Of a stretch of DNA of 64,000 bases, positions 1 through 64,000 are shown piece after piece. A program made the translations under genes and the position numbers. Each line of letters begins with the position of its first letter. Positions within the stretch are counted from its first letter, which is position 1. The notes below the pieces were generated by a model. The model did not search any database. It was not told the DNA's origin and was given only the letters and a program-made list of their open reading frames with translations. Origin of the DNA: Gammaproteobacteria bacterium (GTDB lineage: Bacteria; Pseudomonadota; Gammaproteobacteria; CBDBNL01; JAAOII01); assembly GCA_965207705.1 (NCBI GenBank), contig OZ242292.1, forward strand, positions 1,413,913 to 1,477,912, read 5' to 3'.

Positions 1-1890
1 GCTAAGCGACAAAGTGTAACTAATCCAAAGAATACACTTTATGCAATTAAACGTCTTATAGGAAGAAAGTTTTCCGATGACGTGGTCCAAAAAGACGCTA
101 AGAACTCGCCCTTTGAAATAATGAAGGCGAAAAATGGCGACGCTTGGGTTAAGGCGCAAGGAAAAGAGTTGGCGCCACAGCAGGTTTCAGCAGAGATTCT
201 GAAGAAAATGAAGAAATCCGCCGAGGATTATTTAGGCGCTAAGGTCACAGATGCGGTTATTACAGTGCCTGCATATTTTAATGACTCTCAACGTCAGGCA
301 ACTAAGGATGCGGGACGGATAGCAGGGCTTAATGTTAAGCGCATAATTAATGAACCCACTGCTGCAGCTCTTGCTTATGGCTTGGATAAAAAAGGAGGCG
401 AGCAAAAGATAGCGGTCTATGACTTAGGCGGTGGAACTTTTGATATATCCATTATTGAGATGGCTGATGTTGATAATGAGAAACAATTTCAGGTGCTGGC
501 TACCAATGGAGATACTTTCCTTGGCGGCGAGGATTTTGACAATGTTGTTATTAATTATCTGGCGGATGAGTTTAAGAAAGAAAATGCTTTAGATCTAACC
601 AAGGATCCATTGGCTATGCAACGACTTAAAGAAGCGGCAGAAAAAGCGAAAATTGAGTTATCCTCGGCATTGCAAACAGATATTAATCTACCTTATGTTA
701 CCGCTGATAGTTCTGGACCCAAACACTTGAGTATCAAACTTACCAGAGCTAAGCTTGAATCAATGGTGGATGAATTGATAAGTAGAACCCTGATTCCTTG
801 CAAACAGGCACTTAAGGATGCAAAACTGAGCGTTGGTGATATTAAGGAAGTGATTTTAGTGGGCGGTCAGACCAGAATGCCGCTAGTACAAAAGAAAGTT
901 CAAGAACTATTTGGTAAAGAACCGAGGCGTGATGTTAACCCAGATGAAGCAGTCGCGATGGGGGCTGGGATTCAGGCGGCAGTTTTAGCGGGAGATGTGA
1001 AAGATGTCTTATTGCTTGACGTGACACCGTTATCTTTGGGTATAGAGACCCTTGGCGGAGTATCCACAGTGTTAATTGAGAAGAACACTACCATACCTAC
1101 CAAGAAAACTCAAGTATTTTCCACCGCTGATGATAATCAGCCGGCGGTAACTATTCATGTCTTGCAAGGGGAAAGGAAAAAAGCAACCGATAATAAATCA
1201 TTGGGAAGATTTGACCTCACGGATATCCCCGCAGCTCCACGCGGCATGCCGCAAATTGAAGTTAGTTTTGATATTGATGCCAACGGTATTTTGAATGTTT
1301 CTGCCAAAGACAAGAATACCAACAAGGAGCAATCTATTGAAATTAAAGCGGCAAGCGGACTATCTGAAAGCGAAATTGAGACGATGGTAAAAGAGGCGGA
1401 AGCCCATGCTGCTGATGATGAAAAATTTGAAAAATTAGTTACGGCGCGCAATGAGGGAGAAAGCATTAATCATGCTGTTTCAAAGTCGTTTGAAGAGCAT
1501 AAGGATGAACTTAAAGATGAGGAAAAGCAAGATATTGAGAAGGTGCTAAAAGAATTAGAAGAAGCGCTTAAGGGTGAAGATGGTGATGCCATTAAAGAAA
1601 AAGCTCGTGAGCTTACTCAGAAGGCGGTGCCTCTTACTCAGATTGTTATGAAAAAAGAACAGGAAAAGCAGCAAGCCGACCAAGCAGAAAGTTCAAATGA
1701 AGAATCCCAGCAGGAAGAGTCAAAGTCAGATTCTGACGATAAAGTTGAAGATGCCGAGTATGAAGAGGTAAAAGGCAGTAAGGGCGCTGAGGACAAGAGT
1801 ACCGAAAAGGGTGCTAAAGACAAGAGTACTAAAGACAAGAGCGCTAAAGACAAGAGTGCTGAGGGCAAGAGTGCTGAGGGCAAGGGCTAA
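1..1890 (+). CDS. dnaK: Chaperone DnaK (Hsp70), 5'-truncated by window edge
   Basis: Frame is open from base 1 ([22 protein letters not shown]). Motifs [50 protein letters not shown]. Confidence 0.99.
1780..1887 (+). repeat. Imperfect 15-bp tandem repeat encoding the DnaK C-terminal tail ([10 protein letters not shown] units)
   Basis: Units such as aagagtactaaagac, aagagcgctaaagac, and aagagtgctgagggc twice, read directly. Confidence 0.9.
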
Positions 1891-1899
1891 TAATCTTGA

Positions 1900-2463
1900 A
1901 TGTATGATTTTATCCACGGCATTGCGGAAAATAAGGAGCCAGGACACGTAGTCATAAACTGTAATGGGTTGGGCTATGGCTTGGATATTCCCATATCAAT
2001 TGGTGAGAAAATTGAGACAGGGAAGGAAGTTCGGCTGTATGCTCATCTAATTATTCGCGATGATACTGCCACTCTCTATGGGTTTATAGATATAGCGCAA
2101 AGAAAAGTATTTCGCAACATTATTGCTGTAAGCGGAATAGGACCACGCCTGGCGCTGAATATTCTGGGGGTTTTTACATTAGACCAGTTGGCGGCTGTAG
2201 TGCAAGGCGGGGATGTCAGTCAACTTACTAGGGTTCCTAAACTTGGTAGCAAAAAAGCCCAACACCTCATAACCGAACTTGAAGGTAGATTACCATCGGT
2301 AACTGCCGTCCGCACTCCAATATTAGAAGCGGAAACAGCATTGATTACTCTTGGATATAAAAAACAAGAGGCAACTATCGCCATTAATAATATAAAAGGA
2401 GATGGACTGTCTACAGAACAATTAGTAAAACACGCGTTACAAAACTTAAGAAAAAGCCCATAA
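1900..2463 (+). CDS. ruvA: Holliday junction branch migration protein RuvA
   Basis: GLGY, LYGF, VSGIGPRLAL HhH motif, LTRVPKLGSKKA, C-terminal ALITLGY. Confidence 0.96.
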   Translation: MYDFIHGIAENKEPGHVVINCNGLGYGLDIPISIGEKIETGKEVRLYAHLIIRDDTATLYGFIDIAQRKVFRNIIAVSGIGPRLALNILGVFTLDQLAAVVQGGDVSQLTRVPKLGSKKAQHLITELEGRLPSVTAVRTPILEAETALITLGYKKQEATIAINNIKGDGLSTEQLVKHALQNLRKSP

Positions 2464-2489
2464 TCTAATATTTCGTATAAAATAGGTAC

Positions 2490-3263
2490 ATGGTATCTCC
2501 TTATACTGCTCAGTGCCCTAATTGCCTAGCCGAAATTGATTTAACTCAAGATGACCTGGAGGTGGCAAAAGGTGATATAATATGTGGTAATTGTGATAAT
2601 CAGTTCCATGCTCCTGATTATTTACTTAAGGGATTTTTTTCTGCTCAGCGTGGTTCTAAAGGCAAGGCACCTAAGCTAGGAAAGCAAAATAAAAATCAAG
2701 ATACATCGGCAACATTTAATAACGAGATTATGAATACATCAGATTTTGACGTAGCTCCAGGATATTCCTCATATCGCAGGAAGAGGTTCCTTAAGAACTT
2801 CTTTGCCGCGACAGTTAATTTAATATTAATTTTATTTCTTTCATTCCAATTGTTATGGATTAACTTTGATGAATGGGCTGCCAAAGAGAGTATCCGTCCT
2901 GTATATGGGTTTTTATGCTCCATAGAACAGCTTAAATGCCGCTTACCCTCTTATGTTGAACCAATTGATATAAAGGCAGAAAGGTTTGAAGTTAATTTGC
3001 GTAGTGATGGGGTGTATGTGCTGCAGGCGACCTTGACTAATTATGCTTCAATACCCAAGTCATTCCCGTGGATTGAGGTTATTTTTTCAGATATAAATGA
3101 CTATCCAGTTGCGTCAGGGAAATTTTCTCCATATCAATATTTAGATAAGGGGGTAGTAACTTCTCTTATGCCACCAGATAGAAGATATGACGTTTTACTT
3201 GAAATTAACAGTCCTTCATCCCCTGTAGCAAAGTATGAAATGAATGTCATAGCAGTTAATTAA
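2490..3263 (+). CDS. Zinc-ribbon (MJ0042-like finger) plus DUF3426-type membrane-anchored protein
   Basis: N-terminal CPNC...CGNC, a central TM segment, then a periplasmic C-x6-C and FPWIEVIFSD...FSPYQYL resembling DUF3426. Confidence 0.75.
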   Translation: MVSPYTAQCPNCLAEIDLTQDDLEVAKGDIICGNCDNQFHAPDYLLKGFFSAQRGSKGKAPKLGKQNKNQDTSATFNNEIMNTSDFDVAPGYSSYRRKRFLKNFFAATVNLILILFLSFQLLWINFDEWAAKESIRPVYGFLCSIEQLKCRLPSYVEPIDIKAERFEVNLRSDGVYVLQATLTNYASIPKSFPWIEVIFSDINDYPVASGKFSPYQYLDKGVVTSLMPPDRRYDVLLEINSPSSPVAKYEMNVIAVN

Positions 3264-3297
3264 CCCCAATAACTTAAGACAATTAAAATAATAGCCA

Positions 3298-5073
3298 ATG
3301 CAAGATAGGATAGAAGATTCCTTGGCGCGGGCGGTTGAATCCTTGCATGAAAATGGAATTTTGCCAAGTGCTGATGTAAAAATTGAGGTTAGAAGTACCC
3401 CAGATGATGTTGCTGGTGATTATTCAACCAATTTAGCGCTGGCGCAAAGTTCTTCATCAGGAATAAAAGTTACTAAATTAGCGCAGCTGATAATTGATGA
3501 ACTCCCTAAGGAACCCTGGCTAATAAAAGCTGATTTTGCTCCTCCTGGGTTTATCAATTTCCATTGTCAGTTAGCTAGTGAAAATAAAATTATTGCTAAG
3601 GTCTTACAAGAAAAAGAAAAGTTTGGCAGTATCACAGATTCAAAAGGCAAAGAAATAGTTAAGCAGAAAATTTTGGTTGAATATGTTTCGGTAAACCCAA
3701 CTGGTCCTTTGCATACTGGACACGGACGCGCCGCCGCCGTAGGTTCCACTTTGGTCAATATTTTGCGTTTTGTTGGACATGATGTGGATGGTGAATTTTA
3801 TGTCAATGATGGTGGACGGCAAATGCAAATACTCACGGCTACATTTTTATTGCGCCTTATGCAACTACAAGGAGAACCCTTAGAGGATATTCCTCAAGGG
3901 ATGTATCAAGGCGAGTATATCATGGGAATAGCGCGACTGTGGCAAGAATCTCAAGGAGAGAAAAAACCACCTTCACTGCCTGCCGCTGCAGATATATTAC
4001 ATATAGAGCAAGATGAGAAAGAACAAGAAGTAAGAATTGACAAAATAATAACTCTGCTGGAAAGCCGCTTGGGATCTGATTTTTCTAAAGCTGCTGATTT
4101 CATCCTAACTAATATGATGCAAACAATTCGTGATGACTTAAACAAATTTGGCGTCCATCACGACAGCTGGTATTACGAGAGCTCTACAATTAAGGATAAA
4201 GAAGATATAAAAATGATAGAGGTGCTGCAGAAAAATAATTATGTCTACGAAAAAAATGGAGCCGTGTGGTTCAACAGCAAAAAATTTGGTGATGACAAGG
4301 ACAGGGTATTAAAAAGAAGCAACGGTAATATGACATATTTTGCTAATGATATTGCCTATCACAACAATAAATACGAAAGGGGCTACGATAGAATAGTGGA
4401 TATATTAGGCGCCGACCATCATGGTTATATTAATCGTATTCGTTCTTCTATGCAAGCGTTGGGTAGAGATGCGGATAGTTTTGATGTGCTTTTGATACAG
4501 CTTGCTTTCTTAGTTAAGCGCGGGGTAAGGGTTTCTATGTCTACTCGGGCTGATACATTTGAGTCTTTGGCGTCTCTTATGGAGAAGGTGGGAGTAGACG
4601 CGGCGCGTTTTTTCTATCTTATGTATAGGAGAGATCGTCAAATGGATTTTGATATTGACTTGGCAACTTCAAAGAGTAAGGAGAACCCGGTTTATTATGT
4701 TCAGTATGCCCATGCCAGAATATGCCGTTTGTTTGACGAACTGGACAAAAATAAGGAGCATAATTGGACAGAGATTCGCACTAAGGGATTAGAGATGCTT
4801 GAACTTCTTGTGGATAAGCGTGAGAAATCTTTGGCTATGAAACTGAGTCGGTTTCCTAATATTCTTTTTGAAATCAATGATAAATATGAAACCCATCTGC
4901 TGCCACTGTATTTAAGAGAACTTGCCAGTGAATTCCATAGCTATTATAATGCGGTTCGTGTTTTGGGAACGGGAGATGAGATGGCACCCAGGTTATGCTT
5001 ATGTGCTGCCGTGAAGATAACTATAGCTAACGGACTTCATCTTATGGGAGTAAATGCTCCAGATCGGATGTAA
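3298..5073 (+). CDS. argS: Arginine--tRNA ligase
   Basis: GDYSTN, PGFINF, EYVSVNPTGPLHTGHGR (HIGH-type), GADHHGY, MSTR, NPVYYVQYAHAR, C-terminal APDRM. Confidence 0.98.
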   Translation: MQDRIEDSLARAVESLHENGILPSADVKIEVRSTPDDVAGDYSTNLALAQSSSSGIKVTKLAQLIIDELPKEPWLIKADFAPPGFINFHCQLASENKIIAKVLQEKEKFGSITDSKGKEIVKQKILVEYVSVNPTGPLHTGHGRAAAVGSTLVNILRFVGHDVDGEFYVNDGGRQMQILTATFLLRLMQLQGEPLEDIPQGMYQGEYIMGIARLWQESQGEKKPPSLPAAADILHIEQDEKEQEVRIDKIITLLESRLGSDFSKAADFILTNMMQTIRDDLNKFGVHHDSWYYESSTIKDKEDIKMIEVLQKNNYVYEKNGAVWFNSKKFGDDKDRVLKRSNGNMTYFANDIAYHNNKYERGYDRIVDILGADHHGYINRIRSSMQALGRDADSFDVLLIQLAFLVKRGVRVSMSTRADTFESLASLMEKVGVDAARFFYLMYRRDRQMDFDIDLATSKSKENPVYYVQYAHARICRLFDELDKNKEHNWTEIRTKGLEMLELLVDKREKSLAMKLSRFPNILFEINDKYETHLLPLYLRELASEFHSYYNAVRVLGTGDEMAPRLCLCAAVKITIANGLHLMGVNAPDRM

Positions 5074-5082
5074 AATAGCCCA

Positions 5083-5649
5083 ATGAGGGATTACATAGAC
5101 CTGCCGTCTAAGAAAAGCAACAATAAGTTCAAACCATGGATTATTAAGCTATTGATAATCTTATGCGGTATATCTTGTATGATTTTTGCTTTTGCTTATT
5201 TGAGTTATAGGTTTAATCTTATTAATACCAGCAACAATGACAATAATGCAGAGGAAAGTAACATAGGTGGCAGCATATCATCAGAGGAATTGACTGAAAC
5301 ATTTCCCCAACCGCCAACAGAGAATGAATATGATTTTTACAATGTACTTAGTAAAGAAGAGGCAGTGCGTATTGACAGACCAGAAGAGAAGCAAGTCCTT
5401 GCTGCGTCTAAAAATATTTATTACATAATAGTGGAGGATTATGCCTCTTATGAGCAGGCAAAAGAGGAATTAAAAAAAATGCATGAGTGGGGGATGAATA
5501 ATTTTAAGATAGAACCCTATAGCAAGGGCTATGAATTTATTTTTCGTATCAGGATAGGACCCTTTGTCTCTCGTTCAAATATGAATGCTAAACGAGATAT
5601 TCTTTACGATAACGACATCCCTAACAAATCATTAGTCCTGCGTAAATAA
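5083..5649 (+). CDS. SPOR-domain cell division protein (FtsN-like)
   Basis: N-terminal TM, YDFYNVL motif, C-terminal FRIRIGPF SPOR motif; usual position downstream of argS. Confidence 0.8.
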   Translation: MRDYIDLPSKKSNNKFKPWIIKLLIILCGISCMIFAFAYLSYRFNLINTSNNDNNAEESNIGGSISSEELTETFPQPPTENEYDFYNVLSKEEAVRIDRPEEKQVLAASKNIYYIIVEDYASYEQAKEELKKMHEWGMNNFKIEPYSKGYEFIFRIRIGPFVSRSNMNAKRDILYDNDIPNKSLVLRK

Positions 5650-5720
5650 CTCGCGCAATAGCTCTTTAATTCTACCCTCTATTAATTTCCCCCAGGGTAT
5701 GTCCGCCCTCTCTGCAGCCC

Positions 5721-7082
5721 CTACAGAATATACCTACTTAAATCTTTATCTTCAACCAGCGCTTCAAGTTGCTGCTTGACGTACTTATCATCTATTTCAA
5801 GCGCTTTCCCTTTCCTTTCTTGCGCAATATTGTGCGCATCAAAAGAAATCTTCTCTAATAATTTTTCCATAGTGGTTTGTAAACGACGCGCCCCTATATT
5901 TTCGGTATTCTCGTTAACTTGCCAAGCAATCTCTGCTATTTGTTTAATTGCTTTGGTGCTGAACTTAACTTTTAGTCCCTCAGTTTCCAACAGTCCCTTG
6001 TACTGCTCAATTAAGGAATAATCGGGTTCTTTAAGAATTCTTTCAAAATCACTGGCACGTAAGGATTGCAAGTTAACTCTAATAGGCAAACGTCCTTGTA
6101 ATTCGGGGATTAAATCAGACGGCTTGCTAAGATGAAATGCCCCTGAAGCAATAAAAAGTATATGGTCGGTTTTTATCATCCCACATCTTGTCTTTACTGA
6201 GCACCCCTCTATTATAGGTAATAAATCTCTTTGAACCCCTTCACGCGAGATATTGCCTGTGCGCTGTCCTGGCTCATTGGACTGAGTTATTTTATCCATT
6301 TCATCAATAAACACTATGCCGCTTTGCTCAACAATTTCTATGGCGTTGGCATTTATTTCTTCTTCATTGATGTAATTCTCGCTTATTTCTTCACTCAGCA
6401 GGCGTCGTGCTTTAGATATCGGCATCTTACGGCTTGGACTATTGCTGCCAGATAATTTTTTGAACATCTGTTGCAGATGATTGGTTGCATCTTCCATGCC
6501 TGGAGGACCCATAATTTCCACCCCCATAGAAGAGCCGCTAACTTGAATCTCAATTTCACGTTCCTCAAGTTTGCCAGCCCGCAGCTTACTACGAAAGGCG
6601 TTACGCGCCGACGATTCAGAAGTTGTGCTCGTATCTTCATCTGGAATAGGCGGCAGCAAAGCATTTAACAAACGTTCTTCAACCTTCTTGTCCACCAAAT
6701 CCTTAACTTCTTCACGTGCTTTATCTTGCAATAGTCCTACTGCAATATTGGCAAGATCGCGTATTATGGACTCAACATCTCGCCCAACATAACCTACTTC
6801 TGTAAATTTTGTTGCCTCAACCTTAATGAAAGGAGCGCCGACTAATTTTGCTAATCTTCTGGCTATTTCGGTCTTGCCCACGCCAGTAGGACCTATCATG
6901 AGAATATTTTTAGGAGCTATTTCGTTCCTCATGTCGGCAGGTAGCTGCATTCTGCGCCAGCGATTACGCAGTGCAATTGCAACTGCTTTTTTAGCTTCAT
7001 TCTGCCCTATGATGAACTTATCAAGTTCACTAACTATTTCTTGCGGAGCTAAGTCACTGCCGTAGGCGTTTTTATTTAACAT
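5721..7082 (-). CDS. hslU: ATP-dependent protease ATPase subunit HslU
   Basis: [53 protein letters not shown]. Confidence 0.99.
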
Positions 7083-7647
7083 TTTCTAAGGTTTCAAGTA
7101 TACAATTGTCGTTGGTGTAAATACATATATTAGCGGTTATAGCCATGGATTTTTTGGTTATATCTGCTGCGGAAAGTTTGGTCTCTTCAAGCAGGGCGCG
7201 CGCTGCAGCTGTAGCAAAAGTGCCGCCAGAACCTATGGCAATAATGTCATCTTGTGGCTCAATAACATCTCCGCTACCAGTTATAACTAAAGAATGCAGG
7301 GAATCCGCTACTACTAACAATGCCTCCAAACGTCGTAAATACTTGTCGGTACGCCAGTCCTTAGCAAGTTCCACCGCTGCCCTTTGCAGCATTCCTTGAT
7401 GTTTTTCTAACTTTGCTTCAAATCTTTCAAACAGGGTAAACGCATCGGCAGTGCTGCCTGCAAAACCAGCAAGTACCTTGTCATCATAAATTCTGCGGAC
7501 TTTGCGCGCATTTGATTTCATAACAACATTACCCATAGTAACCTGCCCATCCCCGCCCATAGCGACCTGTTTGCCGCGCCGCACTGATAAAATAGTGGTG
7601 CCGTGTAAAGGGGTCATTGAATTCATTTGTGAGTTTAGTTTATCCAT
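7072..7647 (-). CDS. hslV: ATP-dependent protease subunit HslV
   Basis: HG|TTILSVRR N-terminal Thr nucleophile, [26 protein letters not shown]. Confidence 0.98.
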
Positions 7648-7921
7648 AACATAACAATTGTAGGGACAAACATCTCATTTTCAAGTGATTTATAGCGATA
7701 GCCCTCATAACTTGTTGAGTCATGACGCTCCAATAGGAATGATAAAAATATATTTAGACGCTAAAGTGATATACAGACATATAATTATCTATAATTATAC
7801 AATTGTATAGAATATTTCTTGTATAATAAATTTTTGTGTCGCATTACTAAAATATAGTTATGCAGAAAAAATTAAACATTATATCGAACATTAAGTATGT
7901 GTCAACTTCACAAAAATAGTT

Positions 7922-8752
7922 ATGCCTGCTTTTAATGATTTAGATTTAAAGAACTGGAAGGAATCTGAGATATGGACTGATAGCTTATGGCTTATTCCTG
8001 CTAGAGACAAAAGAGGGAAACACGACGGGTTTTACCATGGGAACTTCATCCCTCAGATACCACGTCAGTTTATTCTAAGATATACCAAACAAAATGAGAT
8101 AGTATTTGATCCGTTTTTAGGTAGCGGAACCACTGCTTATGAAGCAGAAGAATTAAAAAGGAACTTCATAGGGATCGATATTCAGCCCAAAATGGTTGAG
8201 TATGTTAAGAATAAATTAGAGAACTCTAAAGCTAGTGCGGATATATTTGATGAAAAGAGCCAGGAAGGAAATAATTTTGCTGATATTATTATTGGAGACA
8301 GCTCTAACGAAGAAACTTTTATTAAGGTTAATGATATTATGAGGTCGCATAAAAGGCAAAAAATTCAATTTGCGATTTTACATCCTCCTTACTGGAATAT
8401 CATTAAATTTAGCGATAATAAAAATGATTTATCTGGTGCTTCCTCTCTTGATAATTTTTTAAAACAATTTGCTGCGATAGTGAAAAACACTGTTAATATT
8501 TTAGATATTAATAGGTATATTGCAATTGTAATAGGCGATAAATACTCAGCAGGTGAGTGGGTGCCGTTAGGTTTTCATTGCATGGAAGCTGCGAAGGAAT
8601 CAGGTTTAATATTAAAAAGCATTATAATAAAGAACATGGAAGGAAATCGCGCTAAAAAAAATCAGGGGGGAATTTGGCGATACCGGGCTTTATCAAGTGA
8701 TTATTATATTTTTAAGCATGAATATATCTTAGTATTTAAGAAAACTAAATGA
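7922..8752 (+). CDS. Amino (N4-C/N6-A) DNA methyltransferase with HPPY catalytic motif
   Basis: Motif X-like HGNFIPQIP, motif I FDPFLGSGTT, motif IV LHPPYW, C-terminal HEYILVFKK. Confidence 0.9.
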   Translation: MPAFNDLDLKNWKESEIWTDSLWLIPARDKRGKHDGFYHGNFIPQIPRQFILRYTKQNEIVFDPFLGSGTTAYEAEELKRNFIGIDIQPKMVEYVKNKLENSKASADIFDEKSQEGNNFADIIIGDSSNEETFIKVNDIMRSHKRQKIQFAILHPPYWNIIKFSDNKNDLSGASSLDNFLKQFAAIVKNTVNILDINRYIAIVIGDKYSAGEWVPLGFHCMEAAKESGLILKSIIIKNMEGNRAKKNQGGIWRYRALSSDYYIFKHEYILVFKKTK

Positions 8753-9900
8753 CTACTACTCACGTATTGATTGTCAGTGAACGGACAATGAAGCTCCATC
8801 TTGAATACTTATTTATAGGGACGGGAGGGAAAAAAACATTAATTGATTTTAATCAATCTGCCACAACTAATCTACATCATTCTACAGAAAGAAATTTAGT
8901 TGCCATGATAGCTGATATTAATAGGATAAGAAAAGATGATAAGATTATTTTTTATGTTCAGAAAGGGCAACAGGAGGGAACTTTTTATGGCATATTCAAA
9001 GTAACATCTGAGGCACCCTTTATAGATGATAATGATGATAGGCAATACTTAAAAAATGAGTTAGATAAGTTATTACCCTTTAGGGCTCTAATAAAACCTC
9101 ATGAAGTGTATGCCCGTGGAGTTACAGAATGGCAAGCATTGGATGAAATCAAAAATATACATTCTCCTAATCAGATGCTTTGGAGTTTAATCTACCGTAA
9201 ATTAAAAGCAAATAGAGGGTGTACTATGATTACTCTTTATGAATCAGAAAGATTATGCCAACTTATTCGCGATCATAATATGAAAAAATCTTTGAATGTT
9301 AATAATGGAATGCTGTCATTTGATGACAATAAGATAGTTTGTAAAAGTAGTAAAGCCAATGCATATAAAGGACGTCAGGTAGCGGTTGATATTATGCGAC
9401 GATTAATTGCTAAGCTAAAAGACGGCAAAGCATTTGAAGGACATTTGCAAGCATATATAACGCAAAATATTGGAACGGGGAGGGATCGAGTTCTAGATGA
9501 AATTATATTAACAGCGGGAGAGCAAGAGTGGATTGGCAATGAGGTATCTTGTGGAGTAGGCATGCAGAGGATAGATGTTTTATTATCTCTTACAAAAAAT
9601 GATCAGCGGGTTGTCGTCCCTATAGAATTAAAGGATGAAAAGATAAACCCCGATACAATATATCAAATGCAAAGATATATTTATTGGCTAGAACAATATT
9701 ATATTCCTAATATACAGGGCGATATTCAACCTGTTTTAATATCAAGGGCAATAGAAGACAAAACTTCTGCTAGTTATAAAGAAATTATTCAAAGTTTTGA
9801 CGTCTTTAATACTTCTAATAATAGTAGCTGTCTTAAACTTAAATATATTGAATTCTGTGAACAACAAAATCAGCTGATATTCAATAATATAACTTATTAA
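8749..9900 (+). CDS. Putative endonuclease: N-terminal EVE/PUA-like domain plus C-terminal NucS/EndoMS-like PD-(D/E)XK domain
   Basis: RIRKDDKIIFYV...FYGIFKVTSEAPF...LPFRALIKP matches the EVE-family pattern. EGHLQAYI...NEV...RIDVL...PIELK...QMQRY fits a PD-(D/E)XK nuclease with a QxxxY motif. Confidence 0.78.
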   Translation: MTTTHVLIVSERTMKLHLEYLFIGTGGKKTLIDFNQSATTNLHHSTERNLVAMIADINRIRKDDKIIFYVQKGQQEGTFYGIFKVTSEAPFIDDNDDRQYLKNELDKLLPFRALIKPHEVYARGVTEWQALDEIKNIHSPNQMLWSLIYRKLKANRGCTMITLYESERLCQLIRDHNMKKSLNVNNGMLSFDDNKIVCKSSKANAYKGRQVAVDIMRRLIAKLKDGKAFEGHLQAYITQNIGTGRDRVLDEIILTAGEQEWIGNEVSCGVGMQRIDVLLSLTKNDQRVVVPIELKDEKINPDTIYQMQRYIYWLEQYYIPNIQGDIQPVLISRAIEDKTSASYKEIIQSFDVFNTSNNSSCLKLKYIEFCEQQNQLIFNNITY

Positions 9901-10971
9901 ATGAATTATATCGGCAGTAAATTATCGTTACTTCAATTTTTGGAGGAATCTATTAACGAAGTTGTTGATGATAGCTGCAAAATATTTTGCGACCTATTCG
10001 CGGGTACTGGTATTGTAGGTAGCTACTTTAAGCAAAAGGGATATCAAGTAATAGCCAATGATATTCAATATTATAGTTATGCCTTAAACCGACACTATAT
10101 TGGCAATCATAAGGTATTACCATTTTCTAATCTTGTGAAAACGCTCCCCTCTCTGAGTGATGTGGGTATTGCTGATAGGAAAAATATTGTTTGTAATTAT
10201 TTATCTAACATAGTAGGAGAGAAAGGTTTTGTTTATAGTAACTTCTGTTGGGGGGGAACACGAGATAGCAGCACACCGCGCCAATATTTTTCTGATACCA
10301 ATGGATTAAAATGCGATGCAATTCGCCAGAAAATAGAAAGTTGGCAACAAGCTCGCCTTATTTCAGAAGATGAATATTTCTTTTTGATAGCAAGTTTACT
10401 TGAAGCAATTGATAAGCGCGCTAATACGGCATCAGTATATGGAGCTTTCTTGAAGCAAACTAAAAAATCTGCGCAAATTGACATGGTAATGAATCCCGCA
10501 AAATTGATTATAAATGATACCGGCCATCAAGTGTTCAATGAAGATGTTAATGAATTGGTGAAAAAAATTTCTGGGGACATTATGTATTTAGATCCTCCAT
10601 ATAATCATCGTCAATATGCGACCAACTACCATGTGCTGGAGACAGTTGCCCGATATGATAACCCGCAAGTTTTTGGTAAATCGGGTCTGCGTGAATATAG
10701 CAAACAGAAATCCTTATATTGTTCTAAGCCGCGAGTGGTGCAAAAATTTAAGGATTTGGTATTAAATGCTAAGACAAAATATATATTTCTCAGTTACAAT
10801 AACGAGGGTCTAATGTCTCTCTCAGACATCAAGGAAATAATGATGCTTAGAGGGAAGTATGGTTGTTTTACTAAACCTTACAATCGTTTTCGCGCAGATA
10901 AACCAGGGGCTAGGAATTATAAAGGAAAGGAAACAATAGAGTATTTGCACTATGTGAAATGTGCTGGCTGA
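9901..10971 (+). CDS. D12-class N6-adenine DNA methyltransferase (M.NlaIII/M.HpyI/FokI-like family)
   Basis: MNYIGSKL, CDLFAGTGIVG, ANTASVYGAFLK, YLDPPYNHRQY, LSYNNEG. Confidence 0.93.
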   Translation: MNYIGSKLSLLQFLEESINEVVDDSCKIFCDLFAGTGIVGSYFKQKGYQVIANDIQYYSYALNRHYIGNHKVLPFSNLVKTLPSLSDVGIADRKNIVCNYLSNIVGEKGFVYSNFCWGGTRDSSTPRQYFSDTNGLKCDAIRQKIESWQQARLISEDEYFFLIASLLEAIDKRANTASVYGAFLKQTKKSAQIDMVMNPAKLIINDTGHQVFNEDVNELVKKISGDIMYLDPPYNHRQYATNYHVLETVARYDNPQVFGKSGLREYSKQKSLYCSKPRVVQKFKDLVLNAKTKYIFLSYNNEGLMSLSDIKEIMMLRGKYGCFTKPYNRFRADKPGARNYKGKETIEYLHYVKCAG

Positions 10972-11043
10972 TTAGAGAGCGGCATAAAAACTTAACCTCC
11001 TTGCTTTTATATAATATATTTTCATTTATAATAGCGATTATCT

Positions 11044-11742
11044 ATGGTTAATAATAAATTTGATAATCTTAGCAAGCGTGGTAACAAAGCAACTTCTTAC
11101 TCTCACCATGATAGTAGCAGTAAACCCAATAACCAGAGTAAATCCCCCAATGATAAATACATAAGCGAGGAGGAAGCACGCTATTTCCAAAATAGTATTA
11201 AGGATTATTTGCCGACCAAAGCAGATGATATAAAGCACAACGTAACCCCCAACATAAATAATGGAGACGCTTATAATTCAGGAAGCAATATCCGTTTTAT
11301 CGCAGATACTAGTTCTCGTCTAGACGTCACAGGTAACCCAGATGAACTGGATGATTTCAAACGTCCTGGCTTACAGAACAGCAAGATGACAAAATTACGC
11401 GGCGGTAAAATTATTTACAGTGATACTTTAGACCTGCATGGCATGAATGTGGCAGAGGCGGCTGCGGCATTAATTGCCACTATGAATCTCTCTTTTAGTA
11501 ATGGTTATGAAAGTGTTAAGATTATTCATGGGAAAGGGTATAATAAAGAAAACAACATGGGAGTAGGAAACAGGGGCAAGAATTTACTGAACAAAGGAAT
11601 AATAAAAGGCAAGCTTAAACTTTATGTTATAGCTTGGCTTAAGGATAACCCCGCTATATTGGGGTTTTGTAGAGCCCTGCCCAATGATGGTGGCAGTGGA
11701 GCTATGTATATTTTATTGAAAAAATTAACCAAATTATATTAA
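11044..11742 (+). CDS. Smr-domain endonuclease (SmrA/SmrB-like)
   Basis: [27 protein letters not shown]. Confidence 0.9.
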
Positions 11743-11746
11743 TACA

Positions 11747-12856
11747 ATGAAGGAAGAAAAACAAAAGGCGCTGCAAGCCGCTATGGCACAGATTGAAAAG
11801 CAATTCGGCAAAGGATCTGTTATGCGCATGGGAGATCAAGATGGGATAGCTGCCATAGAAGTAATATCCACAGGTTCCTTAGGACTAGATATTGCGCTGG
11901 GGATAGGAGGTTTACCGCGTGGCAGAGTAGTGGAGATATACGGACCTGAATCATCAGGTAAAACTACTTTAACCCTGCAAGCAATTGCTGAATGCCATAA
12001 ACAAGGCGGCGTTGCCGCATTTATTGACGCGGAGCATGCCTTAGACCTTGCTTATGCTGAGAAATTAGGAGTTAAAGTGGATGACCTCATAGTGTCTCAG
12101 CCGGATACTGGTGAGCAGGCGCTGGAAATTTGCGATATGCTAATTCGTTCTGGTGGCGCGGATATGATAGTAATTGATTCTGTGGCGGCTTTGACTCCCC
12201 GCGCTGAAATTGAAGGTGATATGGGCGACTCTCACATGGGGCTTCAAGCGCGTCTTATGAGTCAGGCATTGCGTAAGATTACTGGCAACATTAAGCGCTC
12301 CAATACTTTAGTGATTTTTATCAACCAAATAAGGATGAAGATAGGAGTGGTATTTGGCAATCCAGAAACAACGACTGGCGGCAATGCTTTGAAATTTTAT
12401 TCTTCAGTGCGCCTGGACATCAGACGAATTGGAGCGGTGAAAGAAGGCGATCAGATGACTGGTAATAGTACCCGAGTTAAGGTAGTTAAAAACAAACTTG
12501 CTCCGCCATTTCGTTCCACTGAATTTGAGATTATCTACAGTAAAGGAATTAATCATCTCGGTGAACTGGTTGAATTGGCATCCCAAAATGATTTAGTGGA
12601 AAAAGCAGGAGCTTGGTATAGTTATAAAGGGCAAAAGATAGGACAAGGCAAGGTAAATGCTTGTGAGTTTTTAAAACAAAATCCTAAAGATGCTGAAGAA
12701 ATTGAGGCGGCATTACGCGCCAAGCTGATGCCGAGCAAAGCCCGTCCAGGCAAGGCAGATGCGAATGATTCAAAGGATACAAATGAGGCAGCAGATATGG
12801 CAGATATTAAAGAATCGCCAACTGCTGCGTCTAATGCCGCAGCCGGCGCTGAATAG
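11747..12856 (+). CDS. recA: Recombinase RecA
   Basis: [42 protein letters not shown]. Confidence 0.99.
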
Positions 12857-12877
12857 TAGTATTTTTATAAGGAAGAG

Positions 12878-13810
12878 GTGAGAACCTTTCCTTATCTTGC
12901 CATATTCTTAGGGGCTGTGTTAATTGGCATGTCTCCTGTTTATGTAAGATTAAGCGAATTAGGACCTGTGGCAACTGCTTTTTACAGAGTAGCTGTTTCT
13001 GTGCCATTCTTCCTATTAATGGAGTACTATGTATCGCTTAATTACTCTAAGACCTCTCGCGCCAATAAAGATAGTGGTAGTTCGGTTGCCGTTAATCCTG
13101 GCTCCAATTCTGCAGTTCTTACGTTAAATGATTGGTTGTGGTTAGCTGGCTTGGGTTTTACTTATTCGCTCAATCTTATAACCTGGCATTTGTCTTTGGA
13201 ATATATTTATATTGCTAAATCCACCCTACTGGCTAATCTTGGAGTTATTTTTGTTATACCCTTAGGATGGCTATTCTTTGGTAAAAAGATGAATTCTATT
13301 GCCTGGTTATATGCCTTAGGGGCTTTAGGCGGAGTATTTTTATTAGTGGGGGGCAAAGGAGGTGGAGGAGAGAATAATCTTGCTGGCATTGTGTTTGGTA
13401 TTTTAGCTGCGATTTTATACGCCTTATACATTTTAATAGCAAGTAAACTAAGAGAAAGGCTGAATACAACCAAGCAAATGTTATGGACGGGAATTTTCAC
13501 CTCCTTATTTGTTTTGCCATTTATATTTTTATTTGGTGAAACGATGCTGATTAGTACTGTTTATGGTCTGTTAATTTTGTTAGGGTTAGGCATAACTTCT
13601 CAAGTTATAGGGCAAGGGTTTATTGCCTATTCGTTGGCTTACATAGCGCCTAACGTAGCAACTTTAATCCTATTGTTGCAGCCGATAGTGGCAATTTTGA
13701 TGGGATGGCTTATTTTTTCTGAGTCCCTTACTTACGTTCAGCTATTAGGGGCTGTAATAATAATGCTATTCATTTATTTGACAAAAAGTTCTCAACGCGC
13801 TGCTTTATAA
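12878..13810 (+). CDS. EamA/DMT family transporter
   Basis: About 10 TM segments in two EamA repeats; AFYR, GQG, LLQP motifs; GTG start. Confidence 0.88.
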   Translation: MRTFPYLAIFLGAVLIGMSPVYVRLSELGPVATAFYRVAVSVPFFLLMEYYVSLNYSKTSRANKDSGSSVAVNPGSNSAVLTLNDWLWLAGLGFTYSLNLITWHLSLEYIYIAKSTLLANLGVIFVIPLGWLFFGKKMNSIAWLYALGALGGVFLLVGGKGGGGENNLAGIVFGILAAILYALYILIASKLRERLNTTKQMLWTGIFTSLFVLPFIFLFGETMLISTVYGLLILLGLGITSQVIGQGFIAYSLAYIAPNVATLILLLQPIVAILMGWLIFSESLTYVQLLGAVIIMLFIYLTKSSQRAAL

Positions 13811-13834
13811 CAGTCACGATAGCTTTGCATCGCT

Positions 13835-13878
13835 CTGTTGTTAATTACCCTGTTGTTAATTACCCTGTTGTTATTTAC
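13835..13878. repeat. 15-bp tandem repeat x3 (ctgttgttaattacc), intergenic
   Basis: Two exact copies and one near copy, read directly. Confidence 0.9.
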
Positions 13879-13902
13879 TGCGCTAATTTATGACACAAGC
13901 TT

Positions 13903-14439
13903 ATGACGCAAGATAATCAACAAAATAATCAACAGAAATCGCCTGCTGAAGTAATTAGTATCACTGGCTATGCTTTACGATTATTAGGTGGCAGAGAGTA
14001 TTCGCGCGCCGAACTTCGTCAGAAGATTATGGGGAGATTCTTCATGGCAAAAAGACCGCACCAATACTCTTATGGCGGACAAATAAATAGTTCTGAGGAT
14101 TCGCCTGCTAATCGCCAAATTGAGGGTATTCTTGATGATTTAGTGCGAGAGGGCTTGCAGGATGATGATAGATTTACCGCATCATACATAAAACAGTCAA
14201 TTCAAAGAGGATGGGGACCGATTAAAATTAATTATAAATTACGCAATAAAGGTATTAGTAAAGAGATGACGGATGCGCATTTTCCTCAAGATAAGGAGTT
14301 CTGGCAGGAGTGTGCCAGCAAAATTGCTGCGCGCAAGTATGAGTTACCTCTTACAGATATCAAACAAAAGGATAAGTGCTATAGGTTTCTGACAGGGCGC
14401 GGCTTTTCTTTTGAGCATATCAGAAATATTGTTAAATAA
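13903..14439 (+). CDS. recX: Regulatory protein RecX
   Basis: ALRLLGGREYSRAEL, DDDRF, GWGPIKI, LRNKGI, RFLTGRGFS; close to recA. Confidence 0.92.
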   Translation: MTQDNQQNNQQKSPAEVISITGYALRLLGGREYSRAELRQKIMGRFFMAKRPHQYSYGGQINSSEDSPANRQIEGILDDLVREGLQDDDRFTASYIKQSIQRGWGPIKINYKLRNKGISKEMTDAHFPQDKEFWQECASKIAARKYELPLTDIKQKDKCYRFLTGRGFSFEHIRNIVK

Positions 14440-14590
14440 TTTATTATGGTATAATTTTTGTATTAATACCATTGAAAGATAAAAAATAAACCCCATATTA
14501 TCATTCATAAACAATTTGTTTAATATTGCTTAATGAGTGGTAATAATAAGCGGATATATTTTAGTAATAATGAATGATGAATTATAAATT

Positions 14591-15124
14591 ATGGTAAGAG
14601 GAGTAAATAAAGTAATAATATTAGGTAATTTGGGTAATGATCCTGATACCCATCAAACACAAGGTGGTTTGCACGTTACAAAATGCAGCGTCGCCACCAC
14701 AAAGTCCTGGACCGATGATAAAGGACAACGACAAGAAAAGACCGAATGGCATCGTGTGGTTTTTTTCAATAGATTAGCTGAAGTTGCGTCCCAGTATCTG
14801 AAAAAAGGCATGCAGGTATATGTTGAAGGAGAGTTGAGAACCAATAGTTGGGAGAAAGACGGGGTAACTCGTTATACCACTGAAATTATAGCCAGAGAAA
14901 TGCAGATGCTGGGAGGGCGTCAAGGTTCCTCTAGCTCTTATGATAATGAGGGCTATGCTTCAGAAGGCAATGCTTCAGAAGGCAATGCGTCTTCTTCTTC
15001 CTCTTATCAATCCAAAGAGCAATCTAAACAAGGTGAATCTAAAGGAGGGGCTAAATCATCCGGAGACGCAAAAAGTGATGGAAAAGGCGAATATGATGAT
15101 CTTGACCAGGATATTCCTTTCTAG
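14591..15124 (+). CDS. ssb: Single-stranded DNA-binding protein
   Basis: [31 protein letters not shown]-terminal DIPF. Confidence 0.99.
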
Positions 15125-15275
15125 ATTTATAAAGTTTTAATTGAATTTATAAAAAAAAATAAAAATTATCCGTTTTTGCTGTTATATTTGTTATATTAAC
15201 AACTATCTGCTATTGACTGGTTTATTCATTTACTAGTGAATTAACATGTAATAGCCACTGACCGAAGATAATACA

Positions 15276-15836
15276 ATGGAAAAGAGACACTACGAAATAT
15301 TATTTATTTGTCGCCATATCCAAGATGATAAGGCGAACGAGTTTAGCGAGAAATACCTCTCCTTAGTTAAAAAGGAAGGGGATGTTATCCGTTTTGAAAA
15401 CTGGGGAGTACGCCCATTAGCTTATACTATCGATGGTTTTAGGCGCGGTTTATACGTATTGATTAATATACACTGCCCGCCTTCTGTCATTGCTGAGATG
15501 GAGAAGCTTTTTAAATTTGACGATATGATTTTACGTTATATGGTTATTAGATGTAAAGATTCGTCTACTGAGGAGTCCCCGATAATGAAAATCAAACAAT
15601 CAGAATTATCATCAAAGTCCAGCATGGACTCTGCTAACGAAGAAGATGCTGCCCCAGCAGTTAAAACAGAAACATCTGATGAAACTTCTAAAGTTGTTGC
15701 ATCTACTGATGCTTCCTCCTCTGATGTTGAAGACGTCCCAGAGGGTAAAGGGATGGACGCAGCAGCTACAGATGACACAAATGATGCTACAGAATCAGAA
15801 GCTACAGATGACACAAAAGATACAGAGGATAAGTAA
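15276..15836 (+). CDS. rpsF: 30S ribosomal protein bS6 with long acidic C-terminal tail
   Basis: [25 protein letters not shown]; upstream of rpsR. Confidence 0.95.
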
Positions 15837-16090
15837 TGGATAAGAAAGCTAAGGGAAAAAGAACACGCTCTTTTACAAGTAAAAAACGTTGTTACTTTAC
15901 AGATAATAAAATCACTACTATAGATTACAAGGACATTAATCTATTGAAAGAATATATTGATCCAGGCGGTAAGATTATCCCTTCATACTATACTGGCACT
16001 CGCAACTATTTTCAACGCAAGCTAACTTTGGCAATTAAGCGCGCCAGATACATGTCTTTGCTGCCGTACACGGATAACCATAAGCAATAG
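15836..16090 (+). CDS. rpsR: 30S ribosomal protein bS18
   Basis: [34 protein letters not shown]. Confidence 0.97.
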
Positions 16091-16136
16091 ATTTATCAGG
16101 TTAGTGATAAGTATCGTATTAACAAATTAATTAATC

Positions 16137-16592
16137 ATGGAAGTAATTTTATTAGATAAGATAGATAAACTGGGAACACTTGGCGAAGTATGTAAAGTCA
16201 AGCCAGGATATGCTCGTAATTTCCTTTTTCCACAAAAGAAAGCGTTACCCGCTACAGAGGAGAGCAAGAAACAGTATGAGAGTATACGTGAAAACTTGGA
16301 GCAGCAATTAAAGGATAAGTTAGATTTTTCAAGCGCCCAGGCGGAGAAAACTCGCGATTTACAGCTAAGTTTTAGTCGCAGAGCCAGTGAAGAAGGGAAG
16401 CTTTATGGTTCTATAACCATAAATGATGTTCTTAACGAATTAACTGCCAAAGAAGTGCAAGTTGAAAAAAAACAGATTAATATGCCTGATGGCGCAATTA
16501 GACATACTGGGGAGTTTGTGGCGGAACTAAGATTTGATGCTGATAATGTGGTGGAATTGCCTATTGAAGTCATTCCATTGGTTCAGGAATAA
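16137..16592 (+). CDS. rplI: 50S ribosomal protein bL9
   Basis: MEVILL, VKPGYARNFLFP, GKLYGSI. Confidence 0.98.
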   Translation: MEVILLDKIDKLGTLGEVCKVKPGYARNFLFPQKKALPATEESKKQYESIRENLEQQLKDKLDFSSAQAEKTRDLQLSFSRRASEEGKLYGSITINDVLNELTAKEVQVEKKQINMPDGAIRHTGEFVAELRFDADNVVELPIEVIPLVQE

Positions 16593-16619
16593 TTAGAAAT
16601 TAATAGTAGGTAAAAGATT

Positions 16620-16886
16620 ATGGCTAATACAGCTTCTGCAAGAAAAAGAGTACGTCAGACAATGAAAGCGACGCAATTGAATGCATCGCAAAAATCAAGG
16701 GTTAGGACTTCTGTTAAACAGGTAGTCAAGCTAAGTAAAGAAGGGAAAAAAGAAGATGCACAAGCAGCATATAAGCAAGCGCAATCTTTACTTGACAAAT
16801 CCACTCACCGCAATTTGTTTCATAAAAACCAAGTTGCGCGCATTAAGACCCATCTGGTCAAACGGCTTAAATCTATCACCCAGTGA
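16620..16886 (+). CDS. rpsT: 30S ribosomal protein bS20
   Basis: MANTASARKRVRQ, HKNQVAR. Confidence 0.97.
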   Translation: MANTASARKRVRQTMKATQLNASQKSRVRTSVKQVVKLSKEGKKEDAQAAYKQAQSLLDKSTHRNLFHKNQVARIKTHLVKRLKSITQ

Positions 16887-16986
16887 TTGCATTGCTTGGC
16901 AATGCATAGCATCTCTCTTCATATCTTCCTTATAGAAGAGATGTACCTTATAAAATTGAATAACGGCATCAACTTTTTAAATTTAT

Positions 16987-17694
16987 ATGAATAAAGTTTT
17001 AGTTGATAGTTTCTATTTTTTCCGCAACAACTATCTTCTTTTTAGTAGATACATTGCTTCTTATGTGGTTTGCTGGTATCTATTAGAACTTTCACTTAAT
17101 CAGTTTGTTTTGGCGGGTATAGCAGATAACAATAAATTTTCAATTATGTTGTTAGTAAGCTTTATTGCTGGCGCAGTTTTTCAATGTGGTTTCATAGTCC
17201 TGGCATCTGAGATTAATAAAGACAACCCAGGAAATCAAGATAATCAAGGTAATACAAATAATGCAAATAATAATGTATCTTGGTACCAGGCGTTAGTCAA
17301 AGGAACAAAATACCTACCTTTTTATTTATTGGCAAGTATTCTAATGAACATAGCAGTTTCTATAGGACTTGTGCTTCTTATAATTCCAGGGATTTATTTA
17401 TACCTACGCCTTGCCTTATTTGATTTTTTTATTATTCTTGATGGCAGCGACCCTTTCACTGCTTTACAAAAAAGCTGGGCAACAACCGCATCCGATGTTT
17501 TTCTTATATTCAAATCGGTATTTTCAGTGGGCTTATTAATAGCTGTTTTCTTTGTAGTGGGCAGTTTATTGAAAAACAGCTATTCATTTCCTGGTATTGA
17601 TTTAGTGTTGAATTTAATAGTTTGGGGTTTGGGTTCTTTCTTGATATTAATCCGTTACCGCATCTATATTCTATTGTCTAATGTCAATATTTAG
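16987..17694 (+). CDS. Integral membrane protein (YciC/UPF0259-like)
   Basis: About 6 TM segments; GLVLLIIPGIYL and ALQKSW motifs typical of the family. Confidence 0.6.
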   Translation: MNKVLVDSFYFFRNNYLLFSRYIASYVVCWYLLELSLNQFVLAGIADNNKFSIMLLVSFIAGAVFQCGFIVLASEINKDNPGNQDNQGNTNNANNNVSWYQALVKGTKYLPFYLLASILMNIAVSIGLVLLIIPGIYLYLRLALFDFFIILDGSDPFTALQKSWATTASDVFLIFKSVFSVGLLIAVFFVVGSLLKNSYSFPGIDLVLNLIVWGLGSFLILIRYRIYILLSNVNI

Positions 17695-18631
17695 CAGAAT
17701 AGGTAAAGGTAAAGATAAATCTCAATCCGAATCTGAATCTGAATCTAAGGGACTGGGGGGAATTAATAAAGGTTTTGTTAATAAACTTAAAAAATTTGCT
17801 GGAGTTACTGAACAGTCCTTTCGCGAACTAGCGCAAGAAATGGAAGAGGAACTTCTATTAGCGGATTTTGGTATTCTGATGACTCGTAAGATCATGAGTC
17901 AATGGCGCTCTAATGCATCACATATTAAGGATAAGGAAGCGGCAATGACTGAGTTAGCAAAGATCCTTGAGAATACCCTTAAATCAGTGGAGCAGCCGCT
18001 GCTAATAAATACTGAAAATAAACCATATTGTCTGCTCATAATGGGAGTTAATGGCTCTGGTAAAACAACTACTTTGGCAAAAATAGCTGCCTACTACCAA
18101 AAGAAGGGTTTTTCGTTGCAGTTGGCGGCAGGTGACACCTATAGAGCAGCTGCTACTGAACAGCTACAAGTATGGGGAGAACGCCTAAACATTCCAGTCA
18201 CTTGCGGGGATATGGGGCTGGATAGCACAGCAGTAATTTATCGTGGACTCCAGCAAGCCATAGAAACAGGCAAGGATATATATTTAGCAGATACTGCGGG
18301 AAGGATGCCGAATAATGAAGAATTAAAACAACAGCTGCGCAAAACAGTGAAGGCGGTTGCAAAACTAAAGGAGGGTGCCCCCGATGAAATTCTTTTAACT
18401 CTTGATGGCAGTCACGGACAAAGCGCCCTTATGCAGGCAAGATTATTTTGTGAGGCAGTGGATGTAAGCGCTATTTGCGTTACCAAACTTGATGGAGGGG
18501 CTAGTGGAGGAGTTATTTTTGCTTTAGCGGAGGAGTTAAAACTCCCTATAAGATTTATAGGGGTGGGAGAAGATGCAGAAGATATCTTAGATTTTAACGC
18601 TGCAGATTATGTGCGTGAGCTATTGTCTTAA
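17681..18631 (+). CDS. ftsY: Signal recognition particle receptor FtsY (NG domain only)
   Basis: GVNGSGKTTT, DTYRAAA, DTAGR, TKLDG, IGVGE. Confidence 0.95.
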   Translation: MSIFSRIGKGKDKSQSESESESKGLGGINKGFVNKLKKFAGVTEQSFRELAQEMEEELLLADFGILMTRKIMSQWRSNASHIKDKEAAMTELAKILENTLKSVEQPLLINTENKPYCLLIMGVNGSGKTTTLAKIAAYYQKKGFSLQLAAGDTYRAAATEQLQVWGERLNIPVTCGDMGLDSTAVIYRGLQQAIETGKDIYLADTAGRMPNNEELKQQLRKTVKAVAKLKEGAPDEILLTLDGSHGQSALMQARLFCEAVDVSAICVTKLDGGASGGVIFALAEELKLPIRFIGVGEDAEDILDFNAADYVRELLS

Positions 18632-19281
18632 CGCTCTAAATCCGTAACTCGTGAATTAATATTAGCCAGTCCTGCCTCTAAATCTTCCAGTGTAGTTGCC
18701 TGATTCCTATATATATTATCCAGATTGTTAACACTTTTACGCAAACTCTCAATATTCTCTGATGCTATACTGTTGAATTCGTTCTGACGAGCAGTTTGTG
18801 CCTGTGATTTAGTATCAATCTCTTCAAGTTTATTGGCTATTTGCTGTAGTTGACTATTTATTCCTTGAAACTGGTCGTTTATTTTCTTAAATTGGGCATT
18901 ATCTCTCGAGTTAGCTCCATTAAGAAACCCAATTTGACTTTTTAACTTCTCTATGTCCCCTGATATTGCATTCACGGCTATTATTAAGTCCTCTATTTCT
19001 GGGATAATTAATTGCAACGTGTCCGCAGATTTTGAGGGTTGCGGTTTTCTTGCAACGGATGAACTCCCGTTCTGCTCAGCAGCTATATCTCCTTGAGGGA
19101 TTACGTTAGTTAATTCAGGAATAATAGAATAGCGATTAACATACACATAAATTATCGCCACAACCAAAGCAACAAACAGGATAGCCCAAATAAAACTTCT
19201 TTTATTTTCACCTGAATGGCGGCTCTGCCTTCTGTGCCTCCCAATATCTTCGTCTTGGACTCTCATCTTAGCTTGTACCAT
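18628..19281 (-). CDS. Hypothetical single-TM protein with C-terminal coiled coil
   Basis: 217-aa ORF with a basic N-terminus, one hydrophobic segment and a heptad-rich C-terminal half; no family recognised. Confidence 0.7.
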   Translation of the reverse strand: MVQAKMRVQDEDIGRHRRQSRHSGENKRSFIWAILFVALVVAIIYVYVNRYSIIPELTNVIPQGDIAAEQNGSSSVARKPQPSKSADTLQLIIPEIEDLIIAVNAISGDIEKLKSQIGFLNGANSRDNAQFKKINDQFQGINSQLQQIANKLEEIDTKSQAQTARQNEFNSIASENIESLRKSVNNLDNIYRNQATTLEDLEAGLANINSRVTDLER

Positions 19282-19380
19282 ATTTCACATCCACGTTTTT
19301 CATCCGTATAGTATTCATTTATTACCATACATATTAATTATACTCAAAAATCAGCAAAAATTATAGTAATATAGGTAAGT

Positions 19381-21312
19381 ATGAATTATAGTAATTCTCA
19401 CAGCAATAAAAGGAAAGTATCTAAAGGATCTACCGTCTTAATCTCTTTATCAAAAAGAATTTTAGCTAATTGGGGCTCACTTTATAATTTTGTGCGACGC
19501 TTCTATCATTTTATGAGTGCGTTGGAACCTAATATTCGCATGAAAATTTTTGTGTCTCATGCGATAGGAATCATATCTAACATGGTGTTTTTGGTGGGTT
19601 CACTTGTAATAGTTCCTTTTATTAACTACGTCATTGCCCCTGAGAGTAGTTTAAATAATAAATGGTTGGGTAGGTTCCACGATACGGTAACCCAATGGAC
19701 TGATATTGATTTTGCAATTATTTTGGGGTTCGGCTCAGTCATCGCGCTAATTATTGCGCGAGGAGGGCATATTTTGGGGCAATACATAGGAGCGTTAATT
19801 AATATGCAATTGAATGTTTATTATACTACCAAGCTTTTCCATTATTATATTCATAATAGCGCGCTTGATTCTCAAGCAACAACTTCAGAGATAGTTAATG
19901 CTATTAATAATCGTTTGCCAGGAATAATAAGTGGGTTTATCAATCCGGTTTTTTCGTTAATTAATACCTTCTTTTTTTTGGGCACAGGATTAGTTATTTT
20001 ATACTTGCTTGAACCATGGCTATTATTGTTCGCTGTAGGATTAGTTGTTTTATTATTAACTTTTTCAATTAGCGCCACGCGCCAACGGATTAATCGTTAT
20101 AGTGATGAGATAAATCAATTAAATCTGACGCAACAGCGGCGCTTATTAAATTCTATAGGGGCGCGAGAGTATATTCAAATGATAGGCAAACAAAATGTCT
20201 TTTCTAAAAATTTTGCTATAGTGAAGAAGCAATTGGACAATAATAATCTTAAACTTGGTGTGATTGGTATGCTTTTTGCCCCGTTGGGAGAAATGATGAT
20301 TTATGCTTTTATGGTATTTGTTTCGCTTTATATAATAGTTTTTACTGAGCAGAGTAATATCCAGTTAGCAACTGCATTCTTAATCATTATCTATCGCATG
20401 TTTCCACAGGTTACAAATCTATTCAATACTTATATATCAATTAGAGGGGGGGTGATTATATACGATTCGGTCTCGCGAGAACTTCTTCAAGCGATGGTCG
20501 CTAAAGTATCTTATGAGCCGCATATTCGCAATCCTTTGCCGTTTGTTAAGAGTATAAAACTGAAAAATGTGTCATACCACTATGCGCAACAAAAACCACA
20601 AGAAGCGGTGCTTAAGAAGGTTAACCTGGAGATACCCTGCGGTAAGAAAATAGGCATTTGCGGTTTATCCGGTAGCGGTAAAACAACTCTATTAAGAATG
20701 ATAACTGGTAGAATATCTCCTCGCTCAGGCGAAGTTACAGTTGATGGCAATCCATTAAAAGGGCACAAGACCATTCGTAGATGGCAGGATTCCATAGGGT
20801 ATGTTTCACAAAACCTAGTCCTTATTGAGAGAAGTATAGCTGATAATATTACTCTTGCAATTGATGATGAAGAGGTTGATGAAAAACAGCTACGAAAATC
20901 CATGAAGATGGCAGAGGCATCTAAGTTTGTTAGCAAAATGCCGCAAAAAGAACATACCCAGGCGGGGGAGGCAGGCAGCAGCATGAGCGGCGGCCAAAGA
21001 CAGCGAATTGTTATAGCGCGCGCTCTTTATTACAAACCATCGTTGCTGATATTTGATGAAGCAACTAGTTCTTTGGATAAGAGCACAGAAAGTAAAATAC
21101 TGAATAATATTTCAGAAGATAAGACGCTCAATGAGACATTTATTTTTGTTACTCATCGTTTGGATACCATAAAGCACTGCGATTTAATTATTTTGTTGGA
21201 TGCAGGGAGAGTCAAGGCAAAGGGAACTTATCAGGATTTAATTAACTTGCCTGAATTTCGTAAACTCACAGGAGATGCTGAAAATGATGCAAGTAAAGAA
21301 AATAAGAAATAA
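19381..21312 (+). CDS. ABC transporter permease/ATPase fusion (PglK/MsbA-like, possibly glycan-related exporter)
   Basis: N-terminal TM domain; Walker A GLSGSGKTT, signature MSGGQRQR, Walker B LLIFDEATSSLD; adjacent GT2 gene. Confidence 0.85.
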   Translation: MNYSNSHSNKRKVSKGSTVLISLSKRILANWGSLYNFVRRFYHFMSALEPNIRMKIFVSHAIGIISNMVFLVGSLVIVPFINYVIAPESSLNNKWLGRFHDTVTQWTDIDFAIILGFGSVIALIIARGGHILGQYIGALINMQLNVYYTTKLFHYYIHNSALDSQATTSEIVNAINNRLPGIISGFINPVFSLINTFFFLGTGLVILYLLEPWLLLFAVGLVVLLLTFSISATRQRINRYSDEINQLNLTQQRRLLNSIGAREYIQMIGKQNVFSKNFAIVKKQLDNNNLKLGVIGMLFAPLGEMMIYAFMVFVSLYIIVFTEQSNIQLATAFLIIIYRMFPQVTNLFNTYISIRGGVIIYDSVSRELLQAMVAKVSYEPHIRNPLPFVKSIKLKNVSYHYAQQKPQEAVLKKVNLEIPCGKKIGICGLSGSGKTTLLRMITGRISPRSGEVTVDGNPLKGHKTIRRWQDSIGYVSQNLVLIERSIADNITLAIDDEEVDEKQLRKSMKMAEASKFVSKMPQKEHTQAGEAGSSMSGGQRQRIVIARALYYKPSLLIFDEATSSLDKSTESKILNNISEDKTLNETFIFVTHRLDTIKHCDLIILLDAGRVKAKGTYQDLINLPEFRKLTGDAENDASKENKK

Positions 21313-21314
21313 TA

Positions 21315-22145
21315 TTACGCCATTCTCCGTTGCCGTAAAAAAACTATATAAAAAACCTTCATTAATGAGGCAGGTAGTAGACGGGGCGGTAATCTTAATG
21401 CCATGTTTCGCAGGTATTCCATATTAGTAATATATCCGCGTCTTCTTATGGTGTTTTGAAAAGTAATTTCTTGCCTAATTGCAAACCAACCACGGCGACG
21501 TTCGTAAGAATGCTTATTGGTTCTAACATAGCCCACAGATTGAGAAAGGTTTCTAAAAATTGCTCCCGCTTTAATCATTTTAAACCATAAAAGATAATCC
21601 TCATGAGTTACGAGCGATTCGTAGCCACCAACCTCCAATACCTTTTGCTTACGAAATATTACCGAGCAATTATTAATTGAGCATCTGAGTTTCATCATTT
21701 TTACGATTTCTGCATGCTTCAAGGGGAGTGGATTAACCGCAAATATCTGTTGCGGTTCTTGTGCGAATTCTGGTAGATAACCTCCTAGTACATCTAATTC
21801 CTGCTGTTCTTCTAAGATTTTTTTTTGGATTGCAAATCTATTTTCGTCTGCTATGTCATCTGCATCTAACCTTGCTACCCATTCATAAGAACATTTATTT
21901 AATCCTGCTTGAGCTGCTTTGCCAGGACCTTGATTTTTTTCAAGTTTGACAATATTTATGGGTAGTTTTTCTTTCCACCTAACTATGCTTTCATTAAGTT
22001 CGGCAGTTAGCTTTCCATCCTCAACAAGCACCAATTCATCTATATGTTCTTTTTGCTTATAAACACTTTCCATACACTGCTCAAACCACACAGGATTTAT
22101 GCCGTGATATACCGTTACAAGTAAAGAAATTCTGATGCTTTGCAT
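21315..22145 (-). CDS. Glycosyltransferase family 2 (AmsE-like)
   Basis: LVEDG, ARLDADD DxD motif, VGGY, EDYLLW. Confidence 0.92.
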   Translation of the reverse strand: MQSIRISLLVTVYHGINPVWFEQCMESVYKQKEHIDELVLVEDGKLTAELNESIVRWKEKLPINIVKLEKNQGPGKAAQAGLNKCSYEWVARLDADDIADENRFAIQKKILEEQQELDVLGGYLPEFAQEPQQIFAVNPLPLKHAEIVKMMKLRCSINNCSVIFRKQKVLEVGGYESLVTHEDYLLWFKMIKAGAIFRNLSQSVGYVRTNKHSYERRRGWFAIRQEITFQNTIRRRGYITNMEYLRNMALRLPPRLLPASLMKVFYIVFLRQRRMA

Positions 22146-22232
22146 TATCCATTATTATAAATTAATTACTGTGGCAAATTATTGATTGTAAGGCGTATGA
22201 TGTGGTAAGATAAATACCCATGGAATATTACA

Positions 22233-22748
22233 ATGCATAGTTTTACTAAAAAATCATCCTATACTTACGAGGATCTCTTAGATTGTAGCGAGAACAAGCT
22301 GTTTGGCGTTGGTAATCCTCAATTACCCAAGCCAAATATGCTGATGATGGATCGCGTCACAGAAATTAATGAGAAAGGTGGTGATTTTGGCAATGGCGAG
22401 GCAATCGCTGAGCTTGATATTAATAAGGATCTATGGTTTTTTTCCTGCCATTTTGCGGGTGACCCAGTTATGCCTGGCTGTCTCGGGCTGGATGGCTTAT
22501 GGCAATTGCTTGGCTTTTACCTTGGTTGGTGCGGTTATCAAGGCAAGGGTAGGGCTTTGGGTAGTGGCAAGGTTAAGTTCACAGGGCAGATTCTGCCAGG
22601 TGTCAAGAAAGTGAGATACCATCTTAATATGCAAAAAATTGTTAAACTATCCACCATAATGGGCATAGCCACTGGCTATGTTTATGCAGATGATAACAAA
22701 GTATATACTGCATCAGAATTAAAAGTTGGGCTATTTACTGATTTATAA
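22233..22748 (+). CDS. fabA: 3-hydroxyacyl-ACP dehydratase/isomerase FabA
   Basis: [36 protein letters not shown]. Confidence 0.98.
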
Positions 22749-22756
22749 TAATTAAT

Positions 22757-23977
22757 ATGACAGAATTAAAACGAGTCGCGGTTACAGGTATGGGGATAAT
22801 CTCTAATATAGGTTATGGTATACGTGATGTTTTGCAATCCTTACAAGAAGGACGTTCGGGTATAAAGCACAATCCTACATACCAAGAAATGGGATTGCGT
22901 AGTTGGGTTAGTGGCTCCATTGACTTGGATGCATCTCTTCATATTCCCCGCAAGAAACTGAGATTTATGGCAGATGCCGCTATTTTTGCTTACATATCAC
23001 TTAAGCAAGCAATTGAAGATGCGGGCTTGTTGCCAGCGCAGATTTCAAATCCTTTAACTGGTCTTATTGCTGGTTCTGGCGGAGCTTCTTCGGCTAACCA
23101 GGTGGAAGCTGCGGATATTTTAAGAAAAGATGGCATAAGGAAGCTGGGTCCATATAGAGTTACCCGTTGTATGGGCAGCACAGTTTCTGCCTGTTTAGCA
23201 GAACCCTTTGATATAAAAGGTATGAATATGTCTATCAGTTCGGCGTGCGCAACTTCAGCGCACTGCATAATGATGGCGGCAGATCAAATTCGGCTCGGCA
23301 ATCAACAAATTATGTTTGCTGGTGGCGGCGAGGAAGAACATTGGACTACAAGTTCACTTTTTGATGCTATGGGAGCGCTATCCAGTGGATATAATGATAA
23401 GCCAACTAAGGCATCTCGTCCCTGGGATGAGGATCGCGATGGGTTTGTTATTGCTGGTGGTGGCGGATTTTTAGTGTTAGAAGAGATGGGGAACGCCATT
23501 AAACGTGGCGCAAAGATTTATGCCGAGCTTGCTAACTATTGTGCCACTTCTGATGGCGAGGGTGGTATAGTTGCTCCTGCTGGAGATGGTTCTATCCGCT
23601 GTATGACAAAAACCATCAAAGGGGTTGATAAAATAGATTATATAAATGCTCACGCTACCAGCACCCCAGTTGGAGACAATGCTGAGTTTAAAGCAATCAG
23701 TCAAGTTTTTGCCGATCAAAATATTCCGGTCAGTTCTACCAAATCTCAAACGGGACATTCACTAGGTGCTGCTGGAGTTCAAGAAAGTATCTATTCATTA
23801 TTAATGATGGAAAATGATTTTATAGCAAAGACGCTCAACTTAGAAAATCCTCCCGAACATACAGGAGTTAATCTAATTAGAGAAAACCAAACCGCGGTCA
23901 AACTAAAGCACATTATTTCCAATGCTTTTGGCTTTGGCGGAACCAATTCGTGTTTGCTGTTTAGTAAGCCAGCATAA
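22757..23977 (+). CDS. fabB: 3-oxoacyl-ACP synthase I FabB
   Basis: [42 protein letters not shown]; downstream of fabA. Confidence 0.97.
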
Positions 23978-24008
23978 TTAATTGAAATAAATCACTAATA
24001 TAAGCAAT

Positions 24009-24521
24009 ATGAGTTACAACTCCATTCCCGCTGGCAAATCTTTGCCAGATGATATTAACGTAATAATAGAAATACCCGCCCACAGCACGCCAATTAAATA
24101 TGAAGTTGACAAGGACTTAGATGCCTTAGTGGTAGATAGGTTTATGCCAACCCCGATGTTTTATCCTGCCAATTATGGTTTTGTTCCTAATACTTTGGCA
24201 GATGATGGCGACCCTCTTGATGTTTTAGTCATCACCCCTCATCCTTTATTATCTGGTTGCGTTATCCGTTGTCGTCCAGTTGCGGTCCTGCAGATGGAAG
24301 ATGAAAGTGGCATGGATGAAAAGATTGTCGCAGTTCCTCATAGCAAACTTACTCCTATTTATAATGATATTAATGATGTGGGAGACCTGCCACAACTGCT
24401 CAAAGAGCAGATTAATCATTTCTTTGAAAACTACAAGAAACTTGAAAAGGACAAGTGGGTTAAGGTGGACAAATGGGCGGATAAAAAAACCGCATTAGAA
24501 ATGATACAAAAAGCCCTATAA
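24009..24521 (+). CDS. ppa: Inorganic pyrophosphatase
   Basis: IKYEVDK, YPANYG, DGDPLDV, HFFENYK. Confidence 0.98.
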
Positions 24522-24565
24522 AAGCTACACTTTATAGGCAACGATTTTCTATAATCTTATAAATT

Positions 24566-26371
24566 ATGGGCGTTAAGCAAACCCCTTTGCAACACTTGCG
24601 CAATGTTGCTATTATTGCTCATATAGACCACGGCAAGTCAACTCTTGCAGACCGTTTTATTCAAGAATGTGGCGGACTTAGTGAGAGAGAGATGAAAGAC
24701 CAGGTTCTGGATTCTATGGAGATTGAACGAGAACGTGGTATAACCATTAAAGCTCAAAGTGTTACTTTAGCGTATTCTGCAGATGATGGTAATGATTATG
24801 TTATCAATTTCATTGACACTCCAGGGCATGTTGATTTTTCTTATGAAGTATCCAGGTCACTAAACGCTTGCGAGGGAGCTGTTTTGTTAGTGGATGCATC
24901 TCAAGGAGTGGAAGCGCAAACCCTTGCTACAACCTATACCGCTGTGGAGCAGGGGGTTGAAATGGTGCCTGTCCTAAATAAAATTGATTTACCTCAGGCA
25001 GAACCAGAGCGTGTTACCGCAGAAATTGAGGAGTTGGTGGGGTTGCCAGCAAAAGAGTGCTTAACTGTCAGCGCTAAAAAAGGGACGGGAGTTCATCAAC
25101 TTTTAGAGGCGCTTATAGAGAGAATACCCGCTCCTAGCGGAGATAGAGAATCCCCTCTTAGAGCGCTAATCATAGATTCCTGGTTTGATAATTACATGGG
25201 TGTGGTATCTTTGGTGCGAGTAATGGAAGGTAGAATTACCAAAGGTTCTAGGGTTGAGATTGCCTCAAAAGGTACTCGCCATCGCGTAGAACAACTTGGA
25301 GTTTTTACTCCACATCGTCATGAATGTGATTCATTAGAGGCAGGAGAGGTTGGTTATGTTTCCATGGCCATCAAAGATATTAAGGGCGCTCCAGTTGGAG
25401 ACACTGTTACTGATAACAGCGAAACAAAACCCTTGCCTGGCTTTCGCCGAGTGCAACCGCGTATTTTTGCTGGACTTTTCCCAGTGGATGGTCAACAGTT
25501 CCCCGCTTTTCGTGAATGTCTTGGCAAACTAGCGCTTAATGATGCTTCATTAACCTACGAACCAATCCAATCATCAGCATTGGGCTCAGGTTTTCGTGTT
25601 GGCTTATTGGGATTATTACATTTGGATATAGTGCGTGAAAGATTAGAGCGAGAATATGGACTTAATCTAGTGGCGACTGCGCCAACTGTTATTTATCAAG
25701 CACAACTTAAAAATGGCAAGTCGGTTAAGGTTGAATCACCTGAAGAAATGCCATCCCCAACAGAATTAGAGATAATTGAAGAACCCATCGCCAATACCAC
25801 CATACTTCTACCTAATAAATATTTAGGAGCAGTATTAGAATTATGTGAAAAAAAGCGCGGCATACAAAAGAAGATGCTGCATCAAGGAGGGGGACAAGTA
25901 TCATTGGAATATGAAATTCCGCTTAGTGAACTAATGACCGATTTCTTTGATAAGCTAAGTTCAGCTAGTAGCGGCTTTGCTTCTATGGACTATAAAATCA
26001 TAGGTTATCAACAAACACATGTAGTAAAGGTTGATATACTGATTAATGGAGAGCCAGTCGATGCTATGTCTCGGCTTATATATAAGGACCGTGCTGAGGC
26101 GGCGGGGCGTCATTATGCTGAGCAGCTTAAAGAAATAATCCCACGCCAACTTTTTGTGGTGGCAATTCAAGCAGCGGTAGGAGGCAAAATTATTGCTCGC
26201 AGCACTGTTAGCGCTATGGGCAAGAATGTTACTGCCAAATGTTATGGGGGAGATATAACTCGTAAGAAGAAACTACTGGAAAAACAGAAGAAAGGTAAAA
26301 AACGTATGAAGCAAATAGGAAAAGTAACTTTGCCTTCTGCTGCTTTTGCCACTATTCTTGGCGCTGACTAA
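24566..26371 (+). CDS. lepA: Elongation factor 4 (LepA)
   Basis: [48 protein letters not shown]. Confidence 0.99.
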
Positions 26372-26427
26372 AAATAATTTTTTTTGTGTATAATTAAGGG
26401 TAGTTTAATTATTATTAAAAATTTATT

Positions 26428-27561
26428 ATGGCACAAGTATTATTAAGAGATGTCCATAAATCCTACGATGCGGTTAATGTATTAGACCGCATAAACCTTG
26501 ATATTAATAAAGGAGAATTTGTAGTATTTGTAGGCCCCTCAGGATGCGGTAAGTCAACTCTGTTGCGTCTTATCGCAGGCCTCAGCGAGGTAACCGATGG
26601 TGAAATATCCATTGGCAACCAAAAGGTAAATGACCTTCCGCCCGCGGAAAGAAAAATAGCAATGGTGTTTCAATCTTATGCTTTATATCCCCACATGACT
26701 GTTGCAGAAAATATGGGATTTAGCTTGCGAATGGCAAAGGAGAAGAAAGAAACAATTAAGAATAAGGTTACTAGCGCTGCTAATATTCTGCAGTTAGAAA
26801 AATTGTTAGAGCGGAAGCCCAAAGCATTATCTGGCGGGCAAAGACAACGGGTGGCAATTGGACGCGCCATAGTGCGCGAGCCGCAGGTATTTCTATTTGA
26901 TGAACCCCTATCCAATTTAGATGCGGAGTTAAGGGTGGAAATGCGAGTGCAAATTGCCAAGCTTCATCAACAGCTTAAAACCACGATGATTTATGTAACG
27001 CATGACCAGGTTGAAGCAATGACTATGGCGGATAAAATAGTTGTCCTAAATGGAGGGCACCTGCAACAAGTGGGCAGTCCGTTAGAACTTTATCATTATC
27101 CTACCAACCTCTTTGTTGCAGGTTTCATAGGTTCCCCCAAGATTAATTTCATTGACGCCACCTGCATTAAGTCGGGGGATAAATCTATTGAAGTGGAAGT
27201 TGCAGGTAACACAGTTAAACTCCCTTTAACCACAACTAAAGAAAGCGGAGCAATTGGTAAAGGACAGAAGTTAATTCTGGGTGTCAGACCTAAAAATATC
27301 CAAATTTCATCTGGTGGCAAGGATTGGATTAAATTCAAAGTCAAAACAGAAGTGGTTGAAAGGTTAGGAGGTATTTCTTATGCCTATACCAGATTAGAAG
27401 GCAATGCTAATAATTTGATTGTTGAGATTCTAGATGATGCGGATATAGCTATTGGTAGCAATCTCAATGTTGCTATAGATCCTGTTGATTGTTATTTATT
27501 TACTGAAGCAGGTGTGGCACTACAAAGGTTAACAAAATTTAATACTTACGGCAAACATTAA
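26428..27561 (+). CDS. Carbohydrate ABC transporter ATP-binding protein (MalK/MsmX/UgpC family)
   Basis: [41 protein letters not shown]. Confidence 0.96.
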
Positions 27562-27564
27562 TTA

Positions 27565-28875
27565 ATGTTTCGGCTTTGTTTCATAGGAGCAGGCAGCTCC
27601 GTTTTTGCCCAGAATCTGCTGGTGGATATTTTGCAGAATCCACAGTTTAATGATATTGATATTTCATTGCATGATATTGATGCTGAACGGCTCGCCACAT
27701 CGCAAAAAATGACGGAAAATCTTATCCAGCAATTGAAACTGTCAGCGAAAGTTACCTCTTATGAAAACCGCAAAGATGCGCTAAAGGACGCAAATTATGT
27801 AGTTACCATGATGCAAGTAGGGGGGTATAAGCCATGTACTGTATTAGATTTTGAAGTCCCTAAAAAATACGGTTTGCGTCAGACGATTGCAGATACTCTT
27901 GGAATTGGTGGCATAATGCGCGCACTGCGCACTATTCCTGTGATACTTGACATAGCCAGAGATATGCAGGAGATATGTCCTGATGCCTATCTTTTGAACT
28001 ATGTTAACCCCATGGCAATGTTGCAGATGGCGCTTCATCGTGAATTTCCACAACTTAAAACCTTAGGGCTATGTCATAGTATCCGCTACACGATTCAAGA
28101 TATTGCTGCGGACTTAAAAATGAAGCCAGAAGATATTACTTTTACCTGCGCCGGCATAAATCATATAGCATTTTATTTAACTCTTAAAGATATCAAGAGC
28201 GGTGAATCACTTTATCCGCGACTGCGGCAAGTTGAGGCAGCAGCTACCTATCCGCCAAGCAACAAAGTGCGCTATGAGATGCTAAAGAGATTTGGCTATT
28301 TTGTAACCGAGTCCAGCGAGCATTTTTCCGAGTATGTCTCTTGGTTCATAAAGAATAACCGCCCCGAACTCATCCAGGAATTTAATATTCCTTTGGACGA
28401 ATATATAAGAAGATGCGAAGAGCAATCACAGGATTGGCAAGATATGAGATTGCGACTGGAAGACCCCAACAATGAATTTAAGATTGAACGTAGTGTTGAA
28501 TATGTGGAGGATATTCTTGCCGCCCTTGAGCTTAATAATCCTGTAGAAATTCATGCTAATGTTTCAAATCATCAAGGGTTAATTACCAACCTGCCAAACG
28601 ATTGCTGCGTGGAAGTGGCGTGCCGCATTGATAAAAATGGAATTGATGAACAGCGGGTCGGCAACCTGCCTATTCATCTTGCCGCCCTCATGCAAACCAA
28701 TATCAATGTCCAAAAGTTAACTGTTGAAGCAGCGCTTAGTCGCAAAAAAGAATACATCTATCATGCTGCAGCGCTTGACCCCCACACAGCAGCCGAGCTT
28801 AATCTTACGCAAATATGGAAAATGGTGGATGAGTTATTACTGCAACACAAGGACTGGCTACCGCAGTATTCGTAA
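27565..28875 (+). CDS. melA: GH4 alpha-galactosidase (MelA-like)
   Basis: IGAGSSVF NAD-binding start, QTIADTLGIGG, LNYVNPM, GLCHS, GINH, TESSEH, DPHTAA. Confidence 0.9.
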   Translation: MFRLCFIGAGSSVFAQNLLVDILQNPQFNDIDISLHDIDAERLATSQKMTENLIQQLKLSAKVTSYENRKDALKDANYVVTMMQVGGYKPCTVLDFEVPKKYGLRQTIADTLGIGGIMRALRTIPVILDIARDMQEICPDAYLLNYVNPMAMLQMALHREFPQLKTLGLCHSIRYTIQDIAADLKMKPEDITFTCAGINHIAFYLTLKDIKSGESLYPRLRQVEAAATYPPSNKVRYEMLKRFGYFVTESSEHFSEYVSWFIKNNRPELIQEFNIPLDEYIRRCEEQSQDWQDMRLRLEDPNNEFKIERSVEYVEDILAALELNNPVEIHANVSNHQGLITNLPNDCCVEVACRIDKNGIDEQRVGNLPIHLAALMQTNINVQKLTVEAALSRKKEYIYHAAALDPHTAAELNLTQIWKMVDELLLQHKDWLPQYS

Positions 28876-29000
28876 CATAGCTCGTAACATAGATATAGTA
28901 TAGCCATAATCACTAAATATTAAATAATTATTTTTTATGGTCTGTTGCATGTTTTTATGTATAATCAAACTACTATTATTTAACTAAATATTTTAATATT

Positions 29001-30215
29001 ATGAAAAAATTGACATTATTTTTAGTATCCGCTTTTTTTGCCGTTAATGTGTACGCAGGTGAATTGGTAATAAATGCAGATACTTCGGATCCTGATCCTA
29101 AGAAGGCAGTTCAAGCTTTAGTTAAGAAGTTTGAAGCAGCCCACCCAGACATCAAGGTCAAATTGAACATCTATGACCACGAGGCGTATAAAACAGCGTT
29201 GCGTAATTGGTTGGTAACAGCGCCACCTGATGTTATATATTGGTATGCTGGCAATCGTATGAAGCAATTTGTAGACCTTGGTCTTTTGGAAGATGTAAGT
29301 GATGTATGGGCTGCTAACCGTCTTGAATCAAAAATGCCAGCTGCTAGCGCTTCCATGACTATTGATGGTAAGAAATGGGGCGTGCCTTATACTTACTATA
29401 ATTGGGGTATCTATTATCGCAAAGATATTTTTGACAAATACGGCATTAAGACACCCAAGACCTGGGAAGATTTTTTGGCGGCATGTGCTACTTTAAAGAA
29501 AAATGGCGTCACTCCTATCACCATAGGCACCAAATACCTATGGACAGCTGGCGGGTGGTTTGACTATCTTAATATGCGTGTCAATGGATATGATTTCCAT
29601 ATTGACCTCATGGATGGCAAGATACCTTATACAGATAAAAGAGTTCGCAACACCTTTAAGCATTGGGCTCAATTGGTTGAACCAGGATACTTCCTGAAAA
29701 ATCATGCTACCTATTCATGGCAAGAAGCGCAACCTTTTATGTATCGTGGTGAGGCAGCTATGTATCTGATTGGCAACTTCATAACTCCGCAATTTCCGGA
29801 TAATGTGAAATCCAAGATGAGTTTCTTTCAATTCCCGGTAATCACACCAGGACTTGAGTTGGGTGAAGATGCTCCTACAGATACGGTGCATATTCCTGCG
29901 CGCGCTAAAAATAAAGAGGATGCCAAGAAGTTCTTAGCATTTATTGCTCGCGCTGATGTTCAAACAGACATTAATAAAATTCTGTTGCAACTTCCCACCA
30001 ATAAGAGAGCTAAGGTTGTTAAGGATCCTTTCCTTGATATAGCAAAGAAAATGCTACCTAAAGCCAAGACCGCTCAGTTCTATGATAGAGATACTGATCC
30101 AGATATGGCTAAGGAAGGAATGAAAGGATTTCAGGAGTTTATGGTTAAGCCAGATCGTCTTGATGCTATTCTCGAACGTTTAGAGAAAACTCGCAAGAGA
30201 ATATTTAAATCTTAG
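29001..30215 (+). CDS. Carbohydrate ABC transporter substrate-binding protein
   Basis: Signal peptide, PYTYYNWGIYYRKDIF, PKTWEDF; located in the sugar cluster. Confidence 0.92.
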   Translation: MKKLTLFLVSAFFAVNVYAGELVINADTSDPDPKKAVQALVKKFEAAHPDIKVKLNIYDHEAYKTALRNWLVTAPPDVIYWYAGNRMKQFVDLGLLEDVSDVWAANRLESKMPAASASMTIDGKKWGVPYTYYNWGIYYRKDIFDKYGIKTPKTWEDFLAACATLKKNGVTPITIGTKYLWTAGGWFDYLNMRVNGYDFHIDLMDGKIPYTDKRVRNTFKHWAQLVEPGYFLKNHATYSWQEAQPFMYRGEAAMYLIGNFITPQFPDNVKSKMSFFQFPVITPGLELGEDAPTDTVHIPARAKNKEDAKKFLAFIARADVQTDINKILLQLPTNKRAKVVKDPFLDIAKKMLPKAKTAQFYDRDTDPDMAKEGMKGFQEFMVKPDRLDAILERLEKTRKRIFKS

Positions 30216-30242
30216 TTTATTCTTTATAGAATATTGAAATTC

Positions 30243-30283
30243 AAAGCGGGCTCAGTAATTTAATTATTGAGCCCGCTTTTTTT
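30243..30283. terminator. Intrinsic, likely bidirectional terminator
   Basis: Stem aaagcgggctcagtaat / attattgagcccgcttt followed by a T-run, between convergent genes. Confidence 0.9.
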
Positions 30284-30291
30284 ATCTTCTT

Positions 30292-32199
30292 TTATATAGG
30301 AAGTTTATATTCCTTAGCGGCAAAATCAAATATAAAGTCCCCTTGTTCGGTGGAGCACACTCGCATTCCTGTAGCAAGTTTCCAATTAACTCCATCCACC
30401 CCCGCCTGTTTAAGCAAGTACCCTGTCAGAGATCTCAGAGATTCTTTGTTCAATAATACTCCCAGGTAGTGATGGTTATCATTAGTATAAAAAACGCCAC
30501 CTTGCGCATCCTGCGCTGCGGCATTTATATCTGTTTCAATATATTCTCGCCAAGCCTCTCCTTGCCATTTGCCAAACACACCATCTCCTGTTAGAACAAC
30601 ACTTGAATTTAATGAGGAAACGCGCTTAACCTTAATCGGTAATACTTGTTGTAAATTACCTGGCGCTAAGGTTTGTGGAATTTGAAAATCCGCATTTTTG
30701 CTGCCACTGCTTGGACCCCATAAAAATTGAGTATCAGAGCATTCTTTTTGTATTCTATTAATTACCTCCTTGCTGATGTTTATAAGCGCAGGAACGATAA
30801 CTAACTTATATTTGCTTAGGTCAGCGTTGACGTGGACTATATCAAGATTAATTCCATAACCGCGTAATGCTTCATAAAATCTAAAAGCCCATTGCGGATA
30901 AACAATGCCGCTACCTTGCGGTAATATTTCGTTATACCAGCAGCTCTCATAATCATAGAGTAAAGCAACCTCAGCAGGTTTGAGAGTTAGTTGAGGCAGC
31001 TTAGACATTTCTTTTTTAACCTCCACAATTTCGTTGTAGGCGGTTGCTGGTTGCGAATCGGGAGACAGGATGGCAGAGTGCATCTGCTCCTGCGCATAAG
31101 GGACTTGACGCCAGCGAAAGTAGCTAACTACTTCGGCGCCATGAGCAAATGCTTGCCAGGTCCAGAATTTTACAGCGCCCGCAACGGGAGTTGGATTATT
31201 GCCTGCCCAATTCACTGCTCCAGGTTGTTGTTCCATAATCCATAGTTTGCCTTTGCCGATTCCGCGATAAAGGTCATGATAAAAAGCCGAGATGTCAGGG
31301 TGTCCTATGTCGTAATATTTTTTCTTATCATCTCCGCCACTCCAATCCTGGTACATTTCTTCCAAGTACCCCAAGGGGTAGTTATCCCAACTGGCAAAAT
31401 CAAGGTCTTGTCCCATAGCAAAGTGGTCAAAATCATTGGTGAAGCCCATCATATTATGAGTAATTGGTTGGTCGGAACAATACTTGCGTAGAATATCCGT
31501 TTGAGCCAAATTATACGCTACTATTGACTGCGAGCAAAAGCGGTAGAAGTCCAACAAATGAGCAGGGTTTGCCTCAGCAACAGTGTTATTAGGCAATGGA
31601 ATTTCATCAAAATTGCCGTAATTTTGGTCCCAGAAACTATTTCCCCAAGCGTTATTAAGCTTGCTGATATCACCGTATTTTTTTGCTAAGTAACTATGAA
31701 AATAATCTTTATCCACATCGCCATAACTACGCGCAGTATCATGGCAAGCAAACTCATTATCAGTTTGCCACGCTACAACTGCCGATTGATTACCATATCT
31801 CTTAGCCATCTTTTCAGTGATGGCGCGGGAATACTCTAAATAAACTGGCGAGTTAAAACTATAATGGCGTCTGGAACCAAAACTGCGAGTTCGTCCATCC
31901 TCACCAACTGGTAATATCTCTGGGTGTTTTTTTATGAGCCATGCTGGTGGAGTTGCCGTAGGAGTGCATAGCACCGTGCCAATGCCACTGTCATTAGCAA
32001 GTCCGATCACTTCATCCAACCAAGCAAAATCATATTCATCAGGGGATGGCTGCATTTTCCCCCAAGCGAACTCTGCAAGACGGATATAACTTATGCCAAG
32101 CTCTTGCATCATCTTTATATCTTGTTGCCATAAAGAGGGGTCCCAGTGTTCGGGATAGTAGCATACACCTAATTTAATCTTGTTCATAATTTTGTTCAT
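30292..32199 (-). CDS. GH42 beta-galactosidase
   Basis: LGVCYYPEHW, AEFAW, TPTATPPAWL, WQTDNE (acid/base), MEQQPG (nucleophile), YFRWR, EQMH. Confidence 0.95.
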   Translation of the reverse strand: MNKIMNKIKLGVCYYPEHWDPSLWQQDIKMMQELGISYIRLAEFAWGKMQPSPDEYDFAWLDEVIGLANDSGIGTVLCTPTATPPAWLIKKHPEILPVGEDGRTRSFGSRRHYSFNSPVYLEYSRAITEKMAKRYGNQSAVVAWQTDNEFACHDTARSYGDVDKDYFHSYLAKKYGDISKLNNAWGNSFWDQNYGNFDEIPLPNNTVAEANPAHLLDFYRFCSQSIVAYNLAQTDILRKYCSDQPITHNMMGFTNDFDHFAMGQDLDFASWDNYPLGYLEEMYQDWSGGDDKKKYYDIGHPDISAFYHDLYRGIGKGKLWIMEQQPGAVNWAGNNPTPVAGAVKFWTWQAFAHGAEVVSYFRWRQVPYAQEQMHSAILSPDSQPATAYNEIVEVKKEMSKLPQLTLKPAEVALLYDYESCWYNEILPQGSGIVYPQWAFRFYEALRGYGINLDIVHVNADLSKYKLVIVPALINISKEVINRIQKECSDTQFLWGPSSGSKNADFQIPQTLAPGNLQQVLPIKVKRVSSLNSSVVLTGDGVFGKWQGEAWREYIETDINAAAQDAQGGVFYTNDNHHYLGVLLNKESLRSLTGYLLKQAGVDGVNWKLATGMRVCSTEQGDFIFDFAAKEYKLPI

Positions 32200-32266
32200 A
32201 AAGCCCAGTTATATAATTTAAACATCACTCAATATTTTACAAGATAATTAACCTCATAAATGGGAA

Positions 32267-32294
32267 AGATTATAGATTATAGATTGTAGATTAT
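32267..32294. repeat. 7-bp tandem repeat x4 (agattat)
   Basis: agattat agattat agattgt agattat, read directly. Confidence 0.85.
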
Positions 32295-32323
32295 ATAGGT
32301 GTGGTTATTCTATAATACCAATT

Positions 32324-33046
32324 ATGTCAAATACTTCAGTAAAGCAATATCTCGATGATATAAATAGCCCGCGTCAAGGAATGCGTTCGGCAATTCCTAT
32401 AGTTTTAGGGTACGTCAGTATTGGCTTGGCTGCCGGCATATCTGGCAATCTTGCCGGGATGTCAGTTGCTGAGGTAGGATTGTTATCGCTTATTCTTTAT
32501 GCTGGTTCGGCGCAGTTTGTGTTTGCCCAGCTATATTCTGCTGGAGCATTGGTTTTACTGCCCACCATTTTTTTTCTTAACTTCCGCCATTTTCTTTATT
32601 CGGCAGCTATAGCTCCATCAACTATCAAGTTGCCAACCCGCACTAGGTTTATCATAGGGGCTTGGCTAACTGATGAGAGCTTCTCAGTGGCAACTGCTAA
32701 TATACAAGGCAGAGTGCTTGATAGAGGCGGCTGGGTTATCGCCCTTAACTTTACGGCTTATAGCGGCTGGTGCACAGGCAATATTTTAGGAGCTTATATT
32801 GGTGAAGACCTAAAAGGTATAGATGCGTTGGGCTTAGATTTTGCCTTACCAGCAATGTATGCGGCAATACTCATGCTGCTGGCAGTTAATTTCCCTCGTC
32901 TTATTCCATGTATCTTTGTTATATCCAGCGCAGTGATAGTTACTGCCTTATTGAACTTCACCTATCATAGCATCGCCACTCCTTTGCTTGCCGCAATTAT
33001 CACGGCGACTTTAGCAAGCATAGTATTTCGCCCCGATAAATCATGA
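32324..33046 (+). CDS. azlC: AzlC family branched-chain amino acid exporter, large subunit
   Basis: AIPIVLGY, YAGSAQF, LNFRHFLYS, LTDESF, GLDFALPAM. Confidence 0.92.
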   Translation: MSNTSVKQYLDDINSPRQGMRSAIPIVLGYVSIGLAAGISGNLAGMSVAEVGLLSLILYAGSAQFVFAQLYSAGALVLLPTIFFLNFRHFLYSAAIAPSTIKLPTRTRFIIGAWLTDESFSVATANIQGRVLDRGGWVIALNFTAYSGWCTGNILGAYIGEDLKGIDALGLDFALPAMYAAILMLLAVNFPRLIPCIFVISSAVIVTALLNFTYHSIATPLLAAIITATLASIVFRPDKS

Positions 33047-33375
33047 TGACAGTTCGCCCCGAAGTCCTGCTATTAATAATCGGCTGTATGGCGGTTACTA
33101 TAGTGCCGCGTGTGCTTCCCTTATTGGTGATAAACAGATTCAAGCCGCCTGTTATTGTGCTGCAATGGTTAAATTATGCGGTTCCAGCCATCATTGCCGC
33201 GCTGTTAGTGGATGACTTACTCAACGGGCAAGGAACACAGATTTTCGTTTGGTTAAATAGCAGAGAGCTAGCTGGCATAATCGCCTTGATTGTTGCATTT
33301 GTTACCCGCAGTATAATTACCACGGTGCTACTAAGCATTGCCTCTTACTCATTATTAAATTTACTGCTAACATGA
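33043..33375 (+). CDS. azlD: AzlD family small subunit
   Basis: VTIVPRVLP, WLNYAVPAIIAALL; ATGA overlap with azlC. Confidence 0.88.
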   Translation: MMTVRPEVLLLIIGCMAVTIVPRVLPLLVINRFKPPVIVLQWLNYAVPAIIAALLVDDLLNGQGTQIFVWLNSRELAGIIALIVAFVTRSIITTVLLSIASYSLLNLLLT

Positions 33376-33407
33376 TAATAAATCAAATAATGTTATAATT
33401 ACCTGTT

Positions 33408-34265
33408 ATGAATACATATCGCTTAGCGCCAATTGTGTTCTTATTGCCAGCAGCCTTATTGTTTGCCGTATATGTGGTCTATCCAATTTTTGATAGCATT
33501 ATCCTGAGCTTTTATGACTGGGATGGTATTGGTGAGAAAGATTTTGTAGCTTTTGGCAACTATGCAGAACTAATAGAAGACCCCCAGTTTTGGGTATCCA
33601 TCAAGAACAATATCTTATGGCTGGTGCTCTTGATGTTGGCGCCAGTATTTGGCTTGGCATTGGCATTATTTCTTAATCAGCAGGTGCGTGGCATCCGCCT
33701 GGCAAAATCATTATTTTTCTTTCCCTTTGTCATTTCACTGGTAATTGTTGGAGTTATTTTTAGTTGGTTTTATGACCCTCGTTTTGGTTTATTGGCTATA
33801 TTTATTGAATGGGTTAGCGGAGTTAATATTTCTATTTTATCCGATGAGAATCTGGTAACCTTTGGCATAATATTTGCTGCTTTATGGCCCCAGACCGCTT
33901 ATTGCATGATTTTGTACCTAACAGGGCTCACCAGTGTAAACAGCGAGGTTATTGAAGCGGCGCGTATTGATGGAGCCAAGGGTTTTGCCATGCTGTGGAA
34001 CATAGTGCTGCCACAATTAAGACCAGTAACATTCATTGCCATAGTGGTTACGGTAATCGGTGCCCTGCGCAGCTTTGATTTGGTGGCAATAATGACTGCT
34101 GGCGGTCCTTATAATAGCTCCAGTGTGTTGGCTTATTTTATGTATGAACAGAGTATATTCTCGTATAGGGTTGGTTATGGCGCTGCCATAGCTACGATTC
34201 TTTTCTTAATAACCCTGATTTATATTGGCTACTTCTTGTGGCGTATGATAAAGCAAGAGCAATAA
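33408..34265 (+). CDS. Carbohydrate ABC transporter permease 1
   Basis: EAARIDGA EAA motif, LPQLRP, SFDLV, GGP. Confidence 0.95.
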   Translation: MNTYRLAPIVFLLPAALLFAVYVVYPIFDSIILSFYDWDGIGEKDFVAFGNYAELIEDPQFWVSIKNNILWLVLLMLAPVFGLALALFLNQQVRGIRLAKSLFFFPFVISLVIVGVIFSWFYDPRFGLLAIFIEWVSGVNISILSDENLVTFGIIFAALWPQTAYCMILYLTGLTSVNSEVIEAARIDGAKGFAMLWNIVLPQLRPVTFIAIVVTVIGALRSFDLVAIMTAGGPYNSSSVLAYFMYEQSIFSYRVGYGAAIATILFLITLIYIGYFLWRMIKQEQ

Positions 34266-34267
34266 TA

Positions 34268-35116
34268 ATGTTTCCACAACCTATTCAAAGCCGCTCTATT
34301 TGGCATCAAAGAAAATATCACATTCTATTATGGTTTTCATTAATTTTGTGGTTAATGCCTCTGACGGCGATAATCTTGACATCCTTCCGCTCTTTAGCTG
34401 ATATTCAACTGGGTAATTACTGGGGATTACCTGAAAAATGGTATTACCAAAACTACATAACAATCTTAACCGATACCCCTATGGCGCGTTATATGGTGAA
34501 TAGTTTATTCATCTCCATTATTGCCACTATCGCTGCGGTTATCCTGTCCACCATGTCAGGTTATGCTTTGGCAAAATATCGCTTTCGCCTCAACATTTGG
34601 TTATTTGCGCTTTTTGTCGGTGGCAACTTTGTCCCCTTCCAAATACTTATGATCCCAGTCCGCGATCTCACAATTAGTACAGGATTGTATGATACTTATT
34701 GGGGTTTGATAATTTTCCATGCCGCCTTTCAATCTGGCTTCTGCACTCTTTTTATGCGCAATTTTATTGTTGCCCTGCCAGATGAATTATTTGAGTCGGC
34801 TCGTTCCGAAGGAGTATCAGAGTTTAAAATTTTCTGGCATATAACAATTCCTTTGGTGCGTCCTGCACTGGCAGCGCTATCTGTTCTGATATTTACCTTT
34901 GTGTGGAATGATTTTTTCTGGGGCTTAGTGCTGGCGCAAAGTGATGAGGTGCGCCCAGTTACCGCAGCGTTAAATGCCTTAAAAGGTCAGTGGGTGGCAT
35001 CCTGGCAATTGCTCTCGGCAGGGGCGGTAATTGCGGCGGTCCCTCCCGTGATATTATTTTTTATAATGCAGAAGCAGTTTATTGCTGGACTAACTATGGG
35101 AGCAACCAAAGGATAG
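34268..35116 (+). CDS. Carbohydrate ABC transporter permease 2 (ATG 34268 preferred over the track start 34238)
   Basis: LPDELFESARSEG, WNDFFW, QKQFIAGLTMGATKG. Confidence 0.94.
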   Translation: MFPQPIQSRSIWHQRKYHILLWFSLILWLMPLTAIILTSFRSLADIQLGNYWGLPEKWYYQNYITILTDTPMARYMVNSLFISIIATIAAVILSTMSGYALAKYRFRLNIWLFALFVGGNFVPFQILMIPVRDLTISTGLYDTYWGLIIFHAAFQSGFCTLFMRNFIVALPDELFESARSEGVSEFKIFWHITIPLVRPALAALSVLIFTFVWNDFFWGLVLAQSDEVRPVTAALNALKGQWVASWQLLSAGAVIAAVPPVILFFIMQKQFIAGLTMGATKG

Positions 35117-35204
35117 TAAATCCGAGTAAATTAAGGCATAGTAAATCCGAGTAAATTAAGGCATAGTGAATCCCAGTGAATTTCAGTAAATTAAGACATA
35201 GTAG
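35113..35204. repeat. 25-bp tandem repeat (atagtaaatccgagtaaattaaggc): two exact copies plus a degenerate third with an internal 10-bp duplication
   Basis: Read directly; no spacers between units. Confidence 0.9.
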
Positions 35205-35300
35205 ATATAATTGTACTAAAGTGATATACTAAATGGCTATTAAATAACCGCAAATTTAAAATTGATTATTAACAAACTATTTAATTAAAGGAAAATATTT

Positions 35301-36542
35301 ATGATTAAGGAAATTGAAACGTTTGATCCTGAGTTAGCAAAAGCGCTGACGAATGAAAAAAGACGCCAAGAAGAGCATATAGAACTTATTGCTTCTGAGA
35401 ATTACACGAGTAAATGTATTATGGAAGCTCAAGGGACAGAGCTCACTAACAAGTACGCCGAAGGATATCCAGGCAAAAGATATTATGGTGGTTGTGAATA
35501 TGTTGATATTGTTGAGCAGTTGGCAATTGACCGCGTAAAAGAATTATTTGGCGCTGACTATGCCAATGTGCAACCCCACTCAGGAGCGCAAGCAAACGCA
35601 GCAGCATTTATGGCATTAGTTGAGCCCCATGATACTGTTATGGGAATGAACTTAGCTGAAGGTGGGCATCTTACTCACGGCTCTAAGGTTAATTTTTCTG
35701 GCAAAATTTATAACTCGGTCTTTTATGGTGTTGATAGCAAGGGTATGTTGGACTATGACCAAATGCGTTCTGCTGCTCAAGAACATAAGCCCAAGATGAT
35801 GATTGGTGGATTTTCCGCCTATTCACGCAAAGTAGATTGGGCTATAATGCGAGAAATTGCCGATGAAATAGGAGCTTATTTGCTGGTGGATATGGCGCAT
35901 GTTGCTGGCTTAATCGCTGCGGGACAATATCCCGACCCTCTACCGCATGCCCATGTTGTAACTAGCACCACGCATAAGACATTAAGAGGTCCGCGTGGCG
36001 GCATCATCCTGACAAAGAATCAACCAGAATTGGATAAAAAGTTCAACTCCGCTGTTTTCCCCGGCACTCAAGGCGGTCCCCTGATGCATGTCATAGCAGG
36101 AAAGGCAATAGCATTTAAAGAGGCATTATCTCCACAATTTACTGACTATCAAAAGCAGGTGGTGAAGAATGCCGTTACTTTGGCGAATAAAATTCAAGAG
36201 CGCGGCTATAAGATTGTATCTGGCGGCACCGAGAACCATCTAATGTTAGTGGATCTTATTTCTCAAGGTTTAACTGGTAAGCAAGCAGATGCCACACTTG
36301 GTCGCGCCAATATTACGGTTAATAAAAATGCGGTGCCCAATGACCCACAATCACCATTCGTTACCAGCGGAATAAGATTAGGCACTCCCGCCTGCACTAC
36401 TCGCGGCTTTAAAGAGGCAGAGGTGAGTCAAGTAGGAGAGTGGATATGCGATTTATTAGATAACATAGAAGATGAATCTACGATATCCAGAGTTCGTTCT
36501 GAAGTTCTGGAGCTTTGTAAGAGACATCCTGTCTATTCTTAG
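35301..36542 (+). CDS. glyA: Serine hydroxymethyltransferase
   Basis: [40 protein letters not shown]. Confidence 0.99.
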
Positions 36543-36547
36543 AATTT

Positions 36548-37930
36548 ATGACAATTAGTATATTTGACCTTTTTTCCATCGGCATAGGACCTTCAAGTTC
36601 CCACACGGTGGGACCCATGAGGGCGACCAGGTTATTCGCCGAAAGAATTGAAGAACAAGGATTCCTTGATAAAACCGCTCGTATTAAGGTAGAGTTATTT
36701 GGTTCTTTGGGAGCAACTGGCAAAGGGCACGGCTCGGAGAAAGCAGTTATTTTGGGGTTGGAAGGAGAAAAGCCAGAATCAGTTGACCCGCAACTGACCG
36801 AACAACGAGTTGATGCTATCATAAGCAATAAGCAGATTAACCTATTTGGTAAGCGTAAAATCTCCTTTGATTTGAAGAAGGACCTTATTATGCACAAACG
36901 TAAGTCCTTACCTTATCATTCCAATGGCATGATGTGCTATGCTTATGATGACAAAGAAAAAGAACTATGTGTTAAAACCTATTATTCAGTAGGTGGTGGA
37001 TTTGTGGTGGATGACAAAGCGGCAGGCGCTGACCGCATCAAAGAAGACGACACTAAGGTTGCCTATCCATTTACTAGTTGTGTTGAATTATTAGCTCATT
37101 GTAAGGAACATAATCTTAGAATATGTCAGCTTATGTTGGAGAATGAAAAATCCTGGCGCAGCGAAAAGGAAATTAGACAAGGAATATTGGCTATATGGAA
37201 GGTTATGCAAGAGTGCGTCAAAAATGGCATGTCCAATGATGGGATTTTGCCTGGCGGACTGAAGGTGCGGCGACGAGCTAAATCATTGTATGAGGACTTA
37301 AAAAATAAATCCAAGGTTGATATGATTAGCCCTGGGTTAACGGATATGGATTGGGTTAATGTATACGCTATCGCGGTTAATGAAGAAAATGCTTCTGGTG
37401 GCAGAGTGGTGACCGCGCCGACAAATGGCGCTGCTGGTATAATCCCTGCGGTTATGCATTATCATTACCATTATTGCCAGGGTGCTTGCGATGATAGTAT
37501 TATTAATTTTTTGCTTACTGCTGCAGCCGTCGGTATCTTATATAAAGAAAATGCTTCAATATCTGGCGCCGAAGTTGGCTGCCAAGGAGAGGTTGGCAGC
37601 GCTTGTTCAATGGCTGCTGGCGGACTAACCGAAGCAATGGGTGGCACCATCTATCAGGTAGAGAATGCTGCGGAAATAGCTATGGAGCATAATCTTGGTT
37701 TAACTTGTGACCCTATTGGCGGCTTGGTTCAGGTGCCATGTATTGAAAGGAACGCAATGGGAGCGATAAAAGCCATAAATGCAACTCGTATGGCATTGCG
37801 AGGAGATGGCGAGCATTTTGTGTCTTTAGACAAGGTTATTAAGACGATGAGAGAAACTGGCGAGGATATGAAGGATAAATATAAAGAAACAGCGCGTGGT
37901 GGCTTGGCAGTTAATGTCATAGAATGTTAG
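36548..37930 (+). CDS. sdaA: L-serine ammonia-lyase (Fe-S dependent)
   Basis: [47 protein letters not shown]. Confidence 0.98.
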
Positions 37931-38058
37931 GCAAATAACCCTGCTAAATAGCTCCCTAAAATATAAAGAGTATAAACATTAATTATTCAAAGAATATGTA
38001 TAATGTTATGCATGGGCAAGGAGGAAATCCCAAAATTATTATTATTATTATTTAAATT

Positions 38059-39198
38059 ATGAGGTCAATTATGAGACAACAATATAAATTATTATTAATC
38101 ACGTTAGCGTCGTTATCTTTTGCATTAGCACAAGTAGCTCCTGCCGAGATTAAGGTTGGTATATCTGGTCCCCACACTGGAGCTTATGCCGCTTTTGGCG
38201 AGCAACTTTGGAAAGGGGCAATACAAGCAGTTCGTGATATAAATGCCGCTGGCGGTATTAATGGCGAAAAGCTGGTTGCAGTAAAAGGCGATGATGCCTG
38301 CGAACCAAAACAAGCAGTTAATGTAGCAAACAGATTGGTGGAAAAAGACAAGGTGACTGCGGTTGTAGGACATTTTTGCTCTTCCAGTTCCATCCCTTCC
38401 TCTGTGGTTTACAATGAAGCAGACATTCTTATGATAACTCCCGCTTCAACTAATCCCACGGTTACAGATCGCGGACTTGGCAATGTGATGCGCGTATGCG
38501 GTCGCGATGACCAACAAGGACAGGTTGCTGGTGACTATATCAAAGATGAACTAAAAGCTAAACGAGTGGTAGTTATCCATGATAAAGATACCTATGGACA
38601 AGGACTGGCAGATGCAGCCCGCAACCAACTTAAAAAGCGCAAGGTTAGAGTGGTTATGTATGAAGGCCTGACTCGCGGTGAAAAGGACTTCAATGCTTTG
38701 GTCACCAAGATTCGTTCTAAGAAGCCCGATGTGGTTTACTTTGGTGGTCTTCATTCCGAAGCAGGTCCCTTATTGCGTCAGATGCGCGAACAAGGTGTTG
38801 ATGCTTGGTTTATCTCTGGCGACGGCATAGTATCTGAGGATTTTGTTAAGGCAGTTGGTGGAAAAGAATTTCTCAGCAAGACGCTTATGACTTTCGGCGC
38901 TGACCCGCGTAATGAGAAGAATAATCCATCAGGAGCTGCTTTGGTGAAAAGGTTTCGCGATCAAGGATATGAACCCGAGGGCTATACCCTTTATGCCTAT
39001 ACTGCTATGCAGGTTATAGCGGCATCTTTGAAGGCAAATAAAGGCGAGAAATCTGGCACTAAGTTGAGTTCATGGATTAAAGCCAACAATACCCCCACAG
39101 TTCTGGGAGATAAGACGTTTGATTCCAAAGGTGATATCAAGGTATCGGACTTTGTAATGTATGGGTGGAAAACCGACGGTACCTACTCAGAATTATAG
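38059..39198 (+). CDS. Liv/Bra-type amino acid ABC transporter substrate-binding protein
   Basis: Signal peptide, DDACEPKQA, GHFCSS, RDDQQG, HDKDTYGQG. Confidence 0.94.
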   Translation: MRSIMRQQYKLLLITLASLSFALAQVAPAEIKVGISGPHTGAYAAFGEQLWKGAIQAVRDINAAGGINGEKLVAVKGDDACEPKQAVNVANRLVEKDKVTAVVGHFCSSSSIPSSVVYNEADILMITPASTNPTVTDRGLGNVMRVCGRDDQQGQVAGDYIKDELKAKRVVVIHDKDTYGQGLADAARNQLKKRKVRVVMYEGLTRGEKDFNALVTKIRSKKPDVVYFGGLHSEAGPLLRQMREQGVDAWFISGDGIVSEDFVKAVGGKEFLSKTLMTFGADPRNEKNNPSGAALVKRFRDQGYEPEGYTLYAYTAMQVIAASLKANKGEKSGTKLSSWIKANNTPTVLGDKTFDSKGDIKVSDFVMYGWKTDGTYSEL

Positions 39199-39206
39199 AA
39201 ATATTT

Positions 39207-39253
39207 ATAATCGCTCCTTGGCGCTTATTTAATCTGCGCTAAGGGGCGGTTAT
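39207..39253 (+). terminator. Stem-loop between the binding-protein gene and livH (terminator or mRNA-stabilising hairpin)
   Basis: ataatcgctccttggcgc / gcgctaaggggcggttat inverted repeat (with G-U pairs) followed by T-rich sequence. Confidence 0.75.
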
Positions 39254-39379
39254 TTGTTTAATATCTTTCTTTATTATTCTTCTTCTTCATTATTTTTCTT
39301 CACTATTAATGCTTGGTTTAATTTTGTAAATATACTATTTGTATTTATATAATTAAATCAATCATAAAAAAACATCATC

Positions 39380-40300
39380 ATGGACTTGCACATACTGCTT
39401 CAACAGCTACTTAATGGCTTAATTTTAGGTTCGGTTTATGGGCTAATTGCCATTGGCTATACAATGGTTTATGGCATTATAGGCATGATTAATTTTGCTC
39501 ATGGAGATGTGTATATGGTAGCGGCTTATGTATCTGCTATTGGCATAGCAATTCTGAGTTTATTTGGCATTCACTCGGCTCCTTTTGTAATTTTTGCGGT
39601 TCTTATTTTTACCATTGTTGTTACCTCTTGCTACGGCTGGACCATAGAAAGAGTTGCTTATCGTCCGCTACGTCAATCTACTCGGCTTGCTCCGCTTATT
39701 TCAGCCATAGGCATGTCTTTGTTTTTGCAGAATTATATTCAGATAACCCAAGGAGCGCGCACTCAGGGAGTGCCAAATTTAATTGAAGGGACCATCCGCT
39801 TGGGGAGTAGCGCGGAAAATTTTGTGCAGATTACATACTCGCAACTATTCATTGTCATAGCTGCAATTGTGGGGATGGTAACATTGAATCAGATTATCCA
39901 AAGAACATCCTTAGGACGCCAGTGTCGCGCCACCCAGCAGGATAGGGTGATGGCAGACATACTCGGAGTTAATACGGATAGGATTATCTCTTCGGTCTTT
40001 GTAATTGGCGCTGCTATGGCAGCCCTTGCTGGTGTTTTGGTTACATTGAATTATGGTTCTTTTGATTTTCATATTGGATTTGTTACTGGAATTAAGGCAT
40101 TTACTGCCGCAGTGCTGGGAGGCATAGGTTCATTGCCTGGCGCTATATTGGGCGGGATTATTCTGGGGATGTCAGAATCCTTGTTTTCTGGTTTAATAAA
40201 TACTGACTATAAGGATGTATTTGCCTTTTGCTTATTAGTACTGATTTTAATTTTTCGTCCCAGCGGCATACTTGGCAAATCTGAAGTAGAAAAAGTATAA
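39380..40300 (+). CDS. livH: Amino acid ABC transporter permease LivH
   Basis: GYTMVYGIIGMINFAHG, AFTAAVLGGIGS, RPSGILG. Confidence 0.96.
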   Translation: MDLHILLQQLLNGLILGSVYGLIAIGYTMVYGIIGMINFAHGDVYMVAAYVSAIGIAILSLFGIHSAPFVIFAVLIFTIVVTSCYGWTIERVAYRPLRQSTRLAPLISAIGMSLFLQNYIQITQGARTQGVPNLIEGTIRLGSSAENFVQITYSQLFIVIAAIVGMVTLNQIIQRTSLGRQCRATQQDRVMADILGVNTDRIISSVFVIGAAMAALAGVLVTLNYGSFDFHIGFVTGIKAFTAAVLGGIGSLPGAILGGIILGMSESLFSGLINTDYKDVFAFCLLVLILIFRPSGILGKSEVEKV

Positions 40301-40311
40301 ACAGACACATA

Positions 40312-41691
40312 ATGAACACTAACAGCGCTCAAACGACTTCCCGAATATCAGGCGCTTTTAATAAGATAAATCTGCGGGCTTCTATATTTGATACGATTCT
40401 TGCAGCCATGATTGCCTTAGTGCTATTTGCTCCCATAGTTGGCTTGGTTTTAGATGGCTATGAGCTGCGCAATAACCTTAAGGTGGCAATGATATTTGTT
40501 GCTGTGGTTGCCGTCGGCAGGTTTGCCGTATCAATCTTTGTCCAGACACCTTATGGAGCAAATGTTCTGGATAGGTTCCTCAGCGGCAGAAAGGTGCATG
40601 TTACCGTCTCCAAGCAAACAACTTCTATTTGGTGGCAAGCATCTTTGCCCCTTGTAGCCCTCATAGCATTTGCTTTCCCAGTTGTAGCCCATTATTCCCC
40701 TGAGTCGCTGGGAATATTCGGCGGCAAGTATGGCATCACCATAATGATTTTAGCGCTGATTTATGTCCTGTTGGGAATGGGATTAAACATAGTAGTGGGG
40801 CTAGCGGGATTGTTAGATTTGGGCTATGTAGCTTTTTATGCCATAGGCGCCTACTCACTTACCATAGGATACGCGGAATTAGGTCTGGGTTTTTGGAGCA
40901 TCTTATTCATAAGCCCAATAATAGCAGCATGCTGGGGCGCAGTATTGGGTTTCCCTGTATTAAGAATGCATGGCGACTATCTTGCCATAGTCACTCTTGG
41001 CTTCGGAGAAATAATTCGTTTGGTGCTCAATAATTGGATATCTTTTACTGGCGGACCAAACGGCATGACAGCTCCAGATGTCACCTTCTTTAATCTGCTA
41101 TCTTTTAGTCGCACTGGGACGGAATCAATGCCGGCATTCCATGAGTTTTTTGGTTTGGAATATACCTCTTCATATAAATATATGTTTATTTATTGGATGA
41201 TATTAATATGTGTGATATTTGCCCTTTATGTTAATAAGCGTTTGGTGCGTATGCCAGTGGGACGCGCTTGGGAAGCATTGCGCGAGGATGAAATTGCTTG
41301 TCGTTCCTTAGGGCTAAATCATGTTCTGGTTAAGCTTTCCGCTTTTATGATAGGGGCAAGTGTTGGAGGACTTGCGGGCGTATTTTTTGCTTCCTATCAA
41401 AAGTTCGTTAATCCCAGTTCTTTTACCTTTCTTGAGTCGGCTCTTATTGTGGCGATTGTTGTCCTTGGTGGTCTCGGTTCAACCTTAGGGGTAGTAATAG
41501 CTGCCATTGTTTTAACCATCTTGCCCGAACTTCTACGTGAATTTGCAGATTACCGAGTGCTTATGTTTGGCGCTCTTATGATTCTTATGATGATTTGGCG
41601 GCCACGCGGGTTGGTTAAACCAGTGCGCCCTTTTTATAAAGCGCGTGAGCAGCAAGGCAGCTCAGCAAAAAGTCAAGCAATAAGCAAGTAG
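40312..41691 (+). CDS. livM: Amino acid ABC transporter permease LivM
   Basis: GLAGLLDLGYVAF, GDYLAIVTLGFGE, REDEIA, WRPRGL. Confidence 0.96.
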   Translation: MNTNSAQTTSRISGAFNKINLRASIFDTILAAMIALVLFAPIVGLVLDGYELRNNLKVAMIFVAVVAVGRFAVSIFVQTPYGANVLDRFLSGRKVHVTVSKQTTSIWWQASLPLVALIAFAFPVVAHYSPESLGIFGGKYGITIMILALIYVLLGMGLNIVVGLAGLLDLGYVAFYAIGAYSLTIGYAELGLGFWSILFISPIIAACWGAVLGFPVLRMHGDYLAIVTLGFGEIIRLVLNNWISFTGGPNGMTAPDVTFFNLLSFSRTGTESMPAFHEFFGLEYTSSYKYMFIYWMILICVIFALYVNKRLVRMPVGRAWEALREDEIACRSLGLNHVLVKLSAFMIGASVGGLAGVFFASYQKFVNPSSFTFLESALIVAIVVLGGLGSTLGVVIAAIVLTILPELLREFADYRVLMFGALMILMMIWRPRGLVKPVRPFYKAREQQGSSAKSQAISK

Positions 41692-41725
41692 CCAAGAAGA
41701 CAACTCTACAGCCGAATAGTGAATT

Positions 41726-42598
41726 ATGGACTTATCTGATAACACAATACTTGATGTCTCTAACCTTAGTATGAAGTTTGGTGGCATAGTCGCTCTCAAG
41801 AATGTTAATTTTAAGGTTAAGCAACCATCAATCACTGCATTAATAGGTCCTAACGGAGCGGGTAAGACCACAGTGTTTAATTGCTTAACTGGTTTTTACA
41901 AGGCAGCGCCTGGCAGTAAGTTGCGACTTCAAGGCAAAGAGGGTTCTTATGATATAGTCAAAATTTTAGGTGAGAAATTTAAGTTAGGCGATTTCATTAA
42001 TCCTTTAGCTTTCTTGAGTCGGCTTTTTTATAAGATGTTTGGTGGCACGCATCTGGTCAATCGCGCTGGCTTGGCGCGCACTTTCCAAAATACTCGTCTG
42101 TTCAAAGAAATGTCAGCTGCCGAGAATCTACTGGTGGCGCAACACATGAGCATGGAACGTAGTTTACTTAAAGGAATATTCAAGACCCACGGATACATAG
42201 AATCACAAGAGGCATCAATGCTTGTTGCCAATAAATGGTTGAAGTTTTTTAATCTTAGCAAATCAGCTAATCGTATAGCGGGTGAACTGCCTTATGGAGA
42301 ACAAAAACGACTGGAGATGGCGCGGGCAATGTGCACCTCCCCTAATATTTTATGCTTGGATGAGCCAGCAGCTGGTTTGAATCCATCTGAGACAAAGGAA
42401 CTCAGTGAAATGATAATCAAGCTGCGTGATGAGTATAAAGTAACCGTCTTAATTATAGAGCATGATATGCATTTGGTTATGAACATATCCGACCACATAG
42501 TAGTCCTCAATTATGGTGAAGTAATTTTTGCTGGCAAGCCCATAGAAGTAAAAAATAATCCTAAGGTAATAGCTGCCTATTTGGGGCAAGAGAAATAG
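41726..42598 (+). CDS. livG: Amino acid ABC transporter ATP-binding protein LivG
   Basis: GPNGAGKTT, ARTFQN, LPYGEQKRLE, LDEPAAGLN, IEHDM, AYLG. Confidence 0.96.
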   Translation: MDLSDNTILDVSNLSMKFGGIVALKNVNFKVKQPSITALIGPNGAGKTTVFNCLTGFYKAAPGSKLRLQGKEGSYDIVKILGEKFKLGDFINPLAFLSRLFYKMFGGTHLVNRAGLARTFQNTRLFKEMSAAENLLVAQHMSMERSLLKGIFKTHGYIESQEASMLVANKWLKFFNLSKSANRIAGELPYGEQKRLEMARAMCTSPNILCLDEPAAGLNPSETKELSEMIIKLRDEYKVTVLIIEHDMHLVMNISDHIVVLNYGEVIFAGKPIEVKNNPKVIAAYLGQEK

Positions 42599-42611
42599 AA
42601 GGGCAGAAATA

Positions 42612-43361
42612 ATGGCAAGAATCAAGCAAACTACAGCAACTACTGAACCCACAAAATCTATATTAGAAATGTCTGAGGTCAGCACATTTTATGGACCTAT
42701 TCAGGCATTAAATAAGGTTTCAATTAATGTTGACAAGGGAGAAATAGTAACCATAATAGGGGCGAATGGCGCGGGTAAGTCCACTCTACTAATGACTGTA
42801 TTTGCTAATCCTAAAGCCAGAAGAGGAAAGGTTATTTATAAGGGACATAACATTACGGGCTATCGCACCAATAAGATTGCCAAGTTAGGCATTAGCATGG
42901 TGCCAGAAGGGAGACGTATATTTCCAGCAATGACAGTTGAAGAAAACTTACACATGGGGTGCATTCATATTGATAAGAATGAAATCCCTGATATTATGAG
43001 TGGGATATATGATATTTTTCCTTTACTTAAAGAAAGACGTTTGCAACGAGGAGGCACTCTATCGGGAGGAGAGCAACAGATGCTTGCCATAGGGCGGGCA
43101 TTGATGAGTAAGCCACAATTTATACTGCTGGATGAACCGAGTTTAGGGCTTGCGCCAATAATTGTCAATCAAATTTTTGAGCGGCTTAAGGATATCGCAG
43201 CAGGGGGAATAACTATTTTATTGGTGGAGCAAAATGCTAACTTAGCATTACAACTTGCCGACCGCGCTTATGTCTTGGTTAATGGCAACATTTCCATGCA
43301 AGGCAGCGGCAAAGAACTATTAAATAATAAAGAAATTAAGGACGCCTATCTTGGCTCCTAA
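42612..43361 (+). CDS. livF: Amino acid ABC transporter ATP-binding protein LivF
   Basis: GANGAGKST, VPEGRRIF, LSGGEQQM, DEPSLGLAP, VEQNA. Confidence 0.96.
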   Translation: MARIKQTTATTEPTKSILEMSEVSTFYGPIQALNKVSINVDKGEIVTIIGANGAGKSTLLMTVFANPKARRGKVIYKGHNITGYRTNKIAKLGISMVPEGRRIFPAMTVEENLHMGCIHIDKNEIPDIMSGIYDIFPLLKERRLQRGGTLSGGEQQMLAIGRALMSKPQFILLDEPSLGLAPIIVNQIFERLKDIAAGGITILLVEQNANLALQLADRAYVLVNGNISMQGSGKELLNNKEIKDAYLGS

Positions 43362-43389
43362 CTACAAGTAACTTTAATACTTATGGCAC

Positions 43390-44412
43390 CTATAACTTAT
43401 ATATAAGCCAATAGCATGAACAGTAAACTGCTATAAACACACCCCCACTTACAACCAATAAATCCGTATTATTCCATAGCAGCAGAGCTGGAATCATTCC
43501 TCCTAAAGAAAATATCCACAGGATAGGGGATACAGCCGAGTTTTGAAACCTTGCCGTCCAGCCAGGAAACAACCGCTTGATAATCTTCTTATAAACTAAC
43601 ATGTGCAAGTGATAACCATCTGGTTCTGTGGGAGATGACTTCATCACAAACTTTTTGCGGAATATTGAAAATAATGTTTCCCATACTGGGTAGGCAATAA
43701 CCATTAACGGGAACCAAGGAGAAATCTGTGGATTACGATTTACTAACAAAAGAGAAATAACTGCGATGATAAAGCCAATCATATAGGCGCCGCCATCCCC
43801 GATGAATATCTTACCCCACGGATAATTGAAAAGCATCACTCCCAAGATTGCGCCCATAAGTCCGATGCTTATTTTTGCTAATTGGTAATCGCCAACATTC
43901 ATTGCTATGATGCACAGGCAAGTCAACCCTAACAAAGAAACTCCTAAGGAAAGGCCATTATATCCGTCAATGATATTAATGCCATGCATAACCCCGCCTA
44001 TCATAAAAATAGCAATCGGATAAGCAACCCACATATTGACTAAGAGATGTTTATCAATCCAAGAAAAACCACTATTGTAAAAGCCGCTGTCTAATAGCAA
44101 ACATGCGAGTAATGCCGCAATAAACGAAAAACTTAAGCGATAAACAGGAGGAACATCTTTGGCAAGGTCTTCTACAAAACCAGCCAAGAAAGCCAAGAAT
44201 ATCAACGCTAAGAAAATCGGCTGCCCATAAAGAACTGCCACTAATCCTACCAGAATAGCCAATCCTCCGATGCGAGGTATGGCGGAGTCCTGATGAAATT
44301 TTTGCGCTCCACTGGTATCTGTGTCAAGGAAAGATTTGGGCAGACGGATAAATATCAACCCCAGGCAAGATAATGTCGCCGTTGCGAAAGCCGCTAAAAA
44401 GGTTACCGTCAT
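43390..44412 (-). CDS. MraY/WecA-family polyprenyl-phosphate sugar-1-phosphate transferase
   Basis: PRIGG, GFVEDL, NIIDGYNGL, NYPWGKIFIGDGG, HLH. Confidence 0.92.
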   Translation of the reverse strand: MTVTFLAAFATATLSCLGLIFIRLPKSFLDTDTSGAQKFHQDSAIPRIGGLAILVGLVAVLYGQPIFLALIFLAFLAGFVEDLAKDVPPVYRLSFSFIAALLACLLLDSGFYNSGFSWIDKHLLVNMWVAYPIAIFMIGGVMHGINIIDGYNGLSLGVSLLGLTCLCIIAMNVGDYQLAKISIGLMGAILGVMLFNYPWGKIFIGDGGAYMIGFIIAVISLLLVNRNPQISPWFPLMVIAYPVWETLFSIFRKKFVMKSSPTEPDGYHLHMLVYKKIIKRLFPGWTARFQNSAVSPILWIFSLGGMIPALLLWNNTDLLVVSGGVFIAVYCSCYWLIYKL

Positions 44413-44421
44413 AATCTTTAA

Positions 44422-47400
44422 TTAGCTTTTTAATGTAGCTTTAGCTATGTCTAGATCTATTTCAAGTTTTGTCTTTGCGGTAGTAACTTCTCGGACACCG
44501 CGCTTCTTGTCTTCTTTTATTGCATGGTTATACAAAAACGAAGGGGTTAAGAACAAAGTTATTATTGTGGCAAATAACAATCCACCAGCAATGGCAGTTG
44601 ATAGCTGCACCCACCATTGTGAAGACGGCGCGCCTATTGTTATGTCACGTTCTATGAAGTTAAGATTAAGTTGGGTAACCAATGGCATTAGTCCCATAAT
44701 AGTGGTAGCACTGGTGAGCAGGACTGGACGAAAACGTTGCACGCATGTCTGCAGAACCGCATGACGCGCTGTTTCTCCATCCTGCCTAAGTTTGTTGAAC
44801 GTATCTATAAGAATGATATTATTGTTAACCACTATTCCAGCCAGGGCTACAATTCCTATGCCGCTCATCACTACGCTAAATGCCTCTCCTCTTATCAGTA
44901 GCCCGAGGAAGACCCCAGCAGTGGAAAAGAATATGGCGCTTAATACTAATAGCGCCTGCCTAAAACTATTAAATTGAGTAACCAAAATAACCAGCATAAT
45001 AAAAAATGCCACACCAAAAGCGCGCATCAAGAAAGCTCCCGCCTCTTGTTGGTTTTGCTGAGTTCCGCCGAACTTCCAACCCACCACAGGCGGCATATAT
45101 TCACTGGATAGTATGGCTATAATCTCTGGCAATTTTTGATCGGGACGCACCCCTTGTTGCAAGTCAATTTCTATGTTATAAGCAAAACGACCGTTAATTC
45201 GTGTTACTTCATTTTCACGCGGCCTTGCCGTGCGTGTAATAAAATTACTAACTGGTATTTGTTCGCCTTTAGCCGAGACGCGCATTCTTTCCAGCCGGTC
45301 AATATTTCTTTCATTAAAAGGAAAGCGTAATCTTATATCAACTTCCTCTTGAGCTCCTTCTGGCAGATAATCGGATACCTTTATGCCATTGGTTATCATC
45401 TGTACGAAAGAACCAAGAGTTGCAATATTAACATTAAACCTGCTTGCTTTTTCCCTATCCACATCAACTTCCCAAGCGATGCTTGGCAGTGACCTGGTAT
45501 TGCGGATTGCTTTTATATCGCTTACATTGCTTTGGATATACTGGGTAAGCTCATCCACAGTTTTATCTAAAATATCTTTATAGTTGGAGGACAGCTCAAT
45601 TTCAATGTCTGCATTGCTGGGAGGACCTGCTTGTTCACTACGGACTTCCAACAGAACGCCAGGGAAATCACCCGCCATCTGGTCAACCTTTTGCATAATT
45701 TCGGCAGCAGGAGGGCGATTACGCCAATCAGAAAACTCAACTTGTATAGTGCCGATTAAATCCTGAGCTGCTCCACCACCGCCTCTGCCTCCGCCTCCTT
45801 CAACAGAGACAGTGGTATAAACTGTCTTAAACTCCTTAATTGCGAGCATTCTTTCTTCCACCTGCTTAACTATTTGGTCTCTTTCATCAAGCGCTAGGTC
45901 GCCACGCGCTCTTATTCTAACTTGAGAATTATCTGGTTCCACGCTAGGGAAAAACTCTACCCCCTTGCCAAATGAGAAATAAACCACGATAATCGTTATA
46001 AACAAGGCAAATAGAACGGCGACTGTCTTATAGGCATGGTGAATGGCTCTATCAACCACGCGCAGATATAAACCAGGAAGTCCTGTTATGGCGCTATAGT
46101 TCTTTTTCTCGGCAGCTAACAGAATCGCCCGCGTATTAATTGCGTGAACATTGGGTCTGCCAATTAATGAACCCAGTACAGGCAAGGCAATGAGAGCTAC
46201 TACTAAGGCGGAGAGCAAAGTAGTAATTACTGTTATGGGAATATATTTCATAAAATCCCCAGTTACATCGGGCCAAAATAATAAAGGGAAGAACGCTGCC
46301 AGAGTTGTAGCAGTTGAGGCAATTATGGGCCATAACATTCGTTTGGCGGCTGCGGCATAAGCATCAACGCGAGAACTTCCTTGCAGCATTCTCATATCTG
46401 CATATTCGGATACTACTATGGCGCCATCCACCAGCATACCAACACTAAGGATTAAGCCAAACAGCACTACAATATTCAAGGTGTATCCCATCAAGTTGAT
46501 TATGAGAATGGCAGCAAGAAATGAGCAGGGTATAGATAATCCCACCAACAGAGCATTACGAAAACCAACAAAAATTATAGATACTAACATAACCAATATT
46601 GCCGCCGCAATAACATTGTTAAATAAACTATTCAAACTATCGCGAATCCCCACAGAACTATCCGATGAATAATTAAGTTCAATCCCAGGCGGAAACTCTT
46701 TTTTATTTTCTTCAATGTATTTTTTTATATTTTCTATGGTATCAATAGAGTTCTCTCCTATCCGTTTTACTATTTCAATGCTTACAGTTGATTTACCATT
46801 GAAGCGGGAATAAGAGGTTGGGTCCTTATATGTCCTTCTGCCCACAGCTATATCACGATAGGTTATAACCTTATCGTTTACTATCTTAATTGGCAGATTA
46901 AGAATATCATTTTCATCTTCCAGCAAACCTGGCACTTTAACTCCAAACCTTCCTTCGCCTGTATCCAGAGCTCCAGCGGCGACCAAACGATTATTGCTTG
47001 AGACCAGCCCTATGAGTTCGTCAAGGTTTAAGTCGTATTGTTCCAATGAATAGGGATTGACAATTATTTCCGCGAATTCTGCGCGGTCTCCTTTGATATT
47101 GGCTTCAAGTACTCCAGGCAGCCCCTCCAGTCCATCTTTTAATTCTTCAACAAAGCGGTAAAGAACTGCCTCATCCACATTGCCGCTCATGGTAATTACC
47201 AGAATAGGAAACAAGGCAACATTAACTTCTGTTATAAATGGGTCATTTGCATCCGTTGGCAGGTTATTCCTCGCCTTATCCACGCTGGCGCGCACATCTG
47301 GCAGGATTGCATCTATGTCAATAGCAGAATCAAACTCCAAGTTAATAGCAGAATATCCCTCAGCCCCAGTACTGATAATTTTTTCCAGTCCATCAATGCC

Positions 47401-47619
47401 TTCCAGTTCTCGGACTATTGGAGAGGACAAAAGCTTATCCGCATCAAGGGAAGAAATTCCTTCAAGAGCGGTACTAATGTATAAATTGGGTATATTCACA
47501 TCAGGACTTTCTTCTTTGGGTATGGCAGCATAAGCAAGCATGCCGCTGATTACCACTAAGACAAGCAGCATTATTACTGTTCTTTTGTATTCTATAGCCG
47601 CATCTATAAAACGTTCCAT
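44422..47619 (-). CDS. RND efflux transporter permease (AcrB/AcrD/AcrF family)
   Basis: 1065 aa; GMLVDGAIVV, GIVVNNNI, RFRPVLLTSATTIMGL. Confidence 0.96.
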   Translation of the reverse strand: MERFIDAAIEYKRTVIMLLVLVVISGMLAYAAIPKEESPDVNIPNLYISTALEGISSLDADKLLSSPIVRELEGIDGLEKIISTGAEGYSAINLEFDSAIDIDAILPDVRASVDKARNNLPTDANDPFITEVNVALFPILVITMSGNVDEAVLYRFVEELKDGLEGLPGVLEANIKGDRAEFAEIIVNPYSLEQYDLNLDELIGLVSSNNRLVAAGALDTGEGRFGVKVPGLLEDENDILNLPIKIVNDKVITYRDIAVGRRTYKDPTSYSRFNGKSTVSIEIVKRIGENSIDTIENIKKYIEENKKEFPPGIELNYSSDSSVGIRDSLNSLFNNVIAAAILVMLVSIIFVGFRNALLVGLSIPCSFLAAILIINLMGYTLNIVVLFGLILSVGMLVDGAIVVSEYADMRMLQGSSRVDAYAAAAKRMLWPIIASTATTLAAFFPLLFWPDVTGDFMKYIPITVITTLLSALVVALIALPVLGSLIGRPNVHAINTRAILLAAEKKNYSAITGLPGLYLRVVDRAIHHAYKTVAVLFALFITIIVVYFSFGKGVEFFPSVEPDNSQVRIRARGDLALDERDQIVKQVEERMLAIKEFKTVYTTVSVEGGGGRGGGGAAQDLIGTIQVEFSDWRNRPPAAEIMQKVDQMAGDFPGVLLEVRSEQAGPPSNADIEIELSSNYKDILDKTVDELTQYIQSNVSDIKAIRNTRSLPSIAWEVDVDREKASRFNVNIATLGSFVQMITNGIKVSDYLPEGAQEEVDIRLRFPFNERNIDRLERMRVSAKGEQIPVSNFITRTARPRENEVTRINGRFAYNIEIDLQQGVRPDQKLPEIIAILSSEYMPPVVGWKFGGTQQNQQEAGAFLMRAFGVAFFIMLVILVTQFNSFRQALLVLSAIFFSTAGVFLGLLIRGEAFSVVMSGIGIVALAGIVVNNNIILIDTFNKLRQDGETARHAVLQTCVQRFRPVLLTSATTIMGLMPLVTQLNLNFIERDITIGAPSSQWWVQLSTAIAGGLLFATIITLFLTPSFLYNHAIKEDKKRGVREVTTAKTKLEIDLDIAKATLKS

Positions 47620-47622
47620 ATT

Positions 47623-48831
47623 CTAACTTTCTCCCTTTACTTCTATTGCAACTTGCTCGCCTTCATCAACAAATCCATAACCGCGTATTATTATTTTAAC
47701 TCCGTCAGGCAGACCTCCAACCCACATTTCGTTAGTTTCCGCTTTAACTATTTCAATGGGCATAAACTCAACTATGTTGTTTGATGCAATAACTTTAACT
47801 CCGAGTTTACCCTCTGCATTAATATTGATGATGGAAGGGGGGATGTTAACCGCATTAATGGTTCCCGCAAAAAACTCAAGTTCGGCGGTTACTCCAGCGC
47901 GTAATGATTTATCTGCGTTGGGAATTTCTACTTGAACCTCAAAGGTACGAGAAAGATCGTCTGATACCTTTGCTACATAACTAACAGTTCCTTCAACTTC
48001 TTCTCCTGTTGCCAGATTAACTATGGCTTTGGAGCCGGGTTGAATGAAATTTATTTCTAATTCTGACAGGTCACCCATAATTAGCATAGGGTCATAATCA
48101 AATATATCAGCCAGCAATTTACCTGGTTGAACGAAATCTCCGTGTTCTACATAGATTTTTTCTACAATTCCAGCAAAAGGGGATTTAACTTCAGTTGAAT
48201 CAAATTGTTTCTTTGCCAATGCAGCGCCAGCTTTAGCTGCTTGATAATTAGCTAATGCTTGCGCGGCGCTTGTTTGCGAGGTTAGTTTCTGCTTTAACAA
48301 CCTTTGTTGGCTCTGATATTCCAAGCGAGCTTGGTTTTCTTGTGACTCTGCTTGCCGCAAGCGCGCTAACACTTCATCTTGTTCCAGTTTTAGGATGCTG
48401 ATGTCTGCTGCCACATCATCTCCTGCTTTAACGATTATGGTCTCAACTTGGGCGCTAAGTTCGGCTTTAATTGCCACCATTCGCTCTTCCTTGGATTTAC
48501 CACTCAGACGGATTATCCGTTCGGTAGGAGAGTTGAAAAACTCCTTAACCAGCACTGTCTTAATGTTGCTATTAGTCCGCCCTGAAACATCCAGTTCCTG
48601 CGGCTTCTCTTTACCAATAATACCGCTTAGCATCCAGACCAGCAAAAATAGAGATATTCCCAGAACAATTTTATAGTTAGAATTTATATCCTTAATCTTT
48701 TGCGGAACCAATTTTGCTAATATTTTCCATACCCCGCCAAATAAAGATTTAACCCCTTTCCCAGTAGCTGATATAATTTTGTTAATGGGACTAAATATTG
48801 CTTTAATTCCTATATTAATTTTAAATTTCAT
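47623..48831 (-). CDS. RND efflux membrane fusion (periplasmic adaptor) protein
   Basis: TM anchor, lipoyl and hairpin pattern (VKSPFAGIVE, GDFVQPG), SRTFEV; upstream of the RND permease. Confidence 0.93.
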   Translation of the reverse strand: MKFKINIGIKAIFSPINKIISATGKGVKSLFGGVWKILAKLVPQKIKDINSNYKIVLGISLFLLVWMLSGIIGKEKPQELDVSGRTNSNIKTVLVKEFFNSPTERIIRLSGKSKEERMVAIKAELSAQVETIIVKAGDDVAADISILKLEQDEVLARLRQAESQENQARLEYQSQQRLLKQKLTSQTSAAQALANYQAAKAGAALAKKQFDSTEVKSPFAGIVEKIYVEHGDFVQPGKLLADIFDYDPMLIMGDLSELEINFIQPGSKAIVNLATGEEVEGTVSYVAKVSDDLSRTFEVQVEIPNADKSLRAGVTAELEFFAGTINAVNIPPSIININAEGKLGVKVIASNNIVEFMPIEIVKAETNEMWVGGLPDGVKIIIRGYGFVDEGEQVAIEVKGES

Positions 48832-48914
48832 AATCCATTATAGAGAATTTACAATAATAAGTCAATATTGAGGTTGCTATTCAATAATCTCAATAGACAA
48901 TACTTGCAAATGTC

Positions 48915-50021
48915 TTATTCAACTAAGCTAAGCGATTCTGGTGAGTGGTTGGAATTGCTGGAACTGGGCTTACTCAAGAAAATATTTTGCATATCTACTA
49001 AATTACTATTCAACAGCGCAATACCCATATATTTATTATCATCCTCAAGGCAGTAATTTATTAACTTGCCACTTTCGTTTATCTTGTCGCCAACTATGGA
49101 ATAAAGCGGCATATTAATCTTTGTCGCTACAGATTCCCCCTTATTTTCAAAGGAAACCTTATAACACCTGCGCGCTGATTTTCCTTTGTAATGGACTCGC
49201 GCCACCACCTCCTGTCCTAAATAACAACCTTTGGTAAAACTTACTCCGTCCAATTTGTCATAATTAATCATTTGTGGCGTCATTTGTCCTGATGTTGCAG
49301 AGGTTATAAAGGGGATGCCATGCTTAATTAAATAAGCATCCCAACTGGTAGCATTACTCCCATCTTTCCCATCCCGCTCATTTGGTGGATTTGCTGGTCT
49401 TGATGAACTTGATGCTTTGTCAAACACATTAATAAAAACATTCCCATCCCCTTGTGATAAAACTTTCCTCGCCTCTTTGCTATCACTATGGCTATGATTA
49501 TGACTACGATGCGCTCCCCGACTTTCCCCCACAGTGTCATCTGTTGCGTCATCTGCTGTATCATCTGCTGTATCATCTGCTGTATCATTTGCGGAGTCAT
49601 TTGTTGCATCATTATCCTCTTGCAATATAAATAACTCAAAGTCGCTATCAAGAATATCTATCTTCGCTTGGCGATAGAGCATCATGTACTTACTCCATAG
49701 AGTGAGCAAAGAATCAATTACATCTCTTGGCAATATTATCAGCACCCGTTCATTATTTTCTCCTTGAGAATCCCCCTGAGAATTATTGGCAGCTAAATTG
49801 CCTTCATCCGCAATTAAGAACATGCTCGCCACCACTCGCCCCTTAATGTCACAGGAGGCGCCAAGTAGTGGATTATCCTTAGTTAGTTGCATTAGGTCGC
49901 AAGTAAGATGCCCTTGCAGAAATCTTATGCCATCCTTGCCGCTTACGGCAATCAGCCGCCAATCCTCCGCACTTAGAATATATTTTTGAATATACTTTTG
50001 AATATATTTTTGACTTGCCAT
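48915..50021 (-). CDS. ygfZ: Folate-binding Fe-S cluster repair protein YgfZ
   Basis: GKDGIRFLQGHLTCD, KGRV, signature SFTKGCYLGQEVVAR. Confidence 0.92.
   Translation of the reverse strand: MASQKYIQKYIQKYILSAEDWRLIAVSGKDGIRFLQGHLTCDLMQLTKDNPLLGASCDIKGRVVASMFLIADEGNLAANNSQGDSQGENNERVLIILPRDVIDSLLTLWSKYMMLYRQAKIDILDSDFELFILQEDNDATNDSANDTADDTADDTADDATDDTVGESRGAHRSHNHSHSDSKEARKVLSQGDGNVFINVFDKASSSSRPANPPNERDGKDGSNATSWDAYLIKHGIPFITSATSGQMTPQMINYDKLDGVSFTKGCYLGQEVVARVHYKGKSARRCYKVSFENKGESVATKINMPLYSIVGDKINESGKLINYCLEDDNKYMGIALLNSNLVDMQNIFLSKPSSSNSNHSPESLSLVE
49536..49613. repeat. 12-bp tandem repeat (about 6 units, DTAD-type) inside ygfZ
   Basis: atcatctgctgt units read directly; translates to DATNDSANDTADDTADDTADDATDD. 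Confidence 0.9.
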
Positions 50022-50085
50022 AACATTATCATTGTAAAGAAGAACAACAGTAAACCAGCAAAAAACCTGCTAAAATAACGAGGTT

Positions 50086-51483
50086 ATGTTATCACTTTTT
50101 TTGAAGCGTCGTTTCACACCATTGTTTATTACACAATTCGGCGGAGCAATGAACGACAATATTTACAAAAATGCTTTTGCGGTTTTATTGGTATATAAGT
50201 TAGCTGCGGAGCATGGCTATGATGCCAAGATTTTGGTTACCATAACCCAAGCAATTTTTATTCTGCCTTATATTTTGTTTGCGGCAATTGCTGGCTCTAT
50301 GGGGGATATTTATGATAAGGCATTAATAATAAGATGGGTCAAAGCTCTTGAAATAGGTATAGTCCTGTTGGCGGTGCTGGCTTTTTATGCGCAGGATATT
50401 ACGTTGTTAATGGTTATAGTATTCTTGCTCTCAGTGCAATCAACCTTTTTTGGTCCCGTCAAGTATTCCATAATCCCCCATCATATTCCGCAACATCTGG
50501 TAAATGCCAATGCACTTATAACCGCTGGGACTTTCTTGGCTATCATCGGCGGAACCATCATAGGTGGCTACTTTGCCGCCACTCCCAATGGCATATTAAT
50601 AATTGACATAATCTTAGTGGTGGTTGCTATTGGCGGTTTCTTATCTGCCAGATTCATTCCAGCAGCGCCGCCGGTTAATCTGACAAGTCCAAACGCACAA
50701 GCCGTCTCTGGGGGTAAAAAAGGCAATAAAGGCAAAAAAAGCAATAAAGGCGAAGAACCCCTGCGGCTTTCACTGAATCCAATTACCACAAGTATAGAAT
50801 TAATTTCCTGCATTATGGGTAAACGGCGCGAACTCATCCCCTTATTGCTGGGTGTATCCTGGTTTTGGTTTTTGGGTTCAACATTGCTCACTCAGATACC
50901 AGTATTAACTGGTACCTACTTACGAGTTGAGGGTATATCAGTAAGCATGTTTATGGTGATGTTTGCTTGCGGAATTGGCTTAGGGGCGATATTGTGTTCC
51001 TTTCTGATGAAAGGAAAGGCAACCAGCAGATATGCCACAATGAGCTCTTTGTTAATGGGTATTATGCTGTTAGAGACAGTTTTTGCGGCGCGTGCGGCTG
51101 CCGCTTCATCTGTTGCATTATTGTCTTCTGGTGAAGAATATATTGCTTTGGGAGATTTCATAAGTGATTGGCGGGCTGTTCGTCTGTGTATTGACTTTAC
51201 TCTGGTAAGTATTCTTGGCGGCTTTTATGTTTTGCCTATCTTTGCTTTATTGCAAGAGAAAGCGCAACCGCAGGAAAGAGCGCGAGTTATTGCAACTAAC
51301 AACATAATGAACGCAACTTTTATGGTATCGGCGGCTTTATTAACTATATTGTTGTATTTGCTTGGCGGAGATTTATATCTATTATTTGAATGTTTGGCAG
51401 GAATATGCTTTGTGGTGTCAATATTATGGTGGGTTAGGGGCTTTAAAACTAAGAAAACCAAGCAGGCACTAATTACAAAATAG
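50086..51483 (+). CDS. MFS transporter, LplT/Aas-type
   Basis: TQFGGAMNDNIYKNA, FFGPVKYSI, SWFWFLG, RARVIATNNIMNA. Confidence 0.88.
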   Translation: MLSLFLKRRFTPLFITQFGGAMNDNIYKNAFAVLLVYKLAAEHGYDAKILVTITQAIFILPYILFAAIAGSMGDIYDKALIIRWVKALEIGIVLLAVLAFYAQDITLLMVIVFLLSVQSTFFGPVKYSIIPHHIPQHLVNANALITAGTFLAIIGGTIIGGYFAATPNGILIIDIILVVVAIGGFLSARFIPAAPPVNLTSPNAQAVSGGKKGNKGKKSNKGEEPLRLSLNPITTSIELISCIMGKRRELIPLLLGVSWFWFLGSTLLTQIPVLTGTYLRVEGISVSMFMVMFACGIGLGAILCSFLMKGKATSRYATMSSLLMGIMLLETVFAARAAAASSVALLSSGEEYIALGDFISDWRAVRLCIDFTLVSILGGFYVLPIFALLQEKAQPQERARVIATNNIMNATFMVSAALLTILLYLLGGDLYLLFECLAGICFVVSILWWVRGFKTKKTKQALITK

Positions 51484-51499
51484 GACGGACGTTATTCCT

Positions 51500-51544
51500 T
51501 TAATTAGAATAGCTTTGATTAAAATAGATTTAATTAGAATACCT
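51500..51544. repeat. Imperfect 15-bp tandem repeat x3 (ttaattagaatagct), intergenic
   Basis: ttaattagaatagct / ttgattaaaatagat / ttaattagaatacct. Confidence 0.75.
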
Positions 51545-51570
51545 GGGGCGGGAAAACAGGTGGTTTTTTT
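51541..51570 (+). terminator. Possible intrinsic terminator after the MFS gene
   Basis: Short acctg...caggt stem followed by ggttttttt. Confidence 0.4.
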
Positions 51571-51676
51571 GTAATTGACGCTATAGATGTTGTTTTTATT
51601 CTTATAATGCTCTTATAATATAGTCAATTGCTGAAAAGTGATTAGCTAACAATTTTTTAATAAGTTTTATATTTGA

Positions 51677-53065
<1,389 letters not shown>

Positions 53066-53087
53066 CTAAGAAAACAACTCAATAGCT

Positions 53088-53987
53088 ATGTCGCGGATTG
53101 ACAAAACTTTCGCCCGTTTAACGGCAGGCGATAGTGTCTCTGCGAGCAAAGGCGCGACTGAGAGTCAATCCCAACCCGCATCTAACGTTAGCCATAGCAC
53201 GCCTAATAATGCACTTAGAAGCGCGCTTGTATGTTTTGTAACTGCTGGCTACCCAGACATTGAAACAAGCCGTAATATCATCAATAACCTGCCTAAAAAC
53301 GGAGCAGATATAGTTGAGATAGGGATTCCATTTAGTGATGCTGCCGCAGATGGCGAGGAAATCAGAGAAGCATCTCGTTGCGCTTTAAACAATGGTGTAA
53401 ATCTTTCCACCATTTTAGATATGGCGCAAGATTTTCGCGCCAATAATCCTGATACTCCTTTAATTCTTATGGGATATTACAATCCTATTTTTCACTATGG
53501 GGTTGAACGATTTGTGAAAGCCGCAAGGCGAACCAAAATTGATGGCTTAATCATTGTGGATTTACCGCCCGAAGAAGAAGATGAGTTAGTATCTCATTTT
53601 AATACTGATGAAGATGACCCATGCTTGATACATCTAATTACCCCAACCACCGATGCCGCAAGATTAACTACTATAACCGCCAAAGCGCGCGGATTTTTGT
53701 ATTATGTTTCCATTACTGGGGTAACTGGCAGCAGTTCGCCTCAATTACAAAAGGTGCAACAGCATATCACTTCACTAAACCCTACGCTGCCAGTGGCAGT
53801 GGGCTTTGGAATTAAGAGTCCTGAACAGGCGAGTAAATTTGGCGAGATAGGGCAAGCAGTTGTGATAGGGTCTGCTTTAATTAAAACGTTGCGCGAATCT
53901 AAAGAAGCGGGAGAGGACTCTGTGAAGATGCAAAATAAGCTTATGCAGCAAGTGGGAGAATATGCTACGGCTCTTAAACAAGGATAG
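53088..53987 (+). CDS. trpA: Tryptophan synthase alpha subunit (divergent)
   Basis: [45 protein letters not shown]. Confidence 0.93.
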
Positions 53988-53989
53988 AT

Positions 53990-56344
53990 ATGGCTAAAAG
54001 CAAACAAACCAGCGCACCGCTAGTTGTTCGCCCTATAGAACATGAGCCACTGGCGCAATATGTGGAGCGCGCATATCTCAACTATTCAATGTATGTCATT
54101 CTGGATCGCGCCTTGCCGCAATTGGCGGATGGTCTCAAACCAGTGCAGAGAAGAATTATTTATGCGATGTCTGAGTTGGGGCTCAGAAGTGGCGCCAAGT
54201 ATAAAAAGTCAGCGCGCACCATAGGCGATGTAATAGGAAAATTTCATCCACACGGCGATGTTGCTTGTTATGAAGCAATGGTGCTGATGGCGCAACCATT
54301 TGCCACTCGTTATTGTTTAGTGGACGGGCAGGGTAATTGGGGGTCAATGGATGATGCTAAATCATTTGCCGCAATGCGTTATACCGAAGCACGCCTCACC
54401 CCTTATGCGCAACTGCTATTATCTGAGCTTAATCGCGCTACTATGGAGTGGCAGCCCAACTTTGATGGCACGCTTGAAGAACCAGTGATTTTACCGGCGC
54501 GTGTCCCGAATATCCTGTTAAATGGCGCATCCGGTATAGCGGTGGGCATGACCACAGAAATACCTTCTCACAATCTTAGTGAAGTTATGAATGCCTGCTT
54601 GTTGCTATTAGACAAGCCAGACCTAAGCGAGTATATTGCCAAGAAAAAGAAGATGACAGAATCGGAGCTGAAAAGGGCGCGCCATAGAGCAATTAAGCAG
54701 ATTATTAAGAAAATACCTTCTCCTGACTTTGCCAGCGGAGGCAGCATTATAAGTTCGCAGGATGAACTCATCGCCGCATACACCTCAGGCAATGGAAATA
54801 TCAAGGTGCGCTGTAAATATGACATTAACGGCACTGATGCCGTAATTACGCAGCTCCCTCCACAAACCTCAACCATAAAGATTATTGAGCAGCTGCAGCA
54901 ACAGATACAAAATAAAAAATTGCCGATGGTTGCTGAGATTAGAGATGAGTCGGACAGTGAAACCCCTGTGCGCTTAGTGCTGGCAACTCGCAAGGGCACT
55001 GATAGGCAGCGTCTTATGGCGCATCTGTTTGCCACTACAGATTTAGAAAAGGGCGTCAGAATTAATTTAAACGTCATAGGAACAGATGGAAAACCAGCAA
55101 TATGGGCATTAAACGAACTGCTTTATAGCTGGCTTGAATTTCGTCGTTCTTGTGTTATACAACGACTTGAAAACCAACTATCTCAAGTAAATGAGCGGCT
55201 GCATATATTAGCTGGTCTTTTGATTGCCTATTTAGATTTAGATAAGGTTATTGCAATTATTCGTAATGAAGATGAGCCAAAACCAGTGCTTATCAAAAAA
55301 TTCTCACTAAGCGATAAACAAGCAGAAGCGATACTGGAGACGAAACTGCGTCATCTCGCCAAACTGGAAGAAGAGAAAATTAAAGGAGAAGAAGAAGAAC
55401 TCACGGATAAGAAATACTATTTGGAAAGCACTCTAAAATCTAAGCAAAAGATAACTGATTTTATCAAAAAAGAGTTTAACGAAATTAAACAAGAATATGG
55501 GGATGATAGACGCAGTGAAATTCACTCAGAAGACAAGGAGATTCCCGCCGCCGAAACCTTTAAGCATGAGCATATAGTAAGTCGCGAAGCAGCTACTTTG
55601 GTAGTTTCGCAAAAGGGTTGGGTGCGGCTTGCCAAAGGACATGATATAAGCCCGCGTGAATTTACCTACCGCGAAGGGGATGGGTTCCTTTGTAGCTCGG
55701 AAGGGGATAATAATTTATTTGCAATTTTTATGGATAGCCATGGGCGCGCCTATAGTTTGTCAGCGTATGACCTTCCCTCAGCGCGCGGCTTGGGCGAGCC
55801 ACTAACTAGCCGTCTGGATATAGCCGATGGCGCTCAGATACAAGCGGGGGTTCTGATTACTCCTAAAGAAGAACTATTGTTAATTGCGGGCGATGGTAAT
55901 GGGTTTATAGTTAATGAAGAAGATTTACTCGCAGTTAATAGAAAGCGTGGTAAGCAGATTATGAACATAAAAAGCGGCGCTGGAATGATTCAGCCAGTTA
56001 AGGTGATTGAAGGGATGCAAAAAGTTGCTTGTTTAACAGAGAATAACCGCTTATTAATTTTACCGGCAGAGGATATTCCGCGCATGGGACGAGGAAAGGG
56101 TGTCAGGTTAATTAATCCAGCTTATCCCAAGGATAGAGTTAAGCAGGCGGTGATAATCAAAAAAGGGGATGCGTTGGCAATTAATGATGCAGGCAAACAA
56201 GTGGCTTTATTGATGTCTGCTGACATGGGTAAGTATCGTGCCAAAAGGGGAGCGAAGGGTAAGCTACTTGGCAAGGGCTTTAGCGAGCGGGTAGAGATAA
56301 CACCTGTTTCTTCAGTTTCTGAAACCAATAAAGAAGCTAAATGA
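53990..56344 (+). CDS. parC: DNA topoisomerase IV subunit A
   Basis: [51 protein letters not shown]. Confidence 0.97.
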
Positions 56345-57637
56345 TGACTCTTGGAAGCGGTTATTGCTGCCATAGAATATTCCCAAAGCTGGGATACTAA
56401 TTTGGCGCGGATATATGTATGAGGCAATGCCCCAGGCGGCATAGTCAAAGTTGTCGTCCGCTACGTTAGGGACATCCCATAAGTAACCATAATCAACAAA
56501 AGGACTAATAGTCCAAAAGATGGATCTTGTGCCAACAATAGGAATTTGATATTCAGCCCCTATAGTTGTGTATTGCCGCGCCCAACCGCCGCCGCTTGAA
56601 ATGCCGCGCGACCCTGCCTCATTGCCAATTTTAAAACTATCATAAGCATTGCTGCTATCTTGGCTAGCACCGTCTAAACTCAACTGGAATACATTCTTGC
56701 CATAAGAGGGCAACCCCCAATAGATGCTTGTAGCAAAAAAGCTATTACGAATTTTGCCGTCATCAGAATTAAAATCTCCAGCGATTGATTGTGAGATTTG
56801 AAAGCCCTTTTGATAATAGTATTCAGCGTTTAAATTACTCCATTCGTAGTTTATCTCAAGTGATTGTGAGTCAATTTTTACTAATTCATCTGCCAGTTGA
56901 GTTCCACTGCGCAATTCATTGCTATCAGATTCAAAATTATTTATTGTATAGGAATAAGACATACTAAATTCAGGAGTGATGTATTGCCTTAATCTTAAAG
57001 AGAAACTATTAGATTTTTCATTGCTACGATAAATCCAATCATCCGCATCAAACTGATAATTGGTTATATCATTGCTACTTGTGGATATGAACAAGCCATA
57101 ATCTCCTTGCGCATCCACATAAGGAATACCATAGAAAAACGCATAGCTATCTCTTTGCTCGCTTATTTGCCGTCTAAACGAGCTACCAAAAATATTGCCA
57201 GTGCCGCCTATGTTGGAATCAAAAATGAATGCGCCCCAAGCGGCTTCATTTGGCTCCTCCCCACTTTGGTAACTGGGAATTCCCAGAAAGCTCCATTTAT
57301 CTTTTACGCGAATAGATACTTCTGTTGTTGATAATCTTTGCACTGTCACTTCGCTAAACAGCCCTTGATTTGTCAGGCATTGCTCTAATTGAGCTTCCCC
57401 TGTTGGCAATGAGGGAAATCTTCCACGTTCAATGTCTTTATAGCAGATACGTACTAGTTTCTTTATATAAGATGTTTTGGTGCGTTTATTGCCGCTAATT
57501 TGTAGTTGGTCTGTAGTGGATTCTTGCGCCTGGCTGAACGAACTCCAGCATAAGATGATTGAGCAGCAGATTAATTTTTGAGTTATGACTCTGTTTAATA
57601 ATAGCATTCTTTGAGTTTTAAAAAATATTCTATACAC
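56312..57637 (-). CDS. Omp85/BamA-TamA-like outer-membrane protein with a single POTRA-like domain (true start may be ATG 57607)
   Basis: Signal peptide (...SFSQA), [13 protein letters not shown] start, GLFSEV, VKDKW, NIGGTG, aromatic-rich beta strands, SRG loop, PFVDYG. Confidence 0.72.
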
Positions 57638-57699
57638 TTAATGTACCCCCTAATAATATATTTCCCCCCTTTAGTATATCCCCTCATTGATGTGTCCTC

Positions 57700-58254
57700 T
57701 TAGGCGCCCCAAGTCATCCGTTTAAGAACATTATCTTTAACTATGAAATGGTGATAAAGAGCAGCGAGCAGATGCAATATAATAAAAATCTTTAACCCAG
57801 TGGGGATTACTTCATAATGTATAGTTTTGATTACCTCTACCGCCAAACCATCGGATAATGTAAGTGGAGGAATTCTGAATATATTAAAAAAAGGAACGGC
57901 TCTGCCATCAAGCAATTTGCCAAGCATGCCGCTTATAGGTTGCATTAATACCGCAATGTATAGTATCCAATGACTAATAGTGGACAACTTGCGCATCCAG
58001 GGAGGAGTCGTTGGCTCATGCTCTGGTTTCTTGTTGAAGAAAACCCATATTAAACGCAAGCACACCAGCATAAAAACTGTTATCCCAAGGGACTGATGCA
58101 ACCATACAAAGAAACGGCGCGTCTCGTCTCCTCTTGGTAAGTCGTGAGTAATTTCATGGTCAAGTAGCAGATATACAACAAGCACAAACATCACCCAATG
58201 AAAGATTTTGCTTATCAGCCCATAGCGCTCTACTGAGTTTTTAATTTGAATCAT
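57700..58254 (-). CDS. Cytochrome b561 (CybB/YceJ family)
   Basis: RYGLISKIFHW, HQSLG, SHWILY, PISG, LHLLAALYHHF, DNVLKRM. Confidence 0.93.
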   Translation of the reverse strand: MIQIKNSVERYGLISKIFHWVMFVLVVYLLLDHEITHDLPRGDETRRFFVWLHQSLGITVFMLVCLRLIWVFFNKKPEHEPTTPPWMRKLSTISHWILYIAVLMQPISGMLGKLLDGRAVPFFNIFRIPPLTLSDGLAVEVIKTIHYEVIPTGLKIFIILHLLAALYHHFIVKDNVLKRMTWGA

Positions 58255-58289
58255 AATTAAAGTATAAGTGAAATATAAATAAAGTAATC

Positions 58290-59117
58290 TTATGCCTCCA
58301 CACAGGGTGCTGGACTAAGGACGTTAATTGTAGCAGGATTAATCTGAAAAATATAATGATTATTTACTGCTGATAACTTTCCTTCCACCTCTATTAGGTC
58401 CAACATATAGGGAAGAATATGTTCAATGTTTGCTTCCTCTTCCATAACTGTAGTTAGGACGACGCGGTTAAGAGTCGTTGCTTGCGGCACAAATATCGGC
58501 GGAATTCCACCCCTTACGCATAAAGATGCGCAGGATTTATGAGTCATGCCCATAGACGGTCTCATTACTCCAAAATGGCATTTACTATCTATAATTCTTC
58601 CTCTTAGCTTATGAGTTCCCAGTTCCTTTACTTTGGTGGTAGCAATATTTATGTTTTTACGCAAGGTAGACACTTCTGATAGCGCTTCAAATAAATAGTT
58701 ATACCTAACGTCATGACGGGTAAGTAGTTTACCGCTGACATTTACATATTTTTCATCTAACTCATTAACCAATTGATGAGCGCCATGTTTGCCCTGTTTC
58801 ACCAAGAAAACCGTATCATAGCCACTGGGGGAGTAATGATTAGGCACCAATAGATAAGGGTATGGTTCTTTTACTAATTGACCGCGTAATGATATAGCTC
58901 TTGCTCCCCAGGTTGCCGCCTCAGGTTTTTTCTGCCTGGCAGCTATAAGTCCGCCAAATCCACCTATTGCCGCAATTAACAATGGTATTGTCGCCAATAG
59001 TAAACGACGTTCGCGGTTTGGCATTTTCTGGTAGCCAATAAAAAAATTATCCTTTTCCTTCGGTGCCTTCTGTTTTTCCTGTTTCTTCCCTTTAGCGTTC
59101 ATCTTCGTCTGACCCAT
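58290..59117 (-). CDS. Uncharacterised membrane-anchored protein with Cys/His motif
   Basis: Basic N-terminus, FFIGY, one TM, KQGKHG, DSKCHFGVMRP...HKSCASLCVRGGIPP. Confidence 0.8.
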   Translation of the reverse strand: MGQTKMNAKGKKQEKQKAPKEKDNFFIGYQKMPNRERRLLLATIPLLIAAIGGFGGLIAARQKKPEAATWGARAISLRGQLVKEPYPYLLVPNHYSPSGYDTVFLVKQGKHGAHQLVNELDEKYVNVSGKLLTRHDVRYNYLFEALSEVSTLRKNINIATTKVKELGTHKLRGRIIDSKCHFGVMRPSMGMTHKSCASLCVRGGIPPIFVPQATTLNRVVLTTVMEEEANIEHILPYMLDLIEVEGKLSAVNNHYIFQINPATINVLSPAPCVEA

Positions 59118-59135
59118 CTGATTATTTTATGCTAC

Positions 59136-60179
59136 TTATTTTATTATAGCCGCTTTGGTTTTCTTACCCGCTGCATTAGGAGTTTGATTAATCTGCACAA
59201 TTCCATTTTTAATCCGCACATTATAGGTGGGTATTTTCTCAGTAAAAGGGGCTGGCGACCTGCCGTTTTCTGGCATATATTCATAGCCATGCCAAGGGCA
59301 TACTATGCGTCCATTGACTACCATTCCTTCACACAGTGGACCATTTTGATGAGCACAAGCGTTGGCGACTGCAACTATGCGGTCCTTATCATAGCGGAAT
59401 ACTGCTATCTTATCTCCCTTACTTAGAGTAAAACCCTTAGCGCGGTTATTCTCTATACTTCTAGCTGGGCACAAAGAAACCCATTCCTCTGTTGATGTGG
59501 TGCGTTTGTCGGCGAGCAGCTCCTTAATTGCCACTAATATATGTAGTCCCGCTAAGGCGCTTGCCGCGGCGCCAAGAACATAAATATTATTCATATCCCC
59601 TTCTGTTTGTATGAAGCCGAATAAGACGTGAGCGATTAAGAAAGAATAAGCAAAATATACGCCTATATGCAGTAGTTTCCATAACGGGGCAGTAAAGAAC
59701 TTAAGCCAAAAATCATGGCTGGTAAGAGCCATTATCAGCAAAATAGCGTAAGCTGCCAGTCCATATATTTCAAAAGGAAAGCGGCTCATGTCTGCATAAT
59801 TAGGGTTGCTGGTAATAAGAGAAGCGAATGGGGGAATAACCCCATAGCCGTGATACCAAACGATGGCAAGCGATAGATGCCCGCTAGCTACTAATATCAT
59901 ACTTACCCCCAGATGGCGGCGATTATATAGTAGCGGCTTGAATACAGATGATAGACGCGCCAATGGACCTATGAATAAAATAATATGCAGCATTATGAAA
60001 GCGCAGGTCCCGAGAGCTCTGATAAGCAGAGTTGTCTGGCTTATGTCGCGTGGTTGGGGATGCATAAAGTAGGATACCGCCATATAAGTGGCTACATATC
60101 CAATAACCCCAATAATTATGAATACATCATAAGTAATTTTGAGTTTATTCCATTGGATTGCTTGATAGTCGGCGCTCAT
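59136..60179 (-). CDS. Ferric-reductase-like (MsrQ/YedZ-type) heme-b membrane domain fused to a C-terminal Rieske [2Fe-2S] domain
   Basis: About 6 TM with IGPLAR, NRRHLG, ALTSHD, WKLLH, AH; C-terminal CAHQNGPL...CPWHG. Confidence 0.92.
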   Translation of the reverse strand: MSADYQAIQWNKLKITYDVFIIIGVIGYVATYMAVSYFMHPQPRDISQTTLLIRALGTCAFIMLHIILFIGPLARLSSVFKPLLYNRRHLGVSMILVASGHLSLAIVWYHGYGVIPPFASLITSNPNYADMSRFPFEIYGLAAYAILLIMALTSHDFWLKFFTAPLWKLLHIGVYFAYSFLIAHVLFGFIQTEGDMNNIYVLGAAASALAGLHILVAIKELLADKRTTSTEEWVSLCPARSIENNRAKGFTLSKGDKIAVFRYDKDRIVAVANACAHQNGPLCEGMVVNGRIVCPWHGYEYMPENGRSPAPFTEKIPTYNVRIKNGIVQINQTPNAAGKKTKAAIIK

Positions 60180-60373
60180 TGTACTTGTTCCTCTGCTTCT
60201 TTTTTAGGGTTGAAATCTTCCTCCCATTGTTCAAATAATTCGCTTTGTTGGCTCAGGTTTGCTTGCTGTTGTTGGTTCAGTACCAGAGTGCGGGCAAGCA
60301 CAAAAGCTACGGCAAGAGACGCCAGTAAAACAATCCATATAAAAAAATGCAGTTTCCTATGCCAGTTCTTCAT
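60176..60373 (-). CDS. Small single-TM hypothetical protein
   Basis: 65 aa; HRKLH followed by a TM; 4-bp overlaps with both neighbours. Confidence 0.7.
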   Translation of the reverse strand: MKNWHRKLHFFIWIVLLASLAVAFVLARTLVLNQQQQANLSQQSELFEQWEEDFNPKKEAEEQVQ

Positions 60374-60675
60374 TGAGTTTTACTATGCTTCATTACTTTT
60401 GTGTTTGCTTTTTGTTTTTCTTTCTTTTTGGCGATTAAATATTTACGTATTATGAGGGAAACCTTGCCAATCGTAATTGGCATAATTAGGGGCCAGAGTA
60501 GCATAGCCGCTGGTAGAATCATTATCCTAAAACCGGAACTACCACCACGCGCATGAATGTCCATAAGGTTAACTAAGAATGTTATAAACACCAAAGCAAA
60601 CAATAGCCCGAAGCCCGCATAAGAGGCAGCCACGAGTAAAGGTAACGGATAAGCAGCTAAAATTTCTTGTATCAC
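60370..60675 (-). CDS. Small two-TM hypothetical protein
   Basis: 101 aa, GTG start; YAGFGLLFA...D..A.G...GFR...P...LWP pattern; first gene of the coupled operon. Confidence 0.72.
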   Translation of the reverse strand: MIQEILAAYPLPLLVAASYAGFGLLFALVFITFLVNLMDIHARGGSSGFRIMILPAAMLLWPLIMPITIGKVSLIIRKYLIAKKKEKQKANTKVMKHSKTQ

Positions 60676-60839
60676 AATTAGTAGTATTATAAAGAAAGAT
60701 ACTATCTAATCCTACAATGTTATATAGAAAAATCTGCGGCAGCATAGATAACCCCAGATAATCATTGCAGGGAATATCTGTTTCTTAATCTGTTATTAAA
60801 GTTCTAATTTTTTAGTCATTAAACCCGTAAAATAAGAGT

Positions 60840-61421
60840 ATGCTTATGACACGTTTGGTAATACTTGACCGAGATGGGGTGATAAATAGCGATGATAAGG
60901 GCTATGTGAAGTCGCCTGATGAATGGCAGCCGATTCCTGGCAGTTTGGAAGCAATTGCGGCAATGCAAGTCAGCGGACTAAAGCTAGCGGTTGCCACCAA
61001 TCAAAGTGGCATTGCCAGGAATTTCTACACCGAGCAAGATTTAATGGCAATTCACAATAAAATGGAACAGCTGTTAGAACAGTTAGGGGCAAAAATTGAC
61101 GTAATAGCTTTTTGTCCTCATGGTCCTGATGATGGCTGCGCGTGCCGCAAGCCAAAGCCAGGAATGCTGCGTCAGATAAGCCGTGACTTGGGAATTGCCG
61201 CAAACGAAAGTATTTTTATTGGAGATTCACTTAAGGATATTGAAGCCGCGATAGCGCATGGTTGTAGTCCAATATTGGTGCAGACAGGTAACGGGTTACG
61301 CACTGCAGAATTACTTAAACAACAGCAGCTTAAAGTAGAAATATTTGCCGATTTGGCGAGTGCGAGTGAGCATATTTTATCAGATATTAATAAATCGGGA
61401 AATGAAAATGAACATGAATAA
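60840..61421 (+). CDS. gmhB: D-glycero-D-manno-heptose 1,7-bisphosphate phosphatase
   Basis: LDRDGVIN, TNQSGIAR, CPH...CACRKPKPGM, IGDS. Confidence 0.95.
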   Translation: MLMTRLVILDRDGVINSDDKGYVKSPDEWQPIPGSLEAIAAMQVSGLKLAVATNQSGIARNFYTEQDLMAIHNKMEQLLEQLGAKIDVIAFCPHGPDDGCACRKPKPGMLRQISRDLGIAANESIFIGDSLKDIEAAIAHGCSPILVQTGNGLRTAELLKQQQLKVEIFADLASASEHILSDINKSGNENEHE

Positions 61422-61944
61422 ACATAATCTTACGCCTTCTAATGGACTGCCTAATATACGTATCGGGCAGGGCTATGACCTGCATGCTTTAGTTGCTGGG
61501 GATGGGATATGGTTGGGGGGAATATTAGTTCCCTGCGATAAAAAAACTTTGGCTCACTCGGATGGCGATGTTCTGCTGCATGCTATTTGTGATGCATTAT
61601 TAGGAGCATGCAACATAAAAGGAGCAGAAGACATAGGAGCTATGTTTCCTGATACAGACGATAACTGGAAGGACGTCGCAAGTTCGGTATTGATTAAGCG
61701 ATGCATGGAAGTGTTGCAAGCAAATAACTATCAAGTGGTGAATATTGACAGCACCATTGTGCTGGAAAGACCACTGCTTGCCGATTATAAACCGCAGATG
61801 CGTAATAATATTGCTCAGCTGCTTGGCATTGATGAAGATGCCGTTAGCATAAAGGCTACGCGTGGGGAAGGACTGGATGCGATTGGTAGAGGCGAAGCGC
61901 TGGCAGTCCATTGTGTATGTCTTATACATAAGCATAAGGTATAA
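61414..61944 (+). CDS. ispF: 2-C-methyl-D-erythritol 2,4-cyclodiphosphate synthase (start probably ATG 61414, not 61345)
   Basis: RIGQGYDLH, HSDGDVLLHA, DALLGA, DIG..FPD, SIKAT. Confidence 0.96.
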   Translation: MNKHNLTPSNGLPNIRIGQGYDLHALVAGDGIWLGGILVPCDKKTLAHSDGDVLLHAICDALLGACNIKGAEDIGAMFPDTDDNWKDVASSVLIKRCMEVLQANNYQVVNIDSTIVLERPLLADYKPQMRNNIAQLLGIDEDAVSIKATRGEGLDAIGRGEALAVHCVCLIHKHKV

Positions 61945-62039
61945 ATATAAGATAGCACAATAAAGTAATTTTTTATCTCAATTTGCCTTTTTTAGGCACT
62001 TTTTACAATAGAATATACAAAATAGTTTACATATAAAAT

Positions 62040-63464
62040 ATGAGTAATAAGGAGATAAAGATTAAGAAAGGATTGGATATTCCCATGAGCGGAATGCCCG
62101 TTCAATCCTCTCCTGAGGTTAAAGAAACCGAGCAGGTTGCCCTGTTGGGTGGGGATTATCATGGGTTAAAACCAGCTATGGCGGTTGAGGTTGGAGACCA
62201 GGTCAAAAAAGGTACTGTTTTGTTTGCCGCTAAGCAAAACCAGGGAGTTGTATATACTTCACCGGCTTCAGGCGAGGTTGTAGCAATAAATCGCGGCGCG
62301 AGAAGAAAGTTAGTGTCGGTGGTAGTGGCAGTTGACGGCAAGGACACGCAAGAAAAATTTTCATCTTTTTCCACACAACAACTCAATAAAATCAAGGCGG
62401 CGGATATCGCCAAACAATTACAACTCAGCGGCTTATGGTGTGCTTTACGTACCCGTCCTTTTAGCAAGATTCCTGCCGTATCCAGCCAGGCGGATGCGAT
62501 ATTCATCAATGTGATGGCAGAAGATAAGCATTCTGCAGACCCGCAGTTATTTTTACAAGAACATACTAATGATTTTATTCAAGGGGTCAAGATTTTAGCG
62601 GCATTGACAAAAGAAAAAGGTCGCATTTTTGTCTCCCATGCTCCGCATATCCAATTACCAAATTTGCCACAGCAAAATAATGCTTCTATTACCACTGCAA
62701 CTTTCAGTGGCAAGTATCCTGCTTCTCTCAGCGGCACCCACATGCATTTTTTATACCCTGCAGGGCGCGGAGTAACCAATTGGTGTATTAATTATCAGGA
62801 TACCGCAGCGATCGGCAGATTATTCTTAACTGGGGAATTGATGAATCAACGGATGATAAGCATAGCAGGACCAGGAATTAGTAATCCACGTCCGCTAATA
62901 ACTTCTCTGGGCGCTAATGTGGAAGAACTTACCGCAGGAGAACTACAAGGCAATAACAACCGATTAATTTCTGGTTCGGTATTAAATGGTTCTATAGCAG
63001 GAGGAGCGGGAGGAGCGGAAGCAGCAGGAGAGAGCGATGCTGATGTCGGCAGTGAGTTTTTAGGCAGATACCACCTACAACTAACCGCACTTAATAGAGG
63101 TGATACAAGGGAGTTTATGGGCTGGATGTCGCCAGGTTTTAATAAATTCTCAGTGCAGAATATCTATGTTTCCAAATTATTCAAGAGCAAATTATTTAAT
63201 TTTACCAGCACCACTAATGGCAGTGAAAGGGCTATGGTTCCTATGGGCACTTACGAAAAAATTATGCCTCATAATATGCTGCCAACTCAATTATTACGTT
63301 CCTTATTGGTAGAAGATATTGAAATGGCAGAACGACTTGGCTGTTTGGAACTTGACGAAGAGGATCTGGCGCTTTGCTCTTTTGTGTGTCCTGGCAAATA
63401 TGAGTATGGCGAGGCGCTGCGCGAGAATCTTACAAGAATTGAGAAGGAAAATTGGGACACTTAA
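62040..63464 (+). CDS. nqrA: Na+-translocating NADH:quinone reductase subunit A
   Basis: IKIKKGLDIP, RTRPFSK, ISGSVL, GSERAMVP, LELDEEDLALCSFVCPGKYEYG. Confidence 0.97.
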   Translation: MSNKEIKIKKGLDIPMSGMPVQSSPEVKETEQVALLGGDYHGLKPAMAVEVGDQVKKGTVLFAAKQNQGVVYTSPASGEVVAINRGARRKLVSVVVAVDGKDTQEKFSSFSTQQLNKIKAADIAKQLQLSGLWCALRTRPFSKIPAVSSQADAIFINVMAEDKHSADPQLFLQEHTNDFIQGVKILAALTKEKGRIFVSHAPHIQLPNLPQQNNASITTATFSGKYPASLSGTHMHFLYPAGRGVTNWCINYQDTAAIGRLFLTGELMNQRMISIAGPGISNPRPLITSLGANVEELTAGELQGNNNRLISGSVLNGSIAGGAGGAEAAGESDADVGSEFLGRYHLQLTALNRGDTREFMGWMSPGFNKFSVQNIYVSKLFKSKLFNFTSTTNGSERAMVPMGTYEKIMPHNMLPTQLLRSLLVEDIEMAERLGCLELDEEDLALCSFVCPGKYEYGEALRENLTRIEKENWDT

Positions 63465-63523
63465 ATTTTATGCAACTAATATATACTTGTTGCAACAAGC
63501 TCAACATATAATTATTATCTATT

Positions 63524-64000
63524 ATGATTAAACGGATGATGGCCTCTCTTGCTCCTTATTTTGAGAAAGGAGGCAAATATGAAAAATGGTATCCTTTATT
63601 TGAAGCGGTAGATACCATCCTATATACACCTGGCAAGGTCGCCAAGCATGCTCCTTATGTGCGTGATGGAATTGATATGAAGCGGGTGATGATAACTGTT
63701 TGGTTATGCGCTTTCCCTGCGATGTTTTGGGGTATGTGGAATATCGGTAATCAGGCGCTGGTTGCAATTGTTGAAAGCGGTTTAAGTGCTCCAGATGGTT
63801 GGCGCGGCGCCCTAATAGCTTCTTTAAGTTCACTAAACCCCAACAGTATTTGGGATTGCTTTGTTTACGGCGGAGTTTATTTTATTCCCATTTACTTTGT
63901 AGTATTTGTAGTGGGAGGGTTCTGGGAAGTGCTATTTGCCATGGTGCGGCGTCATGAAATTAATGAGGGCTTTTTTGTTACCTCAATCTTATTTGCTTTA
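63524..64000 (+). CDS. nqrB: Na+-translocating NADH:quinone reductase subunit B, 3'-truncated by window edge (absent from the ORF track)
   Basis: Manual translation from ATG 63524: MIKRMMASLAPYFEKGGKYEKWYPLFEAVDT...VRDGIDMKRVM...GGFWEVLFA...HEINEGFFVTS, open to the end of the window. Confidence 0.96.
   Translation, partial: MIKRMMASLAPYFEKGGKYEKWYPLFEAVDTILYTPGKVAKHAPYVRDGIDMKRVMITVWLCAFPAMFWGMWNIGNQALVAIVESGLSAPDGWRGALIASLSSLNPNSIWDCFVYGGVYFIPIYFVVFVVGGFWEVLFAMVRRHEINEGFFVTSILFAL

Follow-up and report, generated by a model that had tools for sequence, protein, structure and literature searches.

A gammaproteobacterial locus that places a nuclease with a modified-base-reader fold between two DNA amino-methyltransferases raises the question of whether the nuclease cuts methylated DNA or is held back by methylation. 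The locus lies in a 64,000-nucleotide stretch of contig OZ242292.1 (assembly GCA_965207705.1, positions 1,413,913 to 1,477,912), hereafter the window. An earlier account made from the letters alone (the sequence-only reading) had described three tightly coupled genes, here termed M1, R and M2 (Table 1), inserted between hslV and smr and more AT-rich than their neighbours. Direct reading of the sequence bears this out: M1 and R overlap by ATGA at 8749-8752, and the R stop codon TAA (9898-9900) directly abuts the M2 start codon ATG at 9901. Upstream lies a minus-strand ORF at 7072-7647, which we take to be HslV, and the gene downstream of the cassette encodes a Smr domain (PF01713, E 1.6e-20). 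The GC content of the insert (0.335) compares with 0.404 for the window and 0.405 for the genome, and 500-nt windows from 7750 to 10249 show 0.30-0.35 against 0.43 across hslU/hslV. In another genome of the same genus (G001) the hslV and Smr flanks, at 93-94% nucleotide identity to those of the window, lie 53 bp apart instead of 3267 bp; the cassette is thus an insertion between these two genes. A third genome of the genus (G002) retains M1 and M2 intact on either side of an R that has shrunk to a 55-aa remnant.

Table 1. Coordinates of the cassette and of the domains of R in the window
Feature	Position	Strand	Size or extent	GC	Basis or remark
M1	7922-8752	+	276 aa		ORF list
R	8749-9900	+	383 aa		ORF list
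M2	9901-10971	+	356 aa		ORF list
Insert	7717..10983		3267 bp	0.335	present here, missing from same-genus genome G001
EVE/PUA-fold domain, presumed DNA/base reader	8749..9270	+	R residues 1-174		structure and sequence
NucS-like PD-(D/E)XK domain	9418..9900	+	R residues 224-383 plus stop		structure and profile
Presumed DNA-contacting element	9163..9210	+	R residues 139-154		conservation and pLDDT

The model of R confirms that its N-terminal domain is EVE/PUA-like, as had been suggested from sequence patterns. Structural alignment with VIA-align matches this domain to PH1033 (1wmm; Z 13.2, rmsd 2.2 over 130 residues), VcaM4I (Z 10.1), THYN1 (Z 9.5) and YTH domains (Z about 9), and a Foldseek match of R, to 2hd9 (E 1.1e-6), falls in the same domain. 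Against the Pfam EVE profile (PF01878) R scores 22.2 bits (E 1.5e-4), under the gathering cut-off of 23, and just 1 of 33 members of the R family matches it at E<=0.01. The C-terminal domain is a NucS-like PD-(D/E)XK nuclease domain, again in line with the sequence-only reading: residues 224-376 of the model align with NucS (2vld) at Z 9.2, and a profile of the R family retrieves NucS from the PDB at E 0.029 over a region spanning ELK...QxxRY, a comparison in which the sequence of R by itself finds nothing meaningful. R matches NucS_C weakly (E 0.03, 14.7 bits; cut-off 24), and 20/33 family members match it at E<=0.01.

The nuclease motifs noted earlier are present (RID 274-276, ELK 293-295, QMQRY 306-310). 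The key residues of the domain, E230, N264-E265, D276 (codon 9574-9576), E293 (9625-9627), K295 (9631-9633), Q306 and Y310, are invariant in family alignments A1 and A3, and D276, E293 and K295 line up with the catalytic block of NucS, so that the catalytic motif is intact. Residues 139-154 (within SPNQMLWSLIYRKLKANRG) are near-invariant in the family, yet are modelled with pLDDT <50; W143, K149 and R154 (P0201 numbering) are invariant even among R members that are 21-44% identical. This segment could be a DNA-contacting element that becomes ordered upon binding.

Both flanking genes encode amino-methyltransferases, as the sequence-only reading held, each with an AdoMet motif I and a (D/N/S)PP(Y/F)-type motif IV. 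M1 belongs to the N6_N4_Mtase family (PF01555, E 2.5e-26) and has a permuted order, with motif I (FDPFLGSGTT, 8105-8134) ahead of motif IV, whose unusual variant HPPY (8381-8392) is kept in 77 of 78 M1 homologues; its matches among PDB sequences are only generic beta-class methylases. M2 (PF02086, E 2e-51; motifs NYIGSK at 9904-9921, FCDLFAGTG, and DPPY at 10591-10602) is a predicted D12-class (alpha) N6-adenine methyltransferase. It is not Dam-like (23.9 bits against TIGR00571, cut-off 114.85), has no match among PDB sequences, and its relatives carry only the generic name 'DNA adenine methylase'; a look-up by cluster yielded no names. A check against PADLOC that had been suggested for the locus succeeded for the methylases, both being recognized as MTase_II (M1 by PDLC03351 at E 7.6e-95, M2 at E 1.3e-106), and not for R, which no REase model matches; annotation built on such models would therefore show methylases without a matching nuclease.

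Homologues of R were confirmed in 310 species and form 2460 clusters at 90% identity. For a survey of linkage, 80 genome loci were drawn from the 310 confirmed species matches and supplemented with metagenome loci ranked by likeness to one deep-branch R member; 67 loci (50 genome, 17 metagenome) had room, that is, at least 1300 nt on either side of the module. M1 was found in 78/80 genome loci; in 77 of those it precedes R in the same orientation, and 64 of these 77 have a gap of no more than 30 nt. Where M2 was held by a genome locus, it lay 2-17 nt downstream of R in 22 of 24 cases. Every locus with room (50/50 genome, 17/17 metagenome) has M1 and/or M2 adjoining R. The co-occurrence of the full trio in other genomes, which had been put forward as a check, holds for only a subset, 24 of the 80 genome loci: M1 alone lies beside R in 38/67 loci with room, one locus (L014) has R and M2 without M1, and another (L071) has M1, R and an IceA-type nuclease without M2.

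The distances of M1 follow those of R (Mantel r 0.71, reached by 0/999 permutations), the R tree conflicts with taxonomy, M2-less loci are flanked by unrelated genes (86 ORFs scanned), and the cassette is patchy, occurring in 4/31 related genomes with G000 counted. The plasmid collection gave no match to R, and viral contigs just two loci with it. The linkage of R to a methylase is thus obligate, and the module has spread horizontally in combinatorial gene sets.

As expected of type II systems, the cassette has its nuclease and methyltransferases in neighbouring genes of their own that run in one direction, and we consider it to be probably an orthodox type II restriction-modification system gained by horizontal transfer, with R blocked by methylation and a shared site that is most likely CATG. 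Its description as a candidate new defence module is not supported; it behaves as a mobile type II system. In the mechanism we propose, M1 and M2 would methylate host DNA, and R, in which a linker joins the N-terminal EVE-fold reader to the NucS-like PD-(D/E)XK cutter at the C-terminus, would cut unmethylated DNA and be blocked by methylation. As part of this reading M1 and R would form the core, an ancestral and self-sufficient pair, and M2, as an hpyIM/M.NlaIII-type methylase, would be an accessory that provides protection a second time. The first of three options offered by the sequence-only reading survives in its type II part; its further idea that each methyltransferase protects one strand does not fit, because R has M1 as its only methylase in 38/67 loci and M2 as its only one in L014. 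Type II systems with two methylases that act on one palindromic site, of the alpha/D12 and N6_N4 classes, beside a single nuclease are familiar from DpnII and MboI, and in such systems either methylase class may suffice for protection. The cassette differs from them in its nuclease family, in the probable site (CATG rather than GATC) and in an M2 that is not Dam-like.

The case for CATG comes from association. ORFs of the IceA family (PF05315, E 1e-64 to 1e-120) occur within the module in several gene orders, among them the interleaved M1-IceA-R-M2 (3 genome and 5 metagenome loci) and IceA-R followed by convergent M1-M2 (12 loci). Among the metagenome loci, 12 have a single gene order and similar identities and may be close kin. 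M2 is present in 12/13 IceA loci versus 16/54 IceA-free loci among the 67 with room (Fisher p 5e-5, computed over related loci that are not independent). Homologues of M2 that are 45-53% identical, mostly near full length, adjoin PF05315 IceA in 15/16 Campylobacterales loci, and M2 thus belongs to a family that pairs with IceA/NlaIII-type nucleases; the sequence-only reading had likened one flanking gene to M.NlaIII/M.HpyI. The 16 loci comprise 7 with IceA and M2 only, 5 with M1, IceA and M2 but no R, and 4 with R.

The iceA1-hpyIM arrangement is described as CATG-specific in PMC4202330, where an hpyIM orthologue sits in such a cluster, and Campylobacter jejuni ST-677 is credited with an IceA1/NlaIII homologue and two methylases, one of them that orthologue (PMC4202330, PMC4687069). 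The clusters of M1, IceA and M2 match this set, and following PMC4202330 M2 may be taken as orthologous to hpyIM; the cassette differs in having instead an unrelated nuclease of EVE and PD-(D/E)XK domains. The interleaving of IceA, M1, R and M2, together with the IceA-M2 pairs of Campylobacterales, therefore suggests that all four act on CATG, which by guilt by association is the most likely target of the cassette. M1, M2 and R, and elsewhere the IceA/NlaIII-type nuclease, would then share one palindromic site, so that either methylase could protect against either nuclease, and R would represent a family not described before, an endonuclease that cuts CATG unless methylation blocks it. In the window's genome itself tblastn with five IceA queries found no IceA-family gene, and a PF05315 profile search gave no match, although its control profiles matched nowhere either.

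Word avoidance was considered as a target finder and dropped, as carrier loci show generic palindrome avoidance only. Counts over these loci, pooled and per locus (first the 68 that reach 5 kb, then the 58 that reach 7 kb), gave CATG a pooled ratio of 0.65-0.68, which does not stand out from those of GATC, CTAG or GGCC. In the host genome CATG (O/E 0.66) is the seventh-lowest tetramer, a moderate avoidance, beside GGCC (0.11), TCGA (0.18), GATC (0.28) and CCGG (0.30) and the longer words CATATG (0.05) and AGNCT (0.07-0.09). No word can be assigned to the cassette, because the host avoids many words and holds many methylases (at least 12 N6_N4-type and at least 6 D12-type matches).

These data also bear on an unlikely alternative, in which M1 and R would be a type II system with a site other than CATG and M2 an orphan of a separate IceA/NlaIII-M2 system for CATG whose nuclease was lost. 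IceA and M2 could indeed be a separate system nested beside M1 and R, given that IceA and M2 stand alone in 7 of the 16 Campylobacterales loci and M1 and R in 38 of the 67 with room, that CATG avoidance in carriers is unremarkable, and that restriction-modification genes cluster in islands, in a genome with this many methylases. Against it stand the interleaved gene orders, the five loci with M1, IceA and M2 but no R, the presence of R and M2 without M1 in L014, the short and regular R-M2 spacing, and the retention of both methylases together in G002 after loss of R.

The G002 remnant is also pertinent to whether R is still active in the window's genome. The R of the window is an outlier of its family, with an end branch of 0.91 versus a median of 0.16 in the R tree and departures from 15 near-invariant columns compared with 0-8 in 32 other members; its 90% cluster has a single member, whereas those of M1 and M2 each have a second one, from a 2.09-Mb contig. 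This copy may be drifting. That it is already inactive or decaying, leaving M1 and M2 to methylate for epigenetic purposes or for protection from incoming isospecific nucleases, appears improbable to us: R has an unbroken reading frame of 383 aa, is still translationally coupled to the genes on either side, and keeps each of the 24 columns that do not vary even between members 21-44% identical, D276, E293, K295, Q306 and Y310 among them.

A reading of R as a modification-dependent enzyme of the type IIM/IV kind has even less in its favour, and we regard it as quite improbable. Here the EVE domain would read a methyl mark, with one methylase licensing and the other protecting, or with the methylases merely co-packaged. 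The matches to THYN1 (5mC DNA), YTH (m6A) and VcaM4I speak for it, as does an architecture shared with the MspJI family and the EVE-HNH enzymes VcaM4I and TspA15I, in which an N-terminal PUA/EVE-fold reader likewise precedes a C-terminal nuclease; the nuclease domains of MspJI and AspBHI match R at Z 5.5-6.0, and VcaM4I at Z 10.1. Surveys treat PUA-nuclease fusions in this way (PMC6765204 and PMC7641849), and fewer than 6% of such fusions have a DNA methylase nearby according to PMC6765204. R has the fusion of reader and nuclease, but where modification-dependent enzymes have no cognate methyltransferase it has M1 and/or M2 in 67/67 loci, mostly in one operon. The two-mark logic raised in the sequence-only reading is further disfavoured by the single methylase that accompanies R in most loci, and by the R+M2-only arrangement of L014, which would be self-toxic under such a scheme. 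The accompanying suggestion of a type IV nuclease packaged with methylases sits badly with the same universal adjacency, with M1 upstream on the same strand in 77/78 loci, and with the translational coupling and co-variation of M1 and R.

Finally, the idea that R serves repair and not defence, as a nuclease of the NucS/MutH kind that tells strands apart by their methylation, is scarcely tenable, for although the C-terminal domain of R shares the ELK...QxxRY motif with NucS/EndoMS, R scores under the Pfam and NCBIfam cut-offs, has no Pfam match to NucS_N at E<=1 and an N-terminal domain that in structure is closest to EVE and YTH, and behaves as a mobile restriction-modification gene, being patchy, horizontally transferred, in an operon with a methylase, inserted in unrelated contexts and readily lost.

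The preferred type II reading carries a tension of its own. The pockets of EVE and YTH domains normally favour modified bases, the opposite of what a methylation-blocked R requires, and to our knowledge the EVE fold in restriction enzymes is otherwise known solely from modified-DNA cutters. We envisage that the EVE-fold domain of R reads the target, possibly by probing unmethylated adenine. A bolder version, possible but on balance doubtful, is that the fold has been reversed to probe the target base in CATG, with the adenine plausibly flipped out for this purpose, with the NucS-type domain cutting only when that base is unmethylated, and that R founds a large undescribed family of orthodox enzymes within a CATG supermodule of one site, two methylases and two unrelated nucleases, whose parts are freely swapped between phyla.

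The R family appears undescribed; our literature search found no EVE/NucS-type nuclease paired with a methylase, and nothing on the gene of FatI, which like CviAII and UpaP162 is a CATG enzyme that cuts at another position than NlaIII. What makes the family interesting is the obligate coupling of a modified-base-reader fold to protective methylases. In bioinformatic work, fusion of a PUA-superfamily domain to a nuclease is taken as the signature of a modification-dependent restriction enzyme, and this signature is unreliable because so large a family as R (2460 clusters, 310 species) is obligately methylase-coupled. The family is also a naturally occurring case in which to study how a pocket for modified bases may be re-tuned so that it rejects methylation and, should the CATG prediction be true, may yield an NlaIII neoschizomer that uses PD-(D/E)XK chemistry. 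Modular recombination of restriction-modification parts, here probably isospecific, is clearly illustrated by the interchangeable sets of M1, M2, IceA and R.

Precedent for one modular plan serving both ends is found in BfiI and SauUSI, a methylase-linked cutter of unmodified DNA and a modification-dependent enzyme, respectively (PMC12191111), which both use a PLD nuclease, joined in BfiI to a pseudobarrel and in SauUSI to a helicase, unlike the EVE and PD-(D/E)XK domains of R; the END nucleases of the same paper are unrelated to R. UpaP162 of Ureaplasma parvum, weighed as a possible member of the R family and described in PMC6191088, cuts CA^TG, has no recognizable domain and is encoded in an operon of a methylase, predicted to be of the m5C type, followed by a 'hypothetical protein'; its N-terminus, as implied by the published primers, is unlike the R family.

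The three coupled same-strand ORFs described in the sequence-only reading lie exactly where it placed them: the N6_N4 methyltransferase gene M1 overlaps R, the gene for an EVE plus NucS-like nuclease, through an ATGA read in the sequence, and the ATG of the D12 methyltransferase gene M2 directly abuts the TAA of R. That the trio forms an AT-rich insertion is likewise borne out, both by a GC fraction of 0.335, versus 0.404 in the window and 0.405 in the 2.06-Mb genome, and by the empty site in a genome of the same genus (G001), whose hslV-side to Smr-side distance is 53 bp (3267 bp in the window) between flanks 93-94% identical to those of the window. Presence or absence of the cassette is a genuine polymorphism.

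An imperfect direct repeat of ~20 bp (AGTGATATA...AC.TA-like) occurs near both insert ends and in single copy at the empty site, and may have been left by the insertion mechanism. Inside the left edge of the insert, a perfect sigma-70 consensus (TTGACA, 16 nt, TATAAT) is directed at hslV; promoter-like sites, 19 in total as against 18.9 in shuffles, show no excess.

Positions of features in the window and in named loci
Feature	Sequence	Positions	Strand	Note
M1	window	7922-8752	+	ORF, 276 aa
R	window	8749-9900	+	ORF, 383 aa
M2	window	9901-10971	+	ORF, 356 aa
ATGA overlap	window	8749-8752		M1/R
AT-rich region	window	7717-10983		
Repeat, left	window	~7766-7790		
Repeat, right	window	10984-11003		
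Sigma-70 consensus	window	7905-7878	-	
M1 and M2 of G002	L090 (G002:C6)	400-2607		
Extended M1 homologue	L092	2856-3992		
Neighbouring defence genes	L043	1610-3382		
Neighbouring defence genes	L005	5062-5811		
Neighbouring defence genes	L013	2452-4293		
Neighbouring defence genes	L076	640-2106		

At the sequence level the domains of R are marginal: it scores 22.2 bits against Pfam EVE (cut-off 23) and E 0.03 against NucS_C, and of 33 family members, 20 match NucS_C and just one matches EVE (E<=0.01). The fold is nonetheless clear in an AlphaFold2 model predicted from a 33-sequence alignment (mean pLDDT 82.9, pTM 0.85), which has an EVE-like N-terminal and a NucS-like C-terminal domain. Structural superposition matches residues 2-174 to PH1033, an EVE protein (Z 13.2, rmsd 2.2 over 130 residues), to the EVE domain of VcaM4I (Z 10.1), to THYN1 with bound 5mC DNA (Z 9.5) and, with Z about 9, to YTH domains; residues 224-376 match the catalytic domain of NucS (Z 9.2), and Foldseek agrees. 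The family profile aligns with NucS over ELK...QxxRY, and D276, E293, K295, Q306 and Y310 are invariant, even in members of just 21-44% identity. WSLIYRKLKGxRG, the N-domain segment with the strongest conservation, sits in the sole low-confidence stretch of the model (residues 139-154) and is a putative DNA-contacting element.

M1 belongs to PF01555 (E 2.5e-26), with motif I (FDPFLGSGTT) preceding motif IV (HPPY); the latter is conserved in 77 of 78 homologues and by itself does not fix the modified base of this predicted amino-methyltransferase. M2 is a D12-class adenine methyltransferase (PF02086, E 2e-51) with DPPY. The earlier domain calls were right for all three proteins. M2 is not Dam-like, its TIGR00571 score of 23.9 bits lying far below the cut-off (114.85). 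PADLOC calls M1 and M2 type II methylases (E 7.6e-95 and 1.3e-106), and none of its restriction-enzyme models matches R. Longer M1 homologues of ~360-420 aa (L122, L123, L129, L134, L137-L139, L142, L164-L166, L170, L173, L092 and L025) carry an N-terminal extension of ~100 or more residues that is absent from the M1 of the window; the PADLOC model PDLC03351 also has ~90 additional N-terminal positions.

Among the 80 loci kept in the genome sample, M1 is present in 78, on the same strand and upstream of R in 77 of these, with a gap of at most 30 nt in 64/77 and at most 100 nt in 70/77; in the two others R begins 130 nt from the sequence end (L036) or follows a RecJ gene (L014). M2 occurs in 24/80, 2-17 nt from R in 22 of them. 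On the R tree, loci with M2 fall mainly into two clades with good support, the rest being scattered and including the window. Given that M1 is near-universal and M2 is not, M1 and R constitute the core unit and M2 an accessory. The flanks of M2-less loci hold unrelated housekeeping or other defence genes (86 ORFs scanned), with another D12 methylase, on the opposite strand, only in L016 and L019. Distances among M1 sequences correlate with those among R sequences (Mantel r 0.71, reached by 0 of 999 permutations), which shows co-transmission only, given the non-independence of relatives.

When deep-branch members were used to scan metagenome contigs, 564 of 596 stretches were confirmed, of which 80 were kept, ranked by likeness to the deep-branch R homologue P0201; the sample is biased and partly redundant. 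Many of these modules contain an additional ORF of 200-250 aa. Of 17 such ORFs scanned, ten match PF05315 'ICEA', the IceA1/NlaIII nuclease family (IceA), with E between 1e-64 and 1e-120, and the ORF of L159 is an eleventh match at E 1.8e-7. In the order IceA-R then convergent M1-M2, seen on metagenome contigs (L099, L102, L119, L124, L126, L128, L132, L136, L146, L158, L162 and similar), nucleases stand together and methylases together. Among the 67 loci with at least 1300 nt either side of the module, M2 accompanies R in 12/13 with IceA versus 16/54 without it (Fisher p 5e-5, inflated by related loci).

Gene orders (further orders exist) and, for loci with at least 1300 nt either side of the module (50/80 genome, 17/80 metagenome), gene sets
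Arrangement	Genome loci	Metagenome loci
Order M1-R	52	34
Order M1-R-M2	19	10
Order M1-IceA-R-M2	3	5
Order IceA-R then convergent M1-M2	0	12
Order M1-R-IceA-M2	1	2
Order R-M2	1	2
Set M1+R	34/50	4/17
Set M1+R+M2	12/50	3/17
Set all four	2/50	9/17
Set R+M2	1/50	0/17
Set IceA+M1+R	1/50	0/17
Set IceA+M2+R	0/50	1/17

A whole-genome search found no IceA gene in the host of the window. In the Campylobacterales, the order of carrier L074, PF05315 occurs in 25/301 genomes, and 16 listed loci comprise seven with IceA and M2 only, five with M1, IceA and M2 without R, and four that include R; the M2 homologues in this set share 45-53% identity with that of the window, mostly near full length. The IceA and M2 pair is the arrangement of iceA1 with its CATG methylase partner hpyIM. 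The set of M1, IceA and M2 corresponds to what has been called the 'IceA1 gene cluster' in C. jejuni ST-677. In the accessible parts of PMC4202330 and PMC4687069, that cluster is made up of a methylase, a homologue of IceA1/NlaIII and a gene orthologous to the CATG-specific hpyIM, or, as PMC4202330 puts it there, 'two putative DNA methyltransferases and an endonuclease'.

All combinations of M1 or M2 with R or IceA are seen, in interleaved orders and at operon spacing, the simplest reading of which is that all four genes share one site; association with the IceA/hpyIM pair, whose specificity is published, suggests CATG as that site. The trio of the window would then be a CATG restriction-modification system, in which the EVE plus NucS-type nuclease replaces the NlaIII-type one. 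Counting against CATG, the tetranucleotide is only moderately avoided in the host genome (O/E 0.66) and unremarkable in carrier loci (0.65-0.68). We hold with considerable confidence that the cassette is an orthodox type II restriction-modification system, and favour only somewhat the full statement that adds CATG; the claim of a new defence module was not supported. UpaP162, a CA^TG enzyme from an operon of a methylase and a hypothetical protein, seems unlike the R family at its N-terminus, as judged from the primers in the accessible part of PMC6191088.

Methylation would block R rather than license it, because a single methylase suffices in most loci, because either can serve (R with M2 in L014; M1, R and IceA in L071), and because methylase adjacency is universal: at least one of the two lies beside R in 67/67 loci with at least 1300 nt of flank, whereas under 6% of the PUA-nuclease fusions surveyed, in the accessible part of PMC6765204, have a DNA methylase nearby. 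The BfiI/SauUSI contrast, as presented in the accessible part of PMC12191111, shows by precedent that a single modular plan can serve either logic. Our preferred guess is that the EVE pocket of R would admit adenine and exclude N6-methyladenine. No description of an R-type nuclease was found in the literature searched, and against that literature the nuclease family is new, as are an EVE fold in a methylase-coupled enzyme and the recombining, putatively CATG-directed gene set.

The host genome strongly avoids GGCC (O/E 0.11), TCGA (0.18), GATC (0.28), CCGG (0.30) and CATATG (0.05). AGACT/AGTCT (0.07) and AGCCT/AGGCT (0.09), jointly the interrupted palindrome AGNCT, are near-absent; we know of no common restriction enzyme with this site. 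For 2.06 Mb, the genome is unusually methylase-rich, with 16 PF01555 matches (11 full-length besides M1) and seven PF02086 matches.

The R family is compact and well conserved, with 2460 clusters at 90% identity (E<=0.001; 3838 candidates scored), 302 representatives at 50% identity and 310 confirmed stretches (one genome per species). Members 51-59% identical to the R of the window occur in Patescibacteria, Chloroflexota, Planctomycetota, Bacteroidota, Campylobacterota, Pseudomonadota and an Altarchaeum MAG, and the R tree is incongruent with taxonomy. Linkage to M1 reaches its deepest branch, represented by the metagenome loci L094 and L095 (R ~30% and M1 ~35% identical to those of the window). 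Of the members examined, the R of the window diverges most (end branch 0.91 versus a median of 0.16), with 15 departures at near-invariant columns versus 0-8 in 32 others; it could be drifting, despite keeping every invariant residue.

R is present in four of 31 related genomes, the host included. It is intact and 51-52% identical in two from other genera of the family (G003, G004). In the same-genus genome G002 (72% complete), M1 (260 aa) and M2 (359 aa) flank a 55-aa remnant of R; their ~65% nucleotide identity to the window, and their location on a contig other than that of hslV-recA, indicate a separate acquisition followed by nuclease loss. Restriction-modification systems usually pass through such a cycle, in which they are gained, lose the nuclease and keep the methylases. 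In a few carriers the module adjoins other defence genes, namely GmrSD, an Mrr_N protein and AAA_15/AAA_21 ATPases.

Follow-up and report, generated by a model that had tools for sequence, protein, structure and literature searches.

To what end would a bacterium pass electrons from a Rieske ferredoxin domain through a ferric-reductase-type membrane domain of the same protein? This question is raised by a minus-strand gene group in the window, i.e. the whole stretch of 64,000 nucleotides analysed here, from a gammaproteobacterial genome. The group comprises genes for two small membrane proteins (A and B), the fusion protein (C), a Cys/His-containing protein (D) and a cytochrome b561 (Table 1). 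Gene order and spacing are as described in an initial annotation and are borne out by the ORF list: the A/B and B/C overlaps are 4 nt long, 18 nt separate C from D, and 35 nt separate D from the b561 gene. The TATAAT hexamer to which the annotation pointed is present as well and, read as a possible -10 box, would give a near-leaderless transcript of gene A. It has no statistical weight, however, as a promoter scan of the region returned 14 sites versus 15.8 expected from shuffles, which is not above chance.

Table 1. Features of the operon, with positions in the window.
Feature	Position	Strand	Description	Basis
TATAAT hexamer	60686..60691	-	10 nt ahead of gene A GTG start; possible -10 box	
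Gene A	60370..60675	-	101 aa, GTG start, 2-TM	ORF list
Gene B	60176..60373	-	65 aa, 1-TM	ORF list
Gene C (whole)	59136..60179	-	347 aa	ORF list
Gene C, residues 1-225	59505..60179	-	Six-TM ferric-reductase-type domain	Pfam PF01794, TM/charge analysis
Gene C, residues 232-335	59175..59486	-	Rieske [2Fe-2S] domain	Pfam PF00355, invariant ligands
Gene D	58290..59117	-	275 aa, 1 TM and two OB folds	ORF, family alignment, model
Gene D, residues 177-206	58500..58589	-	Cys/His/Met motif, proposed copper site	Invariant alignment columns
Cytochrome b561 gene	57700..58254	-	184 aa, PF01292	Pfam

The conserved unit of A, B, C and D

Conservation covers all four of these genes, but not that of the cytochrome b561. 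Among the 80 genome loci that matched C best (a non-random sample, in which related genomes are not independent), D lies directly 3' of C in 77, the three misses being cut loci with less than 400 nt of sequence beyond C, and an iterative HMM search found an A homologue directly 5' of C in 76. B is a separate ORF or joined to A, depending on the genome; in most Alphaproteobacteria it is joined to the end of A, giving a single ORF of ~122 aa. The start of D overlaps the stop of C by 4 nt in 53/76 loci. The four genes that had been grouped into one complex from the window are thus conserved and translationally coupled, and they do co-occur elsewhere. It is this conservation over 80 genomes, not the window alone, that speaks against a chance arrangement. 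When 401 Pseudomonadota were sampled, C occurred in 11 and full-length D in exactly those 11, always adjacent. The two also occur as natural fusion proteins (P0045, P0318, P0346 and P0353), with P0233 as a further, N-terminally truncated case that retains the Rieske domain and D. The system is widespread: over 5,000 clusters of C-type proteins (90% identity) pass E 0.001, and a D profile search returned 2,259 representatives at 50% identity. Going by record titles, many carriers of C are marine Alphaproteobacteria.

The cytochrome b561 gene (102.5 bits versus a Pfam cut-off of 30.1) had been counted as a member of the system. It is found near C in only 2/80 best-scoring loci (L001 and L003), and 3' of D in the window and L001. 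We therefore rejected it as a subunit; it is a lineage-specific neighbour, outside the conserved set. A literature search found no paper on such an operon, in agreement with the earlier statement that no system of this composition is characterised; the fusion architecture itself, in contrast, has been in print since 2013 as model M4, listed there with no function attached (PMC3591440).

Domains and topology of the four proteins

Both domains initially recognised in C give Pfam matches above cut-off, Ferric_reduct at residues 56-181 (44.7 bits versus 28) and Rieske at residues 232-319 (57.1 bits versus 20.3), and C is the sole PF01794 protein of the source genome. TM analysis gave six hydrophobic segments with the basic loops on the even side, which places both termini in the cytoplasm; the earlier expectation of about six helices and a cytoplasmic Rieske domain is borne out by this prediction. 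Two histidine pairs, H89/H101 in TM3 and H171/H184 in TM5, are invariant in 80 and in 71 sequences, which points to two b haems with these residues as their predicted ligands. The Rieske ligands (C275, H277, C294 and H297, in a CxH...CxxH arrangement) are invariant in the same numbers of sequences. Whereas bc1-type Rieske proteins carry a conserved disulfide pair, C does not, as is typical of the soluble-ferredoxin type, and 94% of the family have Gly at the position of C283 in the window protein. A structural model of the fusion P0045 (pLDDT 88.3, pTM 0.86) shows a Rieske domain and a pair of OB folds in addition to seven TM helices, its helices match those predicted for C, and its Rieske part is close to ferredoxins of the carbazole, toluene and biphenyl systems (TM-score by target 0.80-0.89). 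As modelled, the Rieske domain of C resembles an oxygenase-system ferredoxin of the electron-shuttle type. Rieske oxygenase ferredoxins (such as CarAc, BphF and T4moC), with which it shares ligands and modelled fold, serve as electron carriers from one protein to the next, the acceptor often being a further Rieske centre; in C, however, the domain is anchored to a haem protein of the membrane, and the operon encodes no oxygenase.

The likeness to MsrQ held at the level of the ferric-reductase family but failed in its details. C was rejected as an MsrQ equivalog on account of its score (NF003831, 33.3 bits versus a cut-off of 130) and its four invariant haem-type histidines, where PMC3591440 gives three for YedZ. 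Nor does the source genome (93% complete) contain a match to PF00174, the family of MsrP-type molybdoenzymes. The MsrQ-MsrP pair (YedZ-YedY of E. coli) is nonetheless comparable to C-D, in that a haem b protein with a ferric-reductase domain is encoded next to a periplasmic partner and sends electrons outward, as described in two papers (PMC3591440 section 12, PMC5449189). C differs in ending with a Rieske domain and in having the small membrane subunits A and B as additional company, and where MsrP is a Tat-exported molybdoenzyme, D is a membrane-anchored tandem OB-fold protein. Proteins of the NOX, FRE and STEAP groups are also reminiscent of C, having six helices, histidine pairs in TM3 and TM5 and a fused cytoplasmic input domain (PMC3591440), and some of these reductases act on external Fe(III) and Cu(II) (PMC3591440, PMC7558416). 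Their input is a FAD/NADPH or F420-type domain, whereas that of C is a Rieske [2Fe-2S] ferredoxin, and the acceptor of C would be a dedicated partner protein, D. Pfam gave no FAD-, NAD(P)H- or F420-type domain in C, only Ferric_reduct and Rieske, and C was rejected as a NOX or long-form FRE for lack of the fused dehydrogenase domains.

A has no Pfam or NCBIfam family match. Its predicted periplasmic loop carries the conserved motif D-x-x-A-R-G-x-x-x-F-R ... L-W-P-L, and its basic tail is cytoplasmic by TM/charge analysis. B starts with an H-R-x-x-H-x-x-x-W motif and ends in an acidic tail that is predicted to be periplasmic.

The window D likewise matches no Pfam or NCBIfam family. DUF5818 (PF19135) gives no match in this protein, weak ones in 11/76 members (best E 1.6e-6) and none at E 0.05 when 30 members are scanned singly. 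A cytoplasmic F-F-x-G-Y motif precedes a TM anchor at about residues 34-61, followed by two OB folds at residues 68-158 and 164-270 that are periplasmic by prediction; the model (pLDDT 86.5, pTM 0.75) has one anchor helix and two OB folds, in line with structure matches. D is thus predicted to span the membrane once and, as first suggested, to expose its Cys/His domain on the outside; the natural C-D fusions show exactly such a topology. In the model, the motif D-x-K-C-x2-G-x-M-R-P-x2-G-x2-H-K-x-C-A-x-L-C-x5-P is inserted in the second OB fold as a helix-loop-helix element with a short first helix, and five of its residues are invariant in 76 sequences (C180, M185, H193, C196 and C200). We propose this Cys3-His-Met motif as a putative copper site. 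An RERRLL sequence stands ahead of the hydrophobic segment in the window D, but RR is found there in only 11/77 family members; D was rejected as a Tat-exported cofactor protein on this count, which also makes a pre-assembled Fe-S cluster unlikely.

Candidate electron donors and the copper lead

Where would the electrons come from? The initial annotation stated that none of the usual partners of such proteins is present. This stands for the MsrP-type molybdoenzyme, but donor-like Rieske-fused enzymes are encoded ~0.9 Mb from the operon in the source genome, and beside the operon in other genomes. One of them is a pyruvate-oxidase-like TPP enzyme with an N-terminal Rieske domain (Rieske-TPP), found in 8/11 C-bearing versus 0/390 C-less genomes of the 401-genome sample. 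These eight genomes fall in five families, and in seven genomes other than the source the gene lies within ~3 kb of C. The enzyme also occurs in 27/50 further C-bearing genomes. It is missing from 3/10 sampled C-bearing genomes and from the other 23 of the 50, where C would need a different donor. Among known families it comes closest to pyruvate oxidase / ubiquinone-dependent pyruvate dehydrogenase, at 381 bits versus a cut-off of 742, and it stays below every curated cut-off. PoxB passes electrons to the membrane; the Rieske-TPP enzyme is akin to such pyruvate:quinone oxidoreductases by best-matching models and differs from them by its Rieske domain and sub-cut-off score. A second candidate is a Rieske-fused, glutamate-synthase-like (GltS-like) FMN enzyme, encoded directly 5' of A in 16/80 best-scoring loci and in 7/10 sampled C-bearing genomes, and found also in at least 11 C-less genomes of the sample. 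Two genomes, G233 and G204, each have a cluster of three Rieske proteins. Going by these associations, the Rieske-fused TPP and FMN enzymes are probably electron donors to C.

On the acceptor side, the second OB domain of D is homologous to an unnamed secreted family of ~147 aa (hhalign 96.6%, E 6.9e-10, 93 columns), with all five invariant residues of D aligned in a C...M...H-x2-C-x3-C motif. In a reciprocal profile search of the source genome with the secreted family, D was the only match (E 7.4e-7). Members carry Sec signal peptides and are extracytoplasmic. Their gene precedes a co-oriented SCO1/SenC gene in 8/8 genome loci, and stands 5' of SCO1/SenC in 58 of the 64 informative metagenome loci among 79 best-scoring, non-randomly chosen matches. 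This SCO1/SenC locus is an unstudied three-gene cluster, encoding the Cys/His OB-fold protein, a second secreted protein rich in Cys, and SCO1/SenC. The secreted proteins differ from D in being stand-alone and single-domain, with neither anchor nor C partner, and their family is as uncharacterised as that of D. D itself is not SCO1-linked in position, being located 3' of C instead; the copper link comes from the gene neighbourhood of a paralogous family rather than from that of D. Neither SCO1 nor PCuAC was found in the source genome, which does encode an aa3-type oxidase, and SCO1 was not found in four gammaproteobacterial relatives. Copper genes, whether for SCO1, a copper ATPase or anything else, are missing from the recurrent neighbours of D operons, which counts against a copper function.

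Proposed mechanism and its alternatives

We tentatively favour, at somewhat less than even confidence, a model in which A, B, C and D together form one inner-membrane electron-export complex that acts, through the site on D, as a periplasmic cupric reductase or copper-handling module. A cytoplasmic donor, in many genomes probably the Rieske-fused TPP enzyme, the Rieske-fused FMN enzyme or both, would reduce the ferredoxin-type Rieske cluster on C. Electrons would then cross the membrane over two b haems, with H89/H171 as ligands of the inner haem and H101/H184 as those of the outer one, and would reach copper at the Cys3-His-Met site in the second, periplasmic OB domain of D. The resulting Cu(I) might be supplied to cuproproteins, e.g. 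the CuA centre of cytochrome oxidase. The three functions first considered (metal reduction, thiol or sulfur chemistry and oxidant defence) are thereby narrowed, with metal reduction favoured and copper specifically. A bolder version, which we consider rather unlikely, holds that this is a haem-based, Rieske-fed periplasmic cupric reductase and copper-insertion machine that replaces Sco/PCuAC in aerobes without them, such as the source organism and its relatives, powered by its own Rieske-fused 2-oxoacid (TPP) and FMN dehydrogenases. If true, it would be a class new to bacteria, in which the delivery of copper beyond the cytoplasm draws its power directly from the oxidation of central carbon compounds.

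It is metabolically odd, though, for a pyruvate-oxidase-like dehydrogenase to be tied to a mere copper-maturation device, and a respiratory role would fit better. The operon could then be a respiratory entry branch, in which Rieske-fused dehydrogenases feed C and C feeds a fixed redox metal centre on D, from where electrons pass to periplasmic carriers or an oxidase; in the present clade, quinone might receive them via the adjoining cytochrome b561. Cys/His/Met ligands are typical of electron-transfer copper centres, and the set on D would suit one. The restriction of the Rieske-TPP enzyme to C-bearing genomes, its best, albeit sub-cut-off, matches, the clusters of three Rieske proteins and the position of b561 after D in two loci all agree with such a branch. 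Yet exporting electrons ahead of the oxidase would waste membrane potential, b561 is a rare neighbour, many C-D genomes have no Rieske-fused enzymes, and the secreted relatives of the D domain accompany a copper chaperone rather than respiratory carriers; we regard this explanation as unlikely, though worth keeping in sight. SCO proteins can also serve as thiol-disulfide reductases, so the SCO1 association would also fit thiol chemistry. The cysteines of D might accordingly be redox-active in a thiol or sulfur relay that keeps periplasmic cysteines reduced, e.g. those of CuA or Sco-type proteins. The three invariant cysteines, with a C-x3-C pair on one helix, would lend themselves to this, as would the company of a thioredoxin-fold SCO1/SenC and a second Cys-rich protein in the secreted family. 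We nevertheless find it quite improbable: haems and Rieske clusters carry one electron where disulfide reduction requires two, the invariant His and Met next to the cysteines resemble metal ligands, and D has neither a thioredoxin fold nor a CxxC motif.

Reduction of Fe(III) or another metal for uptake, with D holding Fe(III), a chelate or another metal, would be the classical role of the Ferric_reduct family; the eukaryotic relatives reduce Fe(III) along with Cu(II), according to PMC3591440 and PMC7558416, and the many marine Alphaproteobacteria among the carriers would suit it. Against this, a search with consensus motifs gave no Fur, Irr or RirA box 5' of the operon in 59 loci or the window, iron-uptake genes are missing from the recurrent neighbours, and it is a copper chaperone that D homologues accompany, which makes iron or another metal a very unlikely substrate. 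Glutamate-synthase FMN domains normally act reductively, and the GltS-like enzyme, the first operon gene in a fifth of the best-scoring loci, might be driven in this direction if the flow were reversed, i.e. if D oxidised a periplasmic donor and C carried electrons inward to a cytoplasmic Rieske network. Such inward flow would conserve energy. To our knowledge, however, no characterised ferric-reductase-domain protein carries electrons inward, the GltS-like protein is also found without C, and a pyruvate-oxidase-like partner is a source of electrons, not a sink. The known proteins of this kind (MsrQ, NOX, FRE and STEAP) work outward (PMC3591440 section 12), and we give reversal the smallest chance of these explanations.

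The nearest functional parallel to the favoured copper model is CcoG of Rhodobacter capsulatus, which reduces Cu(II) at the membrane for cuproenzyme biogenesis in cbb3 oxidase assembly; it contains two [4Fe-4S] clusters, its physiological donor is not established, and a review names it as the only specific cupric reductase of bacteria (PMC7558416). CcoG has no haems, Rieske domain or OB-fold partner, and we saw no sequence relation to A-D. If the copper reading is true, the complex would fill a recognised gap, namely the availability of Cu(I) in an oxidising periplasm. For bacterial electron export by ferric-reductase-domain proteins, MsrQ is the only family known to us. We propose C-D as a second widespread export system, with a Rieske input, two predicted haems, new small subunits and a nameless partner family. 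Linking two uncharacterised Rieske-fused enzymes, one pyruvate-oxidase-like and one glutamate-synthase-like, to a membrane acceptor would also provide several large 'hypothetical' families with a testable function.

Organisation and conservation of the operon

All five minus-strand open reading frames (ORFs) of the initial annotation were recovered in the ORF listing: A, with two transmembrane (TM) segments, B, with one, the ferric-reductase-type Rieske protein C, the anchored tandem OB-fold protein D, and a cytochrome b561. A and B, and likewise B and C, overlap by 4 nt, with gaps of 18 nt between C and D and 35 nt between D and the cytochrome. Pfam places a Ferric_reduct domain at residues 56-181 of C and a Rieske domain at 232-319; scans of A, B and D against Pfam and NCBIfam returned no family. 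A TATAAT lies 10 nt ahead of the start codon of A, and it adds nothing as evidence because the promoter scan of the region performed at chance level; the terminator scan was equally uninformative. With the consensus motifs of these regulators, no Fur, Irr or RirA box was found upstream of the operon in the window or in 59 loci. A 10-mer recurs in nine loci, probably those of close kin.

Coordinates of the operon, its surroundings in the window and the Rieske-fused gene pair elsewhere in the same genome
Feature	Position	Strand	Description
A	60370-60675	minus	101 aa, GTG start
B	60176-60373	minus	65 aa
C	59136-60179	minus	347 aa
D	58290-59117	minus	275 aa
Cytochrome b561	57700-58254	minus	184 aa, PF01292 (Pfam)
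TATAAT	60686-60691		
Neighbouring ORF	56312-57637	minus	441 aa
Plus-strand neighbours	53990-56344, 60840-61944, 62040-64000	plus	ordinary housekeeping genes
Rieske-GltS-like and Rieske-TPP pair	G000:C1:536898-540530 (L086:5899-9531)	minus	own genome, outside the window

Conservation was assessed in the best 80 of 83 confirmed genome loci carrying C, which are best matches and not a random sample; they are mostly alphaproteobacterial, and four come from Gammaproteobacteria that stand close to the window. Cultured carriers include Ruegeria atlantica (L028), Roseovarius conchicola (L047), Tateyamaria sp. SN6-1 (L058), Hwanghaeella grinnelliae (L030) and Terripilifer ovatus (L076). The four genes proposed as a unit do travel together there. 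A homologue of D lies 3' of C in 77 of the 80; in the three misses the locus breaks off within 400 nt after C. The start of D overlaps the stop of C by 4 nt in 53 of 76 loci. Iterative HMM searches placed an A-like gene immediately 5' of C in 76/80; three misses have less than 200 nt upstream, and in the fourth (L074) the 5' end of C is disrupted. In some loci B stands alone as an ORF of about 50-65 aa; in the others it makes up the C-terminal third of an ORF of about 122 aa, an A-B fusion whose end lies 4 nt inside C. A fifth small gene, encoding two TM segments, follows D in 47/80 loci, none of them in the clade of the window. Cytochrome b561, initially counted as part of the system, occurs near C in 2/80 loci and drops out.

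Among 401 evenly drawn Pseudomonadota genomes, C is present in 11 (including the source genome of the window) from seven families, and full-length D is present in exactly the same 11, adjacent to C every time. Moreover, several distant versions of a natural C-D fusion exist (P0045, P0318, P0346, P0353 and the truncated P0233). The C-type fusion of ferric reductase and Rieske domains is itself very common, with at least 5,055 clusters at 90% identity (E 0.001, among 8,000 candidates scored); the best 120 all contain both domains and carry generic names only.

As to the surroundings in the window, the 441-aa neighbour has a signal-peptide-like N-terminus and no Pfam family; in NCBIfam it resembles only an Omp85/Toc75-type model, and faintly (E 0.009). 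In the window it comes after cytochrome b561, and in locus L003 it sits between D and b561. It was rejected as a part of the system (2/80 loci) and may be an outer-membrane protein restricted to this clade. The plus-strand neighbours include a HAD-type phosphatase and IspF (HAD and YgbB in the Pfam scan), a 784-aa ORF whose translation, read by eye, we take to be topoisomerase IV subunit A, and two ORFs that, read likewise, are presumably NqrA and the start of NqrB.

Protein C and its partner D

Hydrophobicity analysis gives six TM segments in C. Basic residues number four and two in the loops that follow TM2 and TM4, versus one, one and none in the odd loops; both termini of C, and hence the Rieske domain, are therefore predicted to be cytoplasmic, as the initial annotation had supposed. 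H89 and H101 (TM3) and H171 and H184 (TM5) are invariant. The same holds for H155 and for the four Rieske ligands, and nearly for H213. Judged from sequence, the two His pairs, with spacings of 12 and 13 residues, form the pattern typical of a ferric reductase domain with two haems; YedZ (MsrQ) keeps just three of the four His, according to an extract of PMC3591440. C had been called MsrQ-like, a label that does not hold in detail: it reaches 33.3 bits against an MsrQ cut-off of 130 and has four invariant haem-type His. Membership tests placed C in neither MsrQ nor NOX. No MsrP-type molybdoenzyme and no other ferric-reductase-domain protein was found in the own genome (93% complete). The model of the C-D fusion P0045 (pLDDT 88.3, pTM 0.86) has a Rieske part that resembles the electron-shuttle Rieske ferredoxins of oxygenase systems (TM-scores 0.80-0.89).

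The D family alignment comprises 76 rows, leaving out L035 (truncated) and L056 (cut off by the end of its contig). It shows an F-F-x-G motif, cytoplasmic and invariant, a single TM helix and six invariant residues, C180, M185, P187, H193, C196 and C200. The Cys3-His-Met site among them probably binds copper. Tat export, hinted at by RERRLL in the window's protein, was rejected: a twin-arginine motif precedes the TM helix in only 11/77 family members. Sec export is therefore presumed, and a pre-assembled Fe-S cluster is unlikely. In the AlphaFold model (pLDDT 86.5, pTM 0.75) an anchor helix (34-61) is followed by two beta domains (68-158 and 164-270). The second of these carries the Cys/His motif as an insertion (178-202), built of a short helix, a loop and a further helix. 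From their spacing of three and four residues, H193, C196 and C200 would share one helix face.

A sequence search of D against solved structures gave nothing at E <=0.01 (best 0.044). Foldseek with the D model gave no match at E <=0.001, its top rows being tandem-OB proteins, and VIA-align returned generic OB folds at Z 5-7.6, the usual background level for that tool. Taken together, these searches point to a tandem OB fold and offer no functional relative. D belongs to a large family, with 2,259 representatives at 50% identity (E <=0.001). Every named protein among the best 120 relatives is "hypothetical", and among these 120 a precomputed Pfam domain occurs only in the fusion P0233. For a stored homologue, the Atlas gave only the family of that protein and an automatically assigned "DUF5666" label, and no Pfam domain in common; a search for further fusion partners among longer proteins scored none, weak evidence with this tool.

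Genomic links to SCO1 and to Rieske-fused enzymes

The D profile also matches short proteins in 8/401 genomes, over the second OB domain only. They are secreted, about 147 aa long, and have Sec signal peptides and the motif seen in D. Profile-profile comparison supports the relationship (96.6% probability, E 6.9e-10, 93 columns), with C180, M185, H193, C196 and C200 all aligned, and the reverse search of the own genome with the short-family profile found D as sole match. In 8/8 genomes (loci L090-L097) the short gene heads a same-strand cluster, followed by a gene for a second secreted Cys-rich protein and by SCO1/SenC (identified by Pfam in two of the eight and by tblastn in all). Additionally, we inspected the 79 best metagenome loci (L098-L176) out of 456 relatives: a SCO1 homologue lies downstream in 58 of the 64 with at least 1,400 nt of downstream sequence, and all 62 SCO1 matches are on the same strand. 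SCO1/SenC is described as a copper chaperone of cytochrome oxidase (PMC7558416, in extract). Pfam found no family for the two small secreted proteins, which look like unstudied companions of the chaperone. The second one, about 175 aa long, carries the motif V-D-x-L-C-x5-C-x3-C-G and has no detectable relation to the first OB fold of D (hhalign 4%).

The copper link of D is thus guilt by association through a paralogue, and copper binding by D itself is putative. The own genome (93% complete) encodes one aa3-type haem-copper oxidase; SCO1 and PCuAC were not found in it, nor SCO1/SenC in four related gammaproteobacterial genomes (G401-G404). SCO1 is present in an alphaproteobacterial carrier of the operon. 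All five gammaproteobacterial genomes are small (1.3-2.3 Mb).

Candidates for the cytoplasmic donor came from the surroundings of C. Directly upstream of A in 16/80 loci lies a gene joining an N-terminal Rieske domain to a glutamate-synthase-type FMN domain (Rieske-GltS-like), and a Rieske-TPP enzyme fusion of about 660 aa lies within 5 kb in 14/80. The latter scores best against models for pyruvate oxidase and for ubiquinone-dependent pyruvate dehydrogenase, but below cut-off. Searching the 401 genomes with the junction sequence, we found Rieske-TPP in 8/11 genomes with C versus 0/390 without; the eight represent five families, and related genomes do not count as independent. In the seven other than the own genome it is no more than about 3 kb away from C, and a full-length Rieske-GltS-like gene stands beside the operon. 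Rieske-TPP was also found in 27/50 further C-bearing genomes, a search that covered those of 50 of the 80 loci. In the own genome, Rieske-GltS-like (538 aa) and Rieske-TPP (654 aa) are side by side about 0.9 Mb from the operon, each flanked by a Sulfotransfer_2 gene; three of its five Rieske proteins belong to this set.

Full-length Rieske-GltS-like is also present in at least 11 of the sampled genomes that lack C, small ones (1.4-2.9 Mb) of family f41 (e.g. G069, L087:7569-9182) in which D and Rieske-TPP are missing too. It must therefore have some partner or role that does not depend on the membrane module; in G069 the gene adjoins one for a CDP-alcohol phosphatidyltransferase. A Rieske-less TPP enzyme and a family III CoA-transferase lie within 5 kb of the operon in Parvibaculaceae and Roseovarius (L005-L011, L045, L047). 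This pairing, found in two separate lineages, resembles that of oxalyl-CoA decarboxylase with formyl-CoA transferase, although the scores lie below all curated cut-offs.

Proposed electron export and its alternatives

From gene-level facts, ligand conservation, predicted topology and homologies we infer the cofactors, donors, direction of electron flow and physiology. The best-supported reading is electron export through C to D in a cupric-reductase or copper-delivery function. Electrons from cytoplasmic Rieske-linked dehydrogenases would enter at the Rieske cluster of C, cross the inner haem (H89/H171) and then the outer haem (H101/H184), and arrive at the periplasmic Cys3-His-Met site of D. 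As a haem conduit with cytoplasmic input, the operon would be like MsrQ-MsrP, NOX, FRE and STEAP. The main rival is a respiratory entry branch, in which the metal of D would be a fixed redox centre. The tight link to a pyruvate-oxidase-like enzyme speaks for it, and the SCO1-linked paralogue of D points to copper handling. Thiol redox and iron reduction are possible functions as well, and inward electron flow is a possible direction.

The initial annotation knew of no characterised system of this composition. For the operon this stands within the literature searched, where such a system turned up in no paper. For the C-type fusion as such it does not, since an extract of PMC3591440 already lists "Rieske" as an added domain of the bacterial ferric-reductase-domain family (model M4), with no function given there. 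The two annotation strings never appeared in one paper; "FMN-binding glutamate synthase family" together with Rieske, the Rieske-GltS-like and Rieske-TPP fusions and DUF5818 were all absent from the literature searched. A "Rieske" match in PMC5676040 was discarded as an author name in the reference list. According to PMC7558416, bacteria have one known specific cupric reductase, CcoG, and haem-type ones are eukaryotic. The operon would thus encode an electron exporter of the ferric-reductase-domain kind whose input, partner family and small subunits are all new.
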